Origin: Chlorokybus atmophyticus
Lineage: Eukaryota; Plantae; Mesostigma and Chlorokybus algae
Assembly: GCA_009103225.1 (NCBI GenBank)
Contig: RHPI01003599.1
Coordinates: 124,001 to 188,000, forward strand
Length of the DNA stretch: 64,000 bases
Direction of reading: 5' to 3'
Positions 1 to 64,000 of the stretch are shown piece by piece. The notes below the pieces were generated by a model. That model saw nothing but the letters and a program-made list of their open reading frames with translations, had not been told where the DNA came from and searched no databases. Numbering within the stretch: position 1 is the first letter of the stretch; each line of letters starts with the position of its first letter. A program made the translations under genes and the position numbers.

Positions 1-70
1 CGGAGGACGAGGACGAGGAGGGGGAGGAGGAGGAGGAAGAGGCGTGAGGTCAGGTTGGTTGGGTGTCAGC

Positions 71-3000
71 ATGGGGGAGAGGATACTGCAACGCGTGCTC
101 CTGCCGCCGGAGCACGCCGACAAGCCCGCCCTGGTGGTCACGGATGGCGGGCCGGCGATCACCTACAAGCAGCTTGCCCAGCAGGTGTTTGTGCCTTTTT
201 CTGGCCTGCCCTGGCCTGGTGGTGGTGTGTCTTAGCTTGCATGCTGGTGCAGGTGGATTCCGTCGCCGAGCAGCTGGCTGGTTTTGGCCTGAAGAAAGGC
301 GACGTGGTGACGCTAGTGCTGCCCAACAGCCTGGAGAACGTGGTGGTGTTCTTGGCTGTTGCCTCCAGGCTGGGTGCCGTCGCCGCCCCACTAAACGCCA
401 CCTACACGGAGGAGGAGTTCAAGTTCTACATTGAGGATGCTGAGAGCAAGGCCGTGGTGCTGTTTAGGGAGGAGGGGAAGAATGCCGCTGCAAAGGCGGC
501 GGGCAACAGCCTGAAGCTGCCCATGTTTGTTGCTCAGGCCGACGACAAGGGCGTCATCACCCTCACGCATGTCGCCAGCTCCGCCGCCCCGGCCTCGGCT
601 CACAACGATTTGGCTGTCCCGTCTGAGGATGATGAAGCGCTCTTCTTGCACACCTCAGGGACAACTTCAAAACCCAAGGTAATGCGTGAAACAAACATGC
701 ATGCCCATGCATGCATGTTTTACGAGCGCATTGTGCATATGTAACCAGTAAACCAACACCTCTCTGTAAACTACACTGTCAGTATGCACTTTACAGCTTG
801 CAGTGTCAGCACATTGTGCGGGCATTGCACTCTTTGCAGTCCCATGCTCCTCCCCCACCGCACCTTCTCGGCTACGTGTGAAGTGTGATGCTCGAATGTT
901 ATGCGAACACCATGCCACGTTTGGTGCATGGCGTAGTGGTAAGCCCAGCTGTCCAGCCAGTCAGCATCTTTCGCCCTTGCATGCACTGGATGTTGATGTC
1001 TCGTTGGCATGTGAGGTTAGAGTAGTCAACAGCATGACTGAGTGTTGTGGCTTATAGCAGCACTGGTCGTCAAGAAGGCTGAGGTGACATGCAGCTGGTC
1101 TCAAGATACAATGAAGCATTAGTTTGTTAGCTTAATAGCTGAAGACCCCCCCCCTCCCCGTCTTTCTATCTTTCCATATCCTTGCGTGTTGTGCAGGGTC
1201 CAGTTAGGGTCCAGTAATGGCTGTTCCTTGTGTGATCATCTGTACACTTGTTGGGCTACATTCCCCCCCTCCCCCCTTTTATTGTGCTACTCGTAGCACT
1301 AAACCATATAATGAAGGGGCCAGGCTTGTGAGTATACTTGTGGTTTGCAGTCTTGTGCGCATGCTCGCAATTGAAGGCCACGCATTGCGCAGGGCGTGCC
1401 GCTGTCTCAGAAGAACCTTAGCATATCAATCAAGAATATAGTTGCAACCTACGAGCTTTCACCCGCGGACCGCAACCTGTTGGTGATGCCACTCTTCCAC
1501 GTGCACGGGCTTATGGCAGCACTGCTCGCCACGCTTGCTTCCGGCGGTGCAGTCATTATTCCTTCCAAAGGCGCATTTTCAGCATCCAGCTTCTGGACAT
1601 ATATTGAACAATACAGTTGCACATGGTACACGGCCGTGCCCACCATACACCACATCTTGCTCTCGAGAGCGAAGCAGGACTTCCCGGACGGCAAACACCC
1701 GCCGAAGCTGCGATTCATCAGAAGCTGCAGCGCCGCGCTCGTGCCAGCCGTGTTAAAAGAGCTGGAAGAGAAGTTTCAAGCTCCGGTGCTTGAGGCGTAT
1801 GCTATGACTGAAGCGTCTCACCAAATGACTTCAAACCCGTTGCCTTCAAGAGGGCCGCACAAGGCGGGAACTGTTGGGCTCGGGACGTACGTGGAGGTTG
1901 TCATTCTTGATGACAACAACCAGAAGCTGCCGCCAGGAAAGGTGGGAGAGATTTGCATCAAGGGTGAGAATGTCACTTCTGGGTACAAGAACAACCCCGC
2001 GGCGAATGAGGCAGGCTTCGCCGGTGGTTACTTCCACACTGGTGATCAGGGCTTCCTGGATGAGGAGGGTTATGTGACCATAGCTGGCAGAATCAAAGAG
2101 CTCATCAACCGAGGCGGTATGTTGTCCTGCATGTTGGTTTGTGTAGCAGCTTTTGTTGCGACATGCACGCGCACGCACGCGTGCACACTCATACACACGA
2201 GCGCATGCGCATGCTGGCGTGCACGCACATGCGCACACACATATATCAAAGCTGTAGCACGCATTCCAAAGTTGTTGTCAACTTGCCGGTGCCGCACTTG
2301 TTCATTGTCAGGAGAGAAGATTTCACCACTTGAAGTTGACGCTGTGCTGATTGCGCACCCGGCTGTGAGTGAGGTTGTGACCTTCGCGGCACCGGACCCC
2401 AAGTATGGCGAGGTTGTCAATGCGGGCGTGGTGCTGAGGCCGGGAGAATCGGCGACCGAAGCGGATCTGCGCGAGTATGCTCGCAAGAGCCTCGCGTCGT
2501 TCAAAGTCCCCAGCAAGGTCAGTGCGCACACAAAAAGTAAACACTTGTGCATTGCACTCAGTGCGTCGCATGAGTGCAATGAGTTAAAGCTACGGCCAGT
2601 AGGACTAGCGGACCTTCCACATTTCTTATGGCTCAACATGGAGCTATAGTGATACTCCTATACTTGTTGGTATCTGCTAGGAGGTAATGAGTATGCAACA
2701 GAGGTAGAAGGCGACGTGTTGTCCGTACATATACGTGTGTGTGAAGCGTGTGCCTGTATTGGTCTGTCTGTCTGTCGCTACCCAGGTGGATGGCCTTTGG
2801 CTCATGGCTAGTACTGCGTTGCAGATTTATATTTCAGACACTATACCAAGGACGGCCACAGGGAAGATCCAGCGGCGCATTGCCGCAGAGTTTTTCCTCA
2901 AGCCGCAGGGCCAAGCAGCTGATGCTGCCCAGGCCAACCCTGCCAGCTCCACGGCAGCAGCAGCGGACAGCAACGGCAGCAGCAGTGCGGACGTCGTGAG

Positions 3001-5327
3001 CGGGTTCGACATCACTGCGCGCGCTCTGGCCAAACTGGGGATTAAAACCATCTACGGCGTCATCGGCATCCCCGTGACGCAGTTGGCGACGTCCGCCCAG
3101 AGGGCCGGCGTGAGGTTCATTAGCTTCCGCAACGAGCAGGCTGCAGGGTATGCCGCAGGCGCTGCGGGCTACCTCACGGGCGTGCCGGGAGCATTCCTCA
3201 CTGTGTCGGGACCCGGAGTCGTCCATGGCCTTGCTGGACTCAGCAACGCCACCACCAACACCTTCCCGCTCATCATGCTGTCGGGATCCACCCAGCGCAC
3301 CAATGTCGGCAAGGGCGGCTTCCAAGAACTGGACCAGGTGAGATGAACTGCATAGGGGTGCAGTATGAGGCCGCCTTTGGCGTATGTGTGTGTGCGTGTC
3401 CATGTGTGCATGTGTGTGTGAGCATTCATGCGTGCATGCCTGTATGTGCCTACGTATGCGAGCGCATGTGTGTGTTACCGAGGCCTTGACACATTACCCG
3501 ACAGGTTGCTGCAGCCAAGCCCTTTTGCAAGGATGGTCAAACCTTTGCCATTCAGAAGGCCGCAGACATCGGCAAGGGCCTTCAACAGGCCATCACCGCA
3601 GCCGTGTCTGGTCGTCCCGGTGGCGTGTACATGGACTTGCCCGCAGACGTGTTGCGTGAAAACTTACCAGCTGCGGAGGTTACCAAGCTGCTCTCGGAGT
3701 TGTCACCTGTTTCATCTCCCAAACAACAAGCGGATGCGGCGGCCATATCTGCTGCAGCCGAAGCATTACGCACAGCAAAGCGGCCGCTTGTTGTGATTGG
3801 CAAGGGCGCTGCCGCAGCCTTTGCAGGTACACATGCACACGCGAATCACTCTCTTGCTGTGTTCTGGCATGCACGCTAAGAGGTTGCCATGGCCAACATC
3901 TTGTGATGCTGCTCCCAGAGACGGAGCTCAAGACGCTTGTTGAATCGACCGGCATCCCGTTCCTCCCCACGCCAATGGGGAAGGGCGTGCTGCCGGACAC
4001 GCACCCGCTGTCAGCCACCGCGGCGCGCTCGCTGGTGCTGGCCAATGCCGACGTGGCGCTTGTCGTTGGCGCCCGCTTCAACTGGATTCTGCACTTTGGG
4101 GAGGCCCCTCGCTGGTCAAAGGACGTAAAGTTCGTCCATGTTGACATTGATCCAGGTGCGCACGCACGCTCAAACACACGATGATGCATGACCTGTTCCA
4201 TTCTCGCGCACGCGCACACAAACTTACTCAGTCCTTTGCACTCAAGCATCCTTGACGATGTTTACATACTGACACGCACACACGCTCGCACAGTGACTCG
4301 TGCATGACCTCTTTTACAACACAGCATTGCAGCAGCATCAGCAGTTAACCAACGAGCCATCCTCAAGCTGTGTGTATCTTTGATAGAGGAGGCCAGGCCG
4401 CGCAAGGAAGGGGACATTGCGCTTGTGGGTCACGCCGCGACGGTTGTTGCTCAACTCAACAAGGAGATCAAAGACACCCCATTCTCTTTCGGTAAGGACC
4501 ACGAGTGGATCTCCCAGATCACCCAGCAGACCAGCAGTAGAGCAGCCGCATTGGAGAAGCGGCTGCAACAGGACGTGACCCCTCTGGACTACCACACTGC
4601 GCTGAGGGTGATACGCGACGCGTTGCTGGTATGTTGTGTTTGGTCTACAGCGCAGTTGTTGTTGTGGTGATGGAGGCATATCAGCAACTTGCTCTTTTGC
4701 AGGAAGTGAAGCCAACGCCCATGGTTGTCTCTGAGGGCGCCAACACAATGGACTTTGCACGCACAATTATACCCACTCTGGAGCCACGAGGTCGATTAGA
4801 CGCAGGAACATGGGGCACCATGGGCGTTGGTCTCGGGTACACACACATGAAAATGCACATTGTGCTTGAGTATTTGCCTCTCGTCAAGCTCATGTGTCAA
4901 CGCAACCCACAGGTACGCCATCGCTGCAGCAACAGTGCATCCGGACCGTTTGACCGTCGCCATCGAGGGCGATTCGGCGTTCGGCTTCAGCGGTCTCGAG
5001 GTGGAGGTCCTCGCTCGATACGACCTGCCCGTTGTAGTGATTATCTTCAACAACGGCGGCATTTACGGCGGCGACCGTAGGACTGTGTCCGATAATGTAA
5101 CTGGTCCGGGTGGGAAGCCCGACCCCGCACCCACGTCTTTTGTAGAAGGTGCAAAGTACGAGTTGATAGCTGAAGCCTTCGGGGCTAAAGGTTATGCTGC
5201 CGCGGATGCGAAACAGCTGACAGATGCGGTGAAGGAAGCGTTTGCGGCGAGGAAACCAGCAGTGATAAATGTGGCGATTGATCCAATGGCTGGCACGGAA
5301 AGCGGCAACATGCAGAGCCACAATTAG
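71..5327 (+). CDS. AAE3-OXC: Bifunctional oxalate-CoA ligase (AAE3/Pcs60-like ANL enzyme) fused to TPP-dependent oxalyl-CoA decarboxylase / 2-hydroxyacyl-CoA lyase; 10 exons, about 1110 aa
   Basis: Exons 71-184, 253-678, 1393-2116, 2312-2517, 2825-3337, 3505-3826, 3919-4155, 4387-4628, 4703-4836 and 4913-5327 are all GT-AG bounded, sum to 3333 nt and stay in frame. Ligase motifs: [70 protein letters not shown]-enzyme motifs: [69 protein letters not shown]. Confidence 0.95.
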
Positions 5328-5723
5328 CCTGTTGACTGGAGGTTGTACATATGTTGCTGTAGCACGGTTGTATGCGTTGCTGTGCAGAAACGGTTGGGTC
5401 ATATACTGTATGTGATGACTGTAGCTATGCGTGTGCTGTTGGGGAAGTGAGCATTGTGTGGTGAACATGTTTTGTGTGGTCAAAGGACTTCCATGCCTTT
5501 ATTGGTATAATAAGCATACTGTGATGTTATACCAATCTTTTGTTTGTCCCTGCAGCCAGCACATGCATTAAAGTGTATGTGGCGGTTGGATCTATTCGAC
5601 TAACATTTGCAGACATACACTGTTCATGGCATCAGCAATTACGTGGCTGCACCGGTTCATAATGATCTCTCTCTCATGTCTGCTGTTGTGCTGGTGTGAG
5701 TACCGTAGTGCTAGGAATGTTCC

Positions 5724-5921
5724 GACTGTTTTTTGTGTTAACGAGTTATTGCTTAGTTCGACAATTGTGCCGGAGGCGCTGTGAATGGTCATAAACGGCC
5801 TTAATTTAGGCCTTTACCAGCCTTGCAGAAGCCAATTCGGCATTTACATTGATTCAACGGCATGCAACAGTTATTCTTACGAACTTTCGACCAGCTGCGG
5901 CTGAGCGTTATTAAACTTCTC
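5724..5921. repeat. Left arm of an approximately 200 bp imperfect inverted repeat (partner 7661-7870)
   Basis: The sequence gactgttttttgtgttaacgagtta...ataaacggccttaatt...ccagccttgca...gcatgcaacagttattcttacgaactt...gctgagcg aligns to the reverse complement of 7661-7870 with scattered substitutions and one short indel. Confidence 0.9.
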
Positions 5922-6295
5922 AGCATATGAGGCATGCAATCTTTTGTACACACATGCAAGTGCATCACAGCATCTGTATATGCATGTGTAAGCTCATTGT
6001 TGCAATGCTCACTGTGCTAAAATGTTTGCCGGATCAGACCATTGGCTCTAAATGTAGAGCGACCACCCAACATGCCATGGGCAGCAAGCAACATTGCAAA
6101 ATCTGAAATGGGCATTGGTGCAGTGAGTATTGCAACAATGAGCTTACACATGCATATACATATGCGGTGTGATGCACTTGCATGTGTGTACAAAAGATTG
6201 CATGCCTCATATGATGCATGCAAGGGATATCATGCATCACTATACACATGGTGGCATTCACCAACTACACATACCGTATTTACCCGTATAGTCGC

Positions 6296-7120
6296 CCCCC
6301 CCCCTATGACAAGCCCCCTTGGCAAAAAAGGGTGGGGGGCTTGTGTAAATACTTGTACCCCCCCCGACCATTTACAAGCCCCCCACACGACTCAACGGGG
6401 ACCATTTTGCCCCGTGTGTAACGGGAAGGTGCATCAGATTACCACAAATCAACCATAAAAGTACCAAGTCTTTTGTGGTCGAGTGGGCTGTGACATTGGT
6501 CATCGGAGCTTGAGACCCGGGTTCGATTCCTGCCTTGCACACGAATTCCGCGGTCGTTGTTTCTCGATCCAATAATATCGTAAATGGTCACTTTATGAGT
6601 GCCATCATCGATGGGTCGCGACTTGCCTAATGGCAGTCGCGCCGAACTGACAAGTTCATTCGTCGCGGCAGGGCGCGACCTGCCTATCGCGGCGACGCGA
6701 CCTGTGGGGCCGGCAACGGCGCGCTATGCGCGCGCTGACCGGTATGGGCCTAAATTGGCCGGTCCCTGGCTGTGGGGCCGGTGACCGACCCTAAATCAGA
6801 CCCCTGGGAAGATTCCCCAGCTGATGAGCGCCAGCTGCCGAGGACGTCAGCGTTCTTAAGTGGGGGGAATGTAACGGGAAGGTACATTAAATTACCACAA
6901 ATTTGACCATAAAAACACCAAGTCTTTTGTGGTCGAGTGGGCTGTGACACCGTGACTTACGCTTACGCGCGTAGGTTACGCTGTTATGTGTGAGACTCGC
7001 GAGCGTCAAATGTAACCCTTGACGCGCGCGAGTCTGACAGGTAACAGCGTAACTCGCCGAATAGAGGCCCCCCCTATTACAAACCCCCCTCATAATAAAA
7101 GGGTGGGGGGCTTATGTAAA
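6296..7120 (+). mobile_element. Putative non-autonomous repeat module with terminal direct repeats, an internal 80 bp direct repeat and a tRNA-like Pol III A/B-box segment
   Basis: ccccc.a..acaa.cccc...aaaagggtggggggctt.tgtaaa occurs at about 6296-6350 and 7068-7120. 6417-6495 is repeated at 6870-6949. A-box-like TGGTCGAGTGG at 6476-6486 and B-box GGTTCGATTCC at 6520-6530. Confidence 0.5.
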
Positions 7121-7660
7121 AAGAGGGAGCTTCTCTACTGGTGACAACGGTAGCACACAATATGTTACATGATTCACCACCTGGCTACGCTATCTACACT
7201 ACCACTACGCTACTCGGCTTCCCAGTTAGTCATACAAGCATGCAAGTGTCAGAGTCAATCATCTGCACAACGGCGCAGGGTTAGCGACGAGCCCTTAGGC
7301 CCTAGCAGCAGCAGCCCAACAGGACTCCTTTCCATCGTCCCACACTGCCACCTCCGCCCACGCTGTACTCACTTACAATTGCATTGCAATTGCTGCCCCC
7401 AGGCAGCATGGCAGTGCACGTTAGGGTTAGGGTTAACCGGCATGCAACATGCACCACGTCAGCATGAAACTGCCTGTGCAATTGAGGTCGTCGCTGTGCA
7501 CAACAGCACTTCACATATCCTGTGCACTCACACGGTTCTGATGTTTGCATGAGTACTACTCTGTGCATACCAACAACTCACATCTACAGAGGCAGGTTGC
7601 AGATGGGTACCGTACTGTTAAGAATGTTTTGATTTTTGTAACTACAAACATTCAACTAGC

Positions 7661-7870
7661 GAAAAGTTTAATAGCGCTCAGCCGTAGCTGGTCAAAAGTT
7701 CGTAAGAATAACTGTTGCATGCCGTTGAACCAATGTAAACGCCGAATTGACTTTTGCAAGGCTGGTAAAGGCTTCAATTAAGGCCGTTTATGATCGTTTA
7801 ATCAAAAGTGGCAGCGCCTCCGGCACAATCGTCAAATTAAGAAGTAACTCGTTAACACAAAAAACAGTCA
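7661..7870. repeat. Right arm of the approximately 200 bp inverted repeat (partner 5724-5921)
   Basis: Its reverse complement matches 5724-5921. Confidence 0.9.
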
Positions 7871-8212
7871 GTGCAATCGCGAACGATGCACGTGAATGAA
7901 GATCAATCGAGTGGTTATGCAATAAGCTGTAGAACCCATCATCATACACTGTTTTGCATAGTGCAAAAATGTTTTGGTCTGCCAAGCTGCGATGTTGTGC
8001 GAGCGCACATCTCATTCGCTCTCTCTCGCAAGCGCGCGCGCAATAGAGAGGAAGCGCGCATTTGTGCATAAATATGTGCATGCGTGTTGGGCTGAGCTTC
8101 CGGTGTACGCAGTACACCGTAGGCTACCGTATTGACACATACATTACAACCCACAGTCAATTATGCAAATTACTCTTCATTTTAACTTTTTGCTGTTTTG
8201 ATGATACAAGTC

Positions 8213-8278
8213 TGGTGAATGCATTGATGGTAATGACGTTAAAGCCCAAGATACCTTAGTATACTTACAACCCAAGCC
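8213..8278. repeat. Left arm of an approximately 65 bp inverted repeat (partner 10984-11046)
   Basis: tggtgaat..gatggta.tg.cgttaaagcccaagatacct.a.tata.ttacaacccaagcc matches the reverse complement of 10984-11046. Confidence 0.85.
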
Positions 8279-8522
8279 ATTTCATTTATATTTTTCAAAT
8301 CGTGCTGTATGTAACACATGTTACTACGGTATTCTTTGCAAGGGGATATACGGACGTCAAATCACCACGGCAAAAGGGCCAGCAACATGGATACATTGTC
8401 ATGGACTTTGTTTACATATGCTTGATGTTAATGTGGCTTCTCGGAAGCCATGGTAAGGAGTTGGGTCTTCTCATTACTGTTTGCAGACGTTAAAGCATCA
8501 AGTCTAAGCTGAGGTATGCTCA

Positions 8523-10041
8523 GCCGTCGCAAATGTTACACCCTGACTGACCAGGGACTGAAGGACTGCTAGGTGCCTGACCCAAACTGACCTATCGGAT
8601 AGGTCCATGAAGGGACTTATGGGACGGCCGTTGCTACTAAGCAACACTCGATGACGGCCAGCCGCCGGCCGATAGTTACTCACGACGGTGGCTTGCCTGC
8701 AGTGGCAAGCACGTGACTATACCACGTGTTTACTGTGACGGCCGACCGCCAGTCGTCTATTGTGCGCGGCGGCAGCCTACCTGTTGCTTATCAATGATGA
8801 TAAGCAAGTGACCGGCCGTCCCTTGCCGCGTGTTTAATGTGACGGTCGACCGCCGGTCGTCCACTTAGCGCGGCGATAACCTGCCAGTTGCTTATCAATA
8901 ATGATAAGCAAGTGACCGGCCGTCCCGGCTCGGCGGCGAGCAATGCCGGTATTACCTTTAAATCGGACGGTGACACGATGCGATTGGCGTACTGTAATGG
9001 TACAACGCTCGAATGTACCATTCAAATGTGACCATAATAGTAAGATAGTTCCATTGTCTGACACAATGGCATCGGCGTACCATTCAAATGGTACGCCGGT
9101 GCCATCGTATCACCTCGTTTGAATCACTTGGCCTGCCCCAAGTGATTCAAAAGCTCAACGGCTTCAAGTGGAGACTGTTCAACCAGTTGCTGGGCGGCGG
9201 CGGCGGTGGCGGTGGCAATGGCCAATAGTAAGCTTGTTTGCTATATGCTATGACGCTTGGTATGGGCAGTGGCGCATGCAACCTAACCGCCCTTCCTTGT
9301 TGCCTCAGGGCGGTCAGCCCAGGCCAGGCCAGGCCAGGCGCGGCGGCGGCGGCGGCGGTACATGGTAAGGGGCAGCATCTGAGTGCATATGTTGTATATG
9401 TTGCTGTTGATGGCATTTGTTTGATTCAACAGCTTGCATGCTTTCCAGGAGCGGCGGCGGAGGTGGAGCGCGGTGCAGTGAGTGCAGGAGCGGCGACTTA
9501 GTCTACTAGTTTAAGGCCTTAGTATACTAGAGTGGTAGTAGCAGCTCAGTAGTGTACAATGTGGCATAGTGGTATGACTTGCAATGTCTTTTCTTTATCA
9601 CTTTCTAATTTAATTTTTTCTAAAAGGCCGTCTTTCACAGTTGATGCGAGGTATTCAATGATGACTACACAGCAATGACAGGTACCTGTAGCGGTACCCT
9701 TCTGTTACGGCAAGTATCTTGAAGGTACCATAAGGTACCTGTCAATCACACTTACTTAGTGTACAGTCGCCGGTACCTAACTGATACGTACCGGTTAATT
9801 ACCTACTAGTTGGGTTGGGTAAGTCCCTTTTACCTGGCTAATGGGTACCTTACATGTACCTGTCAGTCTAGGTCAGTTCCTTTATTAAGACGGCCGCCGA
9901 CTAACGGTGACGGCCGTTAAACTCAGGTCTCTGTATCGAGATTACAGGTGGACTGAGGTACGACAATCTAAATGAGTATCCTCAGGTGCACGGCCGTTGC
10001 CAATATTTAACCGGCCGGCAGGAGAAACATTTTGCGACGGC
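8523..10041. mobile_element. Hairpin-rich, non-coding putative TIR/foldback DNA element
   Basis: gccgtcgcaaatgtt (8523-8537) matches the reverse complement of aacattttgcgacggc (10026-10041). The interior has a duplicated ttgcttatca-nnnn-tgataagcaa-gtgaccggccgtc unit, 18 bp and 14 bp hairpins at 9066-9151, and many ggtacc motifs. No transposase ORF. Confidence 0.45.
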
Positions 10042-10093
10042 GCTGTTGTGGCTTACTCCTTAAGCATGTGTTAGCGTATGCCATATGCCAACC

Positions 10094-10094
<1 letters not shown>

Positions 10095-10125
<31 letters not shown>
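10095..10125. repeat. (CA)n microsatellite
   Basis: About 15 perfect CA units. Confidence 0.95.
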
Positions 10126-10127
<2 letters not shown>

Positions 10128-10983
10128 CCTGCTGCACAGCGAGCTTGGTTGTGTCTTAACATTTCATGCTATGATATTTGTGCGTTCAACGGGAACAAAT
10201 TGCCGTAATTGATTGCGAGGTCGATGGTGGTGGTGTGCATGGTCAGTGCTTCATGTTGGCTTAGTTGCTCGTAAATAGTCACCTTTTAAAATTTTGTCAA
10301 AAGTTTTAAATGGATGCCAATCCCGAGTTTGCGTTGCCCCGCACATTTGCTAGGGAAGTCAACTTATCAAAGCCACTGTATCAGGAGTTTGAGGCTGTAA
10401 CGCTAGCAAAGGGCCACTCGCAAGTCACGACCTGAAATCTTGCAAATAATGCCATTACGTAAGCATTGGGGCATGGCGTCGGCCTCAACATGAAGAGTAA
10501 CCATACTCCGAGTCTCTATAATGCATATTAATATGGAAGCTAATCACCTAAGCAACGCCACCGTAGAGGATTTTAGGAGTGTGACGGCGATGTTCTAGCA
10601 ACCTAGGCTGCAAAGATTGATCATACGGTTCAGATCTGAAGTTTTTGTTGCGCATTTTAATGAAGCCTCAAGAACATAGTTGCAGCAGCAGTTTAAGACG
10701 CGCATATCCGTCTCGTAGCCGTGGCAGGAGAATGCATTCTCATCCATTACGGTGGAACTGGATGGAAAGATTGCTTCTAAAAAGCGCTTTACAAAGCTCG
10801 ATTAATGTAATAACCCGTCCAGCGAAACATCACGGAAGGTCGTTGTGACGCTGGCTAAAGCTAAATATGCTTATACCACACTTGAGTGACGACAATGCAA
10901 CTCGCAATACAATTGTGTGATAACACACTTATATGACACAACACTCGCACACTAGCTTACACACATGTCACTCTTAACTTGCG

Positions 10984-11046
10984 GGCTTGGGTTGTAATTA
11001 TATTGAGGTATCTTGGGCTTTAACGCCACTACCATCGAATTCACCA
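10984..11046. repeat. Right arm of the approximately 65 bp inverted repeat (partner 8213-8278)
   Basis: Its reverse complement matches 8213-8278. Confidence 0.85.
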
Positions 11047-11954
11047 TAGAATTGTATGGTCAAAACAGTTAAATGTTGACATGAAAAATATATTCGCATT
11101 CCGTGTGCAAGACTTGCCCCAAGGCACAAAGATCGATCTTAATATGCAAGTTCGCCCCATATACATAAAGGGAAGCTTACAAAGTGCCCACTACCGCCAA
11201 ACACTCGCGTTCCATTGTGGTCTGATTTTTCTCCAAGGTTACTAAGCGCAATGCGCACAACAATATACGTAAATGCGGCATCAGCATCATTTGGGTGCTC
11301 ATACCTACTCATGAGTATTATCCGTGGTCGCTTGCGCTATTAAGCATTAGATCTGTACTTTGGATAGGAAAATGTGGTGTTTAAAGCAATGCCATTTGTA
11401 TTCTTCAAAATTAACTTGAAATTATAATATAAGGAGCCACAACCATATACTCTCTCTTCAGTAGTACGCATATCACTCACTCACACACCCTGCTACTAGC
11501 ACTTGTGCTTGCATTGTATCCATGCACAACATTGTGACAACATATCACTTGAAGTTGACGCCAGCTGGAGTGCTAAAGACAAAAGAGATTTACGGCTTAA
11601 CATTGTAAACTTATCACCTAGCCAAGTATTGTCCAGCATGTACCCATGTGTCACACTGTTAATGTGGCACATCAAGTGTAGTTGGTTTGTGCCTTCGTCA
11701 CTGAGGCTCAGTGTAGTGGGAAACTGTCATGTGCTACGCGACAGTGCGTTACATCAACAACAACGCCACATATACAACCATGAACGTGTCTTGTCCATAA
11801 TTAGTTCACAAACGGCAACGTTCTGATCTGGTAGGCATGTCACTACAAAGCCACACGCGCGCGCACACATATACACACACACATGAACACACACATACAC
11901 TCTACTACTATTCTTTATACACTGAATGCATTAAGTTAGCACTGGACAGCAGGC

Positions 11955-13160
11955 CATGCATCTTGTACACATATCATACACACCTCACACACAACTGCTG
12001 ACCACTCTTTACACGCTACTCAAGTCCTATCTGTCCCATGTCTCTAAAAAGAGGCTCAAAAACCACCACCCGACACGGTATCACATGCTTCTCACCCAAC
12101 GACATCCGAAAGCACATCATAAGCGCAACAACACCCTCACCCAAATTACCCCCACCATCATTTTCTTTGTGTTCCACAGGGTCTCTGACTCCCACACACA
12201 GTGCATCCGAGGCACATATTACCTGTCCAGGTATGCGTCTCATGACGGCTGGCGGGACGATGAACGCATGCGCCATGAGGTGGAGCTGCCACAACTCGCG
12301 CTCCCATGAGGACACGGGTGTAGGCTTCAGGAATCAGAGGTAGAGTGATGTGGAGCAATCACGCGCCGGAGCTGGTGGCCTCGGAGGCTGAGCAACTCGT
12401 GGAATAGGAGTTGAGGGGAACTTCGTGTAAACGCAACATGACAAAGTACTCGATATGGTGGCGCATGTCCACGCGCATCTGTGCACACACACACCGTGTG
12501 TGGGGGTATGTGTATGGGTGTGGGTGTGCTCGCACAAACGCACACATGCGCGTGCGCATGCACACTCATCCGTGGCGTGTGTTTTCTTGCGTGCGTAATT
12601 GTGTGATTATACGTGCGAATGACGCACGCACACAACCAACATAACTGTGCTAGTATACAATGAAAACTCTGCTTGCAATGTAACAGACCGTTGACGACCT
12701 GTAGCAACAGCGTACGTGCGCTGGTGCGCGCGAGCATAAGCGCACGCACCCCACATGCACATACACACATGGTGAGCTTAGGGTACAACTCTTATGTCCA
12801 TAATGAGCTTTGGTGTGCAGGTCTGGTGACATGCACACATGCGCATTGAAGTCAAACGACCAAGCCCACCTGAACCCACTGCCGCACAACCTAGTCCTCG
12901 TCTTCCAAGAAGTCAACCACCCTGCACGGGACAGCGAGCTTGAAGCTCGCGCGATGCATTGTCCACAATCCACTCTGCAAGCAACTGCAGAAACAAACTA
13001 CAGCCTCACCACCAAAGACACATACACGCGCAAGCACTTTGTGTAATGCACTCACCTGCGCTGCGGTCTCAGCCATGCTGTACTAATACTTAAAATCTTG
13101 TGGTGTTGGGTCATCATTGAAAGGGCGCCATTGCCAGTGACACTGCCAACACACTTGCGT
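11955..13160 (-). pseudogene. Decayed copy of an unidentified multi-exon gene; inverted paralogue of 21905-23320
   Basis: Exon-like blocks WIVDNA...VPCRVVDFLEDED*VVRQWVQ and WERELWQLHLMAHAFIVPPAVMRRIPGQ align to the copy at 22144-23016. This copy has TGG changed to TAG, a small frameshifting insertion, and a lost acceptor (ttccaggag changed to ttcctgaag). Confidence 0.7.
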
Positions 13161-14319
13161 GATTGTGTGCTAGAGTACGCTGGTGTGGATAGTTGTTTGT
13201 CTCATAGTTGCACGCATCTATCGGTGTGCGTGTACTTGTATAAGTGCGCGCACGTTAGTGAGAGTGTATGCATGCGCCATGGTGTCACTTATGCCCGCTG
13301 CATTTACGTGTGTGGCACACGCAGGCGCACACACATGTGCACACACACATACACGCCATCTGCAATTGCATTCTCACTTCTTCGCTCTTTTCCTCCACCT
13401 TCTGTCTCAGTTTGGTCTCCCACTCCAACTTCGCCTCACACATCCTCCACTGCTACATCACCCTTTGCTTGGCGTAGCCCACCTCGTTGCTGTGGCACAT
13501 CACCTCTTATGGGCCACAGACCTGAAGTACTCAAGCTGGGAGAGGACATTGCCTTTACAGATGGAGGATTTGGTTGTGTGTGTAATTGTGGATATGTCGG
13601 GAGGACGGGGAAGGTGGTGGGGGTCCATGCAGGAAGAGAGAGGGTTGAGGTTGGTACAGGTTGGTACAAATATACATGGAGCACTTGGCCCATGATCGCT
13701 GCTTGATCACTCGACAATGCTATTTAGTTATATATGTGTATCACTGCAGTAATATCTTGCGCAAAAAGCGGGCTGCTTGGAGTAGGCACCAGCGGGACTT
13801 CAAGTTAAGTTGTTACACTGATGCATGCATGCATGCATGCATACATGCTGGCATGCGGTCCCAACTGCATGTGGAATTCTTGCTATTCTCACGCCCAGCC
13901 TGTTGCGTGCATCAAGGGACACATGTGTCACATCAACATGCGTGCCCTGACTTGTTGTTCGATACTCTGTGTTGGTTGGTTGGTATTAGGTGGTTACTAC
14001 TGTTCTCTCTCTTGATGTCATGTGAAATCGTTTGTGCCGTGTCACATTGAAGGCAACGCTAGCAGTCACATCTGAGACACACGGATAAGCACGTCGAAAA
14101 GCACGCTTGCTTTTTCAATCAATATTATGGCATAATACATGTAGTAATGTAAACACTCGCTGGGGCATGCATGCGTTTGCGTACAAGCTGTTCGCGCGTC
14201 CATTGCTCCACTGGGTTGAGATACCTCAAGACAGAAATAGGCCTAGTGGCATCATGTTGGAGGCAAAATGCGTGATACATAATAACCTTTTGTAAGTGGT
14301 AACCCCGCAATATCGCATG

Positions 14320-14564
14320 TGTGCGAATACAGCCCCCTCTTACAAGCCTCCCCCNNNNNNNNNNNNNNNNNNNNNNNNNNNNNNNNNNNNNNNNNNNNNN
14401 NNNNNNNNNNNNNNNNNNNNNNNNNNNNNNNNNNNNNNNNNNNNNNNNNNNNNNNNNNNNNNNNNNNNNNNNNNNNNNNNNNNNNNNNNNNNNNNNNNNN
14501 NNNNNNNNNNNNNNNNNNNNCCTTTTCAATGGGGGTGTTGTCATAGGGGGGTTCCATTCGCACA
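14320..14564. mobile_element. Small inverted-repeat-bounded element whose interior is an N run (14355-14520); same repeat family as 6296-6350
   Basis: tgtgcgaat...ccccct.t.acaa is on the left and its reverse complement ttgtcataggggg...attcgcaca is on the right. The reverse-complemented right end (ccccctatgacaa...ccccc...aaaagg) resembles 6296-6330. Confidence 0.5.
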
Positions 14565-15249
14565 AATACGGCAGTTACACGAACGTGGATTTACATCCCC
14601 ATGTATAAGGTAAATGGGGCCCGTAATACTAAAGTGTTTGTATCAATTGTATGCATAGCGTTTACAGCAACGCAGCGTTCATGCAGTATAACAACAACTT
14701 GACATATAGAGGCACATTGTTATGTTATACTGCGCGTTATCATGAAGGCAATTGTCAATTGTTGATATAAAACATGATGAAAACAGAATACCGTTAAAGT
14801 CCACATGCATTACGCAAATAATTGAATCAAGGTATCTTAATATTATTAATAACGCAAGACCCTACATCATAGCCCGTCGTTGCCCCCCCCCCCCCCCCCC
14901 CCCCCCTTTCGACCAAATGCATTAACAATAACCTCACGGGTGTGAGGGGGGAGGGGGGGTAAAGAGATGNGGTATGGAAGCTGCTTAAAGTCATGATGAT
15001 CCAATATGGATGGTTGATGTGTGGGTGTGGTTGAGCAATTTAACACGAGACAATGCTTTCGCATGTTCGCATGTTCGCGCATGCGTGGCACAAGTCATTA
15101 AAATGATTACTTTGATAGATGTAATGCTGATAAGAAAATACAAGCAGAAAGGCTCTGTTTCTGCACATGCTTACCAGTGGCTTCAACAATTGCAATGCCC
15201 ATGTTGCAATAAAGGGAAATAAGGAAAATGTTAGTATGCATGTAAGCCC

Positions 15250-15540
15250 TGACCTGCCCAATGGAGCAGCGCAGTAGGATATTCTTGTCTACAGACCACT
15301 TCGTGACGCACGCTGCGATTTGCGTCCTGCAACCCGCGGATGGGCATTTATGTGCTGACTGTCCACTCTCAAAAAAGCAACTCTCAAAGCCATGCAACAG
15401 AGTGCATTGGGTTGTTGAGGTGGTGGGAGAGGCGGCGGCGGAGGACGCCGCCGAGGAGGCGAAAGCGGAGACGAAGGATATACAGGACAAGGAGGACGGG
15501 TGGAGAGGTTGACAGGAAGCGGCAGCCATGCAGGCCATTG
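15250..15540 (-). CDS. Possible exon of a small Cys/His protein (degenerate RING-like)
   Basis: Reads QCTLLHGFESCFFESGQSAHKCPSAGCRTQI followed by a cag|gtcagg donor. The RING spacing is incomplete and no other exons were identified. Confidence 0.2.
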
Positions 15541-16221
15541 GCGCCGGCCTGGTTGTCGCTGGCGCAGGTTGGTTGGTTGCTTGCTGATCATGATGATGGT
15601 GATGGTAATCACAAACATCCTGACGGTGATAGTGATGGTGATGGTGATGTCGTAGTAGCATTGCTAGTACTTGGCTTTGTGGTTAGATGACGATGACAGT
15701 GCAGCTGTCTGTGCGGTAGATCGTACCTGCATCCGCCTGCATTGCCATGAACATGCGCTGAGCTGCCACGTCAAGCAAGGATAAACTCGTCGTTTGTGTG
15801 AGAATAATTCTTCGACGTGGACATTGCTAAAAGCATTGACTAAAACTATGTGTGTATGGATCTGTTATGGGGACCGTGGCGTTGTTCATGTGCAAGACTC
15901 TGATTCAGCAGTGAAAGCTCACTCCAAGCTTGCGTCAACTGGTTGTGACGCTCTGCAAGACTATGCATATGTACTGTCATCATCACAGCAGACTCGTTTA
16001 TATAAGCACTCATGCAAACATACGCACACGCATGCGCATACAGCCGTGTACATGGGCACGCTCGCGCAGGCACAAGCACACATTCAAAGCTGTCAATGTC
16101 CACTGCTTGAGTCGAGTAGAACAAAACACGCATACACTGACAGCCGTTGTCGACAACTTTGTTGCAATCAACACATAGAAGAGAGACAAACACGTCGTAT
16201 GTGTGTTGCTGTTCATCTCAG

Positions 16222-19200
16222 GCTTGGGTTACTTATCCACCCGCGTCGGCACCAGCTCCCGCCCACCTCGTCCCCAACCCCTCCCCCCTCCTCTTCCCTC
16301 TCTCAACGGCGACACCCACACCAACAACACCACCACCGACCCCATTGACAATCGTCAAGTCAACCTCTCCCCCGCCGCGACGGACGCCCTCGACTTCGCG
16401 CAACCGCTCTCGTTCGTCGTGTTCGGAGCCTCGGGAGACTTGGCCAGGAAGAAGCTGTATCCCGCGTTGGCGGCGTTGCTGGGGGAGAGGAAGATACCGA
16501 CGCATGTTAATGTGGTGAGTGGTGGGTAGGGGGATGTGTTTGCGCACGTGCAGGCATGCTCAAGCATACATACGCACGCACATGCACATGCACGCGCATG
16601 TGTATACATTTTGCGTGCGTCAGGGTGCATGTGGGGCACGCTGACGCACGCACACGCACTTGCCCGCGTGTACGGGTTGTGCACACACATACGCCATCAC
16701 GCATGCCTGTGAGTGCGCACGCACACTTGCGTGCGCACTCACAGGCATGCGTGATGGCGCAAGTCGAGCGTCAATGCAATTGCGCATCCTCGCACTCATA
16801 CCTACATCAGAAACATGTATTGCAAAACGAACGAACCGACACATGTTGTGTCGTGACCCTTGCCATGTGTTCCCCCTCTGTCCAGGTTGGTTTCGCGCGT
16901 TCCGGTTTCACGGACGCGGAGTTCCTGTTGAAGCAAGCGGTGGGCGTGAAGGGGAGCGAGGACGAGAGGAGGAGCTTCTTCGCGAGGTGCAGTTATTTTC
17001 AAGGAGGGTACGACGACCCGGAGAGCTTTGCGCGGCTAGACGCAAAACTACAAGCATACGAAACAGTAAGAATCTGACACGATAAACACATATACCCTTC
17101 CAACCACGTACATACGCAGGCATACGCGCACGCACACGCACACGCATGTGCACTCACACGCGCGCACGTGTGTGCGCACGCGCACATGCGCGTGCGCACA
17201 CACACATAGACGCGCAGGCACGTGCCCACGCCCCTAACCATGCGCAGGCGTGCACACATGCACGCGCATGAGTTTTGTGTTGATACTGTGGTCACGCGCG
17301 CAGTTCGGTCCTGGCAACCGCGTGTACTTCTTATCTGTCCCCCCGACCATATTCGCAACGGTCTGTTCTCTGATCAAGCGGCACGCCGAGAGCCCGACGG
17401 GGTTCACGCGCCTCATCATTGAGAAGCCGTTCGGAAGAGACTCGCAGAGCTTTGAGGAGCTCAACAAGGCCACTGCCTCGCTTTTCAGGTGTGTGTGCAT
17501 GATAGTGTCCCCGTGTGTTTGCGTGTGTGTCATTGTGTGCGCGTACACACACGAGCACGTGTGCGCGCGCGCACACACAATTCAGAACACACACATTTGC
17601 GTACACACGCACGCGCGCTTGCGTGTATGCATATGTTGTTGACCCAACTGTTTGCCTACAATTGAGATTGATTGGCTTAACAGGGAGGATCAACTCTTCC
17701 GCATTGACCATTACCTTGGCAAGGAGGCAAGTGCGTGCATCCATGCATACAAACACTTGTCCCAACCACACAAGATTCACAACTCAACTGTTGCAGGTGG
17801 TTCTCAACTTGACAACATTGCGGTTCTGCAACACCATCTTCGAGCCTGTGTGGGACCGGCGTCACGTTGCGAGCGTGCAGTTGACGTTCAAGGAAGACAT
17901 CGGCACGGGCGGCCGAGGAGGGTACTTTGACCAGTTTGGCATCATCAGAGACATCATGCAAAACCATCTGCTGCAGGTAGTACAACAAGATACATATGTG
18001 TACGTGTGAGCACATGTGCACGTGTGCATGCATGTGCGCTCTTTGTGATTGTGCACGCTTGCGCGTGTGCATGTGTTATGTTTGCCGCAAGACCTTTTTT
18101 AATAGTCCTTATGACGCTCTGCAGGTCATAAAAGATAATAGAACTGATGTTGGACGCTGTGTGCAGGTGTTGATGTTTCTGGCGATGGAGCAGCCGAAGA
18201 GCCTTTCGCGCGAGGACATCATGAAGGAGAAGGTCAAGCTGCTCCGGTGCATGAAGACGCTCACGCTGGACGACGTGATCCTCGGCCAGTTCACCGCACG
18301 CTCCTTCAAAAAGGTTCACTATGCACACGTGATGCTGGTGACTTTGATGCTAGTAAATCTATGTGTTGTACACGCGCGTATCACATAACCCAAACACAAT
18401 GCCAGATACGTCACGTTGGTTCTGCGTTGCTTGCATGTCAGAATGTCACATAGTGTGCATACCATAAAACCATGCGATATTGTGACGGCACTGCATAGTA
18501 GCCAAGCATGTATCACAACCATCAAAGGGTAATCACTTGATATAAATCCTCCTCTCTCTCAGTTTGGTGATTCGCGTGTCGAGCCCGGCTACTTGGACGA
18601 TCCGACAGTGCCTGCCGGCAGCCGCTGTCCGACATTCGCGATGCTGAGGCTGAGCATCGACAACGACCGGTGGCGCGGCGTGCCGTTTCTGATGACGGCG
18701 GGGAAGGGGCTGGACGAGCGGATGGCGGAAGTGAGGATCACGTTCAAACCGAAGGGGAACAGTGTGGTGCCGCCATCACAAGGTAGAGGGGGGAGTCGAT
18801 GGGGGTGTGGGCTTCCGTGTGTGGGTGCGTGGGCACTCTGTTCATGGGTAGGTGTAAGTGTGCGTGTGGTTGTGCGCGTGCTTGTGAGCGTCTGGTTTCA
18901 ATGTATGGGCGTTTGTTGCGGACGTGGGCGTGGGCGCGGTGGGTATAAGTGTGCGCGTGTGGGTGCGTGCGTGCGTGCGTGCGTGTAGGCATAAGCATGC
19001 CATATGCGCGGGCGCGCGTGTGTGTGTGCGTGTACGCGCGCATGCTCGTGCGCATGTGTGTATGTGTGTGCGTGTACGATCATACATAGGTGTACGGGTG
19101 GATGTGCACGTGGGCATGCTTATGAGTGTGTAGGTGCGCGTGTGCGAGGGCACGGACAACAACCTCGTTGCAGGTACGATTCCACCCAACGAGCTTGTCA

Positions 19201-20275
19201 TGCGGATACAACCGGACGAGGCGATCTATTACCGTGTGATGAACAAGAAGCCCGGGTTTGACCAGGTCGCGACGCCCGCGGTGCTTGACCTGTCGTACCA
19301 GAGCACGTACCAAGGCATAAGGGTGGCAGACGCATACGAGCGCATGTTCCTAAATGCGGCCAAAGGAGACGGGAGCTTGTTTGTCGGCACAGATGAGCTG
19401 AAAGAGGTGGGAAGTCCAAATGCAACACACGCACATGCATGTGCATGGGCACGCACACTCATGAGCACACACACATGCATGCACGTGCGTCCACGCGCGC
19501 GCGCACACACACACACACACTCATACACACACGCACACACTCTCGCAAGCACGACTCGCGCACACGCACAGGCACACAACTCCATAACATGACGGTTGTG
19601 TTCTTGCCAGGCTTGGCGCATGTTCACCCCGATGCTCCATGCGATCGACAAGCAGCGCCCGCTGCCCACGCCGTACCCGTTCGGTTCGCGCGGTCCCGCC
19701 GGCATGAACGCGTTCGCGCTCAAGTGCGGCGTGAGGCTGTCCACAAGCTGGGAGGAGTTCCTCGGGACGCACGCGGAGCAGGCGGAGAAGTTGCAGGCCC
19801 TGTTTGAGGTAAGAGTTGTTGTGCATGAAGCGATGTACTCCAACTCACTACCTGTTGAGTGGTTTGATACACACACGCGCCCACACGCTACCACACACAC
19901 ACACGCGCACATGCATGCACACACGCACGTGCACACACACACGTGCGTATGTGCACGCACAGGCACATGCACAATTTGTTTTGTCAGGGCTTGGACAAGA
20001 ACCGCGACGGTAGCATCGACGTGAAGGAGATACGCGAGTTGATGAGGAGGTTTTACGACGGGAGGCCACCGCCCGAGGACAAGATACAAAAGGTACAGCA
20101 CATAATACCTCAGCACGTTGAGTGCCATGCGTGGACACGCCGTCCCCATGTTGCGCAGGTGTTGGAGAGGTTGGATGAGAATATGGATGGCAGCGTGTCG
20201 TGGGAGGAGTTCAAGAAGGGCACGCCGTTGCTTGTGGACTGGTCGGCAACCACCGCGGTGACACCCACAGCGTAG
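16222..20275 (+). CDS. G6PD: Glucose-6-phosphate 1-dehydrogenase with a C-terminal pair of EF-hands; 11 exons identified, first (ATG) exon not located
   Basis: Exons 16222-16514, 16886-17065, 17304-17488, 17684-17726, 17797-17976, 18167-18313, 18563-18782, 19174-19406, 19611-19808, 19988-20092 and 20159-20275 have consistent phases. Motifs: [70 protein letters not shown] loops: [12 protein letters not shown] and [12 protein letters not shown]. Confidence 0.95.
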
Positions 20276-21024
20276 CTTGCCCAACATGAACTTGAAGGTG
20301 GGAGGAAATGGCATCGATTGTCACCTAGCGAGCGTAACTCATGACGGTTTTCCAGGTTGGTGAGAACAGTGTACGTGATATATATAACAATAGAGACATT
20401 CACATGGACAGGGCACAGTTTGGCAACAACACAACTAGGCACAGGCCAATCATATACACTGGATGGTCATGAGTCAGTGAAGTTTTGCGTTTGCTGATGC
20501 CGTGGACATCGCGGGTCTGCGGGTTCATGTTGCTCAAACAAAGACACCACCATGCATAGGCTGAGTGGTGGAGCAAATGCGACGTCACATGCACAGCACA
20601 CTCCCACTGTACGTTTGAATTGTACACAAGGTAAATGCAGATTGGACTCCGTGTTGCATATTTTGTTAACCAAGTAACCAGTTGCCAATAACACGTACAC
20701 AATCCACAGCCTTGAACTTGTAATGACGCACGCGCACAACCCGTCAGGCCATGTGCAACACTTCACCCATCCCACACAGCCTTACAGATTGTAACTTACA
20801 ACCTGTAAGGCTGTACCCTCAAACACAGCCAGCATGAATATTGAATATTAGGGGTTTCAGCCATGCGTGCGTAGTACTGCTGAGTATAACACGCAGTTGC
20901 ACATCATACCTTAAGACAGCAGTTCTTGTGCTTTTGGTTCCGTCATACAGCGCATCTTGTTGCCTCAGATTGACAGGTTATGCATCAACGCATTTTATGT
21001 ATTGCCACTATTTCTTGCTTGGCT

Positions 21025-21599
<575 letters not shown>

Positions 21600-21904
21600 A
21601 TGAAGCTTGTACACGTATGCACGATTGTCAAGCCACCCGTACACATACGAGCTGATGGTGACTGTCTTGCCAACGGTAATTACAGTGTATGTAGCCAAGC
21701 TTTGGCTGTTGATGGAGGAAGCAGGCGTGTTCTTTACCGTACAGTATAGTCCCCCCCACACCCTCAACCCACCCAGGCATCGTGCATACATGCAAGCACA
21801 CTCTGGCACAGAGACATGCATACGCTCATGCACACATTGCACGCATACGCGTGCACGCATACACACACACACACGTACATGCAGCACACACACTTGCACG
21901 CATG

Positions 21905-23320
21905 CGCTGGCAGTGTCACAGGCGATGGCGCCCCTCCGACTCCGTCGCTCCCAACACCTTCCGACTTGGAGTATCAGTACAGCGTGGCTGAGAACGCAGC
22001 AAGCAAAGCAGCACAGGTAACCGCATCACACAACGGCACTGCTTCCATTGCGGTCTCGACGTCGAGTGTGCACATGCGCGAGCGCGTGCGTGCGTACGCG
22101 CGTGCTGATGAACAAACCAGTATTGCATGACAGTTTCTGGCAGGTTGGATTGTGGACAACGCGCTGCTCGAGCTTGTCCCGCACAGCGTGCTTGAATTGG
22201 CAGAAGATGAGGATTGGGTGGTGCGGCAGTGGGTGCAGGTGGGCTTGACAGTTCACCTCAACATATGCGTACGTGATCGACCCTGTACACTGACGATCAC
22301 CATGTCTCACCAGTGTAGACAAGAATAACACGCGTGCGTGGGCATGTGCGCTTGCATGCGCGTGCGCGCAGCTTCAAGCTGTTGCATGGCGAAGCAGCAT
22401 TGACTGAGTTGTCCTGTGACACAAGTGAAACCGACACTTCACACCATTTCCCCACGCAGGCTTGTTTTTGGTCGAGTCCTACTCCTCCTCCTCCTTCGAG
22501 TCCGAGCTCTTCAATACAAAACAAAGGGCCCCTCCTTCCTTTCCCACCGCGCGGAGCGTGCCCTCAGTTTCCAGCAGCACTACGCGGCCCGTATTGTCGC
22601 TGGGGAGACGCACGTACACCACCCCGAAGCGTGCAAGGCGGAGAGGGATTGGGCGTTCAAGGCGCAGACGGAGATGTGCACACTGCTGATGCAGGTGTGT
22701 GCGGGGGACGGGGTGTGTGCATGTGTCCGTGTGTGCGCGCGTGACACACCCATGCACACACGCATGTGACATGCGCACGCACATAGAGTGCGAAGCGTAT
22801 GTGCGCAAGCATGTACATGTACATGGTGGACGCATGAGTACTCTACTAGTGAATTGCTCATCCGCCACCACCCTCAGCGCGCCCGCGACGTCTCCACATC
22901 ACTCTACCAACTTGTTCCAGGAGTACACACCATCATCCACATGGGAGCGCGAGTTGTGGCAGCTCCACCTCATGGCGCACACCTTCATCGTCCCGCCCGC
23001 CGTCATAAGACGCGTACCTGGCCAGGTGATATGCGCCTCTGATACATTGCGTGTGGGCGTCAGAGTCACAGACACTGTGGAACAACAAAAAGAAGAGGAT
23101 GGTGGGGGTGAGGGTGAGAGTGAAAGGGGTTTATGTTGTTGCGCTCATGGTGTTCTTTGGGATGTCGTTGGGTAAGAAGCATGTGATACCGTGTCGGGTG
23201 GTGGTAGGTGAGTGTCTTCATAGAGAGGTGGAAAAGATAGGACTTGAAGAGTAGTGGGTTGAGAGAGAGTGGCTGCTAGATGTGAATTATGTACTATATG
23301 TGTAACAAAATGCGTGTACG
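21905..23320 (+). other. Unidentified multi-exon gene or gene remnant; better-preserved paralogue of 11955-13160
   Basis: Exon-like blocks with splice signals: about 22144-22238 (WIVDNALLELVPHSVLELAEDEDWVVRQWVQ), about 22460-22694 (...HRAERALSFQQHYAARIVAGETHVHHPEACKAERDWAFKAQTEMCTLLMQ) and 22921-23016 (EYTPSSTWERELWQLHLMAHTFIVPPAVIRRVPGQ). Differences from the other copy in the last block fall mainly at third codon positions. A complete model could not be built. Confidence 0.45.
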
Positions 23321-23600
23321 AAATTATATTATACCAAGTGCTGTTTACCAACTTGACGCAATGTACAGAAAATTCGAGAGGGGTATGTGTGTGGCATTGG
23401 ATTGAATATAATCTTATCGAGGGAGCCCTCACCTTTTGTGTGCTTTGTAAGCTCCTCATCATGCGTGACACAACACTTTCAACATTCCAGGTGAGTATGC
23501 GTTATTGTAGATGTGACACACAGGGCACGCGTTCCCTCCCCACCTTGCTAAATCGACACACTAATGAAGCACAGACTATCTAGTACGAGTAGAACGCTTG

Positions 23601-23603
<3 letters not shown>

Positions 23604-23651
<48 letters not shown>

Positions 23652-23672
23652 TGGGTGTGGGTGTGGGTGTGT
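23604..23672. repeat. (TG)n / (TGTGGG)n microsatellite
   Basis: Read directly from the sequence. Confidence 0.9.
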
Positions 23673-24278
23673 GTGAGAGAGATATAGATGACGGCCACTA
23701 CCAAGCTGAATGATAATTTCACTATGCTAATCAATTCATCTTGACTTTTCAGCTGGCGTCAACTCCAAGCCCAAGTGTTGTTACAGTGCTGTGCATAACA
23801 ACAAAGCGAGCACAATTGCCAGCAGCAGGGTGCGTGAGTGTGGGTGCTATGTCTACTACTGAAGAGAGAGTTGCAAGTGGCTGTGACTGCCTGTGGTCTC
23901 CCATCCTGTATGAAATAGATGATAGGTTATTGTTTCAGCTCCATATATCCAGAAGGGTGCAACGCTAGACGGGAGCCACTATACTCTGATATACTACTTG
24001 CTATAGAGCAGGCAGGATGGTCATGCCACTGGGACGTAACCATGGGTCAGGTCTTCTCCCACTCCCACAAAAACTTATGTCAAACCCACTTGCACCATAT
24101 GTGTAACAAACAGTGACACGCCATGGCCGGGGCTAATGCAGACCCACATCACAAGTCCCAAGTGTACATCACATGCGCAATGCAAATGCACATGCATAGA
24201 ACGGTGTGTGTTGTGGTATGTGCTATGAGAAAAGGGTTGTCTGCACGAGCACCACCCATCTAACAGGTGCAAGATGTA

Positions 24279-27200
24279 TTAACTCTGTACCGCCTGCGCT
24301 TGCGTGTTTTGTGTCAACTGCGCATCAATGCCCATAAAACCCATTTGCGCCCCATCACTCAACTCAACAACACGAACTCGTCTTCTCTTCCGCCTGCCTC
24401 TACCCTCGCAGCCTTTTTCCTCACTACGTAGGCTCGCCCCCGCATCCTCATCTTCCACAACTTGATCGCAACCATTGGGAATGGTTGTCGCTGCAACATC
24501 ATCAGTATCACCTGCCACAGCGTCGGCTTTGCTGTCCCTTTCATCGAATATGCGCTTAATCTGTTCCGGTAAAGTGTCCGCAACATTACCGTCAACAGCA
24601 ACATCTGCAGGCACAGACGCCTGCGAGTAAACAGTGCGAGTAAGCACACAACATGCCTGTAGGGCCAAAATGCTGTCAGCGCAGCAGTCAACAGAGACTA
24701 AACTAATGATAACAACAATGCGTAGAGTCACGTGGCGAACAAAACACACCTCTTCAGCATGTGGGCGGGTTTCCTCCTCCTTGTTTGCTAACTCAAAACC
24801 AAACAATGAAGCCAACAACTTGTACAGCGTCGAGCGTTTGTCTACAATCTCCTGAGTCTTGAACCATGTTCTGTTGACCTGCGCACCGGACGTCAGGTTG
24901 AGTAACACTGAGATTTCATCCCATAGCCATACAACTTTCAATTAGTATGAAACAAAAATACTGATCGTACCATGCTTGTGTCCAGGTTGAACCTCTTCGG
25001 CGCATTGCTTGCAAACAGCTCCATGTAGTGCAGCAGGAAGAGGCCACAATCGTACTCGTTGTCTTGCTGAGGCACCTACAGTACACAGGAGCAACATGGT
25101 AGAATATTTGACAACAGAGGACATTGTCTCTGATTCCGAGCCGAGTGTACAATACCTGAGCTTTAACAAAAGGCAGAGTCTTTTGAACAAACTGTCTGTT
25201 TTTTTTGCTGCTGTTGGCAGCAACACTGTTCTCATCATTCAACCTGTGCGCCCACTCATTCTCCAGATACCTAAACAGACATGTACACGTATACACATTG
25301 TTGGCTGACATGTGTTGCCGTACACACCAGCAAAAGCTGCACTCAAACCAGACAAATACCCGCGTAGATAGCGGCTCAAGATGTTGCCGTCGTGGCCGCT
25401 CTTCATGCTGTCCAGATGAAGAATGCACGACGCTGTTTGCTCTTTGGGATCATCGCTGTCACAGAGCCCGGGATGGCAAATGATGGCTAAGCTCCAGTGC
25501 AACCTGTCAACAGACAGCAGCAATAGGCATCAATACTTGTTAGAAACGTGGTCGTACATGTGCGTGTGTTTGCACACGCGCACGCGCGCACAGACACACA
25601 CACGAACATGCAAGAACTTGCAAACCTACCCGCCGTGAATGGGCATAAACAGGTAGTCCTTAGCGAATATATCTACAGACTTGGTCCAGTTCTTGACCCT
25701 ACTGTGCTGGCGCTTGCGCGGCGTCAATGTGGCACCGCTTTTTGTGTCATTCTGCCAAACAAGATATGAGTAACAATTAATGTGTTCTTGACACAAATGG
25801 ACTGATACGCGAAATAGCGGATGCTGACAAAGAATGGCACCTGTAATGTGCGTTCGCTCAGCTTCTTGAAAAAGAAGCTGTTGAAAAAATGAAACCGTCG
25901 CTGCTGTTCAGGCTCCAGGTGCTGTTGTATATACCTGCAAACATGAGAACCGCTCACCAACTACTACTCCACGCGTGCGACAACCGAAAGTAAGCAAGAA
26001 CACATGCAACCGTGTTGAGGTGCACTCACTTTATGTACATATCAATGATGGTGTCGTTGAGAAACTCGCAAGGTCCGAGTCGATCCAAGTCTTCCCCTCG
26101 CACTTCTACAGCGTACGGGTCTTCACGGCCAGGATAGAGCACGACGCGATTCTGCAGGCTGAAACAGAACACGTTTCACCTCAATCTATAGCGCATGTTG
26201 TGTTTCAAATTAATACAAACCACACATGCACGTATGCATATCCCGACTTACCTACGGCGCAGCGTGCTGCGAAGTGCCATGCTGTGCTGGTTGTTGGGAT
26301 TGGTGTTGGTGTTAATGTCGGTGTTGGTGTCAACGTCAGTGTGCGCAGGAGCGTCTTGTGTGGGTGCAGCTGAACCCGGTTTGCAATCCTCATCATCCGA
26401 AACCAGATCCAAGGCTTCCGTCTACACACAACACGTAGAACTTGCAACCGGGTTGCCAAGAGCACACAACTACAACACAGCACTGTCTGTAACTTGATGT
26501 GCACATGTGGCAGAGCACGTGTGTGCATGCATGCGCGTGTGCATGTGCATGTGCATGTACACATGTATGTTTGCAATCACCTGCAAGTTCTTGACCACTT
26601 CCTCCTTCTGTTGGTGTTTTCTCAAGCGCCGCCTGTGATACACAACCGGAGCCGACTGCGGCTGCTCGGCCCCGCTGTCGTCCCTCTGCCTAGTGTTGGC
26701 TTCCCTGCAAGCACACGCAATTGTCAACACACCACGCAAGGTGCAACCAACCACGCTACAGTTGCAGCTACAGCTGCATACTCCTGTTTAGTATTGAGTG
26801 CGTGTGCAAAACGCATGTGCAACCACACACCAAACCACCTACCTGCAATCGTCACACATCAACTTCGAGGTGTCCAACTTGGAATCTTTCACTGTCCACA
26901 GATCGATGGCATCCTTACATTTGCAGCAGCGCAGACCTGCAGACATGTGACAATCTGCTCAATCCTGTGCTTGTGTACATGCAACACATCAGCAATCATG
27001 TGTTTCCGGTTGGTCACCTTTCTTCTTCTTTGGTTCTGTGACAGTTCTTGGGCGGCGAATAACTAATGGAACACGTACTGACTGCGTTTGCATTGCAGGA
27101 GGTGCACTCGCCGGCGTACGCGATGGCGCCTGCATTAAGAGTTAGTTAGTTTAGTCATCATGCGTGCGCGTGTGCATGCAACACACATCACACAATAGCT

Positions 27201-28483
27201 TAAGGGTAAAAATCACAAGCCATACCGGTCTGAAGTCTTGCACGTTGCCATAGTTGTCGTTCCTCGTCCTGGGAGTATCGCTGCGCGGGTGCATCGCATT
27301 GCTGGTGGAGGCGGTTTGAGCTGCTTGTGCAAATGCGCACATGCACAAAGAATACAAGTCAACACCAACACATGTGACAGATAGTATGTAAGAAAACGTG
27401 CTGAGCGACATGAACCTTTCGGGGTGGGCATGTTCTCGTTCACTGCCTTGGCAAGAGCTGCTGCCATCATGGCTGCGCCAGTGGAACGCTTCGTCGTCGC
27501 CAGGGTGGGAGGTGCCATTGCTGGGCGCGTGGGTGCCATGCAGATGGACCTCACACGATTGTCAACCACAGCCCGCTGCACAAGAGAGAACTTGTTGAGT
27601 ACAATAACAGGAACTCTGACTGGATGCATAGTTACTGCTCTTGCATATTCTGCAAAGTACATGCACACATACAACTGCAAGGACATGCACACACGCATGC
27701 GCGTGCGCATACACCTGCGCGCACACATGCAATTATGTGCATGCACGCGCAGGCGCGAGCACATGTACGCGTGTGTGCGTACATGCACACGTTGCAACTT
27801 GCATAATGCCATTGTGTAAGCGACTGTGGCGTAATTACATCGTCATCATCCGATGCGCAATGCTTGGCGCCTCCATTGCCTGAATGGTCCTGCTTTCTGG
27901 ATCCACGCGCAGCCTAGCAAGCATATACATGTAAAGCAACTAGACACGACACAACTGTGGCATAATGCCGAGAGCCAATCTTGACACAAATACGCACATT
28001 GGTAAGAGCATCACGCTCAAGCTGATCCTTTCTTCGCAATTCATCATCTGCCGCTTTAAGCTCCTTCCAAACCGCAACCTCCTGCTCTAGTTCCTTGACC
28101 TTGGCTAGCAGCTTAGCACCGCCGTCATTTGATAAGAGCTTTCCGTCCCTTGTCTGCTCAGAGAATCCAACGGAAGCACGCCTCAGCACTGGAAAGTTAC
28201 AAGCACGCTACCACCTTGCCAGCTGTCAAGCAAGCAAGCAAGGCCTTGCAGCAAGGGCTGAGGGTCGCGCAGGCAGGCTTACCTTCCTCAAGAGCTCGCG
28301 GTATTTTATCAGGTTGGCCTCTGCTTCCTTCAGATCCTTCAGCGTCATAGCTGGCTGGCCTGCGGCGATCGTGCCTGCCCGTGCTGGCTTCGTAGAGCAG
28401 AAGGCGGCGGCGGTGTTGGCGGCGGCATGGCCGCCATTCGCCAGGTGGTGGGCGCAGGTGCTCGTATTTTGAAAAGCCGACAT
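24279..28483 (-). CDS. SUMO-specific cysteine protease, ULP2/OTS/SENP6-7 type (C48 peptidase) with a long N-terminal region; many exons
   Basis: Spliced motifs: EFLNDTIIDMYIKYI, FHFFNSFFFKKL, WTKSVDIFAKDYLFMPIHGG, LHWSLAIICHPG (catalytic His), ILHLDSM (Asp), VPQQDNEYDCGLFLLHY (Cys). The ATG at 28483 and some N-terminal exon joins are tentative. Confidence 0.9.
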
Positions 28484-31393
28484 GACGCGTGAACCGGATC
28501 CGCTAAGCGGCTTTGGTGATCGGGATTAAAGAATGGACGTTACGCTGTCGACAGGGATCATGGCATCAAAACACACGAGTGACATGACTACCCACTTTTG
28601 CCCAGAAGTCACCAGTGGGCAAAGCCGCACATGTTGATGATACTACTGTTAAGGTATGCTATACGTGGTGCAAATCAACAACTATATCAGATCTAACTCA
28701 ACTATATAGCATACTTGTGCTATCATCTTACGTGTAAGTATCTGAATATTCATGGAAGGAAGTAAAGTTTATGGAGTTAAAAAACGTGATTGAAGATGTT
28801 TATGAGTGTACAGTAATGCATCATATCAGATATTTCGTGCAACTTCAACTGTGAACAAGCACATAAGCACATAAAAGCCGACATGACACTGAACCGAATT
28901 TGCTAAGCTAGTTGAGCAATCAAGCCCGCAAGCTGAATCCGGATGTGTCATAATTGATTGATTGATTTATTTTTATTATGTATTTGTGTACATGATAAGC
29001 AAAGCAACACTGCATGCATGCAAGATGTGTGCCACCTACTTTTTACATATGAGTCGCAAGTTACTCAACCAGTGACTTAACGCCTATCTGTGGGCTATAG
29101 AAGATACAGGAAGTGCACAACTCTACCACCGCCCTGCCTTACTCAACATGCATTCAAATGCATTGCGTGGTGCAGTAGAAGCACGAGGGGTTTGCATACT
29201 GCAGGTTCATGTAAGAACATTTACCTTTCATCTATGTAATGTATTTATGCGGCTTTATGGTTGCTATGTTCCATATGTTATCACATAACATCATCACAAT
29301 CTCATGAAATATATGTACCATGCTTTTCTACAAACTTTATAAATTGTTCGATTCCTCAAGAATGATGACAAAAGGTGTTATCTTTATTTATGCGCCCATG
29401 TCTTCTGTAGACCATATGGTCTACACAAGGCATACATATTTGATCAATGATATATATACTTGACTAACCCTGCAAAAGGTAGTTCACGTTGACAATACAC
29501 GATGCGATGCATGAATTGCTCAATTGCAATTTACACAGATTGTCATATGTGAATAAAGGGGGGACTCACAGAACGTCACATGTTGCATATCCCTTTTCAA
29601 TGGTGGGTCACCATAAACCGGTAATAAATCACGCCACTTGTGCATGTGACACAAGCTTTGACACACGGATTTGTGACGAAACCATAGCATAATAGTATGT
29701 TCTGGTAAAGTTTATACATGGCCTGATATTCACGCCGCTGCCATCATGATGCTCTCTTTCCACTACCATTCATCACAGTCAGCACATGCATCCTCCCTTT
29801 CATGTGCCTATTAAACTTGCAGTGCGGTGGTAAGGAGCGTATAGGTTGACCAAGTATTGCTGATGCACAAGAGCACACCCAACCATATAAACATAGTGCT
29901 ACATCATATGTACGATAGTGGTTGGACTTAACGTGGTAGTTTGGCTGGTGTACAACATATAGGATGTGCCATGCTTGAGAGCGTCACATTCATGCTAACA
30001 ATCAGCACACTACACCATGACTCTTACATTCACCACTAGGTTGACCAGCTAGTTGCTACCTACCTACCTACCTTCACTATTGCCCCGTGTACCCCGTGAC
30101 ACACACGCATGCATGTCCTGCATTTGATGTACACATGCATGCATGTACTTGCAATTACCTGTGTCAATTACAGCAGTAGCGCTAGCAATGGCAGTAATGG
30201 CGCAGTGCGGTGCGTGTGCAGCAGCGTGCAGCGAATGCCACCCTCCCCCTCTGCCTCTCCCTCCTCCACCCCTTCCCTCTCTCCACACCGCCCTCTCTCT
30301 CTCTCCCTCCGTCTCCTCGCACCTGTCGCTGACATTGCAACCCTTATCCTCAAGAATTCATTAGGCGGGGCCCCTGTTTGGTAAGTTAGAGGCTGGCAGC
30401 GGCGCTCTGTGACGCGGGATGCCGTGGTAGGCTGATAGCTCCCTCTTGTCGTACAATTTGGTACAGATGCCATCCGAGGTCTGAAATACGGACAAGTCTA
30501 AGAATGCGGTCCTTCCCCTTTTCTGTGATGTCGAAGATTACACTTCCATGTACAGTGGTTTCTTTCCTCCCATGACTACACATGAATTGTACAGAAGTTG
30601 GAAGTATCAGTATGTGCGTTGCCAGCGTTGAAGCTGCCAGCCGAAGTCTGACATGATGTGCGTTTGACACCAATCCATTCAACATGTGTGTGCGTTGCAG
30701 GCATGTCGCCTGCTTGCAGCTGTCGTCTTCTTACCTCTCCTCCCCCTTGCGCCCCTCCTTCTTTGCCCAGGTACCACTTGGCGCAACTCTAGCCCTCCCT
30801 CACCTTCCCCTGCCTGGTCTTGCCTAGTTGTTCTGCACGCACATAGGAACCCAGCCCTTAGCTAGTTGTGCTGCTTGCTTGCTTGCTTGCTTGCGCTGTT
30901 GATCAATGCTGTATGCTTTGCCTTGTCCTGTTTGCTCTGCTACTGGCTGGTTACCTCAAAACTATACCCTATGTGTATAAAAGATCCAAACAGATGGAAT
31001 ACATGCACACATGCATCAGTGAGCATGAGCATGCGCATTGGAAATTGCAGTTATGGAGGGGAGGCCTCCTTGCATCAAGAGTTAGATGAGTCAATGACAC
31101 CCAGACATTGGCACGACCATGCCCAACATAGACGCCGCCACGCTCTTCAGGTATGCAATATGCTGAACATGGGTAGTTCGTTGACTGCGTAATGACATGC
31201 TCAGGCTTAAGTATAGCATACAGCAAGATGTCCACTCACACAGCAGGCACAGTGACCTGCACGACAATGCACACAACAATGCGCTCATCGCAGGTGCTAA
31301 CTACACCATGCAACACAGCCAAAGTCCTGGCAGTTAAACACATAAACAATCCTCTCCTGCTGTACGTTAACACACAAGGCTCACGGTCTCTCC

Positions 31394-33338
31394 TCACTTG
31401 TATACTGTCAGCGCAACCTTGCCGATCGCCCGCCGCTCTTCCATAATCGCATGAGCCTCTGGCAGCTGTTACCAAGTACCATGCAATCAATGCCCACCAT
31501 CCGTCTTTGACAACGAGACATGCAGCCATGTCTGCATTACAATGGAACCCCCTTACCACCCTACCTGAGTCCAGAAGTCAAGCGTTTGTGTCACTGTCGG
31601 CTTAATCTTCTCCTCCTTCACGAGCTGCCTCAACTTCTCAAGCATCAAACCCTGCCTGGCCTGGTCTGGCCCGCCCAAGATGGGCCGCAAGAACACGTAC
31701 TCAAACGTCACCGTCTGCCTCTGCCTGAACATCCCGCTGACGTCCAGCGGCTTTTCCCTCCCCAAAATACTGCATACACATATAACAGCGATGAACAGAC
31801 TCCACTTTCTGTGTGCATGTGAAAGCATGTCTGCTCACCTCACAACGCTGCCAAAGGGGCTGAGAATGCCAATAAGCTCTTCCAGGAAGTCGTCGGGTTT
31901 GGCGGTGTTGAGGATATAGTTGACATGGTCGGTGCCAATCGAGTCCGTCAGCTGGGACTTGAGAGGCCAATAGTGATTAACGATGCTGTCGGCGCCAAGC
32001 TTGCGTGCAAACTCCTCGCTCTCCGAGCGCGAGGCCGTGGCCACCACTTTGTAGTTCAGAATCTGTGTGTTATGATTGAATCAATGCGAACCTGGTATAG
32101 TGATTCCGAGTTAAGAGTTCACTACCTACCTTTTTGGCAAACTGGATGCCAATCGAGCCAACACCACCTGCGCCGCCAATGATCAGAGCTATGGGCTGCG
32201 GGGGAACCTCTTCATCATTCTCAGATAGTGGTTTTGCCTCATAAGCATCTGCAAGCAGGCACTTGAAGTTTGCATAAGATACAGCTCTTCTGTTGGCTTC
32301 ACCCTGACACCATACACGCATGCAGATTGGCTGCCTTTCAACGTCAACCTGTTTGTAACGTCAACTTAACGTCAAGCACGCCGTTGGCATGCACGCATTA
32401 AACAAATGAAAAGAAGGCAACATGGTATGCATCCGCCAGGCATGCAAGGTGAAAGTAACAGTCTTACCGGTTTGAAGCTGCTCACAAAAAGCTTCCCACA
32501 CAGTGAGAGACACCAAAGGCAAGGAGGCGGCCTCCTCCCAGCTGATGTTCTCTGGCTTGTGACCGACAATCCGCTCATCGATGGCAATATAATCCGCATT
32601 CTGTTGGCCAAAGAGATATTTTCACAGCATAACCAGTACTAACAGGCGCGCACATACACATTCGCACGCATACACATGCACGCTTCCGCACCGAGCCTTG
32701 GCGGTCTGGATTTCCACAGAAGTAGACCTCATCCCCAACGCGGAACTTTTTCACATCGCTGCCAACGTCCTCGACAACGCCAGCACCATCGTAGCCAAGG
32801 ATCCTCACCTTCTCACCCTCAGGAGGCCTGCATGTATGCATGCATGTCCAACAGCAGTCACAGTTGAGTGGTGCAAGGAGGTGAGCACTCACGGGGAGCT
32901 GCGCAAACGGACGTCAACAGGGTTCACAGCGACGGCGTAGACCCTGACTAGAAGGTCTCTGGGCTTAGGACGCGGCACGGGCAGCTCTATCACTTGAAGA
33001 TTGGAAGCCTTGTTCTCGCCTGATGGGTATGCAGTTTACATGTGCCTACAGGTTGCTCTGCACTCGACTTGCCCACACATAAAAGGTCGATACATTGCTA
33101 CATCTAGATGCAACCAAATTGCATATATGCATACAGACATGCATGCAGTGAGAGCACTGGGAGCACTGCAGGTATGCATGCATGACTGCAAACAACATCA
33201 TCATATGTGAGTACAAACTCATGCACACATGCTGATGCCACCTTGTGAGCCTCTTTCGTGACCAATACGGCAGCCAAAGTGACCGAAACTCCTTGTACCT
33301 TGCAGCACTATGGCTTTCATAGTAGATGGAGGCGCCAT
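31394..33338 (-). CDS. Zn-independent medium-chain dehydrogenase/reductase (quinone oxidoreductase-like, bacterial adh_fam_1 type); 8 exons
   Basis: MKAIVLQG...VYAVAVNPVD...RILGYDGAGVVEDVG...GDEVYFCGNPDRQGSNADYIAIDERIVGHKP...AASLPLVSLTVWEAF...LIIGGAGGVGSIGIQFAK...VVATASRSES...LGADSIVNH...AHAIMEERRAIGKVALTVYK*. Confidence 0.9.
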
Positions 33339-34325
33339 GGCTGTGGTCTGAACCCAGCAAGAAGAACGACAAAGCAGCCGCTACCAAACAGCTTGATGCA
33401 AACAACAAAGGCACACAGCTCTGCTGTAATGCAGGCAACCACCTTGTGCTACAGGAGGAAGTACCCAAGACCAGAGGTTGGCAGGACTCAACTATGCGAT
33501 ACAAACCGCGTTAAACTTCGTGTTGCGGAGTCAGCCAAACCAAGTCCGTGCTGTTCCTCGCAAGGGCATCATCTCCAGCTTGTCAACGTCACTTGACGTG
33601 GCGCTGGTGATGGGCCATCAAATGCTGGACCCATGAGCACAGCTAGCGCCTGACGTCTTGCAGGCTCCATCACGCGGATGGAGACACAATCACTGATGGG
33701 CCTCCACATACTCTCAATCCATAATGACCCTGCCTCTTTCTCGTGCTCAAGAAAGTGCACAACGGGTGAGCCATTACTACCAGTGGTGCCTGCTTTGTGG
33801 CTACGTGTCCAGTCACTGCTATGCACTGCAGAGCTGTCATGCAACCTGAACAAGGAACCTACTTCAAACAAACCACGGTCAATCCACCAGGGGGTTGTTA
33901 TGCCAGCGCACCCGGTTTGTTGCACCCGACGTTGCACCGACCAGTTGGTCACACGCAGTTCTGCATCTGCGTAGTCGTCACTGCAAGCACACATCTACAC
34001 AACAGCAGTGCTACTGTCATGCGCAAAAACAGCTCGTGCATGCACAGCAGATAGCTGTCAGACCCTTGCTGTTACAAGAACCGTCTTGGCAACATCGCTG
34101 CATAGCACCAGTTAAAACTTGGCATGCATGGCAACGAGTGACTTGACATGCAAAGTGGCCAATAGCCTGGCGCTCCTCAACAGCTAGCTAGCCTAACCAC
34201 AACGGCTTCACGAAAACTAACCAACGGTCGCACACCAACAGTGGTGGCCTACAACTCGCAGTTGGCCTACTCTGCACGACACCAAGCATACACAATGCGA
34301 CAGCTTGACGTCGTTGTCGGGCGCA

Positions 34326-36901
34326 TCATCCAGGCGGCGGAGCTGCAGGCCCGTAGTCATACATGTCATCATCCGCTGGAAGCGCGCCACGCAGGTTTGA
34401 GGACCGATCTGCAGGGATGCAATGCTGCACTAGAATCTCAGGGTTGGCGGCATTTGCGGCCAAGCGGTTGAGGATAACGGTGCGGCCACCATCAAGGCGG
34501 AAGGTGATATACTCATCCTGAGACGTGTCCACAACGTCACAAAGGTGGCGCAAGTTGAGAAGGTCCTTCCCGTTGCATGACTCCACACGCACTGTTTGTA
34601 ACTTGTAGCCGAAGTTGATCTCATGGGCAAGCACCTGTGCAGCATAGCAAGTTACAAACAGGTCGCAGCATGCTGTACAATGCTGTGCAAGCGGACATAT
34701 CTAACTGACCTGGAAGAGGACAACAATCTGCTGGTGGGCTGTTTCCCTGTAATCGTTGAAGAGTGCTAGCAGTGAAACTGGGCAGAGCCTTCGCCAGTGG
34801 TTGCCATATGCGTGCTCGACAAACGGCATGCTAAGTGGCACAAACACCAGGCCACCGAAAACAAAGTACGCAGGCCAGCAGTCTACACTATGCTGTGCCG
34901 GCACTAAAGGACGCCTAGCAGCAAGTGTGTAAGTAAGACTCAACTCCTCGCCATCGCGCAACACGCGCACCGCAAGCTCATCGCCGATGAAGTGCTTGCG
35001 AACGATGTGAGACAAGTCTATCCGCTCCTCACCGCGCAGTGGCACGCTGCCATCGTCAGCTATGGCCTGTCCGTCCACAGCCAAAAGAACATCGTGCTCT
35101 TGCAGTATTTTCGACGCAGGTGCGAGTGGGTCTAATGCATAAAGCAGCCCTCCACTGTGGTGAGGCTGCAGGCGGTATCTGCTCCGCAGCCCCACGTTTT
35201 CCAGATCCTGTATGCGAAAACCAGCAGAGCAAACTCCGCGGAACAGTCCATGCACGTCATGCTCCCGCAGAAAGTGTCGCACGACAGGCGTGGGGATAAT
35301 GTAGCCAATGTTATCGGACTCGGTCAGCCTGGAGAATGCGACGCCCGCAACCTGATGCATCTCTGCAGAGGCGCCAACCTGGTGAAACGCAGGTCCCCCG
35401 CTGTTGCCTGGATTGATGGCTGCATCAATCTGCACAGCAAGCAGCTTGTGGCCTTCGTGGCTGTAGCGTCGCATGTCCAACCTGGAAACCACACCCTTAG
35501 TGACTGACAAGGAATCGCCTCCCCTTGGGTACCCAACCTGAGGGAGCACGCTGTCAGCGTGATTGAAACCCACCACATGAACCACTTGCGCTTGGCTACT
35601 ATGATTTTGCAACCAGCCTCAAACGTGACATGGAGGGCGCAAGCAATGAGGCAAGCGCACATCAACAATGCCATGAATGGAAGTGGAAAACTGTACTTAC
35701 CACGAGTACAGCATCTTGCAGCAATGGAAGTTCATCTGCGAGCTGCAAACTTCGTAATCCGCCCCAGAATTCGGGGTCAGACACGGTGACCAGTGCCAGA
35801 TCACAAACGTGTCCGATAGTCAAGACTGCACGCAACAGCTTCATGATGAACTCGAGGTATATTTGTGCGCAACGTTGCCAAGCAGCCTTTCTCACCTTTT
35901 GCTGGATACTGCCATCCAGACATGCAGTCAATGCTGAACGGGCAACTGCCATACCAACACGAACACATGATAACACACACAAGAACTGCACACCTTCTTC
36001 GGTCGCCCCGGCCGCCTCACATGGACGGTGGTGTGGCAGGCTACAACCTGCCAGGAACAGAGGAAGCATTTATGCATGATGGTCCTGAAACAGGTAACCA
36101 GAGTGTGTAACAAAGCAGCACCAGTACTGTACATGGGCATTGGTGAGGATTCTACCGGGCGCAATCACAAAACCGCTGCCAGTTGAGGCACGCTGAGGCC
36201 TCATCTGCCATGGCTGGGCATAATTTGGCTCCGCCTACAAGCACGAAACACAAGAATCACATCACCCTGCTAACTAGACAGCCAATTGCCAACATAGTTA
36301 TCAGACGTGCCTGGCTTGCACACCAATGCTGTTGCAGCCATGCCAGTTGGCTAGTGATCACATGCGTACCTTAACAACAAAGATCTTGACTACGGAGGAA
36401 AAAGCAGTAGCTTTGGCAGCTTCACCTTGAGCACGTTCAGCACCTTGCGTGCCCTGTGAGTATCGTCAATAAAAAAAAAAAGGGAAGGAAAGCAGCATGA
36501 TTAGGGCAACATGGGTTCACCGTGCTGCTCAGCTGCGATTAGGCACACGAGCTGGCAAGCTGAAATTGTCCCCATAACAGCTTCCCACAACTGCTCTACG
36601 AGTGTCCAGTCGCATGTATGCATTGCATGCATGGTGGACACTCGTTGAGCAATTGTCAATCGCAGCACCTACTTTTGCTCCGGATTGCTTGCATTGACAT
36701 AAAACCTCTGTTTGTAAGCAGCAGCTCTAGTCCAAGATGTTTTAGCAATGTTTAGCATCTTAAGCATTGACCAGCAACAGACAATGTGTGCGGCACCTGG
36801 CTGCGCCCAGCAACAGGCTGCGGCTTGGCGCCCGCAGGCTCCTCTTCCAGCACCATGCCATCATTGACGACATCCGGCCTAGCTCCATCCTCTTCCTCCA
36901 T
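34326..36901 (-). CDS. Deg/HtrA serine protease (Deg2/9/10 type: trypsin-like domain plus PDZ domains)
   Basis: SVVKIF, TGSGFVI, ILTNAH|VV (His), GHVCDLALVTV (Asp), VGYPRGGDSLSVTKGVVSR, QIDAAINPGNSGGP (Ser), PDZ region, YFVFGGLVFVPLS, LFQ|VLAHEINFGY. It includes a 13-nt micro-exon at 35896-35908. The start codon is tentative. Confidence 0.92.
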
Positions 36902-37277
36902 GCCCAGCGCCCACCACCACCCCAACCTTCACCGCCGCTGCCGCTGGAACTTGGCAGGAAAACTCTAATCAGCTTCCACGTGGCAGTAAGCAACGTGTCA
37001 ATGCGTTGCATTGGTTACCGCACAAGGACCCACTGCACACACAAGCAGGCGCTTGTGCGGTTGCCGCACAAGCGAGCAGCGTGCGAGTGTGTGAAAATTC
37101 CCAAAAATACATTATGGTACGAGTTTTCTTTCACTGCCTGTTGCTGCCGGCGTGGCTGCGGTCGTCGCCGTCGCCGTCGCCGTCACCGTCAGCGGGTGCA
37201 GCTGCGATGGGGCGTAGGTACGGGTAGATAGAGCCTTCGGCTGCTCCGCCTTCGCCCCCCCGGTGTTCTAAGGTGCA

Positions 37278-40200
37278 ATGGCGGACCCGGATGTGGAGTG
37301 GCTGGAGGGAGATTACAAGCAGGAGGTCAATGGAGAGGTGTGATAAATGTAGTCAGTGGAATTGGGCGTTTGTCTTTGTGTGCTAGATCACATGCTTGAC
37401 TGCTATGAATATGCCTTTTTCAAGACTCGTTGTTAGGCTTCCTGCAGCACAGTCAACTTCAGGGCTTGTGTTGCTTTCTGACGGTTGGTTCCACCATCTG
37501 CTGCGCACAATGCGCGTTTGAAACTGGTCATTTTTCACATGTTTGAAGCTGGTTGAACTTGCATCAACAATCAACATCATCAAAATGTTGATTCAACAAC
37601 TTCGTGCTTGTGTTGTTCGGGGTTGTTCAGTACTCAATTCCTCCACATCTGACACAATGTGTTGCAAGTACTGCTGTACAATGGAAACAACCCTATATGT
37701 TTATGATGGAGCTCCAGTTCAGTTGATTCAGGTCAACTGAACTGGAGCTCCATCATAAACGTATATCATGCATTGAGTTTTTGTTCAACACACCAATGCA
37801 ATTAGCAATCCGGCTGAAACAGGTCGTCAAGCAAGTTACAAGCTGCAATGCGCAAGTTTTGCTTTGTAATGTGCCAGCATACCAAGATGAATGAGTGCAT
37901 TCCGTATGTTGTCAGCTCCAGCACCACTTGCACCAGCCGCACCTCTTTCAACAAGGCTGAATCTAGATCACGTACGGCTATGCAATGCTGCTTGCGATGA
38001 GATTGTGCTGGCAGTCGTGTGTTACTGTGCAAGCATACAGGCTGGCTGGCTTGTTGTTCGTCAGCCTGTGGCTGTTTAGGTTGGCAGCTTGCAGTTGTAT
38101 GATGTTGAAATTGCAGCTGGCGCTTGCGTGGGCAGGCTTCGGTTTCCGGCAGGGGTGCTGTGTCGGATCAGGAGATAGCCCGTTTGACGGTAGATGAGTT
38201 GTTGAGCGACTTGGACAGAGCAAAACTCTTCCTCAACCCTTCAAGTCACGAGGTGCGTTATCATCAAACCATAAAAGGCAAGCACTCGCACTTGTGTGCT
38301 GGCGCACACACACGTACATGCGTGCATGCGCGTATTACATGGGGAGCGCGGGGGCAAGGGGGACAAGTAATGAACACATGACACACATACATGCGCACAC
38401 ACGCACATCCACATAGTGGGTCATGTTCAACATCTTAAACTACCTAAGACAGATCCACACCCATCCTGCCCATCCAACGGGTGTCCTTTGTGAATTTGCA
38501 GCTGCAAGTAAAATGTGCGCTGGCGTCATTACCTCGATTGTACCGAGAGCACGGGCGGGCTGCGCATGATGCGTTGTTGGGGGGAAGCAGCGGTGGAGTG
38601 ACCGGCCAGGGTGGGCACGGAGGGAAGAGCCGACTTGCACAACTCGATCATGACGGTCAGGTACAATCGCCAGCCGCTGCTACATAAACAATATAAGTTG
38701 ACCTACCATGGCCAGTGCATGGATGCAAGTATATCCTAATCGAACATCCCACACGACAGGTGCTTGTTGGTGAGGCGTTCTGTACAGTTTTGAAAGACAC
38801 AAGCTTGAACTTCAAAGAGGTAACTCAATCCCCTGGGACAATGTATCAAGGTGAACGCCATTGATGTTGCCTGAGTGTTCTCACCCTCTCGACTTGCCAA
38901 CAGGTTGCCGTGTGGGTGCTGCCGGTGGTTCTGTCAGGTTTGAGCGCATCGCGGGACGAGGAGGTTGTGCGGTCGTGGCTCGGAGTGTTGAGCCTCCTGG
39001 TCCCCCTTCTGCCCCTGAAAGTTGTGCGCGAGGAGGTTGCGGAGATGGCCGTGCGTCTCGGAGAGGTGGACGAGACGGTGCAAAGCCGCGCAGCATGCTG
39101 CGCCCTGCTCGGCGCGTTGGCGCCGCGGATTGCTGCGGATGATGCTACCATATTCAACAAAGCCATGACACTTTGTCAAGATACAGACTACCAAGTCAGA
39201 GTGGCCATGTGCCATCAGCTCGACGCATTCGCGCATGCGGTTGGACCTGAACGAACACAGGTGCAGTCAGTTGATGGACTGTGTGGTTATTTGCCATATC
39301 CACAACCACCGTTTGATGTGAGCAACTGTGGTTACAACTTGGTGCGTGCGCGTCTGTGTGCGTCTGTGCGGGTGTGCATGTGCGCGTGCGCTCACGTGTG
39401 CAATGTCTTTGAAGCACACATGTGCAGCATAGCAAACCCATGGCCTGTTTGCAGAACGTTGTGCTGAAAGAGCTGGAGGACCTGTTGAATGATGAGGAGG
39501 TGGCCGTTCGCACGGCCGCACTTCAGGCGCTTGTCGCTTTGGCAGACGTGCTGCCCATTGAAGCACGCAAGACAAGGATTGTGCCCATTGTCAAGGCGTA
39601 CTGTCCAGCCTCGACAAGCGCTGAAGAGCACATGTCGCTGGAACTGTGTCGACTGTTCGGGGAGCTCCTGCGCAAGGTGCATGTCTCAAAGCTCACCTAC
39701 AGTGTGTTGTGGTGATTCTTATGGAAATGCTGATTGTGAGACTGGCGCTTGTGTCTAGATTGGAGCGGAGCTGAGCGAAGCAGACTGGGAGGTGTTGCTG
39801 GAAGCCTACAAGGCGTGGGCAACACATCACGAGTCTACCATGAGACAGGTGATTGTGCAAGTGTGTTTATGCGTGTGCGAGAGCATTATCATTAATGCAG
39901 CCTTATGCTGACTGACAATTGGGTTGGGTGCACCAGTCTGCGGCGCACAACCTGCCGGGAGTGTTGAAAGCCATGGGAGTCCGCAAGTACGCTATGCAAC
40001 TGCATTCCATCTACACGCGGCTTGCGGCTGACCCCGATGCCACCACCCGGGCCTCCATAGCTGGAAGCCTTCACGAGGTGCGAAGAACTTAATGCATCTT
40101 TGCATTATATGTAGTACGTAGCTGTTTGTAAACTCCATGTTGTATAGAAGCGGTGTCGCTTGTATGCATCATGGCTTGCTCTGTCCCAATGTAAACACAC

Positions 40201-42658
40201 CAGGTGTATACATAGCCACAGTGGTGCCCATGAGAGCGAACATGTTTGTCTGCCTTGATCACACCAGCTGATGCGTGAACATGGCAGGTTGCTCGCATGC
40301 TAGGCAAGGAACGGACAGCAACTTATCTGAAAGACATGACTATTGCCCTGCTGCAAGACCAGTCCTTCGAAGTGCTTGGTGTGCTGCTACCCAACTTGGC
40401 CTTTATCTTGGGTATGTAGTGTTATGCTTCATGCCAGACTGCATCACCGCTGTATGTCCTTTGTATCATATATAATAAAATGCCTGCTGCTCTTCAACAG
40501 GGCAATTTGGCATCACCAACGAACAGCAGCGTGCAGCCGCTTATCAAGAACTACTTCCCGCTCTGACTGCCGTGGAGAGTCGACTGACTTCTCAATGGAG
40601 GCTTCAGAAGACGTACATGGAGACATTGATTGTTTTGCCGGTAAGTTGTGCGCCACTTTATGTGTATCAACTTTTCTGACGCGCTCTGTTGGTATGTAAA
40701 TAATACTATGACTCTTCTTGCTTCGCAGTCATGCTTTTCCAGCGATGACATATATGAAAATTTTGTACCCATTTGCTTCCGATACATATACGGTGGCGCT
40801 GCGCCTGTGCGCAACGCCGCGGCAGAGGCCATCGTGGTATTGTTAAGGTACGTGTTGCGTGCGGGAGACTCCATGATAACTTGTGCAACATTGCCAATGC
40901 CACATGGATGTGGGTGTTACTGTGTGAACTTCAACCAATGAATCTCGTTCGCAGATGCAACAAGAGGGCTTCGCAGCAGATGGAACTTGCAGGCCGATTG
41001 GTACGAGAGCTCGGGCGCGGGCGCTCGTACTGGTCCCGATTGCTGTTCCTAGCATGTTGTCAGTTTGCCATTAAACATGCATCGTCCAAGTTCTTCAAAG
41101 ACACCTTCCTGGAACCGGCCCTTGAGGCCACCCAGGTATGGTTACATTCGCCTTAGCTCAACATCATCGCCTTTAAGCTACAGTTATAGGAAACGGGCTA
41201 TGAGCTTGTGTGCGAGCACAAGCATGAGTATGCGCACAGGTTTGTGGCTCTGCGTATGTATGCATGTGTCTGCGCGCGTGCGTGGGGATGAGCGAAGCAT
41301 ACATATTGCAACGTGTTTCTCGTGTTCAGGACACTGTTGCGAACGTGAGGCTAGCAGCCTGCGCAATGCTGGTGGGCATGAAGGGTGCGATCAAGCTGCC
41401 GGAGGATGTGGCGCTTCTTGCTAGGATCAACCAGTGCGCAACGCAGCTTGCGAGCGACTCCGACCGCGATGTTTCCGCGGCCGCCCGCGCGGTCCAGGAT
41501 GAGTTCAAGAGGTTACCCATCAGGACATCAGGCCCCTTGCCCCCTGCAGGCTCCCAGTCCACGGCGCATGCCATTGAGGTTGAAGACCGCCGCCGCTTTG
41601 AGCAGGTCTGTACTGTCATGGTGGACACTTCTGCAGCGCTGTCATGTTCTCACTGTATGCATGCCTGGAGTGCAAACATGTGTTATGTCATCTATACACC
41701 ATCAGTTGCCACCGTGGTCTGGTTCCGTGCTGTCCTGTGTGATTAACTGTTTTACTGCTAATACACATTTCTACTGTTCTAATGCACAGCAAGAGACTGA
41801 GTCGTTGCTTTGTGCGAGCAGGAGCAGGCAATGCTGACCAAAGAGGAGCATGAGGAGAAGCGAAGGCTTGAGCGAGCACAGCAGCAGCAAGAGGCACAGC
41901 GCAAGCTTGGAGCAGTTGGTGACAATGGTAAGCACTAAACACAAACGTGTACACGATAAGTTCAACGCACGAGCGAAGTTGTTGGCTGATGGTTGGTGGT
42001 GATGTGTGCAGACCCGCTGAAGCTGCGACTACGCATGCCAGTGGGAGCAGAGTTGAACAAAAGGCCCGCATTGCTGAGTCGAAGCATCAGCAACGGACCT
42101 GTCGTCCTGAGCGCACTCGCAGCCAGCAACAACGGCGACTCTACCAAAAGCCGCAGCAATCCCAGCTCGCCCGTCATCCCAACCGCACCCGCACGCGTCG
42201 CGCCCTCGGTGAGCCTTAAACTGCCCGCTGCCACAGCGCTTTCCAAGACCAACGCAATCGGCCAGAAAGAGTCCGTTTCGGCGCCGATATCCGCACGCTC
42301 ACCAGCCAACACGCAGCGCGAGTCCATCACGGCCTCCGCTACAGCACCCTCGGCTAAGACAGCCATGTCGAATGGTTCATCAAAACCAACACTCAGTGCT
42401 GATACCGCTGGCAGTGCCAGTAAAGCCGCGAGCACAACCAAGCCCGTTGTGCGTATTGCTTCAACCAATGGACGATCCACTAATGGAGCCCCGAGCCCAA
42501 AGCCGGCAACGGCTTCCTCCAACGCTGTTAGCACACCCGCTGCCTCCAACACCAGCAAGGTTGTTCCTGCCAGTGCCAGCGTGAAACCCGCCGCTGCACA
42601 GTCAGCTCTGCACGCCAGGCGTAGCTTAGATGAGGTCAGGCGCAAGCTGCACAGTTGA
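37278..42658 (+). CDS. PPP4R4: Serine/threonine phosphatase 4 regulatory subunit 4-like HEAT-repeat protein with a low-complexity C-terminal tail
   Basis: The segments EIARLTVDELLSDLDRA, VQSRAACCALLG, LCQDTDYQVRVAMCHQL, DEEVAVRTAA, LLQDQSFEVL, RELGRGRSYWSRLLFL and DTVANVRL match my recollection of the PP4R4 family. Stop at 42656-42658. Confidence 0.85.
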
Positions 42659-43814
42659 TAGTCACTCTGCCTGCGTGTAGGTCTTGCGAGAGTACATAGC
42701 GTAGTAGTACGTATGTGGGCACCATGTACTGAGGAAGGGAACCTTCATTGGGAACCGTTTATAGCAATTGCGCTTGATTGCAAGCTACATGGTTTGCACC
42801 GTCTAGTGCTCACTCCTCACCATCATCCTTCTTTGATCGGCGTGCATGCAATGAGCTGTAGCACCGTACATGTGCTGCGCTGACTACTACTTGCTTTTGA
42901 GGACGATTGGGAAGCACTGGCAAACAATCGCTTGCAATGCGCAGTGTAGTTGTCTTGTTGCGTGGACTGGATATGGGGTGAGAGCGCAGCTCTCAGCTTA
43001 AATTCTTATACCTTATCCTAACAGTGGCCCAATCAACATGAACAATAGACACTGCAGAATGCGATGCTCCAGCAATTCTCTTCCAGACTGATGTGACACT
43101 CTATGCTGAGTCACTTCCGTGAACTCTAATGTCACAGAGGTGAGGAACGCAGCGTCAGAATGCGACAGGATAAGGCCTCACCTAATGCAAGTAACCTTCA
43201 CCCTGGGCGTGACACTCTATGCTGCAGTCAGTGTCATAGAGGGCGGCGGTGGCGGCGGCGACGGCGGTGGTGGCGGTGGTCGTGGTCGTTGCCAGCGCCT
43301 ACAGTCAGGTTTCGGTTGAGATATGGCTGCCGTGGCCTAGGATTCTCTTGGTCGGTAGGCTGTGCGGGGACAGAGTAAGAGGGGCAGGTGACGGGGAGAA
43401 GGCAAGGTGGGCAGCTGCAGCAATTTCCCTGTCGCCATGCTGGTACGAGATGCATGAGTGAGAATGCTGCTTTGGCAAATAGTGTACAGTGTCCATGCTT
43501 GCACGTCGTTTAAGCAGCAGCTGCAGCCACTTGCTGACGTGACTATGACCCCAGTCTCAGTTTATCATACGTTGTAGGCTGCCGGTATGCTGAAGGCTGC
43601 TGTGGCCGTGGCTCCCAGCGACAGCACGCATTCGATGACGGCTTTTCGCTATTACGTACTTCGGGCTACTTGAGATCAACGCAGCAGGAGGCGTTCTCCA
43701 AGGCGCTGACAAGCAGCTTTGGTTGGCAATGGGCGAGGCCAATTGTATTCCTACAGGTGTGCTATCGATTACAGGTGGTACATTTTGTGCGATAGCATAT
43801 AGCAGCAAAACGAC

Positions 43815-44034
43815 GCCTAGCATTTTCAGACTCGGAGCGCCACAAGCTTCTGGAATGTACTCGTATGTACCCAAGCTTGTTAGCACTTGCTGCGTCGCCT
43901 TGGCCGCCTCTGCAATGTAGCAGTCATTGATTGCTTTTCGCACAGAGGCGGCCAAGGCGACGCAGCAACTGCTCACAAGCTTGGGTACAGTCAAGTTCAC
44001 TCTCCGGGGCGCTCCGACTCTGAAAATGCTAGGC
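43815..44034. other. Long fold-back (two nested stems of 27 bp and 47 bp); possible small-RNA precursor or MITE/inverted duplication
   Basis: 43815-43841 pairs with 44008-44034 (1 mismatch). 43866-43912 pairs with 43943-43989 (2 mismatches). The loop is 30 nt. Confidence 0.8.
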
Positions 44035-44661
44035 TGCTATCGTCGGTGCAGCACCGAGACTGCGAGGAGCTAGTTGACAGGACGCTCATCATCCAACGTC
44101 TGCGTCCTGACCCTGTACAGTACAATCAGTTAAGCAACAGCTTGCAAGGTAAGACCGGTCAGCGTTGCAATCCGCATCATGTACACCTAATGTTGGGCTG
44201 AGCGACCATGCAACTCGCCTGCTGCTGGATCTGCTATAACTGATCACACACTTTGGTATTGGCACGCAGTTTGACTTGTTCGCAATCCTAGCAGCAGAGC
44301 GCAGCCGCGCTGCCCAGCGCTGGAGAGGCTTCCCTGCAGCGCTGAAGACGGACACGTACTTGGACTCAAATTATCCAAGTTGGGTCCTGACTCTCTCAAG
44401 ATGGGCAAGACGGAGTTGCTGCTTGCACATGGGTGCCGCCAGGAGTACAGCGCGGGTTGTGCTTGCAAGTGGCTGCTTCATGGCAGCCAGTTGGTCCTTG
44501 AGCTCTTTGAGGGTGACCAGCAGCTGTGGCGAGCATATGTACCAACAGTTGAAAGTAAAGTTCCCGCAAGTGCCATATTCAGGGGACGTAGGTGGGAAAC
44601 GCATTTTGGTTTATGAGTGGCATGATTCTGTCTCGCCAAGCTGCATGGTGCACACACTAAC

Positions 44662-45408
44662 GCAACGCTGTCATGTTGAGAGGTTCTGACTTTATGCATG
44701 CATGGAGTGCGCATATGTGTTATGTCATTTGTACACCAATAGCTGCCATGTTGGTCTGGTCCTGTGCTGCTGTGTGTGGTTGACTGTTTAACTGCTAATG
44801 TACATTCCTACTGCACAGCAAGCAAGTAATTGACTCGTTGCTTCGTGCAAACAGGAGCAGGCAATGCCGACCATAGAGGCACATGTGGAGAAGCGAAGCA
44901 GCTTGAGCAAGAGCCACAGTGCAAGCTTGGCGCCGTTGGGGACAGCGGTACGCACTAGAAATATAAGATATACATGTATACAACGTACCAGCATATGTCT
45001 TTGACTGATGGTTGACGATGTGTGAAGACCCGTTGCAGCTGCGGCTCCGCATGCCGGTGGGAGCATAGCTGACCAAAGGCCCACGTTGCTCAATTGCAGC
45101 ATCAGCACATGCCCGTTGTTCTGAGCGCACTCGCGGCCAACAACAATGGCGAGAACACAAAGAGCCGCAGCAATCCCAGTTCGCCTCAAGCTGACCGCTG
45201 TCACAGCACTCTCCCAAACCAATGCAACCGGCAAGAAAGAGTCCCTTTTGATGCCGACATTCGCACGCTCAGTGGCCAACACGCTGCGCAAGTCTATGAC
45301 AGCCTGCATGTCAGCAACCCCGGTGAAGACAGCTTTGTAGACTGACTCACCAAATCTAACCTCCGGGCTGATGTTGCCCGCAGTGCCGATAAAGCCGCAA
45401 GCAAGCCC
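44662..45408 (+). pseudogene. Degenerate DNA-level duplicate of the 3' part (introns and exons) of the PP4R4-like gene
   Basis: Colinear with about 41635-42435, for example caggagcaggcaatgc.gacca.agagg and gacccg.tg.agctgcg.ct.cgcatgcc.gtgggagca. It retains intron sequence and has frameshifts and stops. Confidence 0.85.
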
Positions 45409-45769
45409 ATATGCTTGAGTGAGACCTTATCTCACTAACTCTCAAAGGGTCAGGTTGGGAATACAAACCTTGCACAGTAGAATTCAAGTATTTCAGTGTG
45501 TATACCCCTCTTACATTTAATCAACAGTGCCCCAAATGCAATGTGCTAATACCCTCACATTGCATTGCAAACGGAGTCGAGTTGTATGGATAAACTAACT
45601 TACAATGTGAAGGCTAAGAGCCACCACATGACCTGGTCAACCCTCCCCAAGTCATCACAACTCCACACACCCTTCGTTGATTGTGTTGACATGTGTTAAC
45701 ATCAATGCATTCATCTCGGATCGTGAAAGGAGGAGAAGGGGGGGGTGAGGTTTATGCCGGTTGTGATTC

Positions 45770-46100
45770 ATAGCATGACGCAGATAAGGTAACCTACTCA
45801 AACCAGTCTCCTCCCCCCCCNNNNNNNNNNNNNNNNNNNNNNNNNNNNNNNNNNNNNNNNNNNNNNNNNNNNNNNNNNNNNNNNNNNNNNNNNNNNNNNN
45901 NNNNNNNNNNNNNNNNNNNNNNNNNNNNNNNNNNNNNNNNNNNNNNNNNNNNNNNNNNNNNNNNNNNNNNNNNNNNNNNNNNNNNNNNNNNNNNNNNNNN
46001 NNNNNNNNNNNNNNNNNNNNNNNNNNNNNGGCGAGGGCGGGGGGGGGGCTGTCTGGGAAAAAATCCATAGCATGATGCAGAAAAGATGACCGACTTCCAG
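45770..46100. repeat. N run (45821-46029) flanked by similar direct-repeat units and poly-C/poly-G
   Basis: catagcatga.gcaga.aag.t.acc.act...ccagtctc occurs on both sides of the gap. Confidence 0.6.
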
Positions 46101-46712
46101 TCTCTACACACCTATGCCAGAGTCGCAACCATTATTACTAGAGTACTAGACTAGAATGCAATCAACTGCTCATAAATACAATCTAGACCGCAATGTTAAG
46201 CAAAACTGACTGGCAACCAGCACTGCTAAGGGTGAACTAAACCAGCACACGACTACAATGTAATTACTAAGAGACTAAGAGAACATTCTAAATAGGCCAG
46301 CAACCTCCAGATTGCAGGAGGTACTCAGGTGCAAGTGCAAGTGCGAGTGCCCAGGTCAGACCGTGTTGCCTTATTCACACAACTACCACGCGACTTGTGG
46401 CGTGGTGACAGTTCACAAACACAACCACCTTCAATGACCTTCTCCGCGCGCATTCTCCTCTGTGGCGGCTCTCACTCCAGACGCTTGCTACGCAGTTGAA
46501 TGTTGCAGGGGGGATGGGGGGATGCCTTCAACTCCAGCAAGACGCTGCAACCCGTAAACCGATGTGAGCATGGTACAGCTCACCAGACTATGTTGCCCAA
46601 GATTAACAATCAACCAAAGAGTGCTGCTAGTGCACGTCGTGTCTGGCATCAAGCCCGGCCACTATGTGATGCACAAACCAACGCAGCTCAACAGGCTGCT
46701 GATGCTTGAGAT

Positions 46713-46925
46713 GCAAGCAGCAAGGTAGGCAGAGGCNNNNNNNNNNNNNNNNNNNNNNNNNNNNNNNNNNNNNNNNNNNNNNNNNNNNNNNNNNNNNNNN
46801 NNNNNNNNNNNNNNNNNNNNNNNNNNNNNNNNNNNNNNNNNNNNNNNNNNNNNNNNNNNNNNNNNNNNNNNNNNNNNNNNNNNNNNNNNNNNNNNNNNNN
46901 NGCAAGCAGCAAGGTAGGCAGAGGC
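46713..46925. repeat. Tandem repeat (gcaagcagcaaggtaggcagag) spanning an N run (46737-46901)
   Basis: The same unit lies immediately before and after the Ns. Confidence 0.7.
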
Positions 46926-47127
46926 CGGGGGTGTCGGGGGGGGGTCACCTGAAGTTTCAATGACTGCTTCACCCTGCAAAACTCAATGTAGCGCAGGCAC
47001 TGGAGTGCAGCTGCCACAAAACTATAGGGTAATGATGAAGATTCCATGACTTGGCTAGCCTCTCTGCTGCAGAGCAAAGCTAGCGCAACTGGAGCCTCTC
47101 GGCTGCTGCACATCTCATGTGAGCAGT

Positions 47128-47998
47128 CTAGTTCTCACGGGGCTTTGGCTGCTCGCCGCGGGGAGCCTGACAGAACATGTGAAGTGATTGGGACTGAGAG
47201 ATGCCTAGATGTGCTGTGGTCATGACTGCCAAGCGTAGGCTCATTGTCGCATTTTGCGGCGCGAGCCGGGCTACAGTTAAGCAAATACTCACCTGTTGCG
47301 AGGTGCAGAAAGACACAGAAACTTGCTTGTTGCCCATTTGTATTTTGCCAGCCAAAGCGCCCACGGCTTCTGCTGCATCCGTCTTGCGCATAAAGTTTAC
47401 AAAGGCATAGGGTCTGTCGCTGAAGACACGGATGCTCTCTACTTCGCCAAACTGGCCTACAACTCGGCTGATTTGCTCCTTGGAAGTTCCTGCCGGAACG
47501 TTGCCCAGCCAAAGATGACGGCTCACCTACCAGCAAGCTTGACTCAAATTGCAATACAGTACAAAACAACCACTGCCAGATGACTGCACAACTGCCTACC
47601 TCAACGTTGCTTGAGGGGCTCGCTTCACTGGTGTTGCCTGAAAAGTACTCACTAACTGGCGTACTTGACGGAGGTGATGGCTCACTTGAGCTGGCACCTT
47701 CGCCAGAAAGCTGCAATGAAACCTGATGGACAAACCAAGTAATGTGTGAATATGTTGCCAGAAGCAGGCGGGCGGGCGCGGAAGAGAGAGGGAGCGAGAG
47801 AGCGAGAGAGAGAGAGAGAATGAGCGAGAGAGAGAATGAGAGAGAGAGAGAATGAGAGAGAGCGAGAGCGAGAGAGCGAGAGAGAGCGAGAGCGCGAGAG
47901 CGCGAGAGAGCGAGAGAGAGAGAGCGCGAGCGAGAGCGAGCGAGAGCGAGAGCGAGAGCGAGAGAGCGAGAGCGAGAGCGAGAGAGCGAGAGAGAGAG

Positions 47999-48043
<45 letters not shown>

Positions 48044-51000
48044 CTGAGGCCAAAGTGCAAATTCGCCCTCTTGCTCAGCAGCAACGCCTGACAATGCAGT
48101 GACAACGGAGGTGTCTTGACCTCCTTCAGTCGAGTGCGATGTGGGGCTCACTGGGCTGATCTCCTCACTCCAGCTGCAATCCACGGCAGGTGTTCCGCCA
48201 ATTAAGGCACTGCAACCATGCGCAGTCAACACTCACTGCGGTAACAATGCAATCAGCAATGCCATTTGCAGCAAGCATTGCAATGATACCTTCGCACTGG
48301 GCTTGCTGCTTGAGAGTCGGGGAGGTAGGCACGCACAAGGGCATCGCGTGCCAAAGGCCGCAAAGAGACATGCGGATTGAATTGATGGTCATTCTCCACG
48401 ACAAAGACATCAGTTCGCCGGTCAAGAAAGGCACGCAAGCCCCCATGCTGCTCTTTCAACAGGGCATAGTGTGTGGGTGACAAGGACCGCAACCTTGTGC
48501 CAAGTTCTCCAGTGTGGATTCGACCTCTGCGTCGTGCAATGGAGATGCTGGTGATAAGAACATGCTCATGCGATGATTGGGTCAGGCATACATACCGCTC
48601 ATTCAACAACTGGATCAAAGAGGCCAAGACGTCTGCCTCAAGCGCTTGAGAACTGGGACGCGGTAAATCTCTGAGCTGCTCCTTCCATTCATCCTTGTCA
48701 GGCGCTTGAGGTGGTGGTGTCAGGTTTGTTGGACCTACCCTGCGTGTTGGCTGCCATATCAGTGATGCCGACACTCAGCAAGATCATATACCAACAATGC
48801 ATCACTCACTCCACTCATGTGTGCACCTGGGTAACGCGGGCGTGGGCTCTGGTGATGTAGGTAATCTGCTGGGTCCCTCAGCTGCGGCCATCACAATGTT
48901 GCCAACACGAACAAGTCGGAGGTAGTTCTTCGCTTCCATTGCTCTGCACAACTCCAAGAACTTCTGAAAACGTGTTGCGCGCACGTCAAACCCGGGCTGC
49001 AGTCGCCGCATCTCGTTGTTGATGGAGTTGATATCAAATGGTGCCTGCGCATCCAGACAGTGTGTGGGCGGCTGGTACACTACAGGCCTAACAGTGACGA
49101 CATGGACCAGCAATAGCGCGAGTGAAGAGTCTCAAGCTACACAAAACTGGAGTGGTGTCCAACCTGCCGGTATCTTCGGACCAATGCCAGCGCTGTTGCA
49201 AACAGAGCTTCCACTGCATCAGCCTCGCTGGCAGCATGCCTGCCATCGCCAACAATCGGTCAGTCAGTGATGTGGTTAGCTACTGCCCAGCTCAGCTGCA
49301 AAGCCATTTCAGGACTCCACTGTCTCAGAACTGCACCATTTCAGAATGTACAACCCGCCTACTAACCTTGCACGGACAGCAGTCTCCAGATCCTCAATTA
49401 CTGGAGGGCCTCGTGGAGGTCTAGTTATCCAAGCCTCCGGTGGTGTGGCTGGACCCTTGGGCCGCCGAGGTCCAATAGGCTGGAGTCCTAATGATCGACC
49501 AGCTAGCGCAGCCCATCGTGGATCCATGTCATGCTCTGCGGCTAGCAATTGTGAATGTGCAAACTGAAGGTGGTCATCGCGGTATGATGGTCCCGGTTGC
49601 AGTGAGTGACTGCTCGACGGCCATGGCATCGCCTGCCCAGCAAACGGCCGAGAGGCTTTGGCTGGCGCCTGGAATGGTGGCAGCAATGGCTGCCTGTCCA
49701 GCGGCTCATATGACACGGATGCCTGTGAGGGTGGTTTGTAAAGTGGAGCCAACATGCGTGGAGGGGATAAAAACGGAGAAGGCAGGCGAGCAAGCTGGAC
49801 CTGAACAGGGCCACGTACTGCAGGGCGCTGAAGAGCTGCCAACTGCTCAGCAGGTGATGGAGGCGGTTGCACAGGGAGTGACAACGAGCGGGACGGTGGC
49901 ATGTGTTGATGCTGATGAATTGCGCGCTGATGCAGGTGAGTGGGTGAAAGTTCACCTGTTCCTCTGGGCCAAGGCTGCGATGGGTCTGTTGTGTATATGG
50001 GGTTGCGAGAGGTACTGGCTCGTGGAATGGTATGACCAAACTGAAGTCTCTGCTGCTGCTGCTGCTGTGCTGCATAGGCTTGCCGAACGCGCTGACGCTG
50101 CTCAAGGTGATGTTGCAATTCCAGCTGCTGTTCCCGCAGCTGCTGCTCCAACTGCTGTTGACGCTGATGGTCAAGTGAGCGGCTTGAGCTAGCAGGAGAC
50201 ATGGACCAGATGCTGTGGCCGGAGGTTGCAACACCTGCAGCTGTGCAATGACTGTGTTGGAAGAGCTGCAAGTCTCTGGAAGCTGACCTTGATGCACACG
50301 CACCTTTTGGCGGCTGTGATGCTACCGGGGATAGGGTTCTCTCCAAAGGTGGCTTTGCATACACACTAGGCCCACTGGTCCAGCCTTCTCTCTCAGCAGT
50401 GAAAGCCTGCTCCTGCCAAGAGGTTGATGGCTGCGACTGCCAGTCCCACATGCTCTGCCTTGGCTCAATGAGGCCGGAGGATGATCCATGGAACCGTTTT
50501 GGGTTGGTGATGTCAGGCAAGCTCTCACTCCGCGTTGCCAACCGAGAACCTGCTGAATTCTCCCACACATCGCTTGAAACTCTGCCCAGCCGTGACAGCC
50601 CTGGGAAAGGCGCTGCATCTGCAGTAACAGCAGGTTGTGCTGTATCGTCAACACTCTCCTCCTGACAGCAAAGCAGGTTAGATAGTCGGCACCCAGCAGG
50701 ACAACTCGTACGACCACACTGCAAAGTCCTCACCCGCAATGATAGCAGGTTTTGAAATATGTTGTCAAAGTCACCACTGCGCAAAGGAAATAAGCTCAGG
50801 TTGGCGACTAAGAGAAACCAGCTTGCAAGATCGATCGACAGATTTGCCAAACCACTCTGCACAGCAATGTGAACCCTGCCGTCTCTGGTGATGTTCTTGC
50901 TAGCCGGCACGACAGTATTAACTTAAAACTAGCGAGGTATCAAACCTGATGGATGGCGCCGTTTGGGCCAGTTGATTGGGCGGATCGTCCTCAACATCTG

Positions 51001-52041
51001 GTGGTGCGGGTGCAGGAGGGCGTGTCCATGCCTCATGTCGCTCAGCTACCTGCAGCGATTACCACCGTTTGCAACCAGTGGTGCACACAACTCATCAGCT
51101 TCACGGCAGCTTCACAGCAGCTACGTGCCAATCGCAGCCTGCTATGCACGGGGTTGCACACTTACTTGTTGGGAAGAAGCTGCAGGCTGTGGATGCTGGT
51201 AAAGAGACCAATCTATTGTGGGCGGACCCGGCGCATGCTGCTCCATGCCGCATGCCGTGCACAGTTACTGCAGTCTAACTACAGTTCTGCGAATCACAAG
51301 CACAATCAGTCGAATGCGCCTGTCTGAACAACAAGTGTGCAAGCACCTGCTTCCCTGGTTTCCAGTCGCTATGGCCAACAGCAGTATGCTCAAACAGTGA
51401 CCTAGCAGTTGTAACCGCAGCAATTTAATGATAACACTTCAAAGCGGTAGCACAAGCTTTCCGCTGTGGAAATGACATGCCAACGCTACACTAAAGCCAG
51501 GGGCTAATGCAGCGTAGGTTGGAGGAAAACACAGCAGGCACTTCACTGTGGCGGTGTTCACCTGAAGGCATGGTTTACTACGGGAGAATACTGTATAGGC
51601 TACAGAGCTGCCTGACCGAGCTAGCAAGATCAACAACTATGGCGACCTTGAGACTACATGCTGCGGCAACTGGCCCAACGCTGCAGCAGCCAGCTGGCCA
51701 TTGCGCACGGCGAGCCTGTTAAACGCTCAATAAGGCATGCTGGAGCAGCTGTGGTGAGAACTAGCCAGCGATCTACAGTGCAAACGACTGCATGCGAGCT
51801 GGGTAGCCTTGCACAACATGCCAGCCCAGACACTCTGCCATGCAAGGTCCTGCCGCCTAAGCGACCTCACGTACATCCACGGCATGCTGCATGCTGAGCT
51901 AGCCTCTGCTTAGCCAGATCTATGTCTCTGACCTGAGCAAATGTTGGCGGTGAAGCTGGCGGCGGCGGGTGCTGTAAGTGAGCGAGTGAGCTTGCGGCGC
52001 CAGATGGCGTCAGCCTCGCCGTCGTCAGCTCCAGCCGGCAT
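47128..52041 (-). CDS. RNA-binding protein with two LOTUS/OST-HTH-like domains, a C-terminal RRM, a Q/S/P-rich linker and a possible degenerate N-terminal NYN (PIN-like) domain; MARF1/Limkain-b1-like
   Basis: RRM: SRHLWLGNVP...FGEVESIRVFSDRPYAFVNF. OST-HTH-like: RRLQPGFDVRATRFQKFLELCRAMEAKNYLRL and GRIHTGELGTRLR...EQHGGLRAFLDRRTDVF. Weak NYN-like pieces: KVAIVVDLAS and SGDFDNIFQNLLSLR. The 5' exon structure is tentative. Confidence 0.7.
47783..48041. repeat. (GA)n/(GAGC)n compound microsatellite in an intron
   Basis: Read directly from the sequence. Confidence 0.95.
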
Positions 52042-55000
52042 AGTGACGACGGTCCACGCCTGCTCCTTCCCAACCTCCTGGTCCTCCTCTCCTTACACGG
52101 CGGCGGCGGCGAGCCACGTCAGCCGCACCGTGACCACAGCACAACGACAGCCCTGCCCGCCCGCCAGCCAGCCACCGCCGCGCCAGACCAAGTGATTGAA
52201 GCCAACACCCAGGAAACCAAGTCATTCATGCATTGTCTCATACGATATCAATGAATCAGCGTGTTCACGGCTTTGCCGTACGCGCAAGCGGGGGTGTCCA
52301 GTGCGTGTCGTACGCGTCGGCCTGCTTGCACCGTGTTTCCTCGAAAATTTTTCTGTGGTGTAAGGAGCCTTTAATCGCTGGCCCCCGGCTGCTTTTTGGC
52401 CCCATCTCAATCATCCCGAGCCGTTTTCTGCTGCACGGGATTAGTGATCCGGGTCTGGGCCGGCTGGCCGGTCGATAGCCCGTCGCCGCAGGAACAAATG
52501 CCCCTGAAGCGTCGGACCCAAGCGCGGGGATCGGCCGGCGTTTTGTCCGCCGTGCGACGTGCCAGGTTGTCCGTGCTGCTGCGTGCGCAGGTGGCGCGAT
52601 CGCGGAGTAGCGGAGATCTAGGGTTCAGCCCGGAGTTCAGTGAACGCAAGGGAGGACTGTGTGGCTCAAGATACATGTCCAAGTTGGAGACTTGTGAGCC
52701 CGAGTCACGCGGTCGCGGTCATTGTGCGATAGGTCGGACAACATGGCAAGGCTGCACACGTGCTGCGACAGCCTCGCGAGGAGGGCGCGACTATGGTCAC
52801 GGCGATAGGGCACAGATTTTGGAGCTATGAGTCATGGCCATGACTCATGAAACGTCCAAGGTTGGACATCATGTGGCACTGGCATACGAGGCACGCTGCG
52901 CAGACTTCATGTGTCTCCTTGTGGTTCGGGTGACCCATTCGGGTGAGCCATGCACTTCAATGTAGTACGACGCCATTGTCAGGATGTGAGATAGATAACA
53001 AGCTCGTTAAGTCAAAGTGTGTACATGCTAGCCGCTTCAATTGCATATTCGCTAGGCGCATCATGTAGCAAATGTTACCGTAAAAATGCGATTAATGCAT
53101 ACGGTTCATTAACACAGAAAGCCAAGCCACGGGCAACAGCCATTTATCAGTCGCACATGCACGCCAAATGCGTATTCCCTAATGGGTTTTCATAGGGGCA
53201 CCAACGTCATGCACTTATCGAAGATTAACTGTAATGCATAACATATAATCTTGCGTTGTCAAAGCACAGCATGCAAAGCACCAAAAGCACAAGCGGACCA
53301 GCAACTTTGAAAAGACAACAAACACACCATGCATAAAGCATAGATGTTGTCTTGCATTGCCCCTGCTGTGATAAAGTCCTTGCCGTACTTGTGCTGATGC
53401 CTTGTGAGCTTGCTGAGTTTTGTGCTATTGCTTTGCATCTGAGCTACAGATAAGCCTATACAAGCTAGCTATGGGGCTAGGCTATGAACTGTGTGCAATG
53501 CTGTTAATGGTAGTGAGCATGAATGCGGGCTGCGGAAGGGCCTAATTGGTACCCGGCAAGGCAGGAGGTAGGCAAAGGTGAGGTTGAGCCATATGCATAT
53601 GTCAACTTTCACGGTGTCGATAGTGCACACACATAGACAATGTTGTACAACTGCTCATAGACGGATAATATGCATTGGTTTACTACTCAGCGCATCAATG
53701 CATATTGCATGCCAACATATTTTGCATTGTACGTTTAACATACTGGTAAGTGAGTTGTCATTTTCCTATGACCTATGACAATGATACTACGAATGTGGTA
53801 ATGAAGCAACATGCAAGCTTTTATATATTAAATCGTCCGTAAAAACACATATATACTTACAGGCTTGCCCATCCTCCTGGCATTGTTATACAAGGGAACA
53901 ACGACTTAGCTATTGCAGAACATACAATGCTGACAGCATGAACGTTGCTAACACCATTAATAGACATAAAATTCGTATGTAACGAACTTACGCATATGAC
54001 GCGCGCAGTGCAGTGCGTTATGTGCATAAAGTGCATATAGGGTTACCATATACGCAACACCGGTACCATGAGCAAACGCACTTGCAATTTTCATAAGTGT
54101 CAGCAGAATATGATTATGTGTTATATTATTATTATTGTAAATACCAGTGTTGGTCGTACGGCTTACTGCTATCATCGATATGAACGCATGTGACTACCTA
54201 ATGATGATTGCATTACAGCATGGAGCCCACCCCTAAAAACTGCCTTTAACTTGAACAATGCACATTAAAATGATCACATTTTGCACCATATATATGGTAT
54301 ACACGAATATCATTATTGATGTTGTGCAATTATTTAATATTAGCAATTACGTGAAGTTTGTGCGCAGCGGCAACATACTCTTGAAGGGCAACTTTGATAA
54401 AAAAAGAAGACAATGGTAATTGCAAGTACAAACAAATATATGGAAGTTAAACTGATAAAAAGATCAATTATTTGTTATAAACCATACCATGCTCGCCAGT
54501 GCGGACACAATGATACATAGAGTATACATCTTTGCTACTTTACCTTCGCTTAAATGTTTTTGTTCCACATCCCCATCAAGCACATCAATACTCAAAAACC
54601 CATAATCTTATTGTACGATATATATAACACTTGTAAACGATGATAAATTTATATAAGGTAAAAACTTGTTAGTTGCATAATTGCATTTATACAATTTGCC
54701 AACACAAGTGCTCACAAAGCAAATACCGGGGGAAAAGTCCGATTGCAATGCAGTAAAAGATGAAAAAACACCCATCATCAATCGCCAATGTAGTAACCAC
54801 TAGAAGCAGGATCTCCTTGGATGAGCCAACTTGGCTCAGCCAAGATGGCTCAGGAGATCAGCGATCCGCTTCAGTTGGCTCATACCGATGGACACGCACG
54901 GCATTGACAAACCGGAAGAAACCAGCTACTTTTTCCCGCCATTTCCACATTCAAAGCCGCTGCTAACGCTAGCGCGCCGTCTCCGAGGACGCCCTGGTCG

Positions 55001-55068
55001 GCGCCCGTGGGCGTCACCTCCGCCGGGGCGGTACGACGTGGGTTGCCTTCGTGGCTTTCTCCTCAGAC

Positions 55069-58000
55069 ATGCCCGGAGACAGCGGGGAGGTGTCGACGCC
55101 ATGGGGCTGGCTGGAGGCCCGCTCCGCCATGGCCAGGAAGCATGCCGGGGCGCCGGCCGTCGCCCTCACTGGCAAGGAGTGTGTCCTGGGCCGGACGCTT
55201 CCTGCGCTGGTCGCCTTTCAGAAGGTGCAGCTTAAGGAGGAGGTTCTCACACTTGGCATGTTCCTCTGCCTTTATTGACGAGAAGTGCTCGCGGCTCTTG
55301 TTAGGGGATTGTCTAACCCTAGCTGGCATTGCTGCGGTTCATTTGGCTGTTCACAATCAGGAATGAGCGTTGTGCCTTGTTTGCATGCGCCCCAGTGACG
55401 TGCTTGCACTGCTTGTGAAGGTTGCATGCATTGTGTTACAACGATTGCTACCAAACAACCTGCTACAGCAGAGCAGCAGTTACACATGCATGCACGGACC
55501 ATGTGACAGACTAGTTTGCGGTTTGCATGAAGCGGTCCAGTTGGGCCATGGCCATAACTTCGAACGACAACTGGGTGTGTTTGCTCAGCAAGTCTTGTCA
55601 GGTTCTAGCCATCAGTGGCACGCATTGCCGGTTGTTTCAGAAGGACGGGTGCGTCATGGTGCTGGACACAAGGTGAGTGATAGTGTGTGCATTTCATGTT
55701 CAGGCTGCTGCAGCATAATTTGCTGTTGCTCACTTGTGTGACCTGTCTCAGCACAAATGGGACGTTTGTCAACCGCACGAAAGTAGGGAAAGGTGCCGCC
55801 CCTGTTGAGCTGCACGACGGCGACATCTTAAGCCTCTCAACTGTGGATGAGAACAATGGCAAGTTTGTCTCCAGTGATGTTCATGTCATAGTTCACCATT
55901 CATTTTATTGGCATTGTAGCTTACAAGGTATTGCCGCTTGTTACTGCAAGATGGCAATGTATGCAGGCATGTTTTCTTATGTTGTTTCATGTTGTTACAG
56001 ATGATATGCCGGTGTTTATGTTTCGCTCAACACCGCCAGCAGCTGAGACCATCAAGCGAAAGCAAAGTACAGGTTTGTGCACTGCGCTCTTGATGTTTTG
56101 CCATATTATGAGCTGGAGCTTGGTGCGCACATTGTGCACTTGCCCAAGCACATATTGAAGTGGCTTTGAACAACAACAGGAGACAATGCAATGGAACCAA
56201 ACAAGCGCCTCGCTGGTGATAATCGCATCTCACACTCTCCTGCATCTTTGTCTACTCTGGCGGAGCTGAAAGAAGCCAATGAGGTGCAGCCAGCACATAC
56301 GCGTGGACTGTTGTTTTGTAATGGCTCTTCTGTGTTAAGTGTTTACCCCTGCAGGATTTGCGAAGACAGCTGCAGGACAAGATTGCTAGCCTTGTGTCTG
56401 CAGAGGCAGCAGCCAGTGCCGCCAGCCAGCAGCATGCTCAGGTAGTTATTGGTATGCCATTGCATTCAGCGACTGCGCACCATGCTGTTAACAAACTGTC
56501 CGGTTTTCAGGAGCTAGAAGCAGCTGTTGCTCGCATTGAGAATGATTGGAAACAGCGGGTGGAACAAGAACGGCAGGCTGCAGCTGAGGTGAGGGTTGGA
56601 GCTACACCAGCACAATGTGTTCATGCATTATTATCAGCCAGGTTTGACACCACTTAGCCGTGGCCCAGATGGTTGTCTTGAATGTGCTTGAACGGACATC
56701 ACCTACTTGCAATCATGCGTTGTCTTTAGCCGAAGTGGCGCTGATGCGCAAGGCGATAACAGTTTCCCATAGGCCACATGCGCCATGTCGAGTGCATGAG
56801 TGTCCACCTGTTTGCCATCGCACGGATTTCCTGCTTATGCAAGTTGGTTGGTAACTTCATGCAACTGTACAGCGCTCAACAGCACCGCGTCACCCACAGG
56901 CACAAGGGGAACTGGAGGTCTTGAAGTCTGAGAAAGCCTCCATGACTAGCGAGATAGACGCATTGCAACAGCGCCTCGCACGTGCGTCTACGGCTTGTCA
57001 AGAAGCAGAGGACACTGTTGGCAGGTCTGACTAGTGTTGAGTGTAGCTTGATTACAAGGTTTCACTAACCTGCTTGCATCAGGTTGCGTGACCAGCATGC
57101 TGCATTGGAGAAAAGCCTGACAGAAGTAACCGCCAAGCTGGAGAATCAGCGAGTTGAAGCTGCAGCTGCCTTGTCGTCGCTGCGCGCCGAGAAGGATGCA
57201 GGTAGGGTATCAACTATTCATTGTTGACAGTTACGGTTATGCACAGCAGCAACTGCCTTACGAGCAATGTGCTTGCATTGCAGAGCTTGCAGCGCAGGCA
57301 GAGGCTGAGGGAAAACTGCGCAAGGATTATGAGGCAACCATTTTTGATTGCAAGGTACATGTCAGCGGGTGTCGCTGCATTCTGTCCAAATGTGCTCAAA
57401 CCAACAATGTAATGCAGACAGCTGCAGCGGAGATGGAAGCACGGGCGGAATCGCTGCGCCAAAAGCTGGTATGCCTTGCTGGCAATTGCATCACTTATGA
57501 CACGAAGTCATTGTGCTGACCTCATTTGGTTCTGGTCTTTTGCAAGGGACAAGAGCGTGATATGTGTGACAAGGCGGATGCAAAGGCACGAAGTCTGGCG
57601 AGTCAGTTGCAGGAGGCGCAGCTTGCTGTGGCCAGGCTAGAAAGCACAACGTCACAAGCGCAAGCCAATGCTGCAAAGTTTGAAGCTCGCGTGCGCGAAG
57701 AACAGGTGAGAGTCACTTTCAACCGGATGTTTTATCACACAGCAGCTAGTGTTGGCCCTTGTGCATTGATTCTGTCTTTTCAGGCCGCGAGACAGAACGC
57801 AGACTCAGTGCGTGCCAGTCTGGAGGCCGAGTTGCGCGTATCAGGGGTGGCGCGAGCAGCCGCAGAAGAGCGTGCGAGAGGCGCGCAAGAGGCGGAAGCC
57901 ATACTGAGGCATCAGCTGCAGGGCGCCCGGGCTTCAAGCACGCAAGTGGAGGAGGCGGTGCGAGAGAGCTGGCAAAAACTGCAGAACTGGCTGTCGGGTC

Positions 58001-59056
58001 CACCGCTGCACGGTCCACCGCCACCAAGTGTCCATAAGCCCTCTGTGTCAAGTGTGCCGCAGCCTCAATACAAAAGCGACAGTCAGTTGCATGCAGACAC
58101 AGATCAGGAATGTTCGACACCTACTGGCACTCCTCTCGACGATGATGACCAGCAACGTGCAGCGCATAGTGCAGCACACGCTCAGGAACCAGAGGAAACT
58201 CAAGACGCAGAGGGCATGCAAGATAGCGCAGGCGCTGCGCAAACGGATGATGAACTGGAAGAGTCTGAGGTGGGACCCACTCCAGTGCAGCATCAGGCAG
58301 AGCCACCCATGGACACGCAGCTTCTTGGTGACACGCAGCTGCATGCACCAGGCGCTCGTACCGCTGTTCTGGCTGGCATACAAGAGGAAGATACACAAAT
58401 GGAAATGGAGACGGATACAGGTATTAGGGTTGTGATGATGTTTGATTCCTAAAGTCCACAACAGCAATGGTGATGCAACTGCCTTTTGATAAACTTTGGT
58501 GCCTGAATGATAACAGGCATGTAATGCGTTGTGAGGTGCAAATGTTGTCTGTCATGGTGCTGCAGATGAGGAACCACAATGGTTGAAGCGACCTGGTGTC
58601 ACACTGGAAACGCAAAAGGTTGAATGCACAGCCGTCCTCAGGGTGGTCACGGTTGCAGTTCAGGAGGCAGATGACGAAGCCGCCAACAGGCCTCAACATG
58701 AGAGCATATCACAGGCGGAGCCAGAAGTTGGCGTGAAACAAAGCAGAGTGTTGGTTGAAAGCCAGGACAAAGAGAATTACTGGTCGCCACCTGACAACGT
58801 TGAGCACACTGCTGCCAACAACAACAATGTTGACAGCCAGTACAGCGAGCACGAGACTCCAAGCAAGCGAGGACGAGATGAAGCCAGTAAATGGACGCAC
58901 ACGCCTGCAGCCACCCGCTCGCAGAGTGACGACTCAAGCGGGTTGGGCAAACCGTCTATGAAGACTGTGTTGAATGAGTATTTAGCATTGGGTCCAGCAG
59001 GGCATGGCAGCCCGGCACCGGCTGATTCTGCATCTCCGGCTGCTGTTAATGCGTAA
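55069..59056 (+). CDS. FHA-domain protein with a long coiled coil and an acidic disordered C-terminus
   Basis: The FHA signature is split over exons: ECVLGR, ISGTHC, VLDTS|TNGTFVN, ELHDGDILSL. Heptad-rich exons follow (ELEAAVARIENDWKQRVEQE, ARSLASQLQEAQLAVARLE). Stop at 59054-59056. Confidence 0.88.
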
Positions 59057-60121
59057 GTAGGGGATTGCTACATTTGGAGTGTAATCACATGTACAGAGAG
59101 CTGTGGTGTGCGATATGCAGTGAGACAATGTCTGGGACTGGTTGTGGTTTGCGTTCTGTTCTGCATCGCAAGGCTTTGGTGAAATTGGTAGTGTACAAGA
59201 AGCTCACCATGTTACTGACTAGCAGAATTCTTGTGGAGAGGTTTGGGAGCTCGCAATCAGTGACGTAGTAGTCTAGGTTATGTCCACTGGAGACTGCTGC
59301 ATTGGCAAGCGCTGGCATCAACCTAAGCGGAGTGGACGCCCCCAACCCTTGCAAGGGTTGGGGGCATCCATTTTTCCACTCTTTGGTCATATTGTAGATT
59401 ATGATAAGCATAATATAGGCAATTACTACATCAATTGCATCGACCATGCAACATGAATTGCATTGCATGCGCGGTCTTTGCATACGCACTCAGTCTCGCA
59501 AGCCGTTAACCAGGCCACGCCATTCGTCATCCCCCATCATGCCGCGCAGCGACGAATGCCTGCTTCGCCTTCGGCACTCCCGCGTCCTAACCTGTCGCCA
59601 GTGCTGCGTACGCCTCCGTTACTGGCGGCCCTGATGCGAGACTCAACCTCACTAGGCTACGCAGCTCTACCCACACGCCTAACTATGTTGTGGCGTATCA
59701 CCAAATTAGCACATTAACAACTGTTGCGCACTGTGCTATGGTGTTATTGGTGTGCATAGTTGCATACTTCACATGCCGGCGCACTCTGTGACTACAGTGT
59801 TGTATGCCAATGGAGTGCCACAGGGTTGTCTGGATATGTATACTCTGACCATTTGAAACGCATTCGCCAACAAAATCGGGATCACATTGTTGCGTGCAAC
59901 ATCCTTGCAACCAATGTGAATGATGCGCAGCACCGGCACTTGGGCTGTCCTGCGATACCCCAACTGCTCCACCCGACAGTAGATACTAGTGTTGACAATG
60001 CATACAAACATGTCGGGAACCAACATAAGTCTCATGTGTCTGTTGGGGCGCTCAGCGCGCACCCACCTTGACTTGTGGCAAAGGAATTGCAGAGCATTAT
60101 GATGATGTTGAGGAATGGGGG

Positions 60122-61215
60122 CTAAAAGGTTGTGCCTTCGGGGGGTTGAGGGAGTTTGCGGTTGTGGCCTGCAGCCATCTCGCGGCGCAGGTCTGTGAGG
60201 ACGGTCTCCATGGTGTAGTGACGGTGCCATCCGCCCAGCGTGGCAAAGTGACGCGGCTCCACCACGCCGCTCTGCTGGTTCACGCACGTCATGTTGATGC
60301 GGCTGATGAATCGCGCAGCCGGCGGCCTGTCCGGATACGACTCGTCGCAGTAAAGCCTCAGCGCGTATATCCGCCCGTCGTGCACCGTCTGCACAAAAGT
60401 AATGGCATCAAGTGATTGTTGTTGGACGTGCTGCCAGGAGCGCAGCTGTGTCTTTGAAGTGCTCAGACGTATGCACACAGTTGCATACTTCTGGCTGCAA
60501 ATGTGACACAAGCAAAGTGACCTTGCTTGGAGTAAGTGCTCCATGTCAGCCACTGTACAAGAATGGAGTTGACCTTACACGACTAAATGGCTTGAATGTA
60601 AGAAAAGAGTCTTGATGACTTGATCTCCATGTTATCACATATAAACTATTGATTGACTGTCTCCATGATAAAGTAAAGTAGTAGTAGTGTGGTTGATTCC
60701 AAGCAAATGAACCTACATGGAGAGGAAGTCCCTATGCAAATGAATGCTCTCCTAATGGTTGCATTATATGTTACAGTAACTTGCAATCTTGCCCTGCATA
60801 CGTGATGCAGGCTTGCAAGCAGTGTCCGTTATACATTTACTGCCATTGTGACATACAACTCGACCCAACATACCCAACAGCGACAACATGACTTGTTTCA
60901 GTAACTGTGACATGTAGCCCAGTACTCACATTGGGTGGGCCGACTATTGTGCCTGTCCAGGAGCGCATGTAGACGTCCTCCTGATCGTCCATCCCATACG
61001 ACACACTGCCATCGCCTATGCCCTTCTCCCCCCTCTCCAGCTCCTCCAGCAGCCTAAAATTTCGGGGCACTGCGCATACGCCCATCAACAACCACATCAA
61101 CAGCAACGAAAGACGAAGACACCAATAACAAGATACAAGAGTGCTTGCACACTGCTGACACAACCAATAGACGAAGCTCACCTACTACCGTCGTTGCTCC
61201 TCCGCTGCTCATCAT
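60122..61215 (-). CDS. UEV1: Ubiquitin-conjugating enzyme E2 variant (UEV1/MMS2); 3 exons
   Basis: Exons 61215-61182, 61069-60930 and 60388-60122 give [29 protein letters not shown]...[18 protein letters not shown]...YPDRPP...RINMTCVN...[13 protein letters not shown]. Confidence 0.97.
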
Positions 61216-62147
61216 CTGATCTGATTGGGGCGGAGTGGCACACTACACCTCAAGCCCACCCTGAGTCGCCCGACCCGAGTAGCTCAAATCAGCCACTCAA
61301 CGGACGACAAGACCACCGCTGCTGACAACAACAACCACACCGACCGTAGGAACGAGCAAAATGTCTCCGCTCCCTTGCTAACCCTAATTCAAAGCTTGTT
61401 GCACAACGCCGACCGTCGACCTGCCTGCAGGTAGTATGCTGTTAGAATTGTCGGCGCATAGCATGGCGGAGCAGCACTGGTTTTGGTAAGTTCTAGCGGC
61501 AGTGCGGGCGGTGGCTGCGGCGGGGTGCATGAGGTTGGGGCTCAATAGGCGCTCCTATGCCATGTTGCTTGTGAGATAAACCTGTGTTTTTGTCCAAATC
61601 AAGCGTTTGACAGAAAGCGCATGCGTGAAAGCTGCAGCTTTAGCTGAAGGTGCGTGTCGAGTATTTGACTTTCAGTGTCAATGTCAACCTGGTAGTGAGA
61701 GCTGGCTTGTTGGATTATCTGTATTGCAAAAGTTGGTCAGTGTTGAGCTGGACCTGACGCAGTTGAGGCCGAACAGTGTTGTTGAGGTCAGCTGAGCTGA
61801 GCTAAGCTGAGCTCAGCTGACCTCAACAACAGCAAAGCCAAGTTTGAGCTGGAACGAGTTAGTGCATAGAGGTGTTATTGCATGCAGTGCAGTGTCATAC
61901 ATAAGTTCTGATTACATATTAGGTCAAGTTATTGTACTTTGCACTTGTATCAGCTTGCACACTGAGCTGTAGGGACAAACAAGCTGTCATTACACACTGA
62001 GAAGGTTGTTGCAGAAACGAATGTCTGTTCTCTTGCTTGCACATGCAGCTACAGGCATGGAACATGTGCGCTTGGCTTGCTGCTTGCTGGTTATGTTGAT
62101 ACTGCTGCTTTGGGAGTTGAGAGAGCGTGTGCATGCTGTTGCAACAG

Positions 62148-64000
62148 ATGCCGAGGATCTTCAGCAGTGACGCCGATATAGAGCTTCTGCATGACGCTTT
62201 GGAGGCGTTCGTGCGGTGGAGAGATGGCGCAGCAGTTGGTACAATCATCAGCGCCATTGCTGGCTATATGCTTTATGAGGTCCGTTTCTTTTGATGCACA
62301 TGCACACAGAAGTACACACAAGCGCGAACCTACGTATGGTTGCAAGCACACAGGCGTGTGTGCGCATACATGCACACACACGCGCCCAACCACATATGCG
62401 CACGCGTGCACTTACGTGTTCATGGAGGCTTGTGTGCGTGTGTACAACATGCATGGGACGCTTTATTCTAAGACAAGCAATGCAGCAACTTTCATGTGGC
62501 ACGCAAGATTGACATTACACCTTTGCAGTCGTATCGCAAGCGGCGACAGGTAAAGCGAGTTGACGCGGCGCCAGAAGTGACATCAGCCGGGCTTCGGCAA
62601 CTGCTCACAACCAGCAGCTCAGGCTCAAGCCCAAGCCAAAGCCCAAGCGCAAGCACAGATGTTGAAGCTGAAAGCACAGAACCTCAGCTTGTGTGCGTGC
62701 GGGGAAGCGTGTCCATAAAACCTCCAGGGTAAGTGTTGTGTCAATAGTGTCAACCAACAATCTACTCTAAAACTTGATGACTTTGGCATGCTAACAAGTT
62801 GGTTGTTGGTTGCTCTTGGTCACAGCAGCAGTACTGTTCTGGGGAGGTGGCAGGGGCATCCCGTTGAGCCGTTTACCAGCGTTGGGCATTCGTTAACAAA
62901 GGGTGCCGTTCAGCAATTGACCGTAAAGGTATGTGAGCGTTGTGTCACACGCGATGTTGTTGCGCGTTCACGAGGCATGTGTAACTTAGCGAGCTGGCAA
63001 ACTGAGCGCCTTGTCGCCTTGTTTTCCGCACACTGCCAGTCAATATACAGAGAGTTCAAGACTTTCGGGGAACGCAAAGAGCTGCTAGAAAGGCATCGTA
63101 AGTCGGTAAGCAACACCCACTACGCTGCTAGACGCAGACAATGATACTGAATTGCATATCCATGAGAAAGTGTAGAGAGAGAGATTGACAGGCAATTTGG
63201 TCGAGTTGTTGATGAGTCATCGTTCATGGCCGTGGCCAGGTGCCGTTTGGACTGCAAGACAGCACAGGTTTCATTGCGCTCGATGAGACCAGCAGGTTCA
63301 TACCCCTGCAACAGACACACGAAACCTACAATTACCTAGAACGCAACCCAGGTGGTGCGTTGCTCTACATTCGTTGTTATGCTGTTACTGCGATGTTGTT
63401 TTGGGCGGTCAAATACAAGGGTTATAATGCAATCCTGACTGTTGCTGTGCGCAGCTGGCGATGTGCTGCGGTACGCCCTGGGGCAAAGAATACTGGTGGG
63501 TTTGTGCATGTTGTGCATGGTGTCTGACAGATCAGCAATCTCAATGCTTGCAGTCAACAGCTTGTTGACACCCGTACAAGAGTTGCCATAATTGTGCTCA
63601 ATGCAAAAATCGCACGCGACATCCATTGTTTCACATTCAAGGCGCGGGCAATGCGATTGCAAGTGTCTTGGCCAGCATATTTCGCCGGCGAGACTCCACC
63701 GCACCATTAATTGCGTGAGGTGGAGTGTCACCAGCCAAGTTTGCTGGCCAAAATAGAATTGCACTTGCGTTGATGGCCTGGGCGATGAGTGCGAAACTCT
63801 GGCTGTTACGTGCCATGTTTTGCATTTAACTCTTGCAAATTTGCCACCATGCCGGTGATTGCAAGCTACAAGTTGATCGATCAGACTTGCACATGCATGC
63901 GTATGTTGTTGTGTACGTGCTTGCGTCCGGACTGATATCCTGAGACTGCGGGAACGTACTCACTCATTGATTGTTCACAGTTGGGGACCGTGCGCACGGA
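62148..64000 (+). CDS. SPL2/SP1/MUL1-like organellar outer-membrane E3 ligase (N-terminal TM plus GIDE domain); truncated by the window end, RING not visible
   Basis: The TM segment DGAAVGTIISAIAGYMLYE, then KRVDAAPEVTSAGLRQLL, QLVCVRGSVSIK, CQSIYREF...LLERHRK and VPFGLQDSTG...SRFIPLQQTHE parallel my recollection of Arabidopsis SPL2 (DGAILG, KKIKDAPEVSISDLRSLL, RIVVVRGVVKPK). Confidence 0.7.

Follow-up and report, generated by a model that had tools for sequence, protein, structure and literature searches.

In a 64,000-nucleotide window of genomic DNA from the streptophyte green alga Chlorokybus atmophyticus (contig RHPI01003599.1), we identified a gene encoding a single polypeptide in which an AAE3/Pcs60-type ligase is joined to an OXC-type ThDP enzyme. 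On sequence comparison, we put the probability at about 0.78 that this protein is one bifunctional oxalate-degrading enzyme of 1110 amino acids, that it belongs to a vertically inherited fused family, and that the separate genes of vascular plants arose from that family by fission. The single-polypeptide fusion is genuine rather than a gene-model merge: as the initial annotation had proposed, a single exon spans the junction. The ThDP half also lacks an initiating Met.

Gene structure and the junction between the two halves

The gene was rebuilt by hand and checked by script. Its coding sequence of 3333 nt translates into 1110 residues with zero internal stops, its introns are all GT-AG (9/9), and alignment with six orthologues is gapless at every exon junction. 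Its parts, in window coordinates, are as follows.

71..5327, + strand: fusion gene, whole coding region; 10 exons, 1110 aa; ATG at 71, TAG stop at 5325-5327
71..184, + strand: exon 1, aa 1-38; start agrees with orthologue N-termini
253..678, + strand: exon 2, aa 39-180; first part of AMP-binding (PF00501, E 8e-25)
652-678, + strand: P-loop motif TSGTTSKPK, closing exon 2
1393..2116, + strand: exon 3, aa 181-421; AMP-binding core (PF00501, E 1.6e-41; 6qjz, E 6e-93)
2312..2517, + strand: exon 4, aa 422-490; AMP-binding_C, the mobile C-terminal ligase subdomain (PF13193, E 2.5e-14)
2825..3337, + strand: exon 5, the junction exon, aa 491-661; ligase end, linker and first part of the ThDP PYR domain, all in a single open frame
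2846..2878, + strand: A10 motif of the ligase, aa 498-508; catalytic lysine K504 corresponds to AtAAE3 K500
2900..3001, + strand: linker, aa 516-549; Ala/Ser/Gln/Asn-rich, unconserved, predicted disordered
3002..5324, + strand: OXC-type ThDP half, aa 550-1110, introns included in the span
3505..3826, + strand: exon 6; acceptor at 3503-3504; TPP_enzyme_M
3919..4155, + strand: exon 7; TPP_enzyme_M, E 9.9e-22
4387..4628, + strand: exon 8; junctions colinear with orthologues
4703..4836, + strand: exon 9; junctions colinear with orthologues
4913..5327, + strand: exon 10; TPP_enzyme_C, E 6.7e-20; C-terminal lid and stop; no PTS1

By Pfam, exons 2-3 encode AMP-binding and exon 4 encodes AMP-binding_C; TPP_enzyme_N occupies residues 60-171 of exon 5, TPP_enzyme_M spans exons 6-7, and TPP_enzyme_C is found in exon 10. 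Gene structure and domain matches are far beyond chance, since E-values reach 1e-41 for Pfam exon by exon and, against PDB entries, 1e-167 for the ligase half and 3e-146 for the ThDP half. A public model, P0001 (jgi/Chlat1/8086, 1105 aa), describes the same protein save for the exon 6 acceptor, which it places at the AG at 3518-3519, 15 nt downstream, with the loss of VAAAK. The start at 3505 fits better because orthologues have five residues at this position (VAAVx or LAAVx).

The junction exon was recovered at exactly the coordinates first reported, 2825-3337. Its 513 continuous nucleotides contain the ends of both domains in the same frame, and Klebsormidium has a junction exon of the same design. 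There is no Met between residues 325 and 641, so that the ThDP half lacks its own start codon; the first Met after residue 325, at residue 641, lies past the catalytic Glu 594. The linker had been described as about 33 Ala/Ser residues; a low-complexity linker is indeed present, though it measures 34 residues and is also rich in Gln and Asn. Among orthologues it ranges from 13 to 43 residues and is in frame in all 34 of those aligned, with a column identity of 0.22 in the alignment of fused orthologues as against 0.69 and 0.75 in its flanks. An AF2 model gives pLDDT below 50 at residues 519-544, with a confident module on either side, and on this model the linker is predicted to be a disordered tether.

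An artefact of annotation or assembly, in which two adjacent genes were wrongly joined or a pseudogene is decaying, might be suspected from the mis-annotation of this locus elsewhere (split in Klebsormidium; joined in one Sphagnum species and split in others). We consider it highly improbable, given that both domain ends fall within one continuous stretch and frame, that the catalytic motifs are all intact, and that all junctions are colinear with those of orthologues.

The ligase half

The best PDB matches of the N-terminal half are three solved oxalyl-CoA synthetases (5ie0, 2.7e-167; 6qjz, 2.1e-164; 8aff, 2e-133), with the next ligase family reaching only 8e-64 (219 bits to FadD13 versus 560.6 bits to AtAAE3). 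Both domains of the ANL superfamily, PF00501 and PF13193, are present together with the P-loop, hinge and A10 motifs, the first and last of which have the consensus TSGTTxxPKG and PxTxxGKxxRR. The oxalate pocket of AtAAE3 consists of V215, H216, C288, S289, A313, M314, H319 and K500; conservation of S289 and H319 is reported to be confined to oxalyl-CoA synthetases (PMC8905533). All eight residues (VHCSAMHK) are kept in Chlorokybus as V217, H218, C292, S293, A317, M318, H323 and K504; seven of them are encoded in exon 3, which carries the hinge motif at its end, and the eighth, K504, in exon 5.

1501-1506, + strand: pocket residues V217-H218, exon 3
1726-1731, + strand: pocket residues C292-S293, exon 3
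1801-1806, + strand: pocket residues A317-M318, exon 3
1819-1821, + strand: pocket residue H323, exon 3

Across the 34 fused orthologues the pocket residues are invariant or nearly so, K504 being invariant. This complete pocket bears out, at the level of sequence, the initial assignment of the half to the AAE3/Pcs60 type. AtAAE3, Lathyrus OCS and yeast Pcs60 (EC 6.2.1.8; 5IE0-5IE3, 6QJZ, 8AFF) share the ANL fold, the motifs and the VHCSAMHK pocket, and the AAE3-like ligases of vascular plants fall into the same streptophyte clade as the Chlorokybus half. Those enzymes, however, stand alone at 514-543 aa, whereas the Chlorokybus ligase runs on into the 34-residue linker and a ThDP enzyme of 561 aa; Pcs60 moreover carries a PTS1, which the fusion lacks.

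The ThDP half

The PYR, R and PP domains are all present in the C-terminal half (PF02776, PF00205, PF02775). Aligned over 99% of its length, this half shares 56% identity with the Arabidopsis cluster holding HACL_ARATH/At5g17380.

3134-3136, + strand: catalytic Glu E594 (in FRNEQ), the cofactor-activating Glu
3320-3325, + strand: F656-Q657, at the Y-E positions of bacterial OXC
4968-5054, + strand: GDS...NN ThDP/Mg motif (GDSAFGFS...NN), exon 10
5064-5066, + strand: Tyr Y1024 (Y1019 in P0001), equivalent to MeOXC Y497
5298-5303, + strand: lid Glu-Ser (E1097, S1098 in P0001), equivalent to MeOXC E567-S568

AtOXC (At5g17380) is a cytosolic enzyme that decarboxylates oxalyl-CoA in vitro and in planta and is co-expressed with AAE3 (PMC8004701). 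By sequence the Chlorokybus half appears to be the orthologue of this experimentally shown enzyme, in agreement with the OXC-type label it was first given. Maize OCD1 is likewise a plant oxalyl-CoA decarboxylase. The active-site positions of the Chlorokybus half read F-Q-A-Y-E-S with a lid of PxAGxESGxM..N, a pattern common to Arabidopsis, where the catalytic Glu, F-Q, A, Y and E-S lid residues are identical and the C-terminal ...ESGxMxHxN matches; neither protein has a PTS1. AtOXC, in contrast, is a separate protein of 572 aa with its own locus, and in trees its branch sits within a set of fused or tandem streptophyte sequences.

Bacterial OXCs (O. formigenes 2C31, E. coli 2Q27, M. extorquens 7AYG) share the three-domain fold and the flexible C-terminal lid, and the lid of the Chlorokybus AF2 model has the low pLDDT expected of a flexible segment. 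Chlorokybus keeps A415, Y497, E567 and S568 (MeOXC numbering; Y497/S568 correspond to Y483/S553 of OfOXC). The bacterial polar pair Y134/E135 (Y120/E121 in OfOXC) is absent, with F656-Q657 in its place. Of two NCBIfam OXC equivalogs, the half exceeds the cut-off of NF006721 (643 bits, cut-off 557) and falls below that of TIGR03254 (614.7 bits, cut-off 739.4). Since F-Q also occurs in the Arabidopsis OXC cluster, whose activity has been verified by experiment, the Y-E pair defines a bacterial subtype rather than the activity. In bacteria, OXC is paired with a formyl-CoA transferase, not with an ATP-dependent ligase.

A different role for the fusion would be in alpha-oxidation, with the ThDP half working chiefly as a 2-hydroxyacyl-CoA lyase, or as a synthase in the reverse direction, and the ligase activating a 2-hydroxy or other small acid. 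UniRef and NCBI automatically name the fused proteins 2-hydroxyacyl-CoA lyase, F-Q occupies the Y134/E135 positions in the HACS/HACL structures 8vzd and 8vzc as well, and HACS/HACL1 scores come near those of OXC (8vzd, 3.4e-144 and 6xn8, 8.2e-134, versus 2q27, 3e-146). Moreover, the family is known to be promiscuous between both reactions (PMC8411744), and the Chromera protein is listed as HPCL2 in a peroxisome survey (PMC5755239). We nevertheless regard this role as unlikely. The ligase pocket is that of AtAAE3 residue for residue, including the Ser289/His319 equivalents; AtOXC decarboxylates oxalyl-CoA with the same F-Q-A-Y-E-S set and lid (PMC8004701); and the equivalents of Y497 and E567-S568 are kept in Chlorokybus, whereas these positions are Gly or absent in HACS structures and fungal HACL-type proteins. 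In addition, in a tree that represents the opisthokont lyases by fungal proteins, the fungal HACL group stands apart, across a 100/100 branch, from a clade of Chlorokybus, plant OXC, Galdieria and bacterial OXC.

HACL1, HACS and fungal Pxp1-like lyases (6XN8, 8VZD; Letharia, Kuraishia, Ramicandelaber) share the fold, and in them too an F-Q-E motif follows the PYR domain. At the Y497 position, where Chlorokybus has Tyr, Gly is found in the HACS structures, and the fungal proteins lack the E-S-G lid (K-L-F or similar) and end in a PTS1 (SKL, PKL or ARL), in contrast to the ...ESGNMQSHN of Chlorokybus. By its E-S-G lid, its lack of a PTS1 and the 100/100 branch, the Chlorokybus protein falls outside the opisthokont-type peroxisomal HACL1/Pxp1 group as represented by the fungal proteins.

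Distribution and origin of the fusion

The initial annotation had allowed that similar fusions might be annotated in other algae, and dozens of annotated examples turned up across algae, liverworts, Galdieria and Chromera. In all, 49 of the proteins fetched have both halves, from chlorophytes, streptophyte algae, liverworts, Galdieria and chromerids, so the Chlorokybus gene is one member of a large fused family. A single unbroken genomic ORF covers aa 1-956 in Galdieria; a fused ORF of 1093 aa occurs on intron-less, mRNA-sized contigs of 3.5 kb in four samples; and complete fused ORFs are found among Trinity, MMETSP and TSA assemblies. No description of the fusion was found in the literature, and databases name the fused proteins for one half only, as in the following deposited models.

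Marchantia polymorpha BBN15885.1: 'oxalate---CoA ligase', 1101 aa
Coccomyxa sp. Obi: 'probable 2-hydroxyacyl-CoA lyase at C-terminar half'
Galdieria sulphuraria, Chlorella sorokiniana, Chromera velia A0A2K8DNE1: further deposited fused models

These models have the same five-domain order, are about 1100 aa long, and are 42-57% identical to the Chlorokybus protein over 95-100% of its length. Among the chlorophyte and Chromera members, most have a PTS1-like C-terminus (SKL, AKL, SKM and the like), whereas Chlorokybus, the other streptophyte members and the Galdieria members stop at ...HxN. The Klebsormidium locus is wrongly split in its annotation, and the Sphagnum locus varies between species in whether it is annotated as joined.

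Unlike the Chlorokybus gene, the liverwort fused models need an intron within the linker. In bryophytes, an intron lies in the equivalent linker with an in-frame stop after its donor, and in M. paleacea an in-frame ATG stands two codons before the acceptor of that intron. Judging from these sequences the bryophyte locus can yield two proteins, and its fused state is ambiguous. Should the Chlorokybus gene also give two proteins, through linker cleavage, an internal promoter or a non-AUG start, the fusion would be a mere device for co-expression, and a disordered, variable linker would be accessible to proteases. For Chlorokybus we think this quite unlikely: its linker contains no stop, Met or intron, the next Met falls beyond the catalytic Glu, and the reading frame is held through the linker in every aligned orthologue. 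The divergence of the fused orthologues is estimated at more than 1 billion years.

Trees of each half, suggested at the outset as a check, were both built and both follow the species tree, placing vascular-plant AAE3 and OXC within a streptophyte clade whose algal members are fused. At5g17380 (cluster P0282/P0523) belongs to this clade with support of 100 in the quick tree and 100/98 in the careful tree, Chlorokybus joining it only in a wider group without resolution; the position of Chlorokybus lacks resolution in the trees of both halves. With the ThDP half, a tree that holds vascular OXC apart from the fused streptophytes is rejected by an AU test (p = 0.013); with the ligase half, the corresponding placement of vascular AAE3 is not rejected (p = 0.21). 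These patterns suggest that the fused family is old and vertically inherited in green algae, that the fusion probably predates the two stand-alone plant genes, and that fission within the fused family is the most likely source of the separate AAE3 and OXC of vascular plants.

Proposed function

We propose that the N-terminal module (aa 1-515), as an ANL-superfamily oxalate-CoA ligase, would adenylate oxalate with ATP, after which its C-terminal subdomain would rotate and the oxalyl group would pass to CoA. The C-terminal module (aa 550-1110) would then act as a plant-type oxalyl-CoA decarboxylase, for a net conversion of oxalate + ATP + CoA to formyl-CoA + CO2 + AMP + PPi. As F-Q is shared with AtOXC and with HACL/HACS enzymes alike, a 2-hydroxyacyl-CoA lyase side activity is possible.

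The tether of about 34 residues connects the modules, with the ligase subdomain on a flexible link. If the ThDP half oligomerises as OXCs do, with the ligase modules on the outside, the two activities would be present in fixed 1:1 amounts and kept close, so that the labile intermediate might be consumed where it is made. Channelling of oxalyl-CoA is purely conjectural; proximity and fixed 1:1 stoichiometry can be argued for, a tunnel cannot. The C-terminus ends as first noted, in QSHN with no PTS1 (...SGNMQSHN, then TAG at 5325-5327), and because there is likewise no visible N-terminal extension, the enzyme is probably cytosolic, by analogy with AtAAE3 and AtOXC. Flowering plants use the same two enzymes consecutively in oxalate breakdown, as separate proteins.

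Gene structure and the junction exon

The gene model was assembled from window positions 1-5700, using the raw sequence together with its ORFs in six frames. All nine introns (9/9) are GT-AG, and the spliced CDS of 3333 nt encodes 1110 aa with no internal stops.

Exons of the fusion gene (six-frame ORFs and raw sequence) and their Pfam domains
71-184, + strand, exon 1
253-678, + strand, exon 2, AMP-binding
1393-2116, + strand, exon 3, AMP-binding
2312-2517, + strand, exon 4, AMP-binding_C
2825-3337, + strand, exon 5, TPP_enzyme_N (residues 60-171 of the exon)
3505-3826, + strand, exon 6, TPP_enzyme_M
3919-4155, + strand, exon 7, TPP_enzyme_M
4387-4628, + strand, exon 8
4703-4836, + strand, exon 9
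4913-5327, + strand, exon 10, TPP_enzyme_C

The initial annotation had placed both the end of the ligase and the start of the ThDP enzyme within the exon at 2825-3337, and these coordinates are exact. A single frame of exon 5 carries the A10 motif ([11 protein letters not shown]), which is the last ligase motif and holds the catalytic lysine, followed by a 34-aa linker and residues 1-112 of the ThDP enzyme. No methionine occurs between residues 325 and 641 of the fusion protein and the next one lies beyond the cofactor-activating Glu 594, so that a separate ThDP half started from its own AUG is impossible. The single junction exon and the absence of methionine rule out a merge of two gene models for the Chlorokybus gene, and the early claim to that effect is upheld.

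Chlorokybus atmophyticus is an early-branching streptophyte alga, and the gene is already represented among its public protein models. When exon 5 was searched against 1.8 billion representative sequences, it was 100% identical to residues 491-661 of a 1105-aa protein (P0001; jgi/Chlat1/8086/Chrsp75S07584), which we read as the JGI model of this species; a search of a protein-cluster collection with the same exon returned only short, uninformative clusters. The sole difference between P0001 and the present model is the acceptor of exon 6: P0001 splices to the AG at 3518-3519 and so lacks five residues (VAAAK). Since these five residues are present in all orthologues compared, an exon 6 start at 3505 (AG at 3503-3504) is the better fit. 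The remaining exon junctions are gap-free in an alignment to six orthologues.

Antisense ORFs of 113-197 aa within the gene gave no Pfam hits, and we judged them to be chance frames in GC-rich DNA. In the 11 kb 3' of the gene, which include an assembly gap (a run of N at window ~14125-14565), we found nothing related and no ORF of note, and the stretch 5.4-16 kb downstream of the gene is without a convincing long ORF.

The ligase half matches oxalyl-CoA synthetases

Residues 1-520, compared with all PDB sequences, match the oxalyl-CoA synthetases Arabidopsis AAE3 (5ie0, E = 2.7e-167), Lathyrus OCS (6qjz, 2.1e-164), and yeast Pcs60 (8aff, 2e-133), with the next family appearing only at 8e-64. 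The oxalate pocket of AtAAE3 consists of V215-H216, C288-S289, A313-M314, H319, and K500, of which S289 and H319 are stated to be conserved exclusively in oxalyl-CoA synthetases (PMC8905533). Residue-by-residue comparison and family alignments recovered all eight positions (8/8) in the window's protein as V217, H218, C292, S293, A317, M318, H323, and K504, and these residues are invariant or nearly so among 34 fused orthologues.

The ThDP half: decarboxylase or lyase

Two names compete for the ThDP half, oxalyl-CoA decarboxylase (OXC) and 2-hydroxyacyl-CoA lyase (HACL). Residues 545-1105 of P0001 match the OXC structures of E. coli (2q27, 3e-146), M. extorquens (7ayg, 4.1e-142), and O. formigenes (2c31, 4.3e-139), as well as HACS (8vzd, 3.4e-144) and HACL1 (6xn8, 8.2e-134); because all of these match about alike, the solved structures cannot tell OXC from HACL. 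The active-site residues of the M. extorquens enzyme (MeOXC) are I48, Y134, E135, A415, Y497, E567, S568, and I571 (PMC8411744). At these positions the ThDP half has F-Q at 134/135 and retains A415, Y497, and the E567-S568 lid. An Arabidopsis cluster containing HACL_ARATH (At5g17380) shares this active-site pattern and a C-terminal ...AGxESGxMxHxN identical to that of the window's ThDP half. In contrast, fungal proteins named "2-hydroxyacyl-CoA lyases" (Letharia, Kuraishia, Ramicandelaber, and Dispira) are without the E-S lid and carry a PTS1 at the C-terminus, and the Y497 position, still Tyr in the window's protein, is Gly in the HACS structures.

Among family models, the NCBIfam OXC equivalog NF006721 scores 643 bits (cut-off 557), TIGR03254 scores 614.7 bits, which is below its cut-off of 739.4, and an actinobacterial HACL model reaches just 261. 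The best stand-alone relatives of the ThDP half are land-plant proteins at 55-60% identity. An identity as opisthokont-type HACL1 was rejected on the lid residues and on the tree of this half, in which fungal proteins represent that group.

Linker, structural model, and proposed mechanism

Linkers of the 34 orthologues range from 13 to 43 aa (median 28.5) and are unconserved, with a column identity of 0.22, whereas the flanking regions reach 0.69 and 0.75. The AlphaFold2 model based on these orthologues reached a mean pLDDT of 84.3 and a pTM of 0.56, and pLDDT falls below 50 over longer stretches only at 413-425 (ANL hinge), 519-544 (linker), and 1099-1105 (C-terminal lid). The model thereby indicates what would be two rigid modules with a flexible tether between them, the tether being attached to the mobile C-terminal subdomain of the ligase.

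What the analysis establishes is a single ORF, intact catalytic motifs of both enzymes, a flexible linker, and orthology to AAE3 and AtOXC. In the mechanism that we propose, oxalate would be adenylated and then thioesterified in the N-terminal half, and oxalyl-CoA would diffuse a short distance to the ThDP site, where formyl-CoA and CO2 would be released. As the ThDP site of OXC is formed between two subunits, at least dimerisation, through the C-terminal half, would be expected. Fusion would ensure equal amounts and proximity of the two activities, and channelling is proposed as a hypothesis only.

Distribution of the fusion

A length-restricted search with the whole fusion protein identified the same five-domain architecture in liverworts and Sphagnum; in the streptophyte algae Spirogloea, Mesotaenium, and several Closterium; in the chlorophytes Trebouxia, Myrmecia, Coccomyxa, Symbiochloris, Botryococcus, Chlorella, Micractinium, Chlamydomonas eustigma and Chlamydomonas UWO241, Chromochloris, Polytomella, Ostreobium, Chloropicon, and Auxenochlorella; in the red algae Galdieria sulphuraria, G. 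phlegrea, and G. yellowstonensis; and in Chromera velia and Rhytidocystis pertsovi. Of the fetched proteins, 49 contain more than 300 residues of both halves. The initial caution that similar fusions may be annotated in other algae was thus borne out by the whole-protein search in many lineages.

In Galdieria, residues 1-956 form one uninterrupted genomic ORF, a fused 1093-aa ORF occurs on intron-less 3.5-kb contigs from four independent samples, and several fused members are complete ORFs in Trinity, MMETSP, or TSA transcript assemblies. These uninterrupted and transcript-assembled ORFs argue that the architecture is more than a product of gene prediction.

In Klebsormidium nitens (DF236998.1; locus L001, 5806-25319), the halves are annotated as adjacent genes, namely a 511-aa ligase with a false C-terminus that misses the A10 lysine and a 618-aa "pyruvate decarboxylase family protein", the OXC model, starting [12 protein letters not shown]. 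An ORF at 9977-10204 of this locus holds the A10 motif, linker, and ThDP start together, in the junction-exon design of Chlorokybus. Judged by this exon, the annotated pair is one fusion gene that was wrongly split.

We also observed other domain combinations. In a transcript of the glaucophyte Gloeochaete wittrockiana (P0191, MMETSP1089), the order is reversed, with the ThDP enzyme at 15-541, the ligase at 609-1098, and an SRL end; its ligase has the oxalate pocket, and its ThDP half is without the E-S lid and groups apart from the OXC-type clade. This protein looks like an independent second fusion. P0021 (855 aa) carries a PEP_mutase/isocitrate-lyase-family domain (6-242) N-terminal to an OXC/HACL-type ThDP enzyme and may be another oxalate-related fusion; members of this superfamily include the oxalate-forming oxaloacetate acetylhydrolase. 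A 920-aa protein of Namystynia karyoxenos (P0213) has Formyl_trans_N and Formyl_trans_C before a ThDP enzyme of OXC type in which the E-S lid is present, such that a formyl-handling domain adjoins a formyl-CoA producer. Lastly, NRPS-like proteins of ~1700-1900 aa from cyanobacteria and metagenomes (P0216, P0225, and similar) have an adenylation domain that shares 46-49% identity with the oxalate-ligase half, with two AMP-binding, two PP-binding, and one Condensation match in P0216, and may be oxalate-activating NRPS modules.

Phylogeny of the two halves

Trees of each half, as had been suggested, were built in quick and careful versions, leaving out animal HACL1, yeast Pxp1, and PDB sequences. 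The two halves are mutually congruent and broadly match the species tree. The fused sequences of core chlorophytes group as one clade (support 100/100* for the ThDP half and 100/99* for the ligase half), as do Klebsormidium, Zygnematophyceae, and embryophytes (100/98* and 100/99*, respectively). The vascular-plant proteins that stand alone, among them Arabidopsis OXC and AAE3-like ligases, fall inside this streptophyte clade, and Chlorokybus has no resolved position at the base of the trees. For the ThDP half, a tree uniting the fused streptophytes without vascular OXC was 45 log-likelihood units worse (AU p = 0.013), and for the ligase half the equivalent constraint was not rejected (AU p = 0.21), the constraint groups having been picked after the trees were seen. 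Nesting of vascular AAE3 within fused sequences was accordingly dropped, and nesting is kept for the ThDP half only. The most economical reading would be that the gene was fused in the ancestor of the green lineage and underwent fission later.

In both ligase trees, a ligase attributed to a fungus ("Hyaloraphidium curvatum", P0401) is nested in the streptophyte clade, a placement that suggests contamination or gene transfer.

Bryophyte loci

The state of the fusion in bryophytes, including the Sphagnum and Marchantia models, is ambiguous. In Sphagnum balticum (locus L002, 7000-8010), the halves lie in tandem as two genes separated by 820 bp, and the ligase exon runs to ...KESASG and then a stop, across which the S. 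fallax model splices. In Marchantia paleacea (locus L009, 4334-5000), a stop lies one codon beyond the end of the ligase exon (donor G|GT, stop TAG), and a GT-AG intron of ~460 nt lies in the linker, with an in-frame ATG two codons 5' of the acceptor. An RNA-derived Marchantia contig (L011) keeps the linker intron while two other introns are missing, which places both ORFs on one RNA; the M. polymorpha reference model is fused (1101 aa). In Physcomitrium, a ligase that stands alone occurs on contigs of mRNA size, and in moss-like metatranscriptome contigs the ThDP enzyme has an mRNA of its own, whose 5' UTR contains stops. The bryophyte locus looks "split-capable", such that a fused protein or two proteins would be possible.

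C-termini and compartment

The protein in the window was said to have no PTS1, which is correct, as it shares a C-terminal ...HxN end with Galdieria and the other members from streptophytes. In Chloropicon, Chromera, and most of the chlorophyte proteins there is an added tail ending SKL, AKL, PKL, SKM, AKM, SKV, SNL, or SKI, which we take to agree with the PTS1 consensus (PTS1-like C-termini: P0156, P0158, P0163, P0166, P0167, P0174, P0176, P0179, P0181, P0184, P0186, P0187, and P0013). The compartment thus seems to have changed between peroxisome and cytosol within one orthologous family.

Naming and significance

On sequence grounds, the Chlorokybus fusion is a real, conserved, and biochemically plausible bifunctional enzyme, in which neither the reactions nor the pathway are new, since Arabidopsis is already known to have the pathway and both of its activities. 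In the full-text literature outside subscription-only papers, we found no description of it, nor of the scenario for its evolution and compartment that is proposed below. A 2022 phylogeny of plant OXC included Chlamydomonas and Physcomitrium and left the ligase domain unmentioned (PMC9090294), and a peroxisome survey entered the Chromera protein simply as HPCL2 (PMC5755239). Fused models are already public, and one depositor remarked on a "probable 2-hydroxyacyl-CoA lyase at C-terminar half".

Database names for At5g17380-type proteins are still "2-hydroxyacyl-CoA lyase". The fusion is "Rosetta-stone" proof, from an independent side, that an oxalate ligase is the partner of the HACL-like ThDP enzyme of plants, a link that matters for the long-standing question of whether At5g17380 and its relatives in algae are to be named HACL or OXC. 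It also exposes systematic annotation errors, both in names and in the wrongly split Klebsormidium gene. As a putative natural single-gene module that turns oxalate into formyl-CoA and CO2 at the expense of ATP, it may be of interest for engineering oxalate degradation or formyl-CoA-based C1 pathways.

We hypothesize, at roughly even odds, that the fused form is ancestral for CoA-dependent oxalate catabolism across the green lineage; that AAE3 and OXC of vascular plants and true mosses arose from it by fission, with the bryophyte tandem halves, whose linker intron is flanked by an in-frame stop and start codon, as an intermediate; and that the fused enzyme is peroxisomal in most chlorophytes and cytosolic in streptophytes. 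The evolutionary account, in which an old, vertically inherited fusion underwent fission toward vascular plants through a split-capable liverwort and Sphagnum intermediate, lends itself to direct testing, and if the hypothesis is true, the fused proteins would be ready-made compact oxalate-to-formyl-CoA catalysts.

Follow-up and report, generated by a model that had tools for sequence, protein, structure and literature searches.

A glucose-6-phosphate dehydrogenase gene of Chlorokybus atmophyticus predicted to continue in frame into an EF-hand pair, and its relatives in protists

Our analysis of a 64,000-nucleotide (nt) stretch of Chlorokybus atmophyticus nuclear DNA (here the window) identified a 12-exon gene on the plus strand (15528-20275; reconstructed model) with a predicted product of 646 amino acids (aa). 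The gene is predicted to encode a complete glucose-6-phosphate dehydrogenase (G6PD) that runs in frame, across two GT-AG introns, into a pair of EF-hands. This G6PD-EF-hand fusion, claimed in a preliminary description of the same DNA, is confirmed at the level of sequence by in-phase junctions and collinear homologues. Taken together, the gene appears to be a real and hitherto undescribed G6PD variant, although the architecture itself is not unique to Chlorokybus.

G6PD carries out the step that commits carbon to the oxidative pentose phosphate pathway, and it is a main source of the cytosolic NADPH that serves antioxidant defence, oxidative bursts, and biosynthesis. Known regulation of the enzyme acts through feedback by metabolites, through the redox state, and through covalent modification. 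To our knowledge, none of the established controls (inhibition by NADPH, plastid thioredoxin, phosphorylation or acetylation, and cyanobacterial OpcA) involves an intrinsic Ca2+ sensor. The reading that we favor, with a probability of about 0.45, is that this is a functional nuclear gene for a G6PD with a calmodulin-lobe-like sensor tail, in which a rise in Ca2+ would alter oligomer stability and/or rate and, with it, NADPH supply.

Exon structure and the public annotation

Table 1. Exons of the reconstructed Chlorokybus G6PD-EF gene, in window positions.
Feature	Coordinates	Strand	Content
Exon 1 (putative)	15528..15567	+	Start codon; MQAIGAGLVVAGAG; phase 1 at its end; the model is least secure here
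Exon 2	16222..16514	+	Pro/Thr-rich non-conserved N-terminal part, then start of Rossmann fold with GASGDLA; Pfam G6PD_N 1-33
Exon 3	16886..17065	+	G6PD_N; GFARS; stretch without Cys pair
Exon 4	17304..17488	+	G6PD_N; EKPFG motif
Exon 5	17684..17726	+	Substrate-binding nonapeptide RIDHYLGKE; followed by GC-AG intron
Exon 6	17797..17976	+	Start of G6PD_C, catalytic-His region; Pfam G6PD_C E 1.1e-24
Exon 7	18167..18313	+	G6PD_C; collinear in homologue alignment
Exon 8	18563..18782	+	G6PD_C; Pfam G6PD_C E 1.6e-20
Exon 9	19174..19406	+	G6PD_C; Pfam G6PD_C E 1.6e-16
Exon 10	19611..19808	+	End of G6PD_C (YPFGSRGP), conserved SWEEF helix, EF-hand 1 entering helix EKLQALFE
Exon 11	19988..20092	+	EF-hand 1 loop (19994-20029), exiting helix, conserved linker RFYDGRPP; EF-hand_7 11-44, E 1.3e-5; EF-hand_1 E 3.8e-5
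Exon 12	20159..20275	+	EF-hand 2 loop (20174-20209), exiting helix, conserved LLVDW, stop TAG (20273-20275); EF-hand_5 E 1.3e-4; EF-hand_7 46-64

Translated singly, the exons tile the Pfam profiles G6PD_N (PF00479, positions 1-97) and G6PD_C (PF02781, positions 2-292) in order. When the 646-aa model is aligned with its homologues, several of which are transcript derived, it is collinear and free of gaps at all 11 junctions; it shares 57% identity with the Urceolus protein across 589 residues that take in the tail. A few internal exon ends were moved by 1 to 2 nt in the final model. Intron 17727-17796 is of the GC-AG type (donor GCAAGT), and in all homologues GKE is directly followed by V[VI][LM]N at this point. 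A GT donor at 17731, considered as an alternative to the GC donor (17727), was rejected because it disrupts the conserved GKE/VVLNL junction. The upstream exon was included because the model needs a start codon. It is the sole candidate with an ATG, an open reading frame (ORF), and a GT in the right phase between the assembly gap (an N-run at 14355-14520) and exon 2, and it is also used by the public model; homology lends it no support.

The fusion itself depends on the junctions 19808/19988 and 20092/20159, both of which are GT-AG (gtaaga...tgtcag and gtacag...gcgcag) and in phase. Exon 10, which aligns to residues 461-502 of human G6PD, is matched by 187 library proteins, many of them over all 66 residues and then for some 60 to 100 residues more. 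The public model for this locus, Chrsp75S07585 (P0001; 581 aa), contains errors and leaves out the first Ca2+ loop. It also contains wrong-frame, skipped, and intron-derived segments that break G6PD homology, although its G6PD Pfam domains still score 261.8 and 77.1 bits. We rejected its acceptor at 20020/20021, which removes an EF-hand 1 (EF1) loop that homologues have; because several other defects in the same model break G6PD homology, this acceptor carries little weight. The incorrect public model of this gene conceals half of the putative sensor.

One alternative is that the EF-hand exons belong to a separate downstream gene, or are not spliced to G6PD in Chlorokybus, such that the fusion is an artefact of the gene model or the gene is dead. 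In its favor are that the Chlorokybus junctions are predicted from genomic sequence alone, that the public acceptor drops the EF1 loop, and that an exact search of JGI metagenome contigs for the exon 10/11 junction returned no match. For a soil alga this rare, the lack of a match is what one would expect, and it does not speak against splicing. Yet the junctions are canonical and keep the frame, the entering helix of EF1 lies within the G6PD exon, and the Pfam EF-hand profile continues without interruption over the last two exons. The model is also collinear with dozens of fused homologues, among them transcripts and an intronless genomic ORF, and the public model counts for little given its other G6PD-breaking defects. 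We therefore consider an artefact or a dead gene very improbable.

Catalytic body and predicted structure of the tail

The G6PD portion has the motifs GASGDLA (at position 82 of the model), GFARS (113), EKPFG (211), and RIDHYLGKE (239), with the catalytic-His region at 298; we take the first to be the NADP fingerprint, GFARS to supply the Arg for the 2'-phosphate, and RIDHYLGKE to be the substrate nonapeptide. Of 120 alignment columns conserved at 95% or more, 117 are kept in the Chlorokybus model. One of the three deviating columns (R52) is a misalignment from adding the model at fixed alignment length, and its Arg aligns correctly in the family alignment. The enzyme is predicted to be catalytically complete and of the cytosolic (animal-like) type. 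As the preliminary description held, the thioredoxin-target Cys pair is absent: the corresponding stretch in exon 3 contains a single Cys. In the plastidic P1/P2 enzymes, two regulatory Cys (Cys149/Cys157 in potato) stand a few residues apart in the N-terminal domain, and the protein lacks a pair of this thioredoxin-regulated type. Most family members have one Cys in the motif KQCVNVK, where Chlorokybus has Ala. A search for the 6PGL domain (PF01182) gave no Pfam match on any Chlorokybus exon or on P0001, and the protein falls outside the G6PD::6PGL/H6PD class.

Both 12-residue loops satisfy the strict consensus (D1, D/N3, D5, G6, I/V8, E12) at exactly the positions first proposed (Table 1), and both may bind Ca2+. 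Because the EF-hand_7 (PF13499) match of exon 12 takes up where that of exon 11 ends, the two exons rebuild one contiguous EF-hand pair. The EF1 helix begins immediately after the residue aligned to human Q502, and the Chlorokybus tail alone matches homologous tails with E values of 1e-21 to 1e-24.

For structure prediction with AlphaFold we used a homologue, P0190, whose tail ranks among the closest to that of Chlorokybus. The closest solved structure is human G6PD, which P0190 matches by sequence at 459 bits over residues 14-483 and on which the P0190 model superimposes with a TM score of 0.93-0.95. The P0190 tail is predicted to form helices at 500-510, 520-530, 538-548, and 558-568, with E-E bridges in both loops. 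The tail reaches a pLDDT of 85-96 in the full-length model (chain pTM 0.89), versus 72-87 when folded alone. To judge from these confidence values alone, the tail may dock onto the enzyme core. Most of the structural NADP+ contacts of the human enzyme (R370, R393, Y401, D421, R487, K403, and K366) are conserved: the first four are identical in P0190; by eye, the Chlorokybus model keeps R487 and has Arg for K403 and Met for K366.

The P0190 tail model matches polcalcin (Z 10.1, 69/69 residues, rmsd 2.1), a calmodulin C-lobe (Z 9.7), and the troponin C C-lobe. Among its best 50 structural matches, every chain that we recognized is an EF-hand protein or a construct based on calmodulin or troponin, and the family tail profile scores about 39 bits against each lobe of calmodulin. 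Like calmodulin lobes, the troponin C C-lobe, and the polcalcin Phl p 7 (Z 9.7-10.1, rmsd 1.9-2.5, 69-73 residues), the tail is a two-EF-hand, four-helix unit. Unlike them, it is fused to an enzyme, has a linker that is two residues longer and carries FYDGRxP, and possesses in addition a Trp helix at its N terminus and a conserved Trp at its C terminus. The two-domain fold and the catalytic and coenzyme motifs are shared with human/cytosolic G6PD (EC 1.1.1.49; PDB 2BH9, 2BHL, 6E08, 7SNF), whereas the Trp helix and EF-hand pair, about 95 residues, are extra; no solved G6PD reaches past approximately residue 490 of the model.

Distribution and conservation of G6PD-EF proteins

We define the G6PD-EF subfamily by a tail that follows YPFGxxxP for about 95 residues and has the W of SWxEF, F20, an F-Y/F-D-G-R-x-P linker, and a terminal W, and by full-length homology. 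Chlorokybus has all of these features, including the terminal LLVDW. By sequence, the combination G6PD_N+G6PD_C+EF-hand_7 is a large and conserved protist subfamily that is widespread and probably old. Named members come from dinoflagellates, chlorarachniophytes, Paulinella, Aureococcus, Picozoa, and a euglenid, alongside many environmental sequences, and Chlorokybus is the sole named member that we found in the green lineage. The preliminary description had counted it against its own reading if the architecture should prove common and already characterized. Common it is, since the tail is widespread in protists (88 of the 112 full-length closest relatives have a homologous tail), which argues against a singular invention; our search of the open-access literature, however, found no description of an EF-hand G6PD. 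One of the environmental sequences comes from a diatom-like genome, which encodes the architecture as a single uninterrupted ORF of 660 codons on 84-kb contigs.

The 103 distinct tails have one common length. Their best-kept positions include W2 (92%), F20 (99%), DGR (88-93%), and P49 (89%), and the second EF-hand (EF2) retains D1 in 87%, G6 in 80%, and E/D12 in 98%. A canonical EF1 loop is present in 62 tails and a canonical EF2 loop in 75; 42 have both and 8 have neither. In this set, the FYDGRxP linker and two aromatic residues are better conserved than the Ca2+ ligands. In the nearest relatives, Urceolus and P0184, EF1 is shortened and noncanonical, and in one nested clade the whole EF tail is swapped for a disordered one. 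The shared length and conserved residues suggest that selection acts on the tail module.

The Chlorokybus G6PD core branches within the tail-bearing set in an unrooted tree restricted to the tail-bearing neighborhood, without canonical plant or animal G6PD sequences. Some members of the subfamily add an N-terminal 6PGL or histidine-phosphatase domain, with 6PGL confined to a few relatives, P0231 among them. A word search with the tail only (P0190 residues 484-575) returned the query alone and is uninformative as to whether such tails occur in other enzymes.

Possible roles of the EF-hand pair

EF-hands occur on several other redox enzymes, including the NOX5/RBOH/DUOX NADPH oxidases, mitochondrial glycerol-3-phosphate dehydrogenase (mGPDH), and the plant external NAD(P)H dehydrogenase NDB1; in NOX5, the EF-hands, once loaded with Ca2+, bind to the dehydrogenase domain of the same enzyme. 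As in G6PD-EF, these EF-hands are intrinsic to an NAD(P)-linked oxidoreductase, and there Ca2+ is coupled to redox flux. They differ from G6PD-EF, however, in catalytic domain, EF-hand position, and membrane context, and for the most part they use up NAD(P)H, while NADPH is a product of G6PD. G6PD often serves as a fusion partner; other such fusions are the G6PD::6PGL proteins of Plasmodium, Giardia, and Trichomonas and H6PD; the 2011 survey that covers them mentions neither calcium nor EF-hands (PMC3148214). These fusions join consecutive enzymes of a pathway, whereas G6PD-EF adds a signaling domain.

The nearest precedent is PtIDH1, an NAD-dependent isocitrate dehydrogenase of the diatom Phaeodactylum tricornutum with a C-terminal EF-hand domain of about 70 residues, reported by its authors only from a few stramenopiles (PMC7460673). 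Deletion of this domain disrupts both dimer and activity, while a Ca2+-site mutant retains near wild-type activity; the Ca2+ ligands influence the response to Ca2+, but Ca2+ activation was not demonstrated (PMC7460673). Both PtIDH1 and G6PD-EF are algal dehydrogenases of central metabolism with C-terminal EF-hands, but the enzyme families are unrelated, and PtIDH1 is absent among the best 60 solved-structure matches to the G6PD tail profile.

PtIDH1 also illustrates how the tail could be mainly structural, as a dimer or tetramer clamp or a stabilizer of the G6PD C terminus, with Ca2+ (or Mg2+) bound constitutively or dispensable and activity independent of Ca2+ signals: there, loss of the EF-hands destroys dimer and activity, and loss of the Ca2+ site leaves the enzyme active (PMC7460673). 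The best-kept tail residues are likewise nonligands (W2, F20, FYDGRxP, and the terminal W), many members retain a tail in which one or both loops have decayed, and confidence in the tail model is higher for the full chain than for the isolated tail. Against such a role, both Chlorokybus loops are strictly canonical, and the conservation of D1, G6, and E/D12 in EF2 is difficult to explain without metal binding. Structural and regulatory roles can also coexist. We regard a mainly structural tail as unlikely while giving it serious weight. Alternatively, the tail may be a Ca2+-dependent targeting module whose opened hydrophobic cleft binds a protein or membrane, for example near an NADPH consumer, relocating G6PD while leaving its kinetics unchanged. 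The resemblance to a calmodulin lobe, itself a target-binding module, fits this idea, as do the extra N-terminal domains of some members, which suggest larger complexes. Against it, the tail is modeled with high confidence in a single chain, which points to contact within the molecule and not to a free lobe, there is no known partner, and no conserved target-like helix was identified. We consider targeting decidedly unlikely.

We return to the reading of a Ca2+ sensor acting on the enzyme itself. In human G6PD, the C-terminal region is the site of the structural NADP+ and underpins the active dimer/tetramer. In G6PD-EF, the EF-hand pair would pack onto the corresponding region; a rise in cytosolic Ca2+ would fill both loops and change the conformation of the pair, which would in turn affect how stable the active oligomer is and/or how fast the enzyme works. 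A Ca2+ signal would in this way act directly on NADPH supply. Control of G6PD-EF activity by Ca2+ is plausible from its sequence; the "Ca2+-gated entry" to the oxidative pentose phosphate pathway proposed in the preliminary description is pure inference. A bolder and rather doubtful version is that the EF pair is a true Ca2+ switch on the structural-NADP+/dimer region and G6PD-EF an ancient eukaryotic device that converts Ca2+ transients straight into NADPH, of which Chlorokybus would keep a green-lineage relic, lost before land plants. If so, the switch would be at work in marine protists that are ecologically dominant today (dinoflagellates, pelagophytes, chlorarachniophytes, and probably diatoms).

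An intrinsic Ca2+ sensor on G6PD would be a direct signaling input. Because many marine protists that carry the module on their G6PD are abundant, a single biochemical result would apply to much of the eukaryotic plankton, and it would also bear on how Ca2+ signaling and redox metabolism may have been wired together early on, in early eukaryotes and early streptophytes.

The EF-hand exons and the corrected gene model

At about 15.5 to 20.3 kb of the window, the plus strand carries a eukaryotic gene with multiple exons, which were rebuilt by translation and phase checking (see the table below). All of its introns are GT-AG except 17727-17796, which is GC-AG with a typical donor, GCAAGT. Because exon 2 starts in phase 1 without an ATG, an upstream exon is required, and between the N run at 14355-14520 and position 16222 there is only one phase-compatible candidate. 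With this putative first exon the product has 646 residues; since the N run lies about 1 kb upstream of it, this gap could affect where the gene truly begins.

Exons of the G6PD-EF gene in the window
Feature	Position	Strand	Basis or remark
Exon 1 (putative), encoding MQAIGAGLVVAGAG	15528-15567	+	Sole candidate of right phase
Exon 2	16222-16514	+	Translation, phase
Exon 3	16886-17065	+	Translation, phase
Exon 4	17304-17488	+	Translation, phase
Exon 5	17684-17726	+	Translation, phase; precedes GC-AG intron
Exon 6	17797-17976	+	Translation, phase
Exon 7	18167-18313	+	Translation, phase
Exon 8	18563-18782	+	Translation, phase
Exon 9	19174-19406	+	Translation, phase
Exon 10, G6PD C-terminus YPFGSRGP, EF1 entering helix EKLQALFE at end	19611-19808	+
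Exon 11, EF1 loop at 19994-20029	19988-20092	+	EF-hand_7 match
Exon 12, EF2 loop at 20174-20209, stop TAG 20273-20275	20159-20275	+	EF-hand_7 and EF-hand_5 matches

Pfam scans of single exons tile G6PD_N and G6PD_C over the exons before the EF-hand part. Exon 11 covers positions 11-44 of the EF-hand_7 profile (E 1.3e-5) and the last exon covers positions 46-64, with a further match to EF-hand_5 (E 1.3e-4); joined, the two exons give a single unbroken EF-hand pair. Both loops are at exactly the coordinates given in the preliminary description, and both satisfy the strict EF consensus (D1, D/N3, D5, G6, I/V8, E12). The fusion of G6PD to an EF-hand pair is thus confirmed in the Chlorokybus gene.

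A full-library HMMER search with the 66 residues of exon 10 recovered the public Chlorokybus atmophyticus model P0001 (EukProt EP00898, JGI Chlat1 gene Chrsp75S07585, 581 aa) at 100% identity, and its first exon is identical to the one chosen here. Judged by alignment with relatives, P0001 is otherwise a poor gene model, with one exon translated in an incorrect frame, 21 residues of intron origin added at the GC-AG intron, and three conserved core segments skipped. The splice sites proposed in the preliminary description improve on this annotation, whose acceptor at 20020/20021 deletes the first Ca2+ loop (13 residues lost). The 646-residue model shows no gap against relatives at any of the 11 junctions, is 57% identical to its closest named homologue over 589 residues of core and tail, and keeps 117 of the 120 family columns conserved at ≥95%; of the three columns that seem to differ, one reflects a misalignment.

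The introns between 16517 and 19987 are of low complexity, CA/CG-rich or TG/CG-rich, with a strand bias that flips from intron to intron (18783-19173 is G/T-rich, 19407-19610 C/A-rich). The intron between exons 2 and 3 contains a 37-nt inverted repeat (16687-16764) whose arms are 95% complementary and separated by 4 nt; several other introns contain imperfect palindromes of smaller size. A (GA)n microsatellite of about 570 bp, free of interruptions (21031-21599), lies about 750 bp past the stop codon and accounts for the purine skew of the 2-kb block that holds it. Further assembly gaps fall at 14970, 21106, 45821-46029, and 46737-46901.

A widespread G6PD-EF subfamily

The fusion is not singular: the Chlorokybus protein belongs to a large and conserved subfamily that is apparently unstudied. 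At E ≤0.001, 187 representatives match exon 10, many across all 66 residues, including the helix that follows G6PD, and then continue for about 60 to 100 residues. Among the best 120 of 6720 G6PD hits to P0001, most have PF13499 or PF00036 assigned after G6PD_N and G6PD_C in precomputed annotations, and full-length members such as P0190, the homologue modelled below, exceed the Pfam gathering score for EF-hand_7 (51 bits in P0190). Databases label these proteins simply G6PD. Named members come from a euglenid (Urceolus cornutus), dinoflagellates (Tripos fusus, Ansanella granifera, Gymnodinium smaydae, Biecheleria cincta, and Karlodinium veneficum), Rhizaria (Paulinella chromatophora), chlorarachniophytes (Bigelowiella natans, a second Bigelowiella [MMETSP1359], Norrisiella, and Partenskyella), Picozoa (Picozoa sp. 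COSAG06), and the pelagophyte Aureococcus anophagefferens (XP_009032692.1, UniRef100_F0XVR8, named only "glucose-6-phosphate 1-dehydrogenase"). We found Chlorokybus to be the only named green-lineage representative among the matches listed, which is not proof of absence elsewhere in that lineage. On 83- to 84-kb genomic contigs, an uninterrupted 660-codon G6PD-EF open reading frame (P0172; locus L003, 4001-5983, on the 84-kb contig from JGI 3300021058) adjoins a gene encoding a diatom pyrenoid-shell domain, suggesting that the fusion also exists in diatoms or their close relatives.

Other architectures occur among the hits. Five marine proteins of about 915 aa (P0168, P0170, P0179, P0233, and P0248, from ENA, Tara, and JGI) join an N-terminal histidine-phosphatase domain (His_Phos_1, phosphoglycerate-mutase-like) to G6PD and an EF-hand pair, each in a cluster with many ocean-metagenome members. 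P0231 combines 6PGL, G6PD, and EF-hands, and P0012/P0154 from Tripos fusus carry a Luciferase/LBP N-terminal domain and a P-loop kinase-like domain before G6PD and EF-hands. P0188 is a tailless tandem G6PD-G6PD.

A quick maximum-likelihood tree was built from 112 G6PD cores with tails cut, drawn from the listed best hits and cluster members; P0188, being a tandem duplicate, was excluded. Proteins in which no EF tail is recognizable nest among tail-bearing proteins, and tail presence requires 9 state changes compared with 22 expected under shuffling, a pattern that fits secondary decay or loss of the tail. In one nested 12-member clade the EF tail is replaced by a disordered tail ending in TPPRKWRKLKSH. 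This tail runs to 80 to 200 residues (members include P0240, P0243, P0247, P0250, P0260, P0264, P0276, and P0277), and in most members inspected it ends with the conserved basic motif TPPR(K/Q)WR(K/R)LK(S/A/M)H. The Chlorokybus core forms a separate branch of length 0.39, flanked on one side by a group with Urceolus and, further out, the chlorarachniophytes, and on the other by a large dinoflagellate-rich group; it is not nested within any single donor clade. This placement is more in line with an old gene than with a recent transfer, a choice that the tree, unrooted and with no canonical G6PD outgroup, cannot decide.

Conservation, fold, and attachment of the tail

An HMM of the tail (84 columns, SWEEF to LLVDW) matches 141 of 279 fetched proteins, and the tail ends in a tight cluster 137 to 150 residues past the WRxFxP motif. 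Across 103 distinct, nearly complete tails, the most conserved columns include W2 (92%), E4 (84%), F20 (99%), and the final W, together with a linker of F43, Y/F44, D45 (92%), G46 (93%), R47 (88%), and P49 (89%). EF2 is well kept (D1 87%, D/N3 79%, D5 79% [D/N/S 93%], G6 80%, E/D12 98%), and EF1 is weaker (D1 72%, G6 87%, E12 66%). By a standard test the loop is canonical in 62 of these tails for EF1, 75 for EF2, 42 for both, and 8 for neither. EF1 is shortened and noncanonical in the closest relatives of the Chlorokybus protein, those of Urceolus and P0184, and EF2 has decayed in Aureococcus. Judging from these alignments, the tail module is clearly under selection, with predicted Ca2+ ligation the common but not the universal state.

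AlphaFold2 was run on P0190 (584 aa, both hands canonical, tail ending LVAWTATS compared with LVDWSATT in Chlorokybus) with an 83-sequence alignment. The full-length model (mean pLDDT 91.3, pTM 0.89) places tail helices at 489-495, 500-510, 520-530, 538-548, and 558-568, at pLDDT 85 to 96, with short beta bridges in both loops. Its best Foldseek match is human G6PD (TM 0.93 to 0.95 relative to the target, about 485 of 584 columns aligned); no solved G6PD among the matches covers the tail. Folded alone, the tail adopts the same fold at lower confidence (pLDDT 75.9, pTM 0.62), and the gain in confidence when it is modeled as part of the full-length chain suggests that the EF-hand pair packs against the G6PD core. 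The isolated model resembles polcalcin Phl p 7 (Z 10.1, 69/69 residues) and the C-lobes of troponin C (Z 9.8) and calmodulin (Z 9.7, rmsd 1.9), and every recognized chain in its top 50 structural matches is an EF-hand protein or a calmodulin- or troponin-based construct. A profile of 90 tails matches calmodulin lobes at about 39 bits each. The linker of this family exceeds that of calmodulin by two residues.

Exon 10 aligns with human G6PD up to Q502, so that the Trp-containing helix and the entering helix of EF1 take the place of roughly the final dozen residues of the human protein, which close the structural-NADP+ site beside the dimer interface. Of residues that contact this NADP+ in the human enzyme, R370, R393, Y401, and D421 are unchanged at the aligned positions of P0190; in the Chlorokybus model, inspected by eye, R487 is retained, with Arg in place of K403 and Met in place of K366.

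Possible roles of the EF-hand pair

The Chlorokybus protein has all the testable features of a G6PD and of an EF-hand pair; sequence comparison and modeling together show the fusion, its family, a predicted intact enzyme, and a predicted canonical sensor fold. It differs from the plastidic thioredoxin-regulated G6PDH in that the stretch corresponding to the regulatory Cys pair, already described as missing, holds a single Cys, and from G6PD::6PGL and H6PD in lacking PF01182. Full-text literature searching returned no description of an EF-hand G6PD, and a 2011 survey of G6PD fusions mentions neither calcium nor EF-hands.

Several named members come from transcriptome assemblies, so the fusion is present on mature mRNA in those members. 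We consider it highly improbable that the EF-hand exons on G6PD in Chlorokybus are a gene-model artifact. The main rival explanation, that the tail is chiefly a structural clamp, appears doubtful to us. In its favor, the nonligand residues of the tail are the better conserved, and there is an experimental analogue in PtIDH1, the NAD-isocitrate dehydrogenase of Phaeodactylum: deletion of its C-terminal EF-hand disrupted the dimer and activity, and a four-ligand mutant kept near-wild-type activity while losing Ca2+ tolerance (PMC7460673). A Ca2+-dependent targeting module is a further alternative, and we regard it as unlikely.

Our preferred reading, to which we give a probability of roughly 0.45, is that the tail is a Ca2+-responsive module on the C-terminal, oligomer-supporting part of G6PD. 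The EF-hand pair would dock on this region, and its occupancy by Ca2+ would change oligomer stability or catalytic rate. The earlier proposal that Ca2+ tunes NADPH supply is a reasonable hypothesis for what such a module may do.
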